A stretch of DNA of 64,000 nt from NCBI GenBank assembly GCA_051294905.1, contig CM119371.1:18788001-18852000 (forward strand), read 5' to 3'. Of this stretch, positions 1 through 64,000 are shown piece after piece (the stretch's first letter is position 1; the number at the start of each line of letters is the position of its first letter). Source of the stretch: Botryllus schlosseri. Lineage: Eukaryota. The notes below the pieces were generated by a model, which was not told the DNA's origin, ran no database searches, and worked only from the letters and a program-made list of their open reading frames with translations. A program made the position numbers and the translations under genes.

Positions 1-48
1 TGGCGACGTAAATTGTCACTAAAAACGGCACAGATCGTAACCACTGTC

Positions 49-169
49 GCCTACGACCATACCACGTTGAATATACCCGATCTCGTCCGATCTCGGAAGT
101 CAAGCAATGTTTGGCCCGGTTAGTACTTGCATGGGTGACCGGCTGGGAATACCGGGTGTAGTAGGCGGC
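49..169 (+). rRNA. 5S rRNA: 5S rRNA gene variant (CAATGTTTGG helix II substitutions, altered upstream box); possibly non-functional
   Basis: Two substitutions in the 3' strand of helix II plus upstream CACTAAAAA instead of CACATAAAA. Confidence 0.8.
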
Positions 170-312
170 TTTTTCATTTTTTTCGCACAAACTCGATCAA
201 TTTGATCGCTGCGCTGTATTCACGTATGAAGTATCGCGCGAAATTTGTAATTGAAGTCGGCCTAACGCATTTTCATTATATCGCAATCGTCTTAGAGAAA
301 CGGACAATGTCA

Positions 313-319
313 CATAAAA
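313..319 (+). promoter_or_regulatory. TATA-like upstream element (CATAAAA, about -31 to -25), repeated before nearly every 5S gene
   Basis: TGTCACATAAAACGGCA is shared by otherwise dissimilar short and long spacers at almost the same distance from the gene. Confidence 0.7.
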
Positions 320-343
320 CGGCAGAAACTGTCACGATCTGTC

Positions 344-464
344 GCCTACGACCATACCACGTTGAATATACCCGATCTCGTCCGATCTCGGAAGTCAAGT
401 AACGTTGGGCCCGGTTAGTACTTGCATGGGTGACCGGCTGGGAATACCGGGTGTAGTAGGCGGC
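344..464 (+). rRNA. 5S rRNA: 5S rRNA gene, representative of the short-spacer (295-bp) class, AAGTAACG allele
   Basis: Typical metazoan 5S sequence: 5' GCCTAC pairs with 3' GTAGGC, loop C CGATCTCGTCCGATCTCGG, loop E GTTAGTAC/GGGAATAC, oligo-T terminator. Confidence 0.95.
393..440 (+). promoter_or_regulatory. Pol III type 1 internal control region (box A, intermediate element, box C), representative copy
   Basis: Positions +50 to +97 of the 5S gene by established numbering; AGTCAAG...GCATGGGTGACCGGCTG. Confidence 0.8.
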
Positions 465-478
465 TTTTTCATTTTTTT
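465..478 (+). terminator. RNA polymerase III terminator T5-CA-T7, representative copy
   Basis: Oligo-T runs immediately 3' of each 5S gene; the 514-bp class has T4-GCA-T6. Confidence 0.9.
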
Positions 479-1142
479 CGCACAAACTCGATCAATTTGA
501 TCGCTGCGCTGTATTCACGTATGAAGTATCGCGCGAAATTTGTAATTGTAGTCGGCCTAACGCATTTTCATTATATCGCAATCGTCTAAAAGAAACGGAT
601 AATGTCACATAAAACGGCAGAAACTGACACGATCTGTCGCCTACGACCATACCACGTTGAATATACCCGATCTCGGAAGTCAAGTAACGTTGGGCCCGGT
701 TAGTACTTGCATGGGTGACCGGCTGGGAATACCGGGTGTAGGTAGGCGGCTTTTGCATTTTTTGTGCGCAAACTCGATCGTTTTGATTGCAACTGTTTTG
801 TATGCGCACGTAGGCCTACGTACAACTATGATTGTCATCATTTGCTGGCCGCCGCTTATTTCAATTGGTAGTTATACTAGGCCTGACACATTGTCATTAT
901 ATCGAAATCTCGTGCTGTTTTCACATGACGAAAAGTGCAATAAAATAACTACTCTGACAGCGAGAGCTTACTTGTGTGTTTGTCGACAAGATACAAGAAC
1001 AGAGCAGGACGCCAATGATATTCGACCTCTAATTGGTCAGAAAGTGCCTCGGCGCAATAAGACTATCTACTATTCTGGCGTCTCGTCGACAGCATGGCGA
1101 CGGAAATTGTCACATAAAACGGCACAGATCGTAACCACTGTC

Positions 1143-1263
1143 GCCTACGACCATACCACGTTGAATATACCCGATCTCGTCCGATCTCGGAAGTCGAGCA
1201 ACGTTGGGCCCGGTTAGTACTTGCATGGGTGACCGGCTGGGAATACCGGGTGTAGTAGGCGGC
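1143..1263 (+). rRNA. 5S rRNA: 5S rRNA gene following the 514-bp spacer class, GTCGAGC box A variant
   Basis: Full-length 5S with AAGTCGAGCAAC instead of AAGTCAAGCAAC. Confidence 0.9.
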
Positions 1264-4200
1264 TTTTTCATTTTTTTCGCACAAACTCGATCAATTTGAT
1301 CGCTGCGCTGTATTCACGTATGAAGTATCGCGCGAAATTTGTAATTGTAGTCGGCCTAACGCATTTTCATTATATCGCAATCGTCTTAGAGAAACGGACA
1401 ATGTCACATAAAACGGCAGAAACTGTCTCGATTTGTCGCCTACGACCATACCACGTTGAATATACCCGATCTCGTCCGCTCTCGGAAGTCAAGTAACGTT
1501 GGGCCCGGTTAGTACTTGAATGGGTGACCGGCTGGGAATACCGGGTGTAGTAGGCGGCTTTTTCATTTTTTTCGCACAAACTCGATCAATTTGATCGCTG
1601 CGCTGTATTCACGTATGAAGTATCGCGCGAAATTTGTAATTGTAGTCGGCCTAACGCATTTTCATTATATCGCAATCGTCTTAGAGAAACGGACAATGTC
1701 ACATAAAACGGCAGAAACTGTCTCGATCTGTCGCCTACGACCATACCACGTTGAATATACCCGATCTCGTCCGATCTCGGAAGTCAAGTAACGTTGGGCC
1801 CGGTTAGTACTTGCATGGGTGACCGGCTGGGAATACCGGGTGTAGTAGGCGGCTTTTTCATTTTTTTCGCACAAACTCGATCAATTTGATCGCTGCGCTG
1901 TATTCACGTATGAAGTATCGCGCGAAATTTGTAATTGTAGTCGGCCTAACGCATTTTCATTATATCGCATCGTCTTAGAGAAACGGACAATGTCACATAA
2001 AACGGCAGAAACTGTCTCGATCTGTCGCCTACGACCATACCACGTTGAATATACCCGATCTCGTCCGATCTCGGAAGTCAAGTAACGTTGGGCACGGTTA
2101 GTACTTGCATGGGTGACCGGCTGGGAATACCGGGTGTAGTAGGCGGCTTTTTCATTTTTTTCGCACAAACTCGATCAATTTGATCGCTGCGCTGTATTCA
2201 CGTATGAAGTATCGCGCGAAATTTGTAATTGTAGTCGGCCTAACGCATTTTCATTATATCGCAATCGTCTTAGAGAAACGGACAATGTCACATAAAACGG
2301 CAGAAACTGTCTCGATCTGTCGCCTACGACCATACCACGTTGAATATACCCGATCTCGTCCGATCTCGGAAGTCAAGTAACGTTGGGCCCGGTTAGTACT
2401 TGCATGGGTGACCGGCTGGGAATACCGGGTGTAGTAGGCGGCATTTTCATTTTTTTCGCACAAACTCGATCAATTTGATCGCTGCGCTGTATTCACGTAT
2501 GAAGTATCGCGCGAAATTTGTAATTGTAGTCGGCCTAACGCATTTTCATTATATCGCAATCGTCCTAGAGAAACGGACAATGTCACATAAAACGGCAGAA
2601 ACTGTCTCGATCTGTCGCCTACGACCATACCACGTTGAATATACCCGATCTCGTCCGATCTCGGAAGTCAAGTAACGTTGGGCCCGGTTAGTACTTGCAT
2701 GGGTGACCGGCTGGGAATACCGGGTGTAGGTAGGCGGCTTTTGCATTTTTTGTGCGCAAACTCGATCGTTTTGATTGCAACTGTTTTGTATGCGCACGTA
2801 GGCCTACGTACAACTATGATTGTCATCATTTGCTGGCCGCCGCTTATTTCAATTGGTAGTTATACTAGGCCTGACACATTGTCATTATATCGAAATCTCG
2901 TGCTGTTTTCACATGACGAAAAGTGCAATAAAATAACTACTCTGACAGCGAGAGCTTACTTGTGTGTTTGTCGACAAGATACAAGAACAGAGCAGGACGC
3001 CAATGATATTCGACCTCTAATTGGTCAGAAAGTGCCTCGGCGCAATAAGACTATCTACTATTCTGGCGTCTCGTCGACAGCATGGCGACGGAAATTGTCA
3101 CATAAAACGGCACAGATCGTAACCACTGTCGCCTACGACCATACCACGTTGAATATACCCGATCTCGTCCGATCTCGGAAGTCGAGCAACGTTGGGCCCG
3201 GTTAGTACTTGCATGGGTGACCGGCTGGGAATACCGGGTGTAGTAGACGGCTTTTTCATTTTTTTCGCACAAACTCGATCAATTTGATCGCTGCGCTGTA
3301 TTCACGTATGAAGTATCGCGCGAAATTTGTAATTGTAGTCGGCCTAACGCATTTTCATTATATCGCAATCGTCTTAGAGAAACGGACAATGTCACATAAA
3401 ACGGCAGAAACTGTCTCGATCTGTCGCCTACGACCATACCACGTTGAATATACCCGATCTCGTCCGATCTCGGAAGTCAAGTAACGTTGGGCCCGGTTAG
3501 TACTTGCATGGGTGACCGGCTGGGAATACCGGGTGTAGGTAGGCGGCTTTTGCATTTTTTGTGCGCAAACTCGATCGTTTTGATTGCAACTGTTTTGTAT
3601 GCGCACGTAGGCCTACGTACAACTATGATTGTCATCATTTGCTGGCCGCCGCTTATTTCAATTGGTAGTTATACTAGGCCTGACACCGTGTCATTATATC
3701 GAAATCTCGTGCTGTTTTCACATGACGAAAAGTGCAATAAAATAACTACTCTGACAGCGAGAGCTTACTTGTGTGTTTGTCGACAAGATACAAGAACAGA
3801 GCAGGACGCCAATGATATTCGACCTCTAATTGGTCAGAAAGTGCCTCGGCGCAATAAGACTATCTACTATTCTGGCGTCTCGTCGACAGCATGGCGACGG
3901 AAATTGTCACATAAAACGGCACAGATCGTAACCACTGTCGCCTACGACCATACCACGTTGAATATACCCGATCTCGTCCGATCTCGGAAGTCGAGCAACG
4001 TTGGGCCCGGTTAGTACTTGCATGGGTGACCGGCTGGGAATACCGGGTGTAGTAGACGGCTTTTTCATTTTTTTCGCACAAACTCGATCAATTTGATCGC
4101 TGCGCTGTATTCACGTATGAAGTATCGCGCGAAATTTGTAATTGTAGTCGGCCTAACACATTTTCATGATATCGCAATCTCGTGCTGTTTTGACATGACG

Positions 4201-7200
4201 AAAATTCCAATAAAATAACTACTCTGACAGCGAGAGCTTACTTGTCTGTTTTTCGACCAGACACAAGAACAGAGCAGGACGCCAATGATATTCGACCTCT
4301 AGTTGGTCAGAAAGTGCCTCGGCGCAATAAGACTATCTACTATTCTGGCGTCTCGTCGACAGCATGGCGACGGAAATTGTCACATAAAACGGCACAGATC
4401 GTAACCACTGTCGCCTACGACCATACCACGTTGAATATACCCGATCTCGTCCGATCTCGGAAGTCAAGCAACGTTGGGCCCGGTTAGTACTTGCATGGGT
4501 GACCGGCTGGGAATACCGGGTGTAGTAGACGGCTTTTTCATTTTTTTCGCACAAACTCGATCAATTTGATCGCTGCGCTGTATTCACGTATGAAGTATCG
4601 CGCGAAATTTGTAATTGTAGTCGGCCTAACACATTTTCATGATATCGAAATCTCGTGCTGTTTTTACATGACGAAAATTCCAATAAAATAACTACTCTGA
4701 CAGCGAGAGCTTACTTGTCTGTTTTTCGACCAGACACAAGAACAGAGCAGGACGCCAATGATATTCGACCTCTTGTTGGTCAGAAAGTGCCTCGGCGCAA
4801 TAAGACTATCTATACTATTCTGGCGTCTCGTCGACAGCATGTCGACGGAAATTGTCACATAAAACGGCACAGATCGTAACCACTGTCGCCTACGACCATA
4901 CCACGTTGAATATACCCGATCTCGTCCGATTTCGGAAGTCAAGCAACGTTGGGCCCGGTTAGTACTTGCATGGGTGACCGGCTGGGAATACCGGGTGTAG
5001 TAGGCGGCTTTTTCATTTTTTTCGCACAAACTCGATCAATTTGATCGCTGCGCTGTATTCACGTATGAAGTATCGCGCGAAATTTGTAATTGTAGTCGGC
5101 CTAACACATTTTCATGATATCGCAATCTCGTGCTGTTTTGACATGACGAAAATTCCAATAAAATAACTACTCTGACAGCGAGAGCTTACTTGTCTGTTTT
5201 TCGACCAGACACAAGAACAGAGCAGGACGACAATGATATTCGACTTCTAGTTGGTCAGAAAGTGCCTCGGCGCAATAAGACTATCTACTATTCTGGCGTC
5301 TCGTCGACAGCATGGCGACGGAAATTGTCACATAAAACGGCACAGATCGTAACCACTGTCGCCTACGACCATACCGCGTTGAATATACCCGATCTCGTCC
5401 GATCTCGGAAGTCAAGTAACGTTGGGCCCGGTTAGTACTTGCATGGGTGACCGGCTGGGAATACCGGGTGTAGGTAGGCGGCTTTTGCATTTTTTGTGCG
5501 CAAACTCGATCGTTTTGATTGCAACTGTTTTGTATGCGCACGTAGGCCTACGTACAACTATGATTGTCATCATTTGCTGGCCGCCGCTTATTTCAATTGG
5601 TAGTTATACTAGGCCTGACACATTGTCATTATATCGAAATCTCGTGCTGTTTTCACATGACGAAAAGTGCAATAAAATAACTACTCTGACAGCGAGAGCT
5701 TCCTTGTGTGTTTGTCGACAAGATACAAGAACAGAGCAGGACGCCAATGATATTCGACCTCTAATTGGTCAGAAAGTGCCTCGGCGCAATAAGACTATCT
5801 ACTATTCTGGCGTCTCGTCGACAGCATGGCGACGGAAATTGTCACATAAAACGGCACAGATCGTAACCACTGTCGCCTACGACCATACCACGTTGAATAT
5901 ACCCGATCTCGTCCGATCTCGGAAGTCGAGCAACGTTGGGCCCGGTTAGTACTTGCATGGGTGACCGGCTGGGAATACCGGGTGTAGTAGGCGGCTTTTT
6001 CATTTTTTTTCGCACAAACTCGATCAATTTGATCGCTGCGCTGTATTCACGTATGAAGTATCGCGCGAAATTTGTAATTGTAGTCGGCCTAACACATTTT
6101 CATGATATCGCAATCTCGTGCTGTTTTGACATGACGAAAATTCCAATAAAATAACTACTCTGACAGCGAGAGCTTACTTGTCTGTTTTTCGACCAGACAC
6201 AAGAACAGAGCAGGACGACAATGATATTCGACTTCTAGTTGGTCAGAAAGTGCCTCGGCGCAATAAGACTATCTACTATTCTGGCGTCTCGTCGACAGCA
6301 TGGCGACGGAAATTGTCACATAAAACGGCACAGATCGTAACCACTGTCGCCTACGACCATACCGCGTTGAATATACCCGATCTCGTCCGATCTCGGAAGT
6401 CAAGTAACGTTGGGCCCGGTTAGTACTTGCATGGGTGACCGGCTGGGAATACCGGGTGTAGGTAGGCGGCTTTTGCATTTTTTGTGCGCAAACTCGATCG
6501 TTTTGATTGCAACTGTTTTGTATGCGCACGTAGGCCTACGTACAACTATGATTGTCATCATTTGCTGGCCGCCGCTTATTTCAATTGGTAGTTATACTAG
6601 GCCTGACACATTGTCATTATATCGAAATCTCGTGCTGTTTTCACATGACGAAAAGTGCAATAAAATAACTACTCTGACAGCGAGAGCTTCCTTGTGTGTT
6701 TGTCGACAAGATACAAGAACAGAGCAGGACGCCAATGATATTCGACCTCTAATTGGTCAGAAAGTGCCTCGGCGCAATAAGACTATCTACTATTCTGGCG
6801 TCTCGTCGACAGCATGGCGACGGAAATTGTCACATAAAACGGCACAGATCGTAACCACTGTCGCCTACGACCATACCACGTTGAATATACCCGATCTCGT
6901 CCGATCTCGGAAGTCGAGCAACGTTGGGCCCGGTTAGTACTTGCATGGGTGACCGGCTGGGAATACCGGGTGTAGTAGGCGGCTTTTTCATTTTTTTTCG
7001 CACAAACTCGATCAATTTGATCGCTGCGCTGTATTCACGTATGAAGTATCGCGCGAAATTTGTAATTGTAGTCGGCCTAACACATTTTCATGATATCGCA
7101 ATCTCGTGCTGTTTTGACATGACGAAAATTCCAATAAAATAACTACTCTGACAGCGAGAGCTTACTTGTCTGTTTTTGGACCAGACACAAGAACAGAGCA

Positions 7201-8798
7201 GGACGCCAATGATATTCGACTTCTAGTTGGTCAGAAAGTGCCTCGGCGCAATAAGACTATCTACTATTCTGGCGTCTCGTCGACAGCATGGCGACGGAAA
7301 TTGTCACATAAAACGGCACAGATCGTAACCACTGTCGCCTACGACCATACCGCGTTGAATATACCCGATCTCGTCCGATCTCGGAAGTCAAGCAACGTTG
7401 GGCCCGGTTAGTACTTGCATGGGTGACCGGCTGGGAATACCGGGTGTAGGTAGGCGGCTTTTGCATTTTTTGTGCGCAAACTCGATCGTTTTGATTGCAA
7501 CTGTTTTGTATGCGCACGTAGGCCTACGTACAACTATGATTGTCATCATTTGCTGGCCGCCGCTTATTTCAATTGGTAGTTATACTAGGCCTGACACATT
7601 GTCATTATATCGAAATCTCGTGCTGTTTTCACATGACGAAAAGTGCAATAAAATAACTACTCTGACAGCGAGAGCTTACTTGTGTGTTTGTCGACAAGAT
7701 ACAAGAACAGAGCAGGACGCCAATGATATTCGACCTCTAATTGGTCAGAAAGTGCCTCGGCGCAATAAGACTATCTACTATTCTGGCGTCTCGTCGACAG
7801 CATGGCGACGGAAATTGTCACATAAAACGGCACAGATCGTAACCACTGTCGCCTACGACCATACCACGTTGAATATACCCGATCTCGTCCGATCTCGGTA
7901 GTCGAGCAACGTTGGGCCCGGTTAGTACTTGCATGGGTGACCGGCTGGGAATACCGGGTGTAGTAGACGGCTTTTTCATTTTTTTCGCACAAACTCGATC
8001 AATTTGATCGCTGCGCTGTATTCACGTATGAAGTATCGCGCGAAATTTGTAATTGTAGTCGGCCTAACACATTTTCATGATATCGCAATCTCGTGCTGTT
8101 TTGACATGACGAAAATTCCAATAAAATAACTACTCTGACAGCGAGAGCTTACTTGTCTGTTTTTCGACCAGACACAAGAACAGAGCAGGACGCCAATGAT
8201 ATTCGACCTCTAGTTGGTCAGAAAGTGCCTCGGCGCAATAAGACTATCTACTATTCTGGCGTCTCGTCGACAGCATGGCGACGGAAATTGTCACATAAAA
8301 CGGCACAGATCGTAACCACTGTCGCCTACGACCATACCACGTTGAATATACCCGATCTCGTCCGATCTCGGAAGTCAAGCAACGTTGGGCCCGGTTAGTA
8401 CTTGCATGGGTGACCGGCTGGGAATACCGGGTGTAGTAGACGGCTTTTTCATTTTTTTCGCACAAACTCGATCAATTTGATCGCTGCGCTGTATTCACGT
8501 ATGAAGTATCGCGCGAAATTTGTAATTGTAGTCGGCCTAACACATTTTCATGATATCGAAATCTCGTGCTGTTTTTACATGACGAAAATTCCAATAAAAT
8601 AACTACTCTGACAGCGAGAGCTTACTTGTCTGTTTTTCGACCAGACACAAGAACAGAGCAGGACGCCAATGATATTCGACCTCTTGTTGGTCAGAAAGTG
8701 CCTCGGCGCAATAAGACTATCTATACTATTCTGGCGTCTCGTCGACAGCATGGCGACGGAAATTGTCACATAAAACGGCACAGATCGTAACCACTGTC

Positions 8799-8919
8799 GC
8801 CTACGACCATACCACGTTGAATATACCCGATCTCGTCCGATCTCGGAAGTCAAGCAACGTTGGGCCCGGTTAGTACTTGCATGGGTGACCGGCTGGGAAT
8901 ACCGGGTGTAGTAGGCGGC
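8799..8919 (+). rRNA. 5S rRNA: 5S rRNA gene, representative of the long-spacer (473-475 bp) class, AAGCAACG allele
   Basis: Full-length gene; helix II CCACGTTG/CAACGTTGG intact; T5-CA-T7 terminator. Confidence 0.95.
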
Positions 8920-10377
8920 TTTTTCATTTTTTTCGCACAAACTCGATCAATTTGATCGCTGCGCTGTATTCACGTATGAAGTATCGCGCGAAATTTGTAA
9001 TTGTAGTCGGCCTAACACATTTTCATGATATCGCAATCTCGTGCTGTTTTGACATGACGAAAATTCCAATAAAATAACTACTCTGACAGCGAGAGCTTAC
9101 TTGTCTGTTTTTCGACCAGACACAAGAACAGAGCAGGACGACAATGATATTCGACTTCTAGTTGGTCAGAAAGTGCCTCGGCGCAATAAGACTATCTACT
9201 ATTCTGGCGTCTCGTCGACAGCATGGCGACGGAAATTGTCACATAAAACGGCACAGATCGTAACCACTGTCGCCTACGACCATACCGCGTTGAATATACC
9301 CGATCTCGTCCGATCTCGGAAGTCAAGCAACGTTGGGCCCGGTTAGTACTTGCATGGGTGACCGGCTGGGAATACCGGGTGTAGGTAGGCGGCTTTTGCA
9401 TTTTTTGTGCGCAAACTCGATCGTTTTGATTGCAACTGTTTTGTATGCGCACGTAGGCCTACGTACAACTATGATTGTCATCATTTGCTGGCCGCCGCTT
9501 ATTTCAATTGGTAGTTATACTAGGCCTGACACATTGTCATTATATCGAAATCTCGTGCTGTTTTCACATGACGAAAAGTGCAATAAAATAACTACTCTGA
9601 CAGCGAGAGCATACTTGTGTGTTTGTCGACAAGATACAAGAACAGAGCAGGACGCCAATGATATTCGACCTCTAGTTGGTCAGAAAGTGCCTCGGCGCAA
9701 TAAGACTATCTATACTATTCTGGCGTCTCGTCGACAGCATGGCGACGTAAATTGTCACTAAAAACGGCACAGATCGTAACCACTGTCGCCTACGACCATA
9801 CCACGTTGAATATACCCGATCTCGTCCGATCTCGGAAGTCAAGCAATGTTTGGCCCGGTTAGTACTTGCATGGGTGACCGGCTGGGAATACCGGGTGTAG
9901 TAGGCGGCTTTTTCATTTTTTTCGCACAAACTCGATCAATTTGATCGCTGCGCTGTATTCACGTATGAAGTATCGCGCGAAATTTGTAATTGTAGTCGGC
10001 CTAACGCATTTTCATTATATCGCAATCGTCTTAGAGAAACGGACAATGTCACATAAAACGGCAGAAACTGTCACGATCTGTCGCCTACGACCATACCACG
10101 TTGAATATACCCGATCTCGTCCGATCTCGGAAGTCAAGTAACGTTGGGCCCGGTTAGTACTTGCATGGGTGACCGGCTGGGAATACCGGGTGTAGTAGGC
10201 GGCTTTTTCATTTTTTTCGCACAAACTCGATCAATTTGATCGCTGCGCTGTATTCACGTATGAAGTATCGCGCGAAATTTGTAATTGTAGTCGGCCTAAC
10301 GCATTTTCATTATATCGCAATCGTCTAAAAGAAACGGATAATGTCACATAAAACGGCAGAAACTGACACGATCTGTC

Positions 10378-10488
10378 GCCTACGACCATACCACGTTGAA
10401 TATACCCGATCTCGGAAGTCAAGTAACGTTGGGCCCGGTTAGTACTTGCATGGGTGACCGGCTGGGAATACCGGGTGTAGTAGGCGGC
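10378..10488 (+). pseudogene. 5S pseudogene with a 10-bp deletion in helix III/loop C (14 copies counted in the window)
   Basis: CCCGATCTCGGAAG instead of CCCGATCTCGTCCGATCTCGGAAG; unit length 285 bp. Confidence 0.9.
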
Positions 10489-13400
10489 TTTTTCATTTTT
10501 TTCGCACAAACTCGATCAATTTGATCGCTGCGCTGTATTCACGTATGAAGTATCGCGCGAAATTTGTAATTGTAGTCGGCCTAACGCATTTTCATTATAT
10601 CGCAATCGTCTTAGAGAAACGGACAATGTCACATAAAACGGCAGAAACTGTCTCGATTTGTCGCCTACGACCATACCACGTTGAATATACCCGATCTCGT
10701 CCGCTCTCGGAAGTCAAGTAACGTTGGGCCCGGTTAGTACTTGAATGGGTGACCGGCTGGGAATACCGGGTGTAGTAGGCGGCTTTTTCATTTTTTTCGC
10801 ACAAACTCGATCAATTTGATCGCTGCGCTGTATTCACGTATGAAGTATCGCGCGAAATTTGTAATTGTAGTCGGCCTAACGCATTTTCATTATATCGCAA
10901 TCGTCTTAGAGAAACGGACAATGTCACATAAAACGGCAGAAACTGTCACGATCTGTCGCCTACGACCATACCACGTTGAATATACCCGATCTCGTCCGAT
11001 CTCGGAAGTCAAGTAACGTTGGGCCCGGTTAGTACTTGCATGGGTGACCGGCTGGGAATACCGGGTGTAGTAGGCGGCTTTTTCATTTTTTTCGCACAAA
11101 CTCGATCAATTTGATCGCTGCGCTGTATTCACGTATGAAGTATCGCGCGAAATTTGTAATTGTAGTCGGCCTAACGCATTTTCATTATATCGCAATCGTC
11201 TAAAAGAAACGGATAATGTCACATAAAACGGCAGAAACTGACACGATCTGTCGCCTACGACCATACCACGTTGAATATACCCGATCTCGGAAGTCAAGTA
11301 ACGTTGGGCCCGGTTAGTACTTGCATGGGTGACCGGCTGGGAATACCGGGTGTAGTAGGCGGCTTTTTCATTTTTTTCGCACAAACTCGATCAATTTGAT
11401 CGCTGCGCTGTATTCACGTATGAAGTATCGCGCGAAATTTGTAATTGTAGTCGGCCTAACGCATTTTCATTATATCGCAATCGTCTTAGAGAAACGGACA
11501 ATGTCACATAAAACGGCAGAAACTGTCTCGATTTGTCGCCTACGACCATACCACGTTGAATATACCCGATCTCGTCCGCTCTCGGAAGTCAAGTAACGTT
11601 GGGCCCGGTTAGTACTTGAATGGGTGACCGGCTGGGAATACCGGGTGTAGTAGGCGGCTTTTTCATTTTTTTCGCACAAACTCGATCAATTTGATCGCTG
11701 CGCTGTATTCACGTATGAAGTATCGCGCGAAATTTGTAATTGTAGTCGGCCTAACGCATTTTCATTATATCGCAATCGTCTTAGAGAAACGGACAATGTC
11801 ACATAAAACGGCAGAAACTGTCTCGATCTGTCGCCTACGACCATACCACGTTGAATATACCCGATCTCGTCCGATCTCGGAAGTCAAGTAACGTTGGGCC
11901 CGGTTAGTACTTGCATGGGTGACCGGCTGGGAATACCGGGTGTAGTAGGCGGCTTTTTCATTTTTTTCGCACAAACTCGATCAATTTGATCGCTGCGCTG
12001 TATTCACGTATGAAGTATCGCGCGAAATTTGTAATTGTAGTCGGCCTAACGCATTTTCATTATATCGCAATCGTCTTAGAGAAACGGACAATGTCACATA
12101 AAACGGCAGAAACTGTCTCGATCTGTCGCCTACGACCATACCACGTTGAATATACCCGATCTCGTCCGATCTCGGAAGTCAAGTAACGTTGGGCCCGGTT
12201 AGTACTTGCATGGGTGACCGGCTGGGAATACCGGGTGTAGTAGGCGGCTTTTTCATTTTTTTCGCACAAACTCGATCAATTTGATCGCTGCGCTGTATTC
12301 ACGTATGAAGTATCGCGCGAAATTTGTAATTGTAGTCGGCCTAACGCATTTTCATTATATCGCAATCGTCTTAGAGAAACGGACAATGTCACATAAAACG
12401 GCAGAAACTGTCTCGATCTGTCGCCTACGACCATACCACGTTGAATATACCCGATCTCGTCCGATCTCGGAAGTCAAGTAACGTTGGGCCCGGTTAGTAC
12501 TTGCATGGGTGACCGGCTGGGAATACCGGGTGTAGTAGGCGGCATTTTTATTTTTTTCGCACAAACTCGATCAATTTGATCGCTGCGCTGTATTCACGTA
12601 TGAAGTATCGCGCGAAATTTGTAATTGTAGTCGGCCTAACGCATTTTCATTATATCGCAATCGTCTTAGAGAAACGGACAATGTCACATAAAACGGCAGA
12701 AACTGTCTCGATCTGTCGCCTACGACCATACCACGTTGAATATACCCGATCTCGTCCGATCTCGGAAGTCAAGTAACGTTGGGCCCGGTTAGTACTTGCA
12801 TGGGTGACCGGCTGGGAATACCGGGTGTAGTAGGCGGCTTTTTCATTTTTTTCGCACAAACTCGATCAATTTGATCGCTGCGCTGTATTCACGTATGAAG
12901 TATCGCGCGAAATTTGTAATTGTAGTCGGCCTAACGCATTTTCATTATATCGCAATCGTCTAAAAGAAACGGATAATGTCACATAAAACGGCAGAAACTG
13001 ACACGATCTGTCGCCTACGACCATACCACGTTGAATATACCCGATCTCGGAAGTCAAGTAACGTTGGGCCCGGTTAGTACTTGCATGGGTGACCGGCTGG
13101 GAATACCGGGTGTAGTAGGCGGCTTTTTCATTTTTTTCGCACAAACTCGATCAATTTGATCGCTGCGCTGTATTCACGTATGAAGTATCGCGCGAAATTT
13201 GTAATTGTAGTCGGCCTAACGCATTTTCATTATATCGCAATCGTCTTAGAGAAACGGACAATGTCACATAAAACGGCAGAAACTGTCTCGATTTGTCGCC
13301 TACGACCATACCACGTTGAATATACCCGATCTCGTCCGCTCTCGGAAGTCAAGTAACGTTGGGCCCGGTTAGTACTTGAATGGGTGACCGGCTGGGAATA

Positions 13401-16400
13401 CCGGGTGTAGTAGGCGGCTTTTTCATTTTTTTCGCACAAACTCGATCAATTTGATCGCTGCGCTGTATTCACGTATGAAGTATCGCGCGAAATTTGTAAT
13501 TGTAGTCGGCCTAACGCATTTTCATTATATCGCAATCGTCTTAGAGAAACGGACAATGTCACATAAAACGGCAGAAACTGTCTCGATCTGTCGCCTACGA
13601 CCATACCACGTTGAATATACCCGATCTCGTCCGATCTCGGAAGTCAAGTAACGTTGGGCCCGGTTAGTACTTGCATGGGTGACCGGCTGGGAATACCGGG
13701 TGTAGTAGGCGGCTTTTTCATTTTTTTCGCACAAACCCGATCAATTTGATCGCTGCGCTGTATTCACGTATGAAGTATCGCGCGAAATTTGTAATTGTAG
13801 TCGGCCTAACGCATTTTCATTATATCGCAATCGTCTTAGAGAAACGGACAATGTCACATAAAACGGCAGAAACTGTCTCGATCTGTCGCCTGCGACCATA
13901 CCACGTTGAATATACCCGATCTCGTCCGATCTCGGAAGTCAAGTAACGTTGGGCCCGGTTAGTACTTGCATGGGTGACCGGCTGGGAATACCGGGTGTAG
14001 TAGGCGGCTTTTTCATTTTTTTCGCACAAACTCGATCAATTTGATCGCTGCGCTGTATTCACGTATGAAGTATCGCGCGAAATTTGTAATTGTAGTCGGC
14101 CTAACGCATTTTCATTATATCGCAATCGTCTTAGAGAAACGGACAATGTCACATAAAACGGCAGAAACTGTCTCGATCTGTCGCCTACGACCATACCACG
14201 TTGAATATACCCGATCTCGTCCGATCTCGGAAGTCAAGTAACGTTGGGCCCGGTTAGTACTTGCATGGGTGACCGGCTGGGAATACCGGGTGTAGTAGGC
14301 GGCTTTTTCATTTTTTCGCACAAACTCGATCAATTTGATCGCTGCGCTGTATTCACGTATGAAGTATCGCGCGAAATTTGTAATTGTAGTCGGCCTAACG
14401 CATTTTCATTATATCGCAATCGTCTTAGAGAAACGGACAATGTCACATAAAACGGCAGAAACTGTCTCGATCTGTCGCCTACGACCATACCACGTTGAAT
14501 ATACCCGATCTCGTCCGATCTCGGAAGTCAAGTAACGTTGGGCCCGGTTAGTACTTGCATGGGTGACCGGCTGGGAATACCGGGTGTAGTAGGCGGCATT
14601 TTTATTTTTTTCGCACAAACTCGATCTATTTGATCGCTGCGCTGTATTCACGTATGAAGTATCGCGCGAAATTTGTAATTGTAGTCGGCCTAACGCATTT
14701 TCATTATATCGCAATCGTCTTAGAGAAACGGACAATGTCACATAAAACGGCAGAAACTGTCTCGATTTGTCGCCTACGACCATACCACGTTGAATATACC
14801 CGATCTCGTCCGCTCTCGGAAGTCAAGTAACGTTGGGCCCGGTTAGTACTTGAATGGGTGACCGGCTGGGAATACCGGGTGTAGTAGGCGGCTTTTTCAT
14901 TTTTTTCGCACAAACTCGATCAATTTGATCGCTGCGCTGTATTCACGTATGAAGTATCGCGCGAAATTTGTAATTGTAGTCGGCCTAACGCATTTTCATT
15001 ATATCGCAATCGTCTTAGAGAAACGGACAATGTCACATAAAACGGCAGAAACTGTCACGATCTGTCGCCTACGACCATACCACGTTGAATATACCCGATC
15101 TCGTCCGATCTCGGAAGTCAAGTAACGTTGGGCCCGGTTAGTACTTGCATGGGTGACCGGCTGGGAATACCGGGTGTAGTAGGCGGCTTTTTCATTTTTT
15201 TCGCACAAACTCGATCAATTTGATCGCTGCGCTGTATTCACGTATGAAGTATCGCGCGAAATTTGTAATTGTAGTCGGCCTAACGCATTTTCATTATATC
15301 GCAATCGTCTAAAAGAAACGGATAATGTCACATAAAACGGCAGAAACTGACACGATCTGTCGCCTACGACCATACCACGTTGAATATACCCGATCTCGGA
15401 AGTCAAGTAACGTTGGGCCCGGTTAGTACTTGCATGGGTGACCGGCTGGGAATACCGGGTGTAGTAGGCGGCTTTTTCATTTTTTTCGCACAAACTCGAT
15501 CAATTTGATCGCTGCGCTGTATTCACGTATGAAGTATCGCGCGAAATTTGTAATTGTAGTCGGCCTAACGCATTTTCATTATATCGCAATCGTCTTAGAG
15601 AAACGGACAATGTCACATAAAACGGCAGAAACTGTCTCGATTTGTCGCCTACGACCATACCACGTTGAATATACCCGATCTCGTCCGCTCTCGGAAGTCA
15701 AGTAACGTTGGGCCCGGTTAGTACTTGAATGGGTGACCGGCTGGGAATACCGGGTGTAGTAGGCGGCTTTTTCATTTTTTTCGCACAAACTCGATCAATT
15801 TGATCGCTGCGCTGTATTCACGTATGAAGTATCGCGCGAAATTTGTAATTGTAGTCGGCCTAACGCATTTTCATTATATCGCAATCGTCTTAGAGAAACG
15901 GACAATGTCACATAAAACGGCAGAAACTGTCTCGATCTGTCGCCTACGACCATACCACGTTGAATATACCCGATCTCGTCCGATCTCGGAAGTCAAGTAA
16001 CGTTGGGCCCGGTTAGTACTTGCATGGGTGACCGGCTGGGAATACCGGGTGTAGTAGGCGGCTTTTTCATTTTTTTCGCACAAACTCGATCAATTTGATC
16101 GCTGCGCTGTATTCACGTATGAAGTATCGCGCGAAATTTGTAATTGTAGTCGGCCTAACGCATTTTCATTATATCGCAATCGTCTTAGAGAAACGGACAA
16201 TGTCACATAAAACGGCAGAAACTGTCTCGATCTGTCGCCTACGACCATACCACGTTGAATATACCCGATCTCGTCCGATTTCGGAAGTCAAGTAACGTTG
16301 GGCCCGGTTAGTACTTGCATGGGTGACCGGCTGGGAATACCGGGTGTAGTAGGCGGCTTTTTCATTTTTTTCGCACAAACTCGATCAATTTGATCGCTGC

Positions 16401-19400
16401 GCTGTATTCACGTATGAAGTATCGCGCGAAATTTGTAATTGTAGTCGGCCTAACGCATTTTCATTATATCGCAATCGTCTTAGAGAAACGGACAATGTCA
16501 CATAAAACGGCAGAAACTGTCTCGATCTGTCGCCTACGACCATACCACGTTGAATATACCCGATCTCGTCCGATCTCGGAAGTCAAGTAACGTTGGGCCC
16601 GGTTAGTACTTGCATGGGTGACCGGCTGGGAATACCGGGTGTAGTAGGCGGCTTTTTCATTTTTTTCGCACAAACTCGATCAATTTGATCGCTGCGCTGT
16701 ATTCACGTATGAAGTATCGCGCGAAATTTGTAATTGTAGTCGGCCTAACGCATTTTCATTATATCGCAATCGTCTTAGAGAAACGGACAATGTCACATAA
16801 AACGGCAGAAACTGTCTCGATCTGTCGCCTACGACCATACCACGTTGAATATACCCGATCTCGTCCGATCTCGGAAGTCAAGTAACGTTGGGCCCGGTTA
16901 GTACTTGCATGGGTGACCGGCTGGGAATACCGGGTGTAGTAGGCGGCATTTTTATTTTTTTCGCACAAACTCGATCAATTTGATCGCTGCGCTGTATTCA
17001 CGTATGAAGTATCGCGCGAAATTTGTAATTGTAGTCGGCCTAACGCATTTTCATTATATCGCAATCGTCTTAGAGAAACGGACAATGTCACATAAAACGG
17101 CAGAAACTGTCTCGATCTGTCGCCTACGACCATACCACGTTGAATATACCCGATCTCGTCCGATCTCGGAAGTCAAGTAACGTTGGGCCCGGTTAGTACT
17201 TGCATGGGTGACCGGCTGGGAATACCGGGTGTAGTAGGCGGCTTTTTCATTTTTTTCGCACAAACTCGATCAATTTGATCGCTGCGCTGTATTCACGTAT
17301 GAAGTATCGCGCGAAATTTGTAATTGTAGTCGGCCTAACGCATTTTCATTATATCGCAATCGTCTAAAAGAAACGGATAATGTCACATAAAACGGCAGAA
17401 ACTGACACGATCTGTCGCCTACGACCATACCACGTTGAATATACCCGATCTCGGAAGTCAAGTAACGTTGGGCCCGGTTAGTACTTGCATGGGTGACCGG
17501 CTGGGAATACCGGGTGTAGTAGGCGGCTTTTTCATTTTTTTCGCACAAACTCGATCAATTTGATCGCTGCGCTGTATTCACGTATGAAGTATCGCGCGAA
17601 ATTTGTAATTGTAGTCGGCCTAACGCATTTTCATTATATCGCAATCGTCTTAGAGAAACGGACAATGTCACATAAAACGGCAGAAACTGTCTCGATTTGT
17701 CGCCTACGACCATACCACGTTGAATATACCCGATCTCGTCCGCTCTCGGAAGTCAAGTAACGTTGGGCCCGGTTAGTACTTGAATGGGTGACCGGCTGGG
17801 AATACCGGGTGTAGTAGGCGGCTTTTTCATTTTTTTCGCACAAACTCGATCAATTTGATCGCTGCGCTGTATTCACGTATGAAGTATCGCGCGAAATTTG
17901 TAATTGTAGTCGGCCTAACGCATTTTCATTATATCGCAATCGTCTTAGAGAAACGGACAATGTCACATAAAACGGCAGAAACTGTCTCGATCTGTCGCCT
18001 ACGACCATACCACGTTGAATATACCCGATCTCGTCCGATCTCGGAAGTCAAGTAACGTTGGGCCCGGTTAGTACTTGCATGGGTGACCGGCTGGGAATAC
18101 CGGGTGTAGTAGGCGGCTTTTTCATTTTTTTCGCACAAACCCGATCAATTTGATCGCTGCGCTGTATTCACGTATGAAGTATCGCGCGAAATTTGTAATT
18201 GTAGTCGGCCTAACGCATTTTCATTATATCGCAATCGTCTTAGAGAAACGGACAATGTCACATAAAACGGCAGAAACTGTCTCGATCTGTCGCCTACGAC
18301 CATACCACGTTGAATATACCCGATCTCGTCCGATCTCGGAAGTCAAGTAACGTTGGGCCCGGTTAGTACTTGCATGGGTGACCGGCTGGGAATACCGGGT
18401 GTAGTAGGCGGCTTTTTCATTTTTTTCGCACAAACTCGATCAATTTGATCGCTGCGCTGTATTCACGTATGAAGTATCGCGCGAAATTTGTAATTGTAGT
18501 CGGCCTAACGCATTTTCATTATATCGCAATCGTCTTAGAGAAACGGACAATGTCACATAAAACGGCAGAAACTGTCTCGATCTGTCGCCTACGACCATAC
18601 CACGTTGAATATACCCGATCTCGTCCGATCTCGGAAGTCAAGTAACGTTGGGCCCGGTTAGTACTTGCATGGGTGACCGGCTGGGAATACCGGGTGTAGT
18701 AGGCGGCTTTTTCATTTTTTCGCACAAACTCGATCAATTTGATCGCTGCGCTGTATTCACGTATGAAGTATCGCGCGAAATTTGTAATTGTAGTCGGCCT
18801 AACGCATTTTCATTATATCGCAATCGTCTTAGAGAAACGGACAATGTCACATAAAACGGCAGAAACTGTCTCGATCTGTCGCCTACGACCATACCACGTT
18901 GAATATACCCGATCTCGTCCGATCTCGGAAGTCAAGTAACGTTGGGCCCGGTTAGTACTTGCATGGGTGACCGGCTGGGAATACCGGGTGTAGTAGGCGG
19001 CATTTTTATTTTTTTCGCACAAACTCGATCTATTTGATCGCTGCGCTGTATTCACGTATGAAGTATCGCGCGAAATTTGTAATTGTAGTCGGCCTAACGC
19101 ATTTTCATTATATCGCAATCGTCTTAGAGAAACGGACAATGTCACATAAAACGGCAGAAACTGTCTCGATTTGTCGCCTACGACCATACCACGTTGAATA
19201 TACCCGATCTCGTCCGCTCTCGGAAGTCAAGTAACGTTGGGCCCGGTTAGTACTTGAATGGGTGACCGGCTGGGAATACCGGGTGTAGTAGGCGGCTTTT
19301 TCATTTTTTTCGCACAAACTCGATCAATTTGATCGCTGCGCTGTATTCACGTATGAAGTATCGCGCGAAATTTGTAATTGTAGTCGGCCTAACGCATTTT

Positions 19401-22400
19401 CATTATATCGCAATCGTCTTAGAGAAACGGACAATGTCACATAAAACGGCAGAAACTGTCACGATCTGTCGCCTACGACCATACCACGTTGAATATACCC
19501 GATCTCGTCCGATCTCGGAAGTCAAGTAACGTTGGGCCCGGTTAGTACTTGCATGGGTGACCGGCTGGGAATACCGGGTGTAGTAGGCGGCTTTTTCATT
19601 TTTTTCGCACAAACTCGATCAATTTGATCGCTGCGCTGTATTCACGTATGAAGTATCGCGCGAAATTTGTAATTGTAGTCGGCCTAACGCATTTTCATTA
19701 TATCGCAATCGTCTAAAAGAAACGGATAATGTCACATAAAACGGCAGAAACTGACACGATCTGTCGCCTACGACCATACCACGTTGAATATACCCGATCT
19801 CGGAAGTCAAGTAACGTTGGGCCCGGTTAGTACTTGCATGGGTGACCGGCTGGGAATACCGGGTGTAGTAGGCGGCTTTTTCATTTTTTTCGCACAAACT
19901 CGATCAATTTGATCGCTGCGCTGTATTCACGTATGAAGTATCGCGCGAAATTTGTAATTGTAGTCGGCCTAACGCATTTTCATTATATCGCAATCGTCTT
20001 AGAGAAACGGACAATGTCACATAAAACGGCAGAAACTGTCTCGATTTGTCGCCTACGACCATACCACGTTGAATATACCCGATCTCGTCCGCTCTCGGAA
20101 GTCAAGTAACGTTGGGCCCGGTTAGTACTTGAATGGGTGACCGGCTGGGAATACCGGGTGTAGTAGGCGGCTTTTTCATTTTTTTCGCACAAACTCGATC
20201 AATTTGATCGCTGCGCTGTATTCACGTATGAAGTATCGCGCGAAATTTGTAATTGTAGTCGGCCTAACGCATTTTCATTATATCGCAATCGTCTTAGAGA
20301 AACGGACAATGTCACATAAAACGGCAGAAACTGTCTCGATCTGTCGCCTACGACCATACCACGTTGAATATACCCGATCTCGTCCGATCTCGGAAGTCAA
20401 GTAACGTTGGGCCCGGTTAGTACTTGCATGGGTGACCGGCTGGGAATACCGGGTGTAGTAGGCGGCTTTTTCATTTTTTTCGCACAAACTCGATCAATTT
20501 GATCGCTGCGCTGTATTCACGTATGAAGTATCGCGCGAAATTTGTAATTGTAGTCGGCCTAACGCATTTTCATTATATCGCAATCGTCTTAGAGAAACGG
20601 ACAATGTCACATAAAACGGCAGAAACTGTCTCGATCTGTCGCCTACGACCATACCACGTTGAATATACCCGATCTCGTCCGATTTCGGAAGTCAAGTAAC
20701 GTTGGGCCCGGTTAGTACTTGCATGGGTGACCGGCTGGGAATACCGGGTGTAGTAGGCGGCTTTTTCATTTTTTTCGCACAAACTCGATCAATTTGATCG
20801 CTGCGCTGTATTCACGTATGAAGTATCGCGCGAAATTTGTAATTGTAGTCGGCCTAACGCATTTTCATTATATCGCAATCGTCTTAGAGAAACGGACAAT
20901 GTCACATAAAACGGCAGAAACTGTCTCGATCTGTCGCCTACGACCATACCACGTTGAATATACCCGATCTCGTCCGATCTCGGAAGTCAAGTAACGTTGG
21001 GCCCGGTTAGTACTTGCATGGGTGACCGGCTGGGAATACCGGGTGTAGTAGGCGGCTTTTTCATTTTTTTCGCACAAACTCGATCAATTTGATCGCTGCG
21101 CTGTATTCACGTATGAAGTATCGCGCGAAATTTGTAATTGTAGTCGGCCTAACGCATTTTCATTATATCGCAATCGTCTAAAAGAAACGGATAATGTCAC
21201 ATAAAACGGCAGAAACTGACACGATCTGTCGCCTACGACCATACCACGTTGAATATACCCGATCTCGGAAGTCAAGTAACGTTGGGCCCGGTTAGTACTT
21301 GCATGGGTGACCGGCTGGGAATACCGGGTGTAGTAGGCGGCATTTTTATTTTTTTCGCACAAACTCGATCAATTTGATCGCTGCGCTGTATTCACGTATG
21401 AAGTATCGCGCGAAATTTGTAATTGTAGTCGGCCTAACGCATTTTCATTATATCGCAATCGTCTTAGAGAAACGGACAATGTCACATAAAACGGCAGAAA
21501 CTGTCTCGATCTGTCGCCTACGACCATACCACGTTGAATATACCCGATCTCGTCCGATCTCGGAAGTCAAGTAACGTTGGGCCCGGTTAGTACTTGCATG
21601 GGTGACCGGCTGGGAATACCGGGTGTAGGTAGGCGGCTTTTGCATTTTTTGTGCGCAAACTCGATCGTTTTGATTGCAACTGTTTTGTATGCGCACGTAG
21701 GCCTACGTACAACTATGATTGTCATCATTTGCTGGCCGCCGCTTATTTCAATTGGTAGTTATACTAGGCCTGACACATTGTCATTATATCGAAATCTCGT
21801 GCTGTTTTCACATGACGAAAAGTGCAATAAAATAACTACTCTGACAGCGAGAGCTTACTTGTGTGTTTGTCGACAAGATACAAGAACAGAGCAGGACGCC
21901 AATGATATTCGACCTCTAATTGGTCAGAAAGTGCCTCGGCGCAATAAGACTATCTACTATTCTGGCGTCTCGTCGACAGCATGGCGACGGAAATTGTCAC
22001 ATAAAACGGCACAGATCGTAACCACTGTCGCCTACGACCATACCACGTTGAATATACCCGATCTCGTCCGATCTCGGAAGTCGAGCAACGTTGGGCCCGG
22101 TTAGTACTTGCATGGGTGACCGGCTGGGAATACCGGGTGTAGTAGACGGCTTTTTCATTTTTTTCGCACAAACTCGATCAATTTGATCGCTGCGCTGTAT
22201 TCACGTATGAAGTATCGCGCGAAATTTGTAATTGTAGTCGGCCTAACACATTTTCATGATATCGCAATCTCGTGCTGTTTTGACATGACGAAAATTCCAA
22301 TAAAATAACTACTCTGACAGCGAGAGCTTACTTGTCTGTTTTTCGACCAGACACAAGAACAGAGCAGGACGCCAATGATATTCGACCTCTAGTTGGTCAG

Positions 22401-22977
22401 AAAGTGCCTCGGCGCAATAAGACTATCTACTATTCTGGCGTCTCGTCGACAGCATGGCGACGGAAATTGTCACATAAAACGGCACAGATCGTAACCACTG
22501 TCGCCTACGACCATACCACGTTGAATATACCCGATCTCGTCCGATCTCGGAAGTCAAGCAACGTTGGGCCCGGTTAGTACTTGCATGGGTGACCGGCTGG
22601 GAATACCGGGTGTAGTAGACGGCTTTTTCATTTTTTTCGCACAAACTCGATCAATTTGATCGCTGCGCTGTATTCACGTATGAAGTATCGCGCGAAATTT
22701 GTAATTGTAGTCGGCCTAACACATTTTCATGATATCGAAATCTCGTGCTGTTTTTACATGACGAAAATTCCAATAAAATAACTACTCTGACAGCGAGAGC
22801 TTACTTGTCTGTTTTTTGACCAGACACAAGAACAGAGCAGGACGCCAATGATATTCGACCTCTTGTTGGTCAGAAAGTGCCTCGGCGCAATAAGACTATC
22901 TATACTATTCTGGCGTCTCGTCGACAGCATGGCGACGGAAATTGTCACATAAAACGGCACAGATCGTAACCACTGTC

Positions 22978-23005
22978 GCCTACGACCATACCACGTTGAA
23001 TATAC
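22978..23005 (+). pseudogene. 5' part (+1 to +28) of a 5S gene split by a DNA transposon
   Basis: GCCTACGACC...GAATATAC runs directly into the TIR. Confidence 0.95.
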
Positions 23006-23149
23006 CCCAGCAAACACTCGATGTCCAGTTGACTTCCGGTGGAATTGCCGGCAGGACGTCCGGTAACTTACGGCCGTCACCTCCCTGGAGTGAGTTTGTC
23101 GACAACTAGGGACGTCCTGTCTGCTCTCTGAGTACGTCCGCAATGACGT

Positions 23150-23350
23150 GTTGTGGACATGAAGCGACTCATCATGGACGCGGCTGACCTATCCTGGACG
23201 TCACGTGGTTCCCTATGGACGCGTCTGACGTACTGTGGACGTGACGCCACCCCCTGTGGACGTCATGCCACTCCCTATGAACGCGCCTGACGTACTGTGG
23301 ACTTGACGCCACTCCCTATGGACACCAGTCCACGTACTGCGGACGTCTTA
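23150..23350 (+). repeat. Subterminal ~21-bp degenerate tandem repeat with a TGGACGT core
   Basis: cctatggacgcgtctgacgt / actgtggacgtgacgccac / cctgtggacgtcatgccact / actgtggacttgacgccact etc.; related GGACATCC/GACGTCC motifs occur near the right end (30688-30910). Confidence 0.8.
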
Positions 23351-24163
23351 TTCGCCCCTGTTCAAGTCCTCAGGACTCCCTGTGGAAAACTTAATGATCT
23401 CTATGATTAGCTCCTCCACTTTGATACCTGCTCTGCTCCCACTACATGGAATCCAACATCATATAAGCTCACAAACTGTTTATATTGGGTTACTGGAAAA
23501 CGACAATTGCAAATTTCAAGTAAAACATTAATTAAAGAACTCTTATTATTTAATACAACAAAGTTAAGGATTAAGTGAAAATTCGATCACAAAATTATAA
23601 ATATATGAAATAAATGTGTCACATGAATTTTGGAAATATCAGCTAGTTTTAACTAACTAACATGACAAACATTCCAATTGAGGTGCATACGAGAAATTTG
23701 AAAGAAACGTGTCAAAGGAATTTGACAAAGGACAACCGCTAAGACAATTAAAAACAGACATAAGCAATCATAAGTAGGAACTACCATTGCAAGACGTAAA
23801 ACGATGCATCGGCTGTACCGCATCATGTTAAGAGTCGCGAGCGCGTATTCGTCTTTGACAATAAACTTTGGTTGCAACAACAGGTTTCTTCTCAGTCCTT
23901 GTTTTGCCTGAAGCACATAAAAACAATGTCAGCAAATTGTATGTAGATACACTCTTCATAGCACATGAAATATGTATCAGAACTTCACTATATATTTCCA
24001 CTTGCATTAATTGTAATATGTCTTGTAAATCGCTACTTCTATTTGTACTTGAGTGAAAATTTACGACGATACTATAACTACTGCGTCTATTTGAGTGTGG
24101 AGAGCTTCTGAACTAGCGATACAGAGTATGCGTCAGCCAATCAAATCAACTTGTGGAAACACC

Positions 24164-24656
24164 CAGGGCTGTAATTGCAATGAGTCGAGTTGCGATTTCT
24201 GGTGACTCGAGTCTTTTTCTCAAAATTCGGAAATGACTCGACTCGAGTCAATCTATGTAATGACTCGGACAAGTCATATGAATCGAGACTCGGACGGCTA
24301 AGACCGATAACACACTAGTGTAACCACACTATTGGTATTTCGTCTAATAGTAGCAGTACTTGAAAATGCGACCAGAAACTGTTAAAGGTGAGAAAAACCA
24401 GTAGCCTATATTATATATTATAAATGCGAACCGTTGATATCACCGAACAGAGTTATAAAAACTGGATTAAACAAGAATTTAGCTGGAAACTGAGCAGTCA
24501 ACGCAATGGTTGAACTTGAGTCATAACACCATGACTCGGGCTCGACCCTATACTCGCTGACTTGGACTTGACTCGGTGGTGAATTGGAAATGACTCGACT
24601 TGACTCGAGTCAAAACTATATAAGTGAGATTGACTTGTGACTTGGCTACAACCCTG
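24164..24656 (+). mobile_element. hAT-like MITE, copy 1 (GACTCGAGTC-rich)
   Basis: TIR CAGGGCTGTA...TACAACCCTG; 8-bp TSD GAAACACC/GAAACATC (1 mismatch). Confidence 0.85.
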
Positions 24657-24873
24657 GAAACATCTAAAGTACATACTTGAGTACTTTTCAGAAATTATAC
24701 TTTCACATCAATTAGTTTGGACAAGGCTTGTAAATCACTGCTTGTACCAGAGTGGAAATACATTGCGTTACTACTACGTCTACTCCATTGATGACACAAC
24801 AAATACTTCTACTTGAGTGCTGAAAACAACTACGTTTTTGACTATCTCTGTTCAGAAGCATGCACCTACGACT

Positions 24874-25370
24874 CAGGGTTGTAACCAAGTCACAAGTCAA
24901 TCTCAATTTTATAGTTTTGACCCGAGTCAATTTGAGTCATTTTCAATTCACCACCGAGTCCAAGTCATTGTGTTGACGCTCAGTTTCCAGTTAAAGCCTT
25001 GTTAACCCACTTGTTATAACTGTGTTTGGTGATATCGAATGGTTCTCAATTCTCATTCAAAATATAGCCTACTAATTTTCCTCACTTTTAGCAGTTTCTG
25101 GTCGCATTTTCGAATACAAGTACCAATAGATGAATTCCTAATAGTGTGGTCACTTTACTATACTTTGAAATTGCAATGAAATGTTGGTCTCGAGTCATAT
25201 GACTTGGTTCGAGTCATGCGCAATGACTCGAGTCCGAGTCGAGTCAATATACAGATTGACTCGAGTAGAGTCAAATCATTTCCGAATTTTGCGAAAATGA
25301 CTCGAGTCAAGTCAAGTCATCAGAAAATCGGGACACGAGTCGAGTCATGACTCGATTCATTACAACCCTG
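24874..25370 (-). mobile_element. hAT-like MITE, copy 2, inverted relative to copy 1
   Basis: TIR CAGGGTTGTAA...TTACAACCCTG; perfect 8-bp TSD CTACGACT; its start is the reverse complement of copy 1's end. Confidence 0.9.
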
Positions 25371-25604
25371 CTACGACTACATACAATAAGCCTCGACATT
25401 TCGACTGTGTCCACTTTTTGAAACTACTCACCCCAGTAGCCTACTTGTTAATGTTCAATTGTTCATGGTCGAAAATGTTTGATCGTAAATATACATGTAA
25501 AACGAACAGAACAAGTTATTTCTCAGGTTGGAAAACTTGGATCCATTATTTGACGCATAAAATTTGTCTATACGTTTAGATTGAGATTTCACTTTGACAG
25601 TAGA

Positions 25605-26242
25605 AACTCTCTGCGGGCCGTATGTTGCCCGTCCCTGCGCTAGATGCTGGACGTGATATATATTCATTAAATATATGTTTCTTCATTTTGGTGTCATAAA
25701 TGTTGCGATCACACCATAAGTATCGTCGGAAGCGTTGTGCGTTAATATTCCATTAGCCTCCATCTATCTTTGTGGAAATGATTTTCGGCACTCCTCGTTT
25801 ATGTCATAACGAAGACGCGGATTTACAAGACACGGCCACCGGGCCACGTACTTCAAGAAATACAGCAACAAAATTAGCTTTGGAATAATAAAAATCTACC
25901 AACTTCCACATAAATAGTATGATGTTATTTTCAAGAAAAATTATTATTTCGCTGTTTATCATAAGCCTACAGTTCATATTTGCACAAGATGGTTGAAGGT
26001 TGCACCATGATAGATCTAAAATTGAACTAAAACTTGAGGGGGTCCGCCAGAGCCCGTGACGGTCAAAAGGGGTCCGCGAAGCCAAAAAGGTTGAGAACCA
26101 CTGCATTAGGGGTTAGTATAGGTGACAAGATAGCGTGGTTGTTCAACTGTGTGGCCTATTTTATCTCGATATTGAATTCATGCGGCCAGCGGCTTCGGAA
26201 TTTGAAAGTGGCGCGCGACCCGTTTTGAGTTGACGACCCCTG
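25605..26242. mobile_element. Cluster of orphan hAT (Charlie-like) terminal fragments
   Basis: Ends GCGGGCCGTATGTTGCCCGTCCCTG (25637), AAAAGGTTGAGAACCACTG (26103) and GAGTTGACGACCCCTG (26242) resemble hAT CAGG/CAGTG TIRs; partner ends not found. Confidence 0.5.
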
Positions 26243-26566
26243 GCATAAGCGGTGTCTTACAAAAGGCCAGGAGTGTGCCGTGCTATAAGTCGACGGTTAC
26301 GGAATCAAAAATAGGAAATATCGGCGTGGTGTAAATGATCATTGTAGTCGACAAAAACCGTGATTACCACAAATGACATTAGGATTGTGTACATCGTAAG
26401 TGCCGATAATGCATGTCTTCTCGCTTCGACGAACTACGCGTAAGCTCCACTGTCGCCTTGTGAACCACTAATTATACTGGAGTAGATGTTAACAGCGTTG
26501 CTACTACTTCTACTCAAGTGCAAACAATGATTACTTTGATCACCCTACCAACTATTGAGTATGCAG

Positions 26567-26828
26567 CGGTCTGTGGACATACGGGCATGCGACACATGAG
26601 CATGCGAGTTAAATTACGGGTTAGGGTTGAATTTAAGCTTGGGTTCGGGTAGGGCTTGGGGTCGGGATATATAGCGATTAATTTCAGTGTTATGTTTCGG
26701 GTTAGGGTTAGTTTTGGGGTTATGAAGTCACATACTGAAGTGACGCATGCTAAACTGTTCCATGCTCAAATTGCTCATGCTCAACAGTCGTTTTCCATTG
26801 TGTCGCATGCTCATATGTCGGGCAATCG
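26567..26828. mobile_element. MITE with long imperfect TIRs and internal GGGTTA-like repeats
   Basis: GACATACGGGCATGCGACACA vs TGTGTCGCATGCTCATATGTC; flanking direct repeat (G)TATGCA; CATGCTCA subterminal repeats. Confidence 0.7.
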
Positions 26829-27089
26829 TATGCAACACATCGACCAAATCTACTTTTTAAAAGTAATTAATAGAGCATATTTCAGAACTTCATTTTCGAC
26901 TTCCATTTCAAATAGATTTGACACACCTTGTAGCTTGTTACATCTACGTGTGTATAAATTCATGACATTACTTCAACTTCAGTACAAAAGATGATTACTT
27001 TGACCACCTCTGGTTTCTATATAGTCTGTTCAACGTTTTTTAGCTTCGATTGCTTTCTGAGTTTTTCCCGAGCATGGCGCAGCACCGAT

Positions 27090-28608
27090 TTTGTAGAGTA
27101 AAAGCAACGCTTGTTCTAGGTCACAGTAGTTCTTCCAAACGATCTCGGCCCCAGTCTAGAAGGCATTCTTCGTACAGCCTGCTTGACGTTGTTGCCATCA
27201 ATTGAAGACATTGTCGATCTAGAAAATTTAAATGATTAGAATAGGTTTAGTGAAGGCATTTGTCAAGAACTGAAGCCAGGTATCCACAACATCCTGTTGA
27301 AAAAACAAAAACAATGGTGTACAAGTACTAGCTTGGCACATGAGTACTCGAATCTAAATCGAGTATTAATTCGATTACCAGTAAACTCAGCCCATTGAAC
27401 CCAGCCTACGGTAAACTCGGCCTAAACCTAAGCCTCTCCAACCCTAATCTTGGGATGCACCTAATTCACGATGTGCGATCTGATCCTTGACGTTCTGCAC
27501 TCTTCGTCAACATTATACAGCTCCGTACGTTCAATATAACATTTTATACATCCGACATACGATACCGCCCTCAGTGGGAATAACATTCATGCGACATATC
27601 CGCCACCACCAATTCGCCATTGCCTTCAATTATTAATACGATTCACGACATTTATAATAATTTGTATTGACAAAGTCACCATGGGCCCAGTTCACCGAAG
27701 GCCGAGTTCAATAGGCCGAATTCGTCATGGGCCGAGTTCACTGGTCACCACTAATTCTATTGATTCGAGCCAACTAGATGACTTTTTCAAGTAGGCCTTC
27801 TGAAATTATACGCTCTTTGCCACCAAGAGTACAGTTATCAATAAAATTACATCTTTGATACCATTTTCCAATGTGGAAGTAGCATACAAAATACGTAGTA
27901 CAAAGCTATTCACTTTAGTGGAAATGACATATCTGTGAAGTCATGATTAACCCACAGCATAGTCACAAAGTGCAATGAAATATGTATCGGTCGAAAATAT
28001 ACCAAATTATCTGTAATTTAGTGTGATGTAAAACTAGCATTGCATCATTGTATGTTCTTAGTAGAAACATAAAAGATACGTTTTCAACTTTCCATAATAC
28101 TCATACTGTTATGACTGTTATCAGTATAACATCATAATGAGTGATTATCGAATACTTGACACTTAACACCAGATTCAGAATCAATCACTCTTCACTCAGG
28201 TGCTCGATTTTGCCAAGCCCTACTAATCAGAACAGAAGTGATGCAGCCAACCTGAGATATTTATGGAAATCATGTATACCAGATTAGCGTCACTGTGAAT
28301 TATGGCACACTTGGATTCAACGAAACATCAGGTCGTAGAGTTACAATATCAAAATATCATGCAGCAATTCTGAGCACCACTGGCGAAATCCTGATCGGGA
28401 ACCACCGTCACAGAGTCTATTTGCGCATTATTTATGACACTTTTTTCAGGCTAATAAATCGCTGATTAATGAACATGAACAATCATAAATCATCACTCCA
28501 ACTTACATGATTCATCTTCTTAATCCATGGACAATGCACGACTGGGATGCGTTGCTCCGAAGTTGTAAAGTACTATATAACATTGCCTGTTCCATATTTA
28601 GACTCCTG
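27090..28608 (-). pseudogene. Probable decayed multi-exon accessory gene of the transposon (DUF4806-like)
   Basis: Manual translation of AG/GT-flanked segments gives VI*YFTTSEQRIPVVHCPWI, Y*PEKK and MSSIDGNNVKQAVRRMPSRLG/EIVWKNY; stops and frameshifts present; family recognised from memory only. Confidence 0.4.
27373..27749. mobile_element. MITE with 8-bp TSD and AACTCGGCC subterminal repeats (possibly MULE-derived)
   Basis: GATTACCAGTAAACTCAGCCCAT vs ATGGGCCGAGTTCACTGGTCACC; TSD ATTAATTC/ACTAATTC. Confidence 0.75.
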
Positions 28609-29164
28609 CTAAAAATGAAGCGATGTTGTATACGCAGACCCATATATGCCCCTGCCTCATCCGCATTAAGAGTCCATTGATAATAAGGGTCAATAGTGTG
28701 CTTTCTTATTCATGACAACATGACTATCAGCAATCAGTCTTCCCTAGGGCCCATCTACTTTGTGAATGTCGCTGTAATGTAGGCAATGTTATTGCCGTGC
28801 AATATATTTTGTGAATGTCGGCATAATGTCTCCGAGCAATAGCCTATACTTATTGGAAGGTAATGGGCGAAATATCAAGATCAATGTCAACTCAAGGTCC
28901 GAGAAGAAGTGAAAATTCAAATGGAATAAGTATCTACTTTCACCAATTTTAAACTTTCATAATACATGACAAGGAACGCGCAAGATATCCAATGAGCTAT
29001 AAATGCGACTATAATTTTTGCGACTACTATTTCTTACCAGGGATTTCAAGATATCGTATAGATAAGCTATATGTAAATTATAAGTTATCGTTATATTGCA
29101 AGTTATAAGTAAGCATTTTAAGTATGTTGCACGGCGACATTGCCGACATTGCGACAACCCGTCT

Positions 29165-29332
29165 GCCCCATGAACATGTTAAAATCCATGTAGTATATAA
29201 TTGGTTTAGCATTAGGGTATCATTAAATTAGGCCGAGGTTAAAGTTGGGTTAACTATAATGATTGTTCCTAGAATACCCTAACATTAAACTAATAATAAA
29301 GCCATACATTTTGACATGTTCACCGAAAACCT
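29165..29332. mobile_element. Small degenerate fold-back/MITE
   Basis: TGAACATGTTAAAAT vs ATTTTGACATGTTCA, plus inner TTAGGGTAT/ATACCCTAA inverted pair; no clear TSD. Confidence 0.45.
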
Positions 29333-30944
29333 CGACTAGTTTCAATGGTTATAATGTTGTTGTGGACACAACACAAAATTACAACGAATACGATAATAAA
29401 TATGCCAGTCAATAGGATGCAAATATTCATTACCATAGGTGCAACAATAGTTTTCAGCCACAAATTCAGCAATCTCACATTCAGTAAAGGAACATCCTAT
29501 AATACACTTTCAAATTATGTAGCTATATAAACCAAGGCTATAATACATTCATCGATGCTGCATCTGGTTTGCTGCATGGATCTTGCAGTCTTTGGAAATT
29601 CTTTTCAAAGTTTTAATAGTATATACCGTACACATCAAACAGAAGTTGGATATTACAACAACATGAAACCCACTGTGCTGCAAATCGAACTTCAATGATT
29701 GCACATAATTAAATATTATCATGATCATGCTCATCGCTATATAGTATTTCAAGTACTGCATAGGTTTACGATTAGCGGCGGGTCGATTAGTTTCGTTCGT
29801 ACATCATAAACCGCGGCGCAGACGTGCCACTAGAATCATAGTAAATTCATGACGGTTATCGCAGTTAATGATGACCGAGGCTGTTGCTGTTCAATAAATA
29901 TAGCACTCAAATACCAAGCTTCCCCGCTCTCTGCCTTTCTAGTACTCATGACAGCGACAATATCAATAATAATCAATAGCACGCACAATCCATCCACGCC
30001 GTTAAATATCCTATTCTAAACTAAACCATTCCTGTGATGAACCCGTCACTCCGCCATTACTACAAAACCTGTTCTTTCAAATTCAAACTGAATCACGCGC
30101 GCGCATGCTCGCCAGACAGAAGAACGCAGTCTTTATTGGTTTTATGGTTGAATGAATTTCAAGCAACAGGCGTGCTCGGCTCGACACTCGAGACTCGACA
30201 GGTATCGGAATGCCTCATATCACTGAGCTATATGCATTATCGCTGGCCTCTTGCGCAGTACGGCCTCAATTATCGATAATAGCCGGGCAGACTGAGTAGT
30301 TCCGTGATTGGAATAGTCATCACCATACCATTATAACGGATGTCAAGTTTTCATTTCGGAAGATTTCACATGCATTGGGTATACGGTATATTTGAAATAA
30401 CATATATTTTGCCTTGATGTGGACATTTCGATCCAGTAATGTCACAATAAAATAGCTGTATGTCTCTATATCGTACATTATATCTCTAACAATGTACAAC
30501 CGCGATCATCGACAGCCGGGCTTCTGAAGTTACGCGCGATAGAAAATCATCGCCATATCATCAATCAACATTCTCGTATTCACTCCGATAGATTACAAAT
30601 GGTGAAATGTATCATGACATTCATGAGTGTATTCAGAAAACTATTTTGCATTGATTGCACAATGCACACTTGAATTCATAGAAAGTAGGGACATCCTGAC
30701 GAACTCCTGTGTAGGTGGCATCCAGGCATCACACCATTATGACATCCACTGGAATGGTCAATGGTGACTGGCACAGGAGCATTCTAAAATTCACTTCCTC
30801 TGGTAGTCACCTGGAGTTACATAAATTGACGTCCAATGTTGGGCATACTGAGCAAGTCCTCCGTAACTGATGGTGGGAGGTGGGACGAGTGGGAACAATT
30901 GTGGACATACCAGTAACTCCACGGGATATCGGGTGTTTGCTGGG

Positions 30945-31040
30945 ACCCGATCTCGTCCGATCTCGGAAGTCAAGCAACGTTGGGCCCGGTTAGTACTTGC
31001 ATGGGTGACCGGCTGGGAATACCGGGTGTAGGTAGGCGGC
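30945..31040 (+). pseudogene. 3' part of the split 5S gene
   Basis: ACCCGATCTCGTCCG...GTAGGTAGGCGGC resumes right after the right TIR, with AC duplicated. Confidence 0.95.
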
Positions 31041-34000
31041 TTTTGCATTTTTTGTGCGCAAACTCGATCGTTTTGATTGCAACTGTTTTGTATGCGCACG
31101 TAGGCCTACGTACATCTATGATTGTCATCATTTGCTGGCCGCCGCTTATTTCAATTGGTAGTTATACTAGGCCTGACACATTGTCATTATATCGAAATCT
31201 CGTGCTGTTTTCACATGACGAAAAGTGCAATAAAATAACTACTCTGACAGCGAGAGCTTACTTGTGTGTTTGTCGACAAGATACAAGAACAGAGCAGGAC
31301 GCCAATGATATTCGACCTCTAATTGGTCAGAAAGTGCCTCGGCGCAATAAGACTATCTACTATTCTGGCGTCTCGTCGACAGCATGGCGACGGAAATTGT
31401 CACATAAAACGGCACAGATCGTAACCACTGTCGCCTACGACCATACCACGTTGAATATACCCGATCTCGTCCGATCTCGGAAGTCGAGCAACGTTGGGCC
31501 CGGTTAGTACTTGCATGGGTGACCGGCTGGGAATACCGGGTGTAGTAGACGGCTTTTTCATTTTTTTCGCACAAACTCGATCAATTTGATCGCTGCGCTG
31601 TATTCACGTATGAAGTATCGCGCGAAATTTGTAATTGTAGTCGGCCTAACACATTTTCATGATATCGAAATCTCGTGCTGTTTTCACATGACGAAAATTC
31701 CAATAAAATAACTACTCTGACAGCGAGAGCTTACTTGTCTGTTTTTCGACCAGACACAAGAACAGAGCAGGACGCCAATGATATTCGACCTCTAGTTGGT
31801 CAGAAAGTGCCTCGGCGCAATAAGACTATCTATACTATTCTGGCGTCTCGTCGACAGCATGGCGACGGAAATTGTCACATAAAACGGCACAGATCGTAAC
31901 CACTGTCGCCTACGACCATACCACGTTGAATATACCCGATCTCGTCCGATCTCGGAAGTCAAGCAACGTTGGGCCCGGTTAGTACTTGCATGGGTGACCG
32001 GCTGGGAATACCGGGTGTAGTAGGCTGCTTTTTCATTTTTTTCGCACAAACTCGATCAATTTGATCGCTGCGCTGTATTCACGTATGAAGTATCGCGCGA
32101 AATTTGTAATTGTAGTCGGCCTAACACATTTTCATGATATCGCAATCTCGTGCTGTTTTGACATGACGAAAATTCCAATAAAATAACTACTCTGACAGCG
32201 AGAGCTTACTTGTCTGTTTTACGACCAGACACAAGAACAGAGCAGGACGACAATGATATTCGACTTCTAGTTGGTCAGAAAGTGCCTCGGCGCAATAAGA
32301 CTATCTACTATTCTGGCGTCTCGTCGACAGCATGGCGACGGAAATTGTCACATAAAACGGCACAGATCGTAACCACTGTCGCCTACGACCATACCGCGTT
32401 GAATATACCCGATCTCGTCCGATCTCGGAAGTCAAGCAACGTTGGGCCCGGTTAGTACTTGCATGGGTGACCGGCTGGGAATACCGGGTGTAGGTAGGCG
32501 GCTTTTGCATTTTTTGTGCGCAAACTCGATCGTTTTGATTGCAACTGTTTTGTATGCGCACGTAGGCCTACGTACAACTATGATTGTCATCATTTGCTGG
32601 CCGCCGCTTATTTCAATTGGTAGTTATACTAGGCCTGACACATTGTCATTATATCGAAATCTCGTGCTGTTTTCACATGACGAAAAGTGCAATAAAATAA
32701 CTACTCTGACAGCGAGAGCTTACTTGTGTGTTTGTCGACAAGATACAAGAACAGAGCAGGACGCCAATGATATTCGACCTCTAGTTGGTCAGAAAGTGCC
32801 TCGGCGCAATAAGACTATCTATACTATTCTGGCGTCTCGTCGACAGCATGGCGACGTAAATTGTCACTAAAAACGGCACAGATCGTAACCACTGTCGCCT
32901 ACGACCATACCACGTTGAATATACCCGATCTCGTCCGATCTCGGAAGTCAAGCAATGTTTGGCCCGGTTAGTACTTGCATGGGTGACCGGCTGGGAATAC
33001 CGGGTGTAGTAGGCGGCTTTTTCATTTTTTTCGCACAAACTCGATCAATTTGATCGCTGCGCTGTATTCACGTATGAAGTATCGCGCGAAATTTGTAATT
33101 GTAGTCGGCCTAACGCATTTTCATTATATCGCAATCGTCTTAGAGAAACGGACAATGTCACATAAAACGGCAGAAACTGTCACGATCTGTCGCCTACGAC
33201 CATACCACGTTGAATATACCCGATCTCGTCCGATCTCGGAAGTCAAGTAACGTTGGGCCCGGTTAGTACTTGCATGGGTGACCGGCTGGGAATACCGGGT
33301 GTAGTAGGCGGCTTTTTCATTTTTTTCGCACAAACTCGATCAATTTGATCGCTGCGCTGTATTCACGTATGAAGTATCGCGCGAAATTTGTAATTGTAGT
33401 CGGCCTAACACATTTTCATGATATCGAAATCTCGTGCTGTTTTTACATGACGAAAATTCCAATAAAATAACTACTCTGACAGCGAGAGCTTACTTGTCTG
33501 TTTTTCGACCAGACACAAGAACAGAGCAGGACGCCAATGATATTCGACCTCTTGTTGGTCAGAAAGTGCCTCGGCGCAATAAGACTATCTATACTATTCT
33601 GGCGTCTCGTCGACAGCATGGCGACGGAAATTGTCACATAAAACGGCACAGATCGTAACCACTGTCGCCTACGACCATACCACGTTGAATATACCCGATC
33701 TCGTCCGATCTCGGAAGTCAAGCAACGTTGGGCCCGGTTAGTACTTGCATGGGTGACCGGCTGGGAATACCGGGTGTAGTAGGCGGCATTTTCATTTTTT
33801 TCGCACAAACTCGATCAATTTGATCGCTGCGCTGTATTCACGTATGAAGTATCGCGCGAAATTTGTAATTGTAGTCGGCCTAACACATTTTCATGATATC
33901 GCAATCTCGTGCTGTTTTGACATGACGAAAATTCCAATAAAATAACTACTCTGACAGCGAGAGCTTACTTGTCTGTTTTTCGACCAGACACAAGAACAGA

Positions 34001-37000
34001 GCAGGACGACAATGATATTCGACTTCTAGTTGGTCAGAAAGTGCCTCGGCGCAATAAGACTATCTACTATTCTGGCGTTTCGTCGACAGCATGGCGACGG
34101 AAATTGTCACATAAAACGGCACAGATCGTAACCACTGTCGCCTACGACCATACCGCGTTGAATATACCCGATCTCGTCCGATCTCGGAAGTCAAGCAACG
34201 TTGGGCCCGGTTAGTACTTGCATGGGTGACCGGCTGGGAATACCGGGTGTAGGTAGGCGGCTTTTGCATTTTTTGTGCGCAAACTCGATCGTTTTGATTG
34301 CAACTGTTTTGTATGCGCACGTAGGCCTACGTACAACTATGATTGTCATCATTTGCTGGCCGCCGCTTATTTCAATTGGTAGTTATACTAGGCCTGACAC
34401 ATTGTCATTATATCGAAATCTCGTGCTGTTTTCACATGACGAAAAGTGCAATAAAATAACTACTCTGACAGCAAGAGCTTACTTGTGTGTTTGTCGACAA
34501 GATACAAGAACAGAGCAGGACGCCAATGATATTCGACCTTTAATTGGTCAGAAAGTGCCTCGGCGCAATAAGACTATCTACTATTCTGGCGTCTCGTCGA
34601 CAGCATGGCGACGGAAATTGTCACATAAAACGGCACAGATCGTAACCACTGTCGCCTACGACCATACCACGTTGAATATACCCGATCTCGTCCGATCTCG
34701 GAAGTCGAGCAACGTTGGGCCCGGTTAGTACTTGCATGGGTGACCGGCTGGGAATACCGGGTGTAGTAGACGGCTTTTTCATTTTTTTCGCACAAACTCG
34801 ATCAATTTGATCGCTGCGCTGTATTCACGTATGAAGTATCGCGCGAAATTTGTAATTGTAGTCGGCCTAACACATTTTCATGATATCGCAATCTCGTGCT
34901 GTTTTGACATGACGAAAATTCCAATAAAATAACTACTCTGACAGCGAGAGCTTACTTGTCTGTTTTTCGACCAGACACAAGAACAGAGCAGGACGCCAAT
35001 GATATTCGACCTCTAGTTGGTCAGAAAGTGCCTCGGCGCAATAAGACTATCTACTATTCTGGCGTCTCGTCGACAGCATGGCGACGGAAATTGTCACATA
35101 AAACGGCACAGATCGTAACCACTGTCGCCTACGACCATACCACGTTGAATATACCCGATCTCGTCCGATCTCGGAAGTCAAGCAACGTTGGGCCCGGTTA
35201 GTACTTGCATGGGTGACCGGCTGGGAATACCGGGTGTAGTAGACGGCTTTTTCATTTTTTTCGCACAAACTCGATCAATTTGATCGCTGCGCTGTATTCA
35301 CGTATGAAGTATCGCGCGAAATTTGTAATTGTAGTCGGCCTAACACATTTTCATGATATCGAAATCTCGTGCTGTTTTTACATGACGAAAATTCCAATAA
35401 AATAACTACTCTGACAGCGAGAGCTTACTTGTCTGTTTTTCGACCAGACACAAGAACAGAGCAGGACGCCAATGATATTCGACCTCTTGTTGGTCAGAAA
35501 GTGCCTCGGCGCAATAAGACTATCTATACTATTCTGGCGTCTCGTCGACAGCATGGCGACGGAAATTGTCACATAAAACGGCACAGATCGTAACCACTGT
35601 CGCCTACGACCATACCACGTTGAATATACCCGATCTCGTCCGATCTCGGAAGTCAAGCAACGTTGGGCCCGGTTAGTACTTGCATGGGTGACCGGCTGGG
35701 AATACCGGGTGTAGTAGGCGGCTTTTTCATTTTTTTCGCACAAACTCGATCAATTTGATCGCTGCGCTGTATTCACGTATGAAGTATCGCGCGAAATTTG
35801 TAATTGTAGTCGGCCTAACGCATTTTCATTATATCGCAATCGTCTTAGAGAAACGGACAATGTCACATAAAACGGCAGAAACTGTCTCGATCTGTCGCCT
35901 ACGACCATACCACGTTGAATATACCCGATCTCGTCCGATCTCGGAAGTCAAGTAACGTTGGGCCCGGTTAGTACTTGCATGGGTGACCGGCTGGGAATAA
36001 CGGGTGTAGTAGGCGGCATTTTCATTTTTTTCGCACAAACTCGATCAATTTGATCGCTGCGCTGTGTTCACGTATGAAGTATCGCGCGAAATTTGTAATT
36101 GTAGTCGGCCTAACGCATTTTCATTATATCGCAATCGTCTTAGAGAAACGGACAATGTCACATAAAACGGCAGAAACTGTCTCGATCTGTCGCCTACGAC
36201 CATACCACGTTGAATATACCCGATCTCGTCCGATCTCGGAAGTCAAGTAACGGTGGGCCCGGTTAGTACTTGCATGGGTGACCGGCTGGGTATACCGGGT
36301 GTAGTAGGCGGCTTTTTCATTTTTTTCGCACAAACTCGATCAATTTGATCGCTGCGCTGTATTCACGTATGAAGTATCGCGCGAAATTTGTAATTGTAGT
36401 CGGCCTAACGCATTTTCATTATACCGCAATCGTCTTAGAGAAACGGACAATGTCACATAAAACGGCAGAAACTGTCTCGATCTGTCGCCTACGACCATAC
36501 CACGTTGAATATACCCGATCTCGTCCGATCTCGGAAGTCAAGTAACGTTGGGCCCGGTTAGTACTTGCATGGGTGACCGGCTGGGAATACCGGGTGTAGT
36601 AGGCGGCTTTTTCATTTTTTTCGCACAAACTCGATCAATTTGATCGCTGCGCTGTATTCACGTATGAAGTATCGCGCGAAATTTGTAATTGTAGTCGGCC
36701 TAACACATTTTCATGATATCGAAATCTCGTGCTGTTTTTACATGACGAAAATTCCAATAAAATAACTACTCTGACAGCGAGAGCTTACTTGTCTGTTTTT
36801 CGACCAGACACAAGAACAGAGCAGGACGCCAATGATATTCGACCTCTTGTTGGTCAGAATGTGCCTCGGCGCAATAAGACTATCTATACTATTCTGGCGT
36901 CTCGTCGACAGCATGGCGACGGAAATTGTCACATAAAACGGCACAGATCGTAACCACTGTCGCCTACGACCATACCACGTTGAATATACCCGATCTCGTC

Positions 37001-40000
37001 CGATCTCGGAAGTCAAGCAACGTTGGGCCCGGTTAGTACTTGCATGGGTGACCGGCTGGGAATACCGGGTGTAGTAGACGGCTTTTTCATTTTTTTCGCA
37101 CAAACTCGATCAATTTGATCGCTGCGCTGTATTCACGTATGAAGTATCGCGCGAAATTTGTAATTGTAGTCGGCCTAACACATTTTCATGATATCGCAAT
37201 CTCGTGCTGTTTTGACATGACGAAAATTCCAATAAAATAACTACTCTGACAGCGAGAGCTTACTTGTCTGTTTTTCGACCAGACACAAGAACAGAGCAGG
37301 ACGCCAATGATATTCGACCTCTAGTTGGTCAGAAAGTGCCTCGGCGCAATAAGACTATCTACTATTCTGGCGTCTCGTCGACAGCATGGCGACGGAAATT
37401 GTCACATAAAACGGCACAGATCGTAACCACTGTCGCCTACGACCATACCACGTTGAATATACCCGATCTCGTCCGATCTCGGAAGTCAAGCAACGTTGGG
37501 CCCGGTTAGTACTTGCATGGGTGACCGGCTGGGAATACCGGGTGTAGTAGACGGCTTTTTCATTTTTTTCGCACAAACTCGATCAATTTGATCGCTGCGC
37601 TGTATTCACGTATGAAGTATCGCGCGAAATTTGTAATTGTAGTCGGCCTAACACATTTTCATGATATCGCAATCTCGTGCTGTTTTGACATGACGAAAAT
37701 TCCAATAAAATAACTACTCTGACAGCGAGAGCTTACTTGTCTGTTTTTCGACCAGACACAAGAACAGAGCAGGACGCCAATGATATTCGACCTCTAGTTG
37801 GTCAGAAAGTGCCTCGGCGCAATAAGACTATCTACTATTCTGGCGTCTCGTCGACAGCATGGCGACGTAAATTGTCACATAAAACGGCACAGATCGTAAC
37901 CACTGTCGCCTACGACCATACCACGTTGAATATACCCGATCTCGTCCGATCTCGGAAGTCAAGCAACGTTGGGCCCGGTTAGTACTTGCATGGGTGACCG
38001 GCTGGGAATACCGGGTGTAGGAGACGGCTTTTTCATTTTTTTCGCACAAACTCGATCAATTTGATCGCTGCGCTGTATTCACGTATGAAGTATCGCGCGA
38101 AATTTGTAATTGTAGTCGGCCTAACACATTTTCATGATATCGAAATCTCGTGCTGTTTTTACATGACGAAAATTCCAATAAAATAACTACTCTGACAGCG
38201 AGAGCTTACTTGTCTGTTTTTCGACCAGACACAAGAACAGAGCAGGACGCCAATGATATTCGACCTCTAGTTGGTCAGAAAGTGCCTCGGCGCAATAAGA
38301 CTATCTACTATTCTGGCGTCTCGTCGACAGCATGGCGACGGAAATTGTCACATAAAACGGCACAGATCGTAACCACTGTCGCCTACGACCATACCACGTT
38401 GAATATACCCGATCTCGTCCGATCTCGGAAGTCAAGCAACGTTTGGCCCGGTTAGTACTTGCATGGGTGACCGGCTGGGAATACCGGGTGTAGTAGACGG
38501 CTTTTTCATTTTTTTCGCACAAACTCGATCAATTTGATCGCTGCGCTGTATTCACGTATGAAGTATCGCGCGAAATTTGTAATTGTAGTCGGCCTAACGC
38601 ATTTTCATTATATCGCAATCGTCTTAGAGAAACGGACAATGTCACATAAAACGGCAGAAACTGTCTCGATCTGTCGCCTACGACCATACCACGTTGAATA
38701 TACCCGATCTCGTCCGATCTCGGAAGTCAAGTAACGTTGGGCCCGGTTAGTACTTGCATGGGTTACCGGCTGGGAATACCGGGTGTAGGTAGGCGGCTTT
38801 TGCATTTTTTGTGCGCAAACTCGATCGTTTTGATTGCAACTGTTTTGTATGCGCACGTAGGCCTACGTACAACTATGATTGTCATCATTTGCTGGCCGCC
38901 GCTTATTTCAATTGGTAGTTATACTAGGCCTGACACATTGTCATTATATCGAAATCTCGTGCTGTTTTCACATGACGAAAAGTGCAATAAAATAACTACT
39001 CTGACAGCGAGAGCTTACTTGTGTGTTTGTCGACAAGATACAAGAACAGAGCAGGACGCCAATGATATTCGACCTCTAATTGGTCAGAAAGTGCCTCGGC
39101 GCAATAAGACTATCTACTATTCTGGCGTCTCGTCGACAGCATGGCGACGGAAATTGTCACATAAAACGGCACAGATCGTAACCACTGTCGCCTACGACCA
39201 TACCACGGTGAATATACCCGATCTCGTCCGATCTCGGAAGTCGAGCAACGTTGGGCCCGGTTAGTACTTGCATGGGTGACCGGCTGGGAATACCGGGTGT
39301 AGTAGACGGCTTTTTCATTTTTTTCGCACAAACTCGATCAATTTGATCGCTGCGCTGTATTCACGTATGAAGTATCGCGCGAAATTTGTAATTGTAGTCG
39401 GCCTAACACATTTTCATGATATCGCAATCTCGTGCTGTTTTGACATGACGAAAATTCCAATAAAATAACTACTCTGACAGCGAGAGCTTACTTGTCTGTT
39501 TTTCGACCAGACACAAGAACAGAGCAGGACGCCAATGATATTCGACCTCTAGTTGGTCAGAAAGTGCCTCGGCGCAATAAGACTATCTATACTATTCTGG
39601 CGTCTCGTCGACAGCATGGCGACGGAAATTGTCACATAAAACGGCACAGATCGTTACCACTGTCGCCTACGACCATACCACGTTGAATATACCCGATCTC
39701 GTCCGATCTCGGAAGTCAAGCAACGTTGGGCCCGGTTAGTACTTGCATGGGTGACCGGCTGGGAATACCGGGTGTAGTAGACGGCTTTTTCATTTTTTTC
39801 GCACAAACTCGATCAATTTGATCGCTGCGCTGTATTCACGTATGAAGTATCGCGCGAAATTTGTAATTGTAGTCGGCCTAACACATTTTCATGATATCGC
39901 AATCTCGTGCTGTTTTGACATGACGAAAATTCCAATAAAATAACTACTCTGACAGCGAGAGCTTACTTGTCTGTTTTTCGACCAGACACAAGAACAGAGC

Positions 40001-41558
40001 AGGACGCCAATGATATTCGACCTCTAGTTGGTCAGAAAGTGCCTCGGCGCAATAAGACTATCTACTATTCTGGCGTCTCGTCGACAGCATGGCGACGTAA
40101 ATTGTCACATAAAACGGCACAGATCGTAACCACTGTCGCCTACGACCATACCACGTTGAATATACCCGATCTCGTCCGATCTCGGAAGTCAAGCAACGTT
40201 GGGCCCGGTTAGTACTTGCATGGGTGACCGGCTGGGAATACCGGGTGTAGGAGACGGCTTTTTCATTTTTTTCGCACAAACTCGATCAATTTGATCGCTG
40301 CGCTGTATTCACGTATGAAGTATCGCGCGAAATTTGTAATTGTAGTCGGCCTAACACATTTTCATGATATCGCAATCTCGTGCTGTTTTGACATGACGAA
40401 AATTCCAATAAAGTAACTACTCTGACAGCGAGAGCTTACTTGTCTGTTTTTCGACCAGACACAAGAACAGAGCAGGACGCCAATGATATTCGACCTCTAG
40501 TTGGTCAGAAAGTGCCTCGGCGCAATAAGACTATCTACTATTCTGGCGTCTCGTCGACAGCATGGCGACGTAAATTGTCACATAAAACGGCACAGATCGT
40601 AACCACTGTCGCCTACGACCATACCACGTTGAATATACCCGATATCGTCCGATCTCGGAAGTCAAGCAACGTTGGGCCCGGTTAGTACTTGCATGGGTGA
40701 CCGGCTGGGAATACCGGGTGTAGGAGACGGCTTTTTCATTTTTTTCGCACAAACTCGATCAATTTGATCGCTGCGCTGTATTCACGTATGAAGTATCGCG
40801 CGAAATTTGTAATTGTAGTCGGCCTAACACATTTTCATGATATCGAAATCTCGTGCTGTTTTTACATGACGAAAATTCCAATAAAATAACTACTCTGACA
40901 GCGAGAGCTTACTTGTCTGTTTTTCGACCAGACACAAGAACAGAGCAGGACGCCAATGATATTCGACCTCTTGTTGGTCAGAAAGTGCCTCGGCGCAATA
41001 AGACTATCTATACTATTCTGGCGTCTCGTCGACAGCATGGCGACGGAAATTGTCACATAAAACGGCACAGATCGTAACCACTGTCGCCTACGACCATACC
41101 ACGTTGAATATACCCGATCTCGTCCGATCTCGGAAGTCAAGCAACGTTGGGCCCGGTTAGTACTTGCATGGGTGACCGGCTGGGAATACCGGGTGTAGTA
41201 GGCGGCTTTTTCATTTTTTTCGCACAAACTCGATCAATTTGATCGCTGCGCTGTATTCACGTATGAAGTATCGCGCGAAATTTGTAATTGTAGTCGGCCT
41301 AACACATTTTCATGATATCGCAGTCTCGTGCTGTTTTGACATGACGAAAATTCCAATAAAATAACTACTCTGACAGCGAGAGCTTACTTGTCTGTTTTTC
41401 GACCAGACACAAGAACAGAGCAGGACGACAATGATATTCGACTTCTAGTTGGTCAGAAAGTGCCTCGGCGCAATAAGACTATCTACTATTCTGGCGTCTC
41501 GTCGACAGCATGGCGACGGAAATTGTCACATAAAACGGCACAGATCGTAACCACTGTC

Positions 41559-41666
41559 GCCTACGACCATACCGCGTTGAATATACCCAATCTCGTCCGA
41601 TCTCGGAAGTCAAGCAACGTTGTGCCCGGTTAGTACTTGCATGGGTGACCGGGTGTAGTAGACGGC
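41559..41666 (+). pseudogene. 5S pseudogene with a 13-bp deletion in the 3' domain/box C
   Basis: GTGACCGGGTGTAG instead of GTGACCGGCTGGGAATACCGGGTGTAG, plus extra substitutions. Confidence 0.9.
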
Positions 41667-42301
41667 TTTTTCATTTTTTTCGCACAAACTCGATCAATTT
41701 GATCGCTGCGCTGTATTCACGTATGAAGTATCGCGCGAAATTTGTAATTGTAGTCGGCCTAACGCATTTTCATTATATCGCAATCGTCTTAGAGAAACGG
41801 ACAATGTCACATAAAACGGCAGAAACTGTCACGATCTGTCGCCTACGACCATACCACGTTGAATATACCCGATCTCGTCCGATCTCGGAAGTCAAGTAAC
41901 GTTGGGCCCGGTTAGTACTTGCATGGGTGACCGGCTGGGAATACCGGGTGTAGTAGGCGGCTTTTTCATTTTTTTCGCACAAACTCGATCAATTTGATCG
42001 CTGCGCTGTATTCACGTATGAAGTATCGCGCGAAATTTGTAATTGTAGTCGGCCTAACGCATTTTCATTATATCGCAATCGTCTAAAAGAAACGGATAAT
42101 GTCACATAAAACGGCAGAAACTGACACGATCTGTCGCCTACGACCATACCACGTTGAATATACCCGATCTCGGAAGTCAAGTAACGTTGGGCCCGGTTAG
42201 TACTTGCATGGGTGACCGGCTGGGAATACCGGGTGTAGTAGGCGGCTTTTTCATTTTTTTCGCACAAACTCGATCAATTTGATCGCTGCGCTGTATTCAC
42301 G

Positions 42302-42869
42302 GCGTCCTAAACATTGAAGATATGCGGAAACTAGAAATCGCCAAGTTTATGTATCAGTTTCACTGCGGTCGTTGCCCCGAATACTTCAATGACTTCTTTA
42401 CCTCTGAATCAAAAGCGCACAAGTACAACACACGCGCGTCCATGTCGTCCAAATATCATATGATCGACCGCGAAGATCATCGCTCCATCAAATATGCCGG
42501 ACCTGATGTGTGGAACAGTATCCCGCCGGCCATCCGACAGTCGACGAGCATGTCCACATTCAAGTCGAAATACAAGCAATTACTACTAAATAAATACAGT
42601 ACATCCTCAAGATTACCGGACCACGACTTACCTATCGATCTCGCTTCCCATGACATGCCGCCCTATTTCTTGTCGCATTCTTTTTCTATACTATCTTCTT
42701 TACTTTCATTCAGTGTGCATGCCTCCTCTTTACATCGCCTAGGCCAAGGTGGGTGTCAGATTCCATAGACTACTCCTTGTCGCTTCGACATCTTCCTGTC
42801 TTTTCATTGTATCGCATTTTTGTGGTGTATTGAACTGATAAAATTGCTAATAAACCAATGATGATGATG
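42302..42869 (+). mobile_element. 5'-truncated L2/CR1-group LINE 3' end, copy 1
   Basis: Encodes ORF2 C-terminus motifs AKFMY, HKYNTR, GPDVWNSIP..IR...S...FK; 3' UTR with AATAAA and (ATG)n tail; no TSD. Confidence 0.88.
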
Positions 42870-44218
42870 ATGAAGTATCGCGCGAAATTTGTAATTGTAG
42901 TCGGCCTAACGCATTTTCATTATATCGCAATCGTCTTAGAGAAACGGACAATGTCACAAAAAACGGCAGAAACTGTCACGATCTGTCGCCTACGACCATA
43001 CCACGTTGAATATACCCGATCTCGTCCGATCTCGGAAGTCAAGCAACGTTGGGCCCGGTTAGTACTTGCATGGGTGACCGGCTGGGAATACCGGGTGTAG
43101 TAGGCGGCTTTTTCATTTTTTTCGCACAAACTCGATCAATTTGATCGCTGCGCTGTATTCACGTATGAAGTATCGCGCGAAATTTGTACGTGTAGTCGGC
43201 CTAACACATTTTCATGATATCGAAATCTCGTGCTGTTTTTACATGACGAAAATTCCAATAAAATAACTACTCTGACAGCGAGAGCTTACTTGTCTGTTTT
43301 TCGAGCAGACACAAGAACAGAGCAGGACGCCAATGATATTCGACCTCTAGTTGGTCAGAAAGTGCCTCGGCGCAATAAGACTATCTATACTATTCTGGCG
43401 TCTCGTCGACAGCATGGCGACGTAAATTGTCACTAAAAACGGCACAGATCGTAACCACTGTCGCCTACGACCATACCGCGTTGAATATACCCGATCTCGT
43501 CCGATCTCGGAAGTCAAGCAATGTTTGGCCCGGTTAGTACTTGCATGGGTGACCGGCTGGGAATACCGGGTGTAGTAGGCGGCTTTTTCATTTTTTTCGC
43601 ACAAACTCGATCAATTTGATCGCTGCGCTGTATTCACGTATGAAGTATCGCGCGAAATTTGTAATTGTAGTCGGCCTAACGCATTTTCATTATATCGCAA
43701 TCGTCTTAGAGAAACGGACAATGTCACATAAAACGGCAGAAACTGTCACGATCTGTCGCCTACGACCATACCACGTTGAATATACCCGATCTCGTCCGAT
43801 CTCGGAAGTCAAGTAACGTTGGGCCCGGTTAGTACTTGCATGGGTGACCGGCTGGGAATACCGGGTGTAGTAGGCGGCTTTTTCATTTTTTTCGCACAAA
43901 CTCGATCAATTTGATCGCTGCGCTGTATTCACGTATGAAGTATCGCGCGAAATTTGTAATTGTAGTCGGCCTAACGCATTTTCATTATATCGCAATCGTC
44001 TAAAAGAAACGGATAATGTCACATAAAACGGCAGAAACTGACACGATCTGTCGCCTACGACCATACCACGTTGAATATACCCGATCTCGGAAGTCAAGTA
44101 ACGTTGGGCCCGGTTAGTACTTGCATGGGTGACCGGCTGGGAATACCGGGTGTAGTAGGCGGCTTTTTCATTTTTTTCGCACAAACTCGATCAATTTGAT
44201 CGCTGCGCTGTATTCACG

Positions 44219-44786
44219 GCGTCCTAAACATTGAAGATATGCGGAAACTAGAAATCGCCAAGTTTATGTATCAGTTTCACTGCGGTCGTTGCCCCGAATA
44301 CTTCAATGACTTCTTTACCTCTGAATCAAAAGCGCACAAGTACAACACACGCGCGTCCACGTCGTCCAAATATCATATGATCGACCGCGAAGATCATCGC
44401 TCCATCAAATATGCCGGACCTGATGTGTGGAACAGTATCCCGCCGGCCATCCGACAGTCGACGAGCATGTCCACATTCAAGTCGAAATACAAGCAATTAC
44501 TACTAAATAAATACAGTACATCCTCAAGATTACCGGACCACGACTGACCTATCGATCTCGCTTCCCATGACATGCCGCCCTATTTCTTGTCGCATTCTTT
44601 TTCTATACTATCTTCTTTACTTTCATTCAGTGTGCATGCCTCCTCTTTACATCGCCTAGGCCAAGGTGGGTGTCAGATTCCATAGACTACTCCTTGTCGC
44701 TTCGACATCTTCCTGTCTTTTCATTGTATCGCATTTTTGTGGTGTATTGAACTGATAAAATTGCTAATAAACCAATGATGATGATG
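44219..44786 (+). mobile_element. L2/CR1-group LINE fragment, copy 2
   Basis: Junctions identical to copy 1. Confidence 0.88.
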
Positions 44787-45377
44787 ATGAAGTATCGCGC
44801 GAAATTTGTAATTGTAGTCGGCCTAACGCATTTTCATTATATCGCAATCGTCTTAGAGAAACGGACAATGTCACATAAAACGGCAGAAACTGTCACGATC
44901 TGTCGCCTACGACCATACCACGTTGAATATACCCGATCTCGTCCGATCTCGGAAGTCAAGTAACGTTGGGCCCGGTTAGTACTTGCATGGGTGACCGGCT
45001 GGGAATACCGGGTGTAGTAGGCGGCTTTTTCATTTTTTTCGCACAAACTCGATCAATTTGATCGCTGCGCTGTATTCACGTATGAAGTATCGCGCGAAAT
45101 TTGTAATTGTAGTCGGCCTAACACATTTTCATGATATCGCAATCTCGTGCTGTTTTGACATGACGAAAATTCCAATAAAATAACTACTCTGACAGCGAGA
45201 GCTTACTTGTCTGTTTTTCGACCAGACACAAGAACAGGGCAGGACGACAATGATATTCGACTTCTAGTTGGTCAGAAAGTGCCTCGGCGCAATAAGACTA
45301 TCTACTATTCTGGCGTCTCGTCGACAGCATGGCGACGGAAATTGTCACATAAAACGGCACAGATCGTAACCACTGTC

Positions 45378-45485
45378 GCCTACGACCATACCGCGTTGAA
45401 TATACCCGATCTCGTCCGATCTCGGAAGTCAAGCAACGTTGGGCCCGGTTAGTACTTGCATGGGTGACCGGGTGTAGTAGACGGC
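45378..45485 (+). pseudogene. 5S pseudogene with the 13-bp deletion
   Basis: Same ACCGG-bounded deletion. Confidence 0.9.
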
Positions 45486-46120
45486 TTTTTCATTTTTTTC
45501 GCACAAACTCGATCAATTTGATCGCTGCGCTGTATTCACGTATGAAGTATCGCGCGAAATTTGTAATTGTAGTCGGCCTAACGCATTTTCATTATATCGC
45601 AATCGTCTTAGAGAAACGGACAATGTCACATAAAACGGCAGAAACTGTCACGATCTGTCGCCTACGACCATACCACGTTGAATATACCCGATCTCGTCCG
45701 ATCTCGGAAGTCAAGTAACGTTGGGCCCGGTTAGTACTTGCATGGGTGACCGGCTGGGAATACCGGGTGTAGTAGGCGGCTTTTTCATTTTTTTTGCACA
45801 AACTCGATCAATTTGATCGCTGCGCTGTATTCACGTATGAAGTATCGCGCGAAATTTGTAATTGTAGTCGGCCTAACGCATTTTCATTATATCGCAATCG
45901 TCTAAAAGAAACGGATAATGTCACATAAAACGGCAGAAACTGACACGATCTGTCGCCTACGACCATACCACGTTGAATATACCCGATCTCGGAAGTCAAG
46001 TAACGTTGGGCCCGGTTAGTACTTGCATGGGTGACCGGCTGGGAATACCGGGTGTAGTAGGCGGCTTTTTCATTTTTTTCGCACAAACTCGATCAATTTG
46101 ATCGCTGCGCTGTATTCACG

Positions 46121-46688
46121 GCGTCCTAAACATTGAAGATATGCGGAAACTAGAAATCGCCAAGTTTATGTATCAGTTTCACTGCGGTCGTTGCCCCGAA
46201 TACTTCAATGACTTCTTTACCTCTGAATCAAAAGCGCACAAGTACAACACACGCGCGTCCACGTCGTCCAAATATCATATGATCGACCGCGAAGATCATC
46301 GCTCCATCAAATATGCCGGACCTGATGTGTGGAACAGTATCCCGCCGGCCATCCGACAGTCGACGAGCATGTCCACATTCAAGTCGAAATACAAGCAATT
46401 ACTACTAAATAAATACAGTACATCCTCAAGATTACCGGACCACGACTGACCTATCGATCTCGCTTCCCATGACATGCCGCCCTATTTCTTGTCGCATTCT
46501 TTTTCTATACTATCTTCTTTACTTTCATTCAGTGTGCATGCCTCCTCTTTACATCGCCTAGGCCAAGGTGGGTGTCAGATTCCATAGACTACTCCTTGTC
46601 GCTTCGACATCTTCCTGTCTTTTCATTGTATCGCATTTTTGTGGTGTATTGAACTGATAAAATTGCTAATAAACCAATGATGATGATG
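46121..46688 (+). mobile_element. L2/CR1-group LINE fragment, copy 3
   Basis: Identical junctions. Confidence 0.88.
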
Positions 46689-49175
46689 ATGAAGTATCGC
46701 GCGAAATTTGTAATTGTAGTCGGCCTAACGCATTTTCATTATATCGCAATCGTCTTAGAGAAACGGACAATGTCACATAAAACGGCAGAAACTGTCACGA
46801 TCTGTCGCCTACGACCATACCACGTTGAATATACCCGATCTCGTCCGATCTCGGAAGTCAAGTAACGTTGGGCCCGGTTAGTACTTGCATGGGTGACCGG
46901 CTGGGAATACCGGGTGTAGTAGGCGGCTTTTTCATTTTTTTCGCACAAACTCGATCAATTTGATCGCTGCGCTGTATTCACGTATGAAGTATCGCGCGAA
47001 ATTTGTAATTGTAGTCGGCCTAACACATTTTCATGATATCGAAATCTCGTGCTGTTTTTACATGACGAAAATTCCAATAAAATAACTACTCTGACAGCGA
47101 GAGCTTACTTGTCTGTTTTTCGACCAGACACAAGAACAGAGCAGGACGCCAATGATATTCGACCTCTTGTTGGTCAGAATGTGCCTCGGCGCAATAAGAC
47201 TATCTATACTATTCTGGCGTCTCGTCGACAGCATGGCGACGGAAATTGTCACATAAAACGGCACAGATCGTAACCACTGTCGCCTACGACCATACCACGT
47301 TGAATATACCCGATCTCGTCCGATCTCGGAAGTCAAGCAACGTTGGGCCCGGTTAGTACTTGCATGGGTGACCGGCTGGGAATACCGGGTGTAGTAGACG
47401 GCTTTTTCATTTTTTTCGCACAAACTCGATCAATTTGATCGCTGCGCTGTATTCACGTATGAAGTATCGCGCGAAATTTGTAATTGTAGTCGGCCTAACA
47501 CATTTTCATGATATCGCAATCTCGTGCTGTTTTGACATGACGAAAATTCCAATAAAATAACTACTCTGACAGCGAGAGCTTACTTGTCTGTTTTTCGACC
47601 AGACACAAGAACAGAGCAGGACGCCAATGATATTCGACCTCTAGTTGGTCAGAAAGTGCCTCGGCGCAATAAGACTATCTACTATTCTGGCGTCTCGTCG
47701 ACAGCATGGCGACGGAAATTGTCACATAAAACGGCACAGATCGTAACCACTGTCGCCTACGACCATACCACGTTGAATATACCCGATCTCGTCCGATCTC
47801 GGAAGTCAAGCAACGTTGGGCCCGGTTAGTACTTGCATGGGTGACCGGCTGGGAATACCGGGTGTAGTAGACGGCTTTTTCATTTTTTTCGCACAAACTC
47901 GATCAATTTGATCGCTGCGCTGTATTCACGTATGAAGTATCGCGCGAAATTTGTAATTGTAGTCGGCCTAACACATTTTCATGATATCGCAATCTCGTGC
48001 TGTTTTGACATGACGAAAATTCCAATAAAATAACTACTCTGACAGCGAGAGCTTACTTGTCTGTTTTTCGACCAGACACAAGAACAGAGCAGGACGCCAA
48101 TGATATTCGACCTCTAGTTGGTCAGAAAGTGCCTCGGCGCAATAAGACTATCTACTATTCTGGCGTCTCGTCGACAGCATGGCGACGTAAATTGTCACAT
48201 AAAACGGCACAGATCGTAACCACTGTCGCCTACGACCATACCACGTTGAATATACCCGATCTCGTCCGATCTCGGAAGTCAAGCAACGTTGGGCCCGGTT
48301 AGTACTTGCATGGGTGACCGGCTGGGAATACCGGGTGTAGGAGACGGCTTTTTCATTTTTTTCGCACAAACTCGATCAATTTGATCGCTGCGCTGTATTC
48401 ACGTATGAAGTATCGCGCGAAATTTGTAATTGTAGTCGGCCTAACACATTTTCATGATATCGAAATCTCGTGCTGTTTTTACATGACGAAAATTCCAATA
48501 AAATAACTACTCTGACAGCGAGAGCTTACTTGTCTGTTTTTCGACCAGACACAAGAACAGAGCAGGACGCCAATGATATTCGACCTCTTGTTGGTCAGAA
48601 AGTGCCTCGGCGCAATAAGACTATCTATACTATTCTGGCGTCTCGTCGACAGCATGGCGACGGAAATTGTCACATAAAACGGCACAGATCGTAACCACTG
48701 TCGCCTACGACCATACCACGTTGAATATACCCGATCTCGTCCGATCTCGGAAGTCAAGCAACGTTGGGCCCGGTTAGTACTTGCATGGGTGACCGGCTGG
48801 GAATACCGGGTGTAGTAGGCGGCTTTTTCATTTTTTTCGCACAAACTCGATCAATTTGATCGCTGCGCTGTATTCACGTATGAAGTATCGCGCGAAATTT
48901 GTAATTGTAGTCGGCCTAACACATTTTCATGATATCGCAGTCTCGTGCTGTTTTGACATGACGAAAATTCCAATAAAATAACTACTCTGACAGCGAGAGC
49001 TTACTTGTCTGTTTTTCGACCAGACACAAGAACAGAGCAGGACGACAATGATATTCGACTTCTAGTTGGTCAGAAAGTGCCTCGGCGCAATAAGACTATC
49101 TACTATTCTGGCGTCTCGTCGACAGCATGGCGACGGAAATTGTCACATAAAACGGCACAGATCGTAACCACTGTC

Positions 49176-49283
49176 GCCTACGACCATACCGCGTTGAATA
49201 TACCCAATCTCGTCCGATCTCGGAAGTCAAGCAACGTTGTGCCCGGTTAGTACTTGCATGGGTGACCGGGTGTAGTAGACGGC
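49176..49283 (+). pseudogene. 5S pseudogene with the 13-bp deletion
   Basis: Same ACCGG-bounded deletion and same extra substitutions as the 41559 copy. Confidence 0.9.
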
Positions 49284-49918
49284 TTTTTCATTTTTTTCGC
49301 ACAAACTCGATCAATTTGATCGCTGCGCTGTATTCACGTATGAAGTATCGCGCGAAATTTGTAATTGTAGTCGGCCTAACGCATTTTCATTATATCGCAA
49401 TCGTCTTAGAGAAACGGACAATGTCACATAAAACGGCAGAAACTGTCACGATCTGTCGCCTACGACCATACCACGTTGAATATACCCGATCTCGTCCGAT
49501 CTCGGAAGTCAAGTAACGTTGGGCCCGGTTAGTACTTGCATGGGTGACCGGCTGGGAATACCGGGTGTAGTAGGCGGCTTTTTCATTTTTTTCGCACAAA
49601 CTCGATCAATTTGATCGCTGCGCTGTATTCACGTATGAAGTATCGCGCGAAATTTGTAATTGTAGTCGGCCTAACGCATTTTCATTATATCGCAATCGTC
49701 TAAAAGAAACGGATAATGTCACATAAAACGGCAGAAACTGACACGATCTGTCGCCTACGACCATACCACGTTGAATATACCCGATCTCGGAAGTCAAGTA
49801 ACGTTGGGCCCGGTTAGTACTTGCATGGGTGACCGGCTGGGAATACCGGGTGTAGTAGGCGGCTTTTTCATTTTTTTCGCACAAACTCGATCAATTTGAT
49901 CGCTGCGCTGTATTCACG

Positions 49919-50486
49919 GCGTCCTAAACATTGAAGATATGCGGAAACTAGAAATCGCCAAGTTTATGTATCAGTTTCACTGCGGTCGTTGCCCCGAATA
50001 CTTCAATGACTTCTTTACCTCTGAATCAAAAGCGCACAAGTACAACACACGCGCGTCCACGTCGTCCAAATATCATATGATCGACCGCGAAGATCATCGC
50101 TCCATCAAATATGCCGGACCTGATGTGTGGAACAGTATCCCGCCGGCCATCCGACAGTCGACGAGCATGTCCACATTCAAGTCGAAATACAAGCAATTAC
50201 TACTAAATAAATACAGTACATCCTCAAGATTACCGGACCACGACTGACCTATCGATCTCGCTTCCCATGACATGCCGCCCTATTTCTTGTCGCATTCTTT
50301 TTCTATACTATCTTCTTTACTTTCATTCAGTGTGCATGCCTCCTCTTTACATCGCCTAGGCCAAGGTGGGTGTCAGATTCCATAGACTACTCCTTGTCGC
50401 TTCGACATCTTCCTGTCTTTTCATTGTATCGCATTTTTGTGGTGTATTGAACTGATAAAATTGCTAATAAACCAATGATGATGATG
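49919..50486 (+). mobile_element. L2/CR1-group LINE fragment, copy 4
   Basis: Identical junctions. Confidence 0.88.
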
Positions 50487-52824
50487 ATGAAGTATCGCGC
50501 GAAATTTGTAATTGTAGTCGGCCTAACGCATTTTCATTATATCGCAATCGTCTTAGAGAAACGGACAATGTCACATAAAACGGCAGAAACTGTCTCCATC
50601 TGTCGCCTACGACCATACCACGTTGAATATACCCGATCTCGTCCGATCTCGGAAGTCAAGTAACGTTGGGCCCGGTTAGTACTTGCATGGGTGACCGGCT
50701 GGGAATACCGGGTGTAGTAGGCGGCTTTTTCATTTTTTTCGCACAAACTCGATCAATTTGATCGCTGCGCTGTATTCACGTATGAAGTATCGCGCGAAAT
50801 TTGTAATTGTAGTCGGCCTAACACATTTTCATGATATCGAAATCTCGTGCTGTTTTGACATGACGAAAATTCCAATAAAATAACTACTCTGACAGCGAGA
50901 GCTTACTTGTCTGTTTTTCGACCAGACACAAGAACAGAGCAGGACGCCAATGATATTCGACCTCTTGTTGGTCAGAAAGTGCCTCGGCGCAATAAGACTA
51001 TCTATACTATTCTGGCGTCTCGTCGACAGCATGGCGACGGAAATTGTCACATAAAACGGCACAGATCGTAACCACTGTCGCCTACGACCATACCACGTTG
51101 AATATACCCGATCTCGTCCGATCTCGGAAGTCAAGCAACGTTGGGCCCGGTTAGTACTTGCATGGGTGACCGGCTGGGAATACCGGGTGTAGTAGGCGGC
51201 TTTTTCATTTTTTTCGCACAAACTCGATCAATTTGATCGCTGCGCTGTATTCACGTATGAAGTATCGCGCGAAATTTGTAATTGTAGTCGGCCTAACACA
51301 TTTTCATGATATCGCAATCTCGTGCTGTTTTGACATGACGAAAATTCCAATAAAATAACTACTCTGACAGCGAGAGCTTACTTGTCTGTTTTTCGACCAG
51401 ACACAAGAACAGAGCAGGACGACAATGATATTCGACTTCTAGTTGGTCAGAAAGTGCCTCGGCGCAATAAGACTATCTACTATTCTGGCGTCTCGTCGAC
51501 AGCATGGCGACGGAAATTGTCACATAAAACGGCACAGATCGTAACCACTGTCGCCTACGACCATACCGCGTTGAATATACCCGATCTCGTCCGATCTCGG
51601 AAGTCAAGCAACGTTGGGCCCGGTTAGTACTTGCATGGGTGACCGGCTGGGAATACCGGGTGTAGGTAGGCGGCTTTTGCATTTTTTATGCGCAAACTCG
51701 ATCGTTTTGATTGCAACTGTTTTGTATGCGCACGTAGGCCTACGTACAACTATGATTGTCATCATTTGCTGGCCGCCGCTTATTTCAATTGGTAGTTATA
51801 CTAGGCCTGACACATTGTCATTATATCGAAATCTCGTGCTGTTTTCACATGACGAAAAGTGCAATAAAATAACTACTCTGACAGCGAGAGCTTACTTGTG
51901 TGTTTGTCGACAAGATACAAGAACAGAGCAGGACGCCAATGATATTCGACCTCTAGTTGGTCAGAAAGTGCCTCGGCGCAATAAGACTATCTATACTATT
52001 CTGGCGTCTCGTCGACAGCATGGCGACGTAAATTGTCACTAAAAACGGCACAGATCGTAACCACTGTCGCCTACGACCATACCACGTTGAATATACCCGA
52101 TCTCGTCCGATCTCGGAAGTCAAGCAATGTTTGGCCCGGTTAGTACTTGCATGGGTGACCGGCTGGGAATACCGGGTGTAGTAGGCGGCTTTTTCATTTT
52201 TTTCGCACAAACTCGATCAATTTGATCGCTGCGCTGTATTCACGTATGAAGTATCGCGCGAAATTTGTAATTGTAGTCGGCCTAACGCATTTTCATTATA
52301 TCGCAATCGTCTTAGAGAAACGGACAATGTCACATAAAACGGCAGAAACTGTCACGATCTGTCGCCTACGACCATACCACGTTGAATATACCCGATCTCG
52401 TCCGATCTCGGAAGTCAAGTAACGTTGGGCCCGGTTAGTACTTGCATGGGTGACCGGCTGGGAATACCGGGTGTAGTAGGCGGCTTTTTCATTTTTTTCG
52501 CACAAACTCGATCAATTTGATCGCTGCGCTGTATTCACGTATGAAGTATCGCGCGAAATTTGTAATTGTAGTCGGCCTAACGCATTTTCATTATATCGCA
52601 ATCGTCTAAAAGAAACGGATAATGTCACATAAAACGGCAGAAACTGACACGATCTGTCGCCTACGACCATACCACGTTGAATATACCCGATCTCGGAAGT
52701 CAAGTAACGTTGGGCCCGGTTAGTACTTGCATGGGTGACCGGCTGGGAATACCGGGTGTAGTAGGCGGCTTTTTCATTTTTTTCGCACAAACTCGATCAA
52801 TTTGATCGCTGCGCTGTATTCACG

Positions 52825-53392
52825 GCGTCCTAAACATTGAAGATATGCGGAAACTAGAAATCGCCAAGTTTATGTATCAGTTTCACTGCGGTCGTTGCCC
52901 CGAATACTTCAATGACTTCTTTACCTCTGAATCAAAAGCGCACAAGTACAACACACGCGCGTCCACGTCGTCCAAATATCATATGATCGACCGCGAAGAT
53001 CATCGCTCCATCAAATATGCCGGACCTGATGTGTGGAACAGTATCCCGCCGGCCATCCGACAGTCGACGAGCATGTCCACATTCAAGTCGAAATACAAGC
53101 AATTACTACTAAATAAATACAGTACATCCTCAAGATTACCGGACCACGACTGACCTATCGATCTCGCTTCCCATGACATGCCGCCCTATTTCTTGTCGCA
53201 TTCTTTTTCTATACTATCTTCTTTACTTTCATTCAGTGTGCATGCCTCCTCTTTACATCGCCTAGGCCAAGGTGGGTGTCAGATTCCATAGACTACTCCT
53301 TGTCGCTTCGACATCTTCCTGTCTTTTCATTGTATCGCATTTTTGTGGTGTATTGAACTGATAAAATTGCTAATAAACCAATGATGATGATG
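52825..53392 (+). mobile_element. L2/CR1-group LINE fragment, copy 5
   Basis: Identical junctions. Confidence 0.88.
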
Positions 53393-56300
53393 ATGAAGTA
53401 TCGCGCGAAATTTGTAATTGTAGTCGGCCTAACGCATTTTCATTATATCGCAATCGTCTTAGAGAAACGGACAATGTCACATAAAACGGCAGAAACTGTC
53501 TCCATCTGTCGCCTACGACCATACCACGTTGAATATACCCGATCTCGTCCGATCTCGGAAGTCAAGTAACGTTGGGCCCGGTTAGTACTTGCATGGGTGA
53601 CCGGCTGGGAATACCGGGTGTAGTAGGCGGCTTTTTCATTTTTTTCGCACAAACTCGATCAATTTGATCGCTGCGCTGTATTCACGTATGAAGTATCGCG
53701 CGAAATTTGTAATTGTAGTCGGCCTAACACATTTTCATGATATCGAAATCTCGTGCTGTTTTGACATGACGAAAATTCCAATAAAATAACTACTCTGACA
53801 GCGAGAGCTTACTTGTCTGTTTTTCGACCAGACACAAGAACAGAGCAGGACGCCAATGATATTCGACCTCTTGTTGGTCAGAAAGTGCCTCGGCGCAATA
53901 AGACTATCTATACTATTCTGGCGTCTCGTCGACAGCATGGCGACGGAAATTGTCACATAAAACGGCACAGATCGTAACCACTGTCGCCTACGACCATACC
54001 ACGTTGAATATACCCGATCTCGTCCGATCTCGGAAGTCAAGCAACGTTGGGCCCGGTTAGTACTTGCATGGGTGACCGGCTGGGAATACCGGGTGTAGTA
54101 GGCGGCTTTTTCATTTTTTTCGCACAAACTCGATCAATTTGATCGCTGCGCTGTATTCACGTATGAAGTATCGCGCGAAATTTGTAATTGTAGTCGGCCT
54201 AACACATTTTCATGATATCGCAATCTCGTGCTGTTTTGACATGACGAAAATTCCAATAAAATAACTACTCTGACAGCGAGAGCTTACTTGTCTGTTTTTC
54301 GACCAGACACAAGAACAGAGCAGGACGACAATGATATTCGACTTCTAGTTGGTCAGAAAGTGCCTCGGCGCAATAAGACTATCTACTATTCTGGCGTCTC
54401 GTCGACAGCATGGCGACGGAAATTGTCACATAAAACGGCACAGATCGTAACCACTGTCGCCTACGACCATACCGCGTTGAATATACCCGATCTCGTCCGA
54501 TCTCGGAAGTCAAGCAACGTTGGGCCCGGTTAGTACTTGCATGGGTGACCGGCTGGGAATACCGGGTGTAGGTAGGCGGCTTTTGCATTTTTTATGCGCA
54601 AACTCGATCGTTTTGATTGCAACTGTTTTGTATGCGCACGTAGGCCTACGTACAACTATGATTGTCATCATTTGCTGGCCGCCGCTTATTTCAATTGGTA
54701 GTTATACTAGGCCTGACACATTGTCATTATATCGAAATCTCGTGCTGTTTTCACATGACGAAAAGTGCAATAAAATAACTACTCTGACAGCGAGAGCTTA
54801 CTTGTGTGTTTGTCGACAAGATACAAGAACAGAGCAGGACGCCAATGATATTCGACCTCTAGTTGGTCAGAAAGTGCCTCGGCGCAATAAGACTATCTAT
54901 ACTATTCTGGCGTCTCGTCGACAGCATGGCGACGTAAATTGTCACTAAAAACGGCACAGATCGTAACCACTGTCGCCTACGACCATACCACGTTGAATAT
55001 ACCCGATCTCGTCCGATCTCGGAAGTCAAGCAATGTTTGGCCCGGTTAGTACTTGCATGGGTGACCGGCTGGGAATACCGGGTGTAGTAGGCGGCTTTTT
55101 CATTTTTTTCGCACAAACTCGATCAATTTGATCGCTGCGCTGTATTCACGTATGAAGTATCGCGCGAAATTTGTAATTGTAGTCGGCCTAACGCATTTTC
55201 ATTATATCGCAATCGTCTTAGAGAAACGGACAATGTCACATAAAACGGCAGAAACTGTCACGATCTGTCGCCTACGACCATACCACGTTGAATATACCCG
55301 ATCTCGTCCGATCTCGGAAGTCAAGTAACGTTGGGCCCGGTTAGTACTTGCATGGGTGACCGGCTGGGAATACCGGGTGTAGTAGGCGGCTTTTTCATTT
55401 TTTTCGCACAAACTCGATCAATTTGATCGCTGCGCTGTATTCACGTATGAAGTATCGCGCGAAATTTGTAATTGTAGTCGGCCTAACACATTTTCATGAT
55501 ATCGAAATCTCGTGCTGTTTTGACATGACGAAAATTCCAATAAAATAACTACTCTGACAGCGAGAGCTTACTTGTCTGTTTTTCGACCAGACACAAGAAC
55601 AGAGCAGGACGCCAATGATATTCGACCTCTTGTTGGTCAGAAAGTGCCTCGGCGCAATAAGACTATCTATACTATTCTGGCGTCTCGTCGACAGCATGGC
55701 GACGGAAATTGTCACATAAAACGGCACAGATCGTAACCACTGTCGCCTACGACCATACCACGTTGAATATACCCGATCTCGTCCGATCTCGGAAGTCAAG
55801 CAACGTTGGGCCCGGTTAGTACTTGCATGGGTGACCGGCTGGGAATACCGGGTGTAGTAGGCGCTTTTTCATTTTTTTCGCACAAACTCGATCAATTTGA
55901 TCGCTGCGCTGTATTCACGTATGAAGTATCGCGCGAAATTTGTAATTGTAGTCGGCCTAACACATTTTCATGATATCGCAATCTCGTGCTGTTTTGACAT
56001 GACGAAAATTCCAATAAAATAACTACTCTGACAGCGAGAGCTTACTTGTCTGTTTTTCGACCAGACACAAGAACAGAGCAGGACGACAATGATATTCGAC
56101 TTCTAGTTGGTCAGAAAGTGCCTCGGCGCAATAAGACTATCTACTATTCTGGCGTCTCGTCGACAGCATGGCGACGGAAATTGTCACATAAAACGGCACA
56201 GATCGTAACCACTGTCGCCTACGACCATACCGCGTTGAATATACCCGATCTCGTCCGATCTCGGAAGTCAAGCAACGTTGGGCCCGGTTAGTACTTGCAT

Positions 56301-57488
56301 GGGTGACCGGCTGGGAATACCGGGTGTAGGTAGGCGGCTTTTGCATTTTTTATGCGCAAACTCGATCGTTTTGATTGCAACTGTTTTGTATGCGCACGTA
56401 GGCCTACGTACAACTATGATTGTCATCATTTGCTGGCCGCCGCTTATTTCAATTGGTAGTTATACTAGGCCTGACACATTGTCATTATATCGAAATCTCG
56501 TGCTGTTTTCACATGACGAAAAGTGCAATAAAATAACTACTCTGACAGCGAGAGCTTACTTGTGTGTTTGTCGACAAGATACAAGAACAGAGCAGGACGC
56601 CAATGATATTCGACCTCTAGTTGGTCAGAAAGTGCCTCGGCGCAATAAGACTATCTATACTATTCTGGCGTCTCGTCGACAGCATGGCGACGTAAATTGT
56701 CACTAAAAACGGCACAGATCGTAACCACTGTCGCCTACGACCATACCACGTTGAATATACCCGATCTCGTCCGATCTCGGAAGTCAAGCAATGTTTGGCC
56801 CGGTTAGTACTTGCATGGGTGACCGGCTGGGAATACCGGGTGTAGTAGGCGGCTTTTTCATTTTTTTCGCACAAACTCGATCAATTTGATCGCTGCGCTG
56901 TATTCACGTATGAAGTATCGCGCGAAATTTGTAATTGTAGTCGGCCTAACGCATTTTCATTATATCGCAATCGTCTTAGAGAAACGGACAATGTCACATA
57001 AAACGGCAGAAACTGTCACGATCTGTCGCCTACGACCATACCACGTTGAATATACCCGATCTCGTCCGATCTCGGAAGTCAAGTAACGTTGGGCCCGGTT
57101 AGTACTTGCATGGGTGACCGGCTGGGAATACCGGGTGTAGTAGGCGGCTTTTTCATTTTTTTCGCACAAACTCGATCAATTTGATCGCTGCGCTGTATTC
57201 ACGTATGAAGTATCGCGCGAAATTTGTAATTGTAGTCGGCCTAACGCATTTTCATTATATCGCAATCGTCTAAAAGAAACGGATAATGTCACATAAAACG
57301 GCAGAAACTGACACGATCTGTCGCCTACGACCATACCACGTTGAATATACCCGATCTCGGAAGTCAAGTAACGTTGGGCCCGGTTAGTACTTGCATGGGT
57401 GACCGGCTGGGAATACCGGGTGTAGTAGGCGGCTTTTTCATTTTTTTCGCACAAACTCGATCAATTTGATCGCTGCGCTGTATTCACG

Positions 57489-58056
57489 GCGTCCTAAACA
57501 TTGAAGATATGCGGAAACTAGAAATCGCCAAGTTTATGTATCAGTTTCACTGCGGTCGTTGCCCCGAATACTTCAATGACTTCTTTACCTCTGAATCAAA
57601 AGCGCACAAGTACAACACACGCGCGTCCACGTCGTCCAAATATCATATGATCGACCGCGAAGATCATCGCTCCATCAAATATGCCGGACCTGATGTGTGG
57701 AACAGTATCCCGCCGGCCATCCGACAGTCGACGAGCATGTCCACATTCAAGTCGAAATACAAGCAATTACTACTAAATAAATACAGTACATCCTCAAGAT
57801 TACCGGACCACGACTGACCTATCGATCTCGCTTCCCATGACATGCCGCCCTATTTCTTGTCGCATTCTTTTTCTATACTATCTTCTTTACTTTCATTCAG
57901 TGTGCATGCCTCCTCTTTACATCGCCTAGGCCAAGGTGGGTGTCAGATTCCATAGACTACTCCTTGTCGCTTCGACATCTTCCTGTCTTTTCATTGTATC
58001 GCATTTTTGTGGTGTATTGAACTGATAAAATTGCTAATAAACCAATGATGATGATG
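57489..58056 (+). mobile_element. L2/CR1-group LINE fragment, copy 6
   Basis: Identical junctions. Confidence 0.88.
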
Positions 58057-60109
58057 ATGAAGTATCGCGCGAAATTTGTAATTGTAGTCGGCCTAACGCA
58101 TTTTCATTATATCGCAATCGTCTTAGAGAAACGGACAATGTCACATAAAACGGCAGAAACTGTCTCCATCTGTCGCCTACGACCATACCACGTTGAATAT
58201 ACCCGATCTCGTCCGATCTCGGAAGTCAAGTAACGTTGGGCCCGGTTAGTACTTGCATGGGTGACCGGCTGGGAATACCGGGTGTAGTAGGCGGCTTTTT
58301 CATTTTTTTCGCACAAACTCGATCAATTTGATCGCTGCGCTGTATTCACGTATGAAGTATCGCGCGAAATTTGTAATTGTAGTCGGCCTAACACATTTTC
58401 ATGATATCGAAATCTCGTGCTGTTTTGACATGACGAAAATTCCAATAAAATAACTACTCTGACAGCGAGAGCTTACTTGTCTGTTTTTCGACCAGACACA
58501 AGAACAGAGCAGGACGCCAATGATATTCGACCTCTTGTTGGTCAGAAAGTGCCTCGGCGCAATAAGACTATCTATACTATTCTGGCGTCTCGTCGACAGC
58601 ATGGCGACGGAAATTGTCACATAAAACGGCACAGATCGTAACCACTGTCGCCTACGACCATACCACGTTGAATATACCCGATCTCGTCCGATCTCGGAAG
58701 TCAAGCAACGTTGGGCCCGGTTAGTACTTGCATGGGTGACCGGCTGGGAATACCGGGTGTAGTAGGCGGCTTTTTCATTTTTTTCGCACAAACTCGATCA
58801 ATTTGATCGCTGCGCTGTATTCACGTATGAAGTATCGCGCGAAATTTGTAATTGTAGTCGGCCTAACACATTTTCATGATATCGCAATCTCGTGCTGTTT
58901 TGACATGACGAAAATTCCAATAAAATAACTACTCTGACAGCGAGAGCTTACTTGTCTGTTTTTCGACCAGACACAAGAACAGAGCAGGACGACAATGATA
59001 TTCGACTTCTAGTTGGTCAGAAAGTGCCTCGGCGCAATAAGACTATCTACTATTCTGGCGTCTCGTCGACAGCATGGCGACGGAAATTGTCACATAAAAC
59101 GGCACAGATCGTAACCACTGTCGCCTACGACCATACCGCGTTGAATATACCCGATCTCGTCCGATCTCGGAAGTCAAGCAACGTTGGGCCCGGTTAGTAC
59201 TTGCATGGGTGACCGGCTGGGAATACCGGGTGTAGGTAGGCGGCTTTTGCATTTTTTATGCGCAAACTCGATCGTTTTGATTGCAACTGTTTTGTATGCG
59301 CACGTAGGCCTACGTACAACTATGATTGTCATCATTTGCTGGCCGCCGCTTATTTCAATTGGTAGTTATACTAGGCCTGACACATTGTCATTATATCGAA
59401 ATCTCGTGCTGTTTTCACATGACGAAAAGTGCAATAAAATAACTACTCTGACAGCGAGAGCTTACTTGTGTGTTTGTCGACAAGATACAAGAACAGAGCA
59501 GGACGCCAATGATATTCGACCTCTAGTTGGTCAGAAAGTGCCTCGGCGCAATAAGACTATCTATACTATTCTGGCGTCTCGTCGACAGCATGGCGACGTA
59601 AATTGTCACTAAAAACGGCACAGATCGTAACCACTGTCGCCTACGACCATACCACGTTGAATATACCCGATCTCGTCCGATCTCGGAAGTCAAGCAATGT
59701 TTGGCCCGGTTAGTACTTGCATGGGTGACCGGCTGGGAATACCGGGTGTAGTAGGCGGCTTTTTCATTTTTTTCGCACAAACTCGATCAATTTGATCGCT
59801 GCGCTGTATTCACGTATGAAGTATCGCGCGAAATTTGTAATTGTAGTCGGCCTAACGCATTTTCATTATATCGCAATCGTCTTAGAGAAACGGACAATGT
59901 CACATAAAACGGCAGAAACTGTCACGATCTGTCGCCTACGACCATACCACGTTGAATATACCCGATCTCGTCCGATCTCGGAAGTCAAGTAACGTTGGGC
60001 CCGGTTAGTACTTGCATGGGTGACCGGCTGGGAATACCGGGTGTAGTAGGCGGCTTTTTCATTTTTTTCGCACAAACTCGATCAATTTGATCGCTGCGCT
60101 GTATTCACG

Positions 60110-60677
60110 GCGTCCTAAACATTGAAGATATGCGGAAACTAGAAATCGCCAAGTTTATGTATCAGTTTCACTGCGGTCGTTGCCCCGAATACTTCAATGA
60201 CTTCTTTACCTCTGAATCAAAAGCGCACAAGTACAACACACGCGCGTCCACGTCGTCCAAATATCATATGATCGACCGCGAAGATCATCGCTCCATCAAA
60301 TATGCCGGACCTGATGTGTGGAACAGTATCCCGCCGGCCATCCGACAGTCGACGAGCATGTCCACATTCAAGTCGAAATACAAGCAATTACTACTAAATA
60401 AATACAGTACATCCTCAAGATTACCGGACCACGACTGACCTATCGATCTCGCTTCCCATGACATGCCGCCCTATTTCTTGTCGCATTCTTTTTCTATACT
60501 ATCTTCTTTACTTTCATTCAGTGTGCATGCCTCCTCTTTACATCGCCTAGGCCAAGGTGGGTGTCAGATTCCATGGACTACTCCTTGTCGCTTCGACATC
60601 TTCCTGTCTTTTCATTGTATCGCATTTTTGTGGTGTATTGAACTGATAAAATTGCTAATAAACCAATGATGATGATG
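60110..60677 (+). mobile_element. L2/CR1-group LINE fragment, copy 7
   Basis: Identical junctions; CCATGG variant in the UTR. Confidence 0.88.
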
Positions 60678-61741
60678 ATGAAGTATCGCGCGAAATTTGT
60701 AATTGTAGTCGGCCTAACGCATTTTCATTATATCGCAATCGTCTTAGAGAAACGGACAATGTCACATAAAACGGCAGAAACTGTCTCCATCTGTCGCCTA
60801 CGACCATACCACGTTGAATATACCCGATCTCGTCCGATCTCGGAAGTCAAGTAACGTTGGGCCCGGTTAGTACTTGCATGGGTGACCGGCTGGGAATACC
60901 GGGTGTAGTAGGCGGCTTTTTCATTTTTTTCGCACAAACTCGATCAATTTGATCGCTGCGCTGTATTCACGTATGAAGTATCGCGCGAAATTTGTAATTG
61001 TAGTCGGCCTAACACATTTTCATGATATCGAAATCTCGTGCTGTTTTGACATGACGAAAATTCCAATAAAATAACTACTCTGACAGCGAGAGCTTACTTG
61101 TCTGTTTTTCGACCAGACACAAGAACAGAGCAGGACGCCAATGATATTCGACCTCTTGTTGGTCAGAAAGTGCCTCGGCGCAATAAGACTATCTATACTA
61201 TTCTGGCGTCTCGTCGACAGCATGGCGACGGAAATTGTCACATAAAACGGCACAGATCGTAACCACTGTCGCCTACGACCATACCACGTTGAATATACCC
61301 GATCTCGTCCGATCTCGGAAGTCAAGCAACGTTGGGCCCGGTTAGTACTTGCATGGGTGACCGGCTGGGAATACCGGGTGTAGTAGGCGGCTTTTTCATT
61401 TTTTTCGCACAAACTCGATCAATTTGATCGCTGCGCTGTATTCACGTATGAAGTATCGCGCGAAATTTGTAATTGTAGTCGGCCTAACGCATTTTCATTA
61501 TATCGCAATCGTCTTAGAGAAACGGACAATGTCACATAAAACGGCAGAAACTGTCACGATCTGTCGCCTACGACCATACCACGTTGAATATACCCGATCT
61601 CGTCCGATCTCGGAAGTCAAGTAACGTTGGGCCCGGTTAGTACTTGCATGGGTGACCGGCTGGGAATACCGGGTGTAGTAGGCGGCTTTTTCATTTTTTT
61701 CGCACAAACTCGATCAATTTGATCGCTGCGCTGTATTCACG

Positions 61742-62309
61742 GCGTCCTAAACATTGAAGATATGCGGAAACTAGAAATCGCCAAGTTTATGTATCAGTTT
61801 CACTGCGGTCGTTGCCCCGAATACTTCAATGACTTCTTTACCTCTGAATCAAAAGCGCACAAGTACAACACACGCGCGTCCACGTCGTCCAAATATCATA
61901 TGATCGACCGCGAAGATCATCGCTCCATCAAATATGCCGGACCTGATGTGTGGAACAGTATCCCGCCGGCCATCCGACAGTCGACGAGCATGTCCACATT
62001 CAAGTCGAAATACAAGCAATTACTACTAAATAAATACAGTACATCCTCAAGATTACCGGACCACGACTGACCTATCGATCTCGCTTCCCATGACATGCCG
62101 CCCTATTTCTTGTCGCATTCTTTTTCTATACTATCTTCTTTACTTTCATTCAGTGTGCATGCCTCCTCTTTACATCGCCTAGGCCAAGGTGGGTGTCAGA
62201 TTCCATGGACTACTCCTTGTCGCTTCGACATCTTCCTGTCTTTTCATTGTATCGCATTTTTGTGGTGTATTGAACTGATAAAATTGCTAATAAACCAATG
62301 ATGATGATG
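61742..62309 (+). mobile_element. L2/CR1-group LINE fragment, copy 8
   Basis: Identical junctions; shares the CCATGG variant with copy 7. Confidence 0.88.
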
Positions 62310-63375
62310 ATGAAGTATCGCGCGAAATTTGTAATTGTAGTCGGCCTAACGCATTTTCATTATATCGCAATCGTCTTAGAGAAACGGACAATGTCACATA
62401 AAACGGCAGAAACTGTCTCCATCTGTCGCCTACGACCATACCACGTTGAATATACCCGATCTCGTCCGATCTCGGAAGTCAAGTAACGTTGGGCCCGGTT
62501 AGTACTTGCATGGGTGACCGGCTGGGAATACCGGGTGTAGTAGGCGGCTTTTTCATTTTTTTCGCACAAACTCGATCAATTTGATCGCTGCGCTGTATTC
62601 ACGTATGAAGTATCGCGCGAAATTTGTAATTGTAGTCGGCCTAACACATTTTCATGATATCGAAATCTCGTGCTGTTTTGACATGACGAAAATTCCAATA
62701 AAATAACTACTCTGACAGCGAGAGCTTACTTGTCTGTTTTTCGACCAGACACAAGAACAGAGCAGGACGCCAATGATATTCGACCTCTTGTTGGTCAGAA
62801 AGTGCCTCGGCGCAATAAGACTATCTATACTATTCTGGCGTCTCGTCGACAGCATGGCGACGGAAATTGTCACATAAAACGGCACAGATCGTAACCACTG
62901 TCGCCTACGACCATACCACGTTGAATATACCCGATCTCGTCCGATCTCGGAAGTCAAGCAACGTTGGGCCCGGTTAGTACTTGCATGGGTGACCGGCTGG
63001 GAATACCGGGTGTAGTAGGCGGCTTTTTCATTTTTTTCGCACAAACTCGATCAATTTGATCGCTGCGCTGTATTCACGTATGAAGTATCGCGCGAAATTT
63101 GTAATTGTAGTCGGCCTAACACATTTTCATGATATCGCAATCTCGTGCTGTTTTGACATGACGAAAATTCCAATAAAATAACTACTCTGACAGCGAGAGC
63201 TTACTTGTCTGTTTTTCGACCAGACACAAGAACAGAGCAGGACGACAATGATATTCGACTTCTAGTTGGTCAGAAAGTGCCTCGGCGCAATAAGACTATC
63301 TACTATTCTGGCGTCTCGTCGACAGCATGGCGACGGAAATTGTCACATAAAACGGCACAGATCGTAACCACTGTC

Positions 63376-63453
63376 GCCTACGACCATACCACGTTGAATA
63401 TACCCGATCTCGTCCGATCTCGGAAGTCAAGCAATGTTTGGCCCGGTTAGTAC
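63376..63453 (+). pseudogene. 5S gene interrupted at +78 by a retrotransposon
   Basis: 5S sequence stops after CCCGGTTAGTAC. Confidence 0.92.
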
Positions 63454-63999
63454 GACGGCATTAATTCGTACGATCAAGACGAATATCTATCATCGTACCA
63501 ACACGACTGCATGCACGGGAAAGACAATGAACAAACATCGGTAATACAATCTAGCGAAATATTACAAATACTAAAAGCAATGAACAGGGAAAGGTCACCG
63601 GGTTTCGACGGCCTGACAGTGGAATTCTACCTTGCAATGTGGCAAAACATTGGCTCGAGATTAACAGAAATCATAAACAACGCGCTAATATACGGAAACA
63701 TACCGCATAGCTGGAAACGTGCTAAAATTATTTTGATTCACAAAGGAAAGGACAAAAAGGATTTAGCGAACTGGCGACCCATTTCGCTATTAAACACGGA
63801 CTACAAAATAATGGCGAAAATTCTCAACAACAGACTGGTTGAGGAAATTTCGAGCAACATCAACATGACACAGAAAGCGGGAATTCCCGGAAGACAAATG
63901 GACGTGATACACAACAATGTGAGTGCAATTGTTAATTATCATCAAGAAAAACCTTTGGAAGGTTATATAATGACAATAGACGCAAGGAAAGCCTTTGAT
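63454..63999 (+). CDS. Partial ORF2 reverse transcriptase (N-terminal RT motifs), open frame of 182 codons, absent from the ORF track
   Basis: Manual translation: ...RSPGFDGLTVEFYLAMWQNIG...AKIILIHKGKDKKDLANWRPISLLNTDYKIMAKILNNRL...QKAGIPGRQM...IMTIDARKAFD. Confidence 0.93.
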
Positions 64000-64000
64000 A
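63454..64000 (+). mobile_element. 5'-truncated non-LTR retrotransposon, L1/Tx1-type (continues beyond the window)
   Basis: Abrupt junction inside the 5S gene; A-rich sense strand; RT coding frame. Confidence 0.92.

Follow-up and report, generated by a model that had tools for sequence, protein, structure and literature searches.

A 5S rRNA gene at the end of a 64,000-nucleotide stretch of Botryllus schlosseri DNA (the window) stops at position +78 and continues in sense orientation as an open reverse transcriptase (RT) frame. This raises the question of whether the junction records the insertion of a retrotransposon that targets 5S genes, as the first-pass annotation had proposed, or an array edge or rearrangement, and of how strictly any such element would choose its target.

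The interrupted 5S rRNA gene and its insert

The following features were found at this end of the window.

63376..63453, + strand: 5S rRNA gene up to the point of interruption, positions 1-78 (Rfam, 50.9 bits; BLAST against an intact 5S gene of the window, 97.4%)
63444..63453, + strand: left copy of the 10-bp target-site duplication CGGTTAGTAC (5S 69-78), read from the sequence
63454..64000, + strand: first 547 bp of the 5'-truncated LINE copy, from the reading of the junction (99.2% identity to copy L002, from L002 position 1502)
63451..63999, + strand: open ORF2 frame covering the region before the RT domain and the first RT motifs (183 amino acids, open at the 3' end; RVT_1 E=4.3e-11)

On the window's + strand, Rfam recognizes 136 5S genes. 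The weakest match is that of the last gene (63376-63501), and alignment with an intact window gene shows that only positions 1-78 of it are present, with 2 mismatches. The stop at +78, which falls at 63453, and its join to an open RT frame were therefore confirmed. Beyond 64000 the 5S sequence resumes at +69 with the right copy of the duplication (L031:2059-2068), and the order at the locus is 5S 1-78, a 2,605-bp element and 5S 69-119. This is the anatomy of an insertion and not of an array edge or rearrangement; since 5S sequence does resume, with a 10-bp duplication, the objection that it might not is removed. The first base of the duplication, a C, is equally assignable to the last base of the element, and this C (5S C69) is missing from the target in dispersed copies.

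The 3' end of the inserted copy, ...AATAAACATCACTAAAA, falls at L031:2058, 2,058 bp beyond the window, and the 5' join shows AC microhomology with 5S 77-78. The copy lacks ∼2.68 kb of the 5.29-kb full-length copy L002, to which it is 99.2% identical over 2,048 bp, in agreement with its earlier description as 5'-truncated and young. The frame is stop-free as described, but its codon count of 182 becomes 183 from 63451, where the first codon, TAC, is 5S sequence. The three motifs quoted for it (SPGFDGLTVEFY, NWRPISLLNTDYKI, and DARKAFD) are all present, and the RVT_1 match (Pfam) covers residues 102-183. The frame goes on to 703 codons, with its stop 1,559-1,562 bp past the window end, and it is encoded with at least 95% amino acid identity at 21 genome places (its own and 20 others), which shows that it is not a chance frame.

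The full-length element and its relatives

The full-length element is ∼5.29 kb long and consists of a ∼135-nt 5' UTR, ORF1, ORF2, and a ∼500-nt 3' UTR, ending in ...CAC(T/A)AAAAC without a long poly(A). ORF1 spans 406 codons and encodes a CCHC knuckle (zf-CCHC, E=3.4e-7, Pfam), and neither Transposase_22 nor any other Pfam family besides zf-CCHC was found in it. The ORF1 proteins of the Tx1 clade are of the RRM and CCHC-knuckle type, as opposed to the coiled-coil/Transposase_22 type of L1. ORF2 is a frame of 1,101 codons that encodes an APE endonuclease (in L002, Exo_endo_phos on residues 17-223, E=1.8e-12, Pfam), an RT (RVT_1 on residues 500-715, E=4.4e-29, Pfam), and a C-terminal CxxC...H....C motif, with a weak zf-RVT match.

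Among groups with solved structures (PDB), the best relative of ORF2 is human L1 ORF2p (257 bits, E=2.9e-75), while R2 proteins reach at most 73 bits (E=7e-20). An N-terminal APE domain followed by an RT that is, among solved structures, nearer to human L1 than to R2 places the element in the L1 superfamily. The nearest database protein is 53% identical (P0001) and the next 31%. Among the best 120 of 318 protein matches none is named Tx1, and the only named fish match is 'pol-like protein [Danio rerio]' (BAC82609.1, 25% identity); the ESM Atlas returned unnamed RVT_1/Exo_endo_phos clusters only. The element is probably Tx1-like.

Two sister families, with ∼60% amino acid identity, have a similar A-rich tail end, and the five of their copies examined have unrelated flanks, none of them in 5S. 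From one run of single-cell RNA sequencing, 329 raw reads could be placed on the element; 327 of these are second mates, and almost all come from the sense strand. Four reads continue past ...CGG into another flank. Element pieces also occur in three contig runs presumed to be RNA (X1, X9, X15), which cannot show transcription.

Taken as a whole, the window element is most likely a young copy, truncated at its 5' end, of an autonomous LINE in the L1 superfamily; this LINE is probably Tx1-like and prefers 5S genes without being strictly specific for them.

Insertion at one 5S base and at sites that resemble it

The genome search scored the best 40 of 108-210 candidates per query, and the census is accordingly incomplete. 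Twelve of these 40 3' ends lie at the identical 5S base, with the junction ...AAAA|CGGTTAGTA(C) in 12/12, and a query without any 5S sequence returned the same 40 places. The 12 copies (the window's own, L032-L041, and L060) are on contigs C1, C9, C11, and C17, are all in sense orientation, and sit in 5S variants with differing 3' ends. Their 5' junctions are far more varied.

Own copy: 5' junction at +78; truncated
L002: 5' junction at +67, then 5S 53-68 repeated; full length
L012: 5' junction at +78; full length, with an exact 10-bp duplication
L006: 5' junction at +71
L003/L004: 5' junction at +74; duplicates of each other (segmental)
L008: 5' junction at +71-73
L011: 5' junction at +35; target deletion
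L014: 5' junction at +67 plus filler
Copy on C17, 184 bp long: 5' junction at +75

In the 5' flanks of L010, L007, and L039, 5S sequence was not recognized. Nine distinct 5' junctions on four contigs indicate recurrent use of the 5S site, and the suspicion of true repeated insertion into 5S is thus borne out by the collected copies and their 3' flanks. The position of the break was revised: the primary break had been put at +78 in loop E, but the nick lies at 5S 68|69 or 69|70, inside GGGCCC|GG, and +78 is one of the variable 5' junctions, which range from +35 to +78.

The 5S genes are used in excess of their share of GGGCCNGGT-like sites, as far as an approximate comparison allows. The genome holds 646 exact 21-mer 5S sites and 13,313 GGSCCNGGT sites; 12/40 copies in 5S compares with 4.9% expected (binomial p=2.7e-7), an expectation that is approximate because GGSCCNGGT has one more fixed position than the final consensus. 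A 7.9-kb insert at 23006-30944 was considered as another element that targets 5S, in its case at a Mutsu-like position, and was rejected, with 0/39 of its other best matches in 5S. This insert is a TIR DNA transposon that also lies in a 5S gene of the window, and it served as a control (12/40 versus 1/40, Fisher p=0.0015). About 2% of the ∼650 perfect 5S sites are occupied, and the occupying copies are young. The 5S share may be over- or underestimated through retention bias, since arrays are safe sites and also turn over fast.

The element had been proposed as a 5S-specific family, to be refuted by random flanks elsewhere. The specificity did not hold, with 28 of the best 40 3' ends outside 5S, and neither did randomness, as the off-target flanks resemble the 5S site. 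A further 9 older 3' ends (L082, L097, L099, L101, L102, L107-L110) are all outside 5S, so that 5S accounts for 12/49 junctions read, a minority of the surviving copies. The non-5S 3' flanks carry GG at positions 2-3 in 28/28 cases and T at position 4 in 21/28 (background T, 0.27). Empty sites could be reconstructed in eleven cases, and they are similar to the 5S site in the form GGGCCN|GGT, with G at -5 and C at -2 in 10/11 each, and C at -3, G at -4, and G at -6 in 7/11 each; their consensus matches 5S GGGCCC|GGTT. An exact GGCCNGGT is found in only 3/11 of these sites, which indicates that the motif is loose. This set excludes six dispersed copies for which no duplication was found (L059/L094, L069/L104, L101/L100, L049/L076, L058/L078, L051/L077) and the older L097/L096 and L099/L098.

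Some of these sites are themselves repeated. Four copies (L065, L107-L109) share one base of CGGTTCGATTCCCGG in tRNA-Glu-like T-arms, giving at least four junctions of this type, and four or five copies lie at GGTCATACC of one SINE. ARAGORN recognized a tRNA in one of four rebuilt empty sites, that of L065, which is tRNA-Glu(TTC), and none in those of L055 and L064 or in the SINE site of L057. A preference for a specific repeated target is therefore seen at 5S, tRNA-Glu-like, and SINE bases.

These observations bear on the idea that the element has no sequence specificity, the locus being an array rearrangement or a chance LINE hit kept in a safe haven. Chance hits on the array do occur, as the DNA transposon in another 5S gene of the window testifies, but the precise 10-bp duplication with 5S resuming after it, the identical 3' nucleotide and sense orientation of 12/12 5S insertions, and the GG that follows the element at 28/28 dispersed sites leave this explanation scarcely credible.

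Phylogenetic placement of the copies and the source of new insertions

A tree of 2 kb of ORF2 from 15 copies does not separate those in 5S from the dispersed ones (5 label changes versus a shuffled mean of 5.3), which rules out that the two form separate lineages. The 5S copies have shorter terminal branches in this 15-copy tree (Mann-Whitney p=0.005), and a comparison of endonuclease residues between 5S-resident and dispersed full-length copies found none fixed.

Several features would suit a strictly 5S-specific, Mutsu-like family whose masters reside only in 5S and whose members elsewhere are occasional errors or remnants of old insertions. Six of the seven youngest copies in the tree are in 5S, in the clades L001/L002/L006 (with L005) and L011/L012/L014, and copies with the 'cacaaaaa' tail are in 5S in 10/13 cases, compared with 2/27 for other tails (Fisher p=1.8e-5). 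The terminal C before GG in every copy equals 5S C69 and is missing at off-target sites. In L081, which is full length and lies outside 5S, the bases TTAG, identical to 5S 72-75, separate the target GG from the first element base, and this, like the extra 5S 53-68 at the 5' end of L002, is as expected from a 5S-resident source. However, dispersed copies 99% identical to the window copy lie at C10:20.48 Mb and C2:25.58 Mb, L005 sits within the youngest clade and in a tRNA-like repeat, and 28 dispersed copies among the best 40 are too many for rare mistakes; the recurrent tRNA-Glu and SINE sites also point to a systematic, not an accidental, alternative. Strict 5S specificity is thus unlikely.

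The opposite emphasis would make the element a LINE of tRNA-Glu and tRNA-SINE T-arms, or of a plain short motif, with the 5S copies a by-product of harmless insertions that the array then copies. The T-arm site GGCCCG|GGTTCGA differs little from 5S GGGCCC|GGTTAGT, three additional tRNA-Glu-type junctions are older (84-87% identity to the query), and L003/L004 show that array duplication does copy insertions. Against this, the 5S copies cannot have come mainly from amplification, given their nine different 5' junctions and four contigs. In addition, 5S genes take a far larger part of the insertions than of the motif sites, and most of the youngest copies are in 5S. We regard this explanation as very unlikely.

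A further possibility is held only tentatively, namely that the family is in the course of moving from one Pol III gene to another as its target, or of dividing between the two, which have a 9-10-bp motif in common. Older copies would then represent the tRNA-Glu T-arm, and the youngest copies and the one tail subfamily (10/13) the 5S site. The source copies would lie in 5S and be transcribed with flanking 5S bases that guide priming; if this holds, the terminal C and the 5S-derived 5' bases of L002 and L081 would mark the source copies as 5S-resident. The 5S targeting would also have arisen independently of Mutsu, because the site is ∼50 nt from that used by the fish element.

Proposed mechanism and comparison with known elements

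The junctions suggest a mechanism in which the APE endonuclease would read a short G/C-rich sequence, approximately GGGCCN|GGT(T) on the top strand, and nick the bottom strand at this motif, which in 5S corresponds to GGGCC(C)|GGTTAGTAC, positions 68|69 or 69|70. The freed 3' end (...ACC-3') may anneal to the terminal bases of this RNA at its 3' end and so prime reverse transcription of the element. The top strand would break a variable distance downstream, up to +78, giving duplications of 3-10 bp or small deletions, and the 5' end would be joined via microhomology. Near-cognate sites would include the tRNA-Glu T-arm GGCCCG|GGTTCGA, the tRNA-derived SINE GGCCG|GGTCATACC, and single-copy look-alikes. 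With several hundred 5S genes offering a perfect site, the 5S arrays would receive a substantial part of the new insertions. We infer that the motif is read by the endonuclease rather than by chromatin or Pol III factors and that the RNA pairs with the primer at the target; older 5S copies have presumably been lost through array turnover.

Among the closest known elements is Mutsu, reportedly described by Kojima and Fujiwara (2004). MutsuDr1-3 and further subfamilies are 5S rRNA gene-specific LINEs of the Tx1 clade in zebrafish (Locati et al. 2017, PMC5340908). As described there, Mutsu resembles the Botryllus element in being an APE-type LINE of ∼5.3-5.5 kb with two ORFs that inserts within the 5S coding region in tandem arrays, with intact copies and detectable RNA. 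The two differ in host and in position: the Mutsu target is ∼20 nt from the 5S 5' terminus (PMC5340908), whereas the 3' junction here lies at 68|69 or 69|70 in 12/12 5S insertions, so that the site is not that of Mutsu. Mutsu is moreover described as target specific, whereas 28 of the best 40 copies here are outside 5S.

Other target-preferring LINEs of the Tx1 clade are Keno (U2 snRNA genes), Kibi/Koshi (microsatellites), Tx1L (the Tx1D transposon), and crocodilian Tx1-Mar (Mariner) (PMC4494074). They have in common with the present family an ORF2 with APE and RT, a preference for repeated targets, and a specificity attributed to the endonuclease; target choice in the crocodilian elements is likewise 'preferential' and not absolute, whereas 5S +69 and the tRNA-Glu T-arm are not among the targets described in that account (PMC4494074).

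R1 of insects, which is specific for 28S rDNA, is likewise a LINE of the APE type, and it makes its nicks in the two strands of the rRNA gene at defined positions, as documented for the R1Bm endonuclease (PMC1919474). It belongs to another clade and has near-absolute specificity, in contrast to a family whose best solved match is L1 ORF2p. In R1, downstream target bases at the 3' end of the RNA aid precise priming. Human L1 provides structural counterparts for ORF2 (ORF2p structures 9k6g, 8sxt, 8uw3, and 8c8j; tower/RT/thumb E=2.9e-75, L1-EN ∼1e-10) and shares target-primed reverse transcription, variable 5' truncation, and microhomology. In L1 the nick falls at TTTT|AA and the 3' end is poly(A), whereas the window family uses a G/C-rich motif with the nick beside GG, terminates in ...AAAAC, and encodes a CCHC knuckle in ORF1.

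The Dada-5S DNA transposons of fish also insert in 5S, and related families target tRNA genes (PMC8869645). They are cut-and-paste elements with TIRs and a transposase but no RT, in contrast to the window family, which has RT and APE, ends that are not inverted repeats, and 5'-truncated copies. Target shifts in Dada follow primary-sequence similarity (PMC8869645), and by analogy the likeness of the tRNA-Glu and 5S sites suggests a shift of the same kind here.

The locus thus contains a genuine LINE whose preference for 5S genes is not exclusive and which inserts in 5S and in look-alike sites including tRNA-Glu. In the literature consulted, 5S-targeting retrotransposons are documented for zebrafish Mutsu only. 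A 2024 review states that, to its authors' knowledge, no transposable element had been described as inserted in the 5S gene proper, although its own table lists Mutsu (PMC10946416), and clear cases of 5S insertion are for that reason worth recording. Target-specific LINEs represent a natural form of programmable insertion into 'safe' multicopy genes. A family with a different 5S position, tRNA-Glu sites, and graded off-targets provides data on how an APE endonuclease reads ∼9 bp and on target shift between similar sequences, and it informs the dynamics of 5S arrays.

The insertion in the 5S array at the window's end

A tandem 5S rDNA array fills the window (contig C1, 18788001-18852000), with 136 5S genes detected by Rfam, all on the + strand. 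The weakest match is the last one (63376-63501, 50.9 bits), where the gene keeps positions 1-78 alone, with 2 mismatches. A stop-free frame of 183 codons, the first of which is the TAC of the 5S gene, runs from 63451 to the end of the window and matches Pfam RVT_1 (E=4.3e-11). The first-pass annotation had described a 5S gene ending at +78 (position within the gene) and an open reverse transcriptase frame with motifs that include SPGxDGLTVEFY and DARKAFD; both were recovered, the motifs lying in the 183-codon frame.

Interrupted 5S gene
63376-63453, + strand: left part of a 5S gene, positions 1-78 (sequence comparison with the 5S genes of the window; Rfam, 50.9 bits)

The array is heterogeneous, with spacing classes of about 295, 473-475, 515 and 590 bp, among others. 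Its 5S variants are 119-120 nt long; a deleted form of 109 nt is present in 13 copies, which score 81.8 bits.

The 3' side was read in the next 6 kb (L031, a fetched piece of the genome, which comprises 495 Mb in 219 contigs). There, the open frame reaches 703 codons and is followed by a ~500-nt 3' UTR with a C-rich tract, and the last bases of the element are ...AATAAACATCACTAAAA, at L031:2058. The sequence continues with CGGTTAGTACTTGCATGGG..., which is 5S 69 to 119, and then with more intact 5S repeats. The layout is 5S(1-78), a 2,605-bp element and 5S(69-119), with a 10-bp duplication, CGGTTAGTAC. Since 5S resumes at 69 with this duplication, the junction is a genuine retrotransposon insertion, as had been proposed, and an array edge is ruled out. 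This copy is without the first ~2.68 kb (5' UTR, ORF1 and endonuclease) and is 99.2% identical over 2,048 bp to the full-length copy in L002, another fetched piece.

The 3' UTR carries a long C-rich, poly-C tract at L031:1620-1790, outside the window. RNA reads seem to be cut at this tract, of which 1694-1753 was skipped as a repeat in read mapping. Indels of the 3' UTR differ among subfamilies, with loose read ends at 1857, 1887 and 1957.

The LINE family and its relatives

A genome search showed 21 places, the window's own among them, that encode the 183-residue piece with 95% identity or more, and one more place at 87%, besides many more distant relatives. A full-length copy on contig C1, joined from L071 and L002, is about 5.29 kb long and starts GAGAGAGGCGGCGAGC. 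Its ORF1 frame has 406 codons and encodes a CCHC knuckle (zf-CCHC, E=3.4e-7), and its ORF2 is an open frame of 1,101 codons. The domains found over 1,081 of these were Exo_endo_phos (1.8e-12) and RVT_1 (4.4e-29), with zf-RVT matched weakly (0.0032, short of the Pfam cut-off). The top solved structure for ORF2 is human L1 ORF2p (E=2.9e-75), while R2 proteins reach 7e-20. Judged by its domains and best structural match, the family is thus an L1-superfamily LINE. Among the matches listed from a collection of 5.8 billion proteins, the nearest two have 53% and 31% identity, and the sole named fish match is 'pol-like protein [Danio rerio]', at 25%.

Two LINE families that are sisters to this one, at about 60% amino-acid identity, are found on C1, C4, C11 and C13 (L025/L026/L030 and L027/L029). 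Their ORF2 frames are open (1,108 and 1,099 aa), their copies are 98-100% identical to each other, and both families appear to have been recently active. In the five sister-family copies examined, the tail is similar and the 3' flanks show no relation to each other.

Insertion sites within and outside 5S genes

The genome was queried with the 3'-terminal 259 bp of the element joined to 92 bp of 5S and spacer, and with element sequence alone; both queries gave identical best 40 places, and the 39 foreign junctions and the window's own were read. It was observed that 12 of these 40 3' ends adjoin 5S at one identical base, ...AAAA|CGGTTAGTA... (the bar marks the 3' junction or nick point). Five are on C1 (window's included), three on C9, three on C11 and one on C17; all 12 are in sense orientation, their host 5S variants differ in 3' ends and spacers, and one (L060, C11) keeps 5S 69-77 only. 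Against this invariant 3' junction stand nine distinct 5' junctions, a count that leaves out L010, L007 and L039. The copies in L003 and L004 share their junction and an internal rearrangement and so represent one event, copied along with the array. A first-strand nick at a fixed place, with second-strand and 5'-joining steps that vary, leaves just this signature of invariant 3' and varied 5' junctions.

5' junctions of the 5S insertions, by last 5S position
+78, sense: window's own copy, truncated
+78, sense: L012, full length, exact 10-bp duplication
+67, sense: L002, then a second copy of 5S 53-68, then the full-length element
+71, sense: L006
+71-73, sense: L008
+74, sense: L003/L004
+75, sense: C17 copy, only 184 bp
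+35, sense: L011, 33-bp target deletion
+67 plus filler, sense: L014

The remaining 28 of the best 40 3' ends are flanked by non-5S sequence, and nine more junctions, older or additional (L082, L097, L099, L101, L102, L107-L110), also lie outside 5S, so the 5S specificity first supposed does not hold. These 28 flanks are non-random: after the A-run comes C in 27/28, then GG in 28/28, then T in 21/28 (background T, 0.27). Empty sites were rebuilt for 11 dispersed copies by pairing 5' with 3' flanks, two older copies being left out. Duplications at these sites measure 2-10 bp; none was found at six other dispersed copies where one was looked for. In all informative rebuilt sites the C is missing from the target, and therefore the element terminus is ...AAAAC, the GG being target sequence. 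On the left side of the nick, the rebuilt sites have G-5 and C-2 (10/11 each) and C-3, G-4 and G-6 (7/11 each). The off-target consensus, GGGCCN|GGT(T), equals the 5S sequence GGGCCC|GGTT. Taken with the terminal C, it places the 5S nick at 69|70, or at 68|69 counting C69 as target, and not at the +78 break.

A tRNA-derived SINE is a second hot spot, with four or five copies at ...CCGGCCG|GGTCATACC (L048, L051, L053 and L057, with L066 in a variant); L050 and L013 are also SINE-associated. This SINE (...GGTTCGATTCCCGGCCGGGTCATACCAAAGACTCGAAAATTGG...) occurs on several contigs, and the same base, CCG|GGTCATACC, is used four or five times, and once a site further upstream.

Five flanks begin CGGTTC(G/A)A, which is tRNA T-arm-like. 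For the pair L092 and L065, the rebuilt empty site was identified by ARAGORN as tRNA-Glu(TTC); the other three rebuilt sites run through ARAGORN gave no tRNA. A junction query returned three older copies (84-87% identity), all reading ...|CGGTTCGATTCCCGG at the same base. The tRNA-Glu site, GGCGGCCCG|GGTTCGA, is one base off the 5S motif. A further tRNA-like site is common to L055 and L110, whose tail types differ.

Copies joined to CGGTTCGATTCCCGG
C4:1.376 Mb: L065/L092, rebuilt site tRNA-Glu(TTC)
C4:1.365 Mb: L107
C8:21.73 Mb: L108
C1:18.22 Mb: L109

Strength and proposed mechanism of the 5S preference, and comparable elements

The exact 21-mer around the 5S site has 646 genomic copies, and GGSCCNGGT has 13,313 matches, 5S 9-mer included. 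The motif alone predicts about 4.9% of insertions in 5S, versus the 12/40 seen (binomial p=2.7e-7); this expectation is approximate, the counted pattern having one fixed position more than the final consensus, and generous, because most off-target sites match the motif imperfectly. Another 5S gene of the window, interrupted by an unrelated element, served as control.

Control element
23006-30944: 7.9-kb element with terminal inverted repeats, ends CCCAGCAAACAC... and ...GTGTTTGCTGGG, no long ORF (all <115 aa); 5S 1-30 on its left, 5S 27-119 on its right

At least 39 more near-identical copies of its left end are scattered over the genome, and 5S flanks were found at 0/39 of its other best matches. 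As none of these lies beside 5S, the element is an abundant DNA transposon whose arrival in the array was a chance event (1/40 versus 12/40 for the LINE; Fisher p=0.0015).

In a maximum-likelihood tree built from 2 kb of ORF2 for 15 copies (seven shorter-match copies left out), 5S and dispersed copies are mixed, with 5 label changes versus a shuffled mean of 5.3. L011, L012 and L014, a near-identical triplet, sit on three contigs, each with its own 5' junction. The tail ...CACAAAAA is in 5S in 10/13 cases versus 2/27 for other tails (Fisher p=1.8e-5); the window's copy has the other type. In the endonuclease domain, 5S-resident copies differ from dispersed full-length ones at only a few residues, none of them fixed. 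We read this as the same active lineages hitting 5S preferentially and near-cognate sites otherwise. Terminal branches in the 15-copy tree are shorter in 5S copies than in dispersed ones (Mann-Whitney p=0.005), and this younger look reflects either tightened specificity or quick loss of insertions from arrays.

In raw reads of a single-cell RNA run (about 3% of the run), 329 reads fell on L031:1-2075, of which 327 were second mates; almost all matched the sense strand of the element, with depth highest at 630-980 and 1750-2075. Four continue past ...CGG into a flank matching no junction read here. The family is thus shown to give sense transcripts, with some read-through; this holds for the family as a whole and not for the window's copy in particular.

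The 3' junction is invariant beside GG, the terminal C is without target template, and duplications and deletions are variable; microhomology is seen at 5' joins (AC in the window's copy, CGG in L006, TT in L008). In the mechanism that we propose, the APE endonuclease would read about GGGCCN|GGT and nick the bottom strand, the exposed ...ACC-3' would pair with the last RNA bases and prime reverse transcription, and a second break would occur up to 10 bp downstream. In L002, the extra 5S 53-68 precedes the first element base (L071:2805-2820, C1, about 15 kb past the window's end), and in L081 (C6), a dispersed full-length copy in a SINE, TTAG, which is 5S 72-75, lies between the target GG and the element. 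These two single observations are a hint of source copies residing in 5S genes and being transcribed together with a few flanking bases, in which case the extra bases may be 5' transductions.

The zebrafish LINE Mutsu, of the Tx1 clade, is described as 5S-targeting; it measures about 5.5 kb, has two ORFs and inserts about 20 nt from the 5' terminus of 5S (PMC5340908). Also described are many Tx1-clade families with target preference (PMC4494074) and Dada-5S DNA transposons, which use 5S genes too and whose target shifts follow sequence similarity (PMC8869645). No 5S-gene-targeting LINE besides Mutsu was found in the literature searched, whose scope lay outside Repbase and Kojima and Fujiwara 2004. 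The present family works similarly to these elements. The suggestion that it is Mutsu-like stands insofar as it inserts in 5S genes; its site at 69|70 or 68|69 is not that given for Mutsu and, unlike Mutsu, it is not confined to 5S, and on these two features it is therefore not filed as Mutsu. The 5S targeting first proposed is thus partly supported: it is recurrent and nucleotide-precise, preferential rather than exclusive, and directed at a site different from that of Mutsu.
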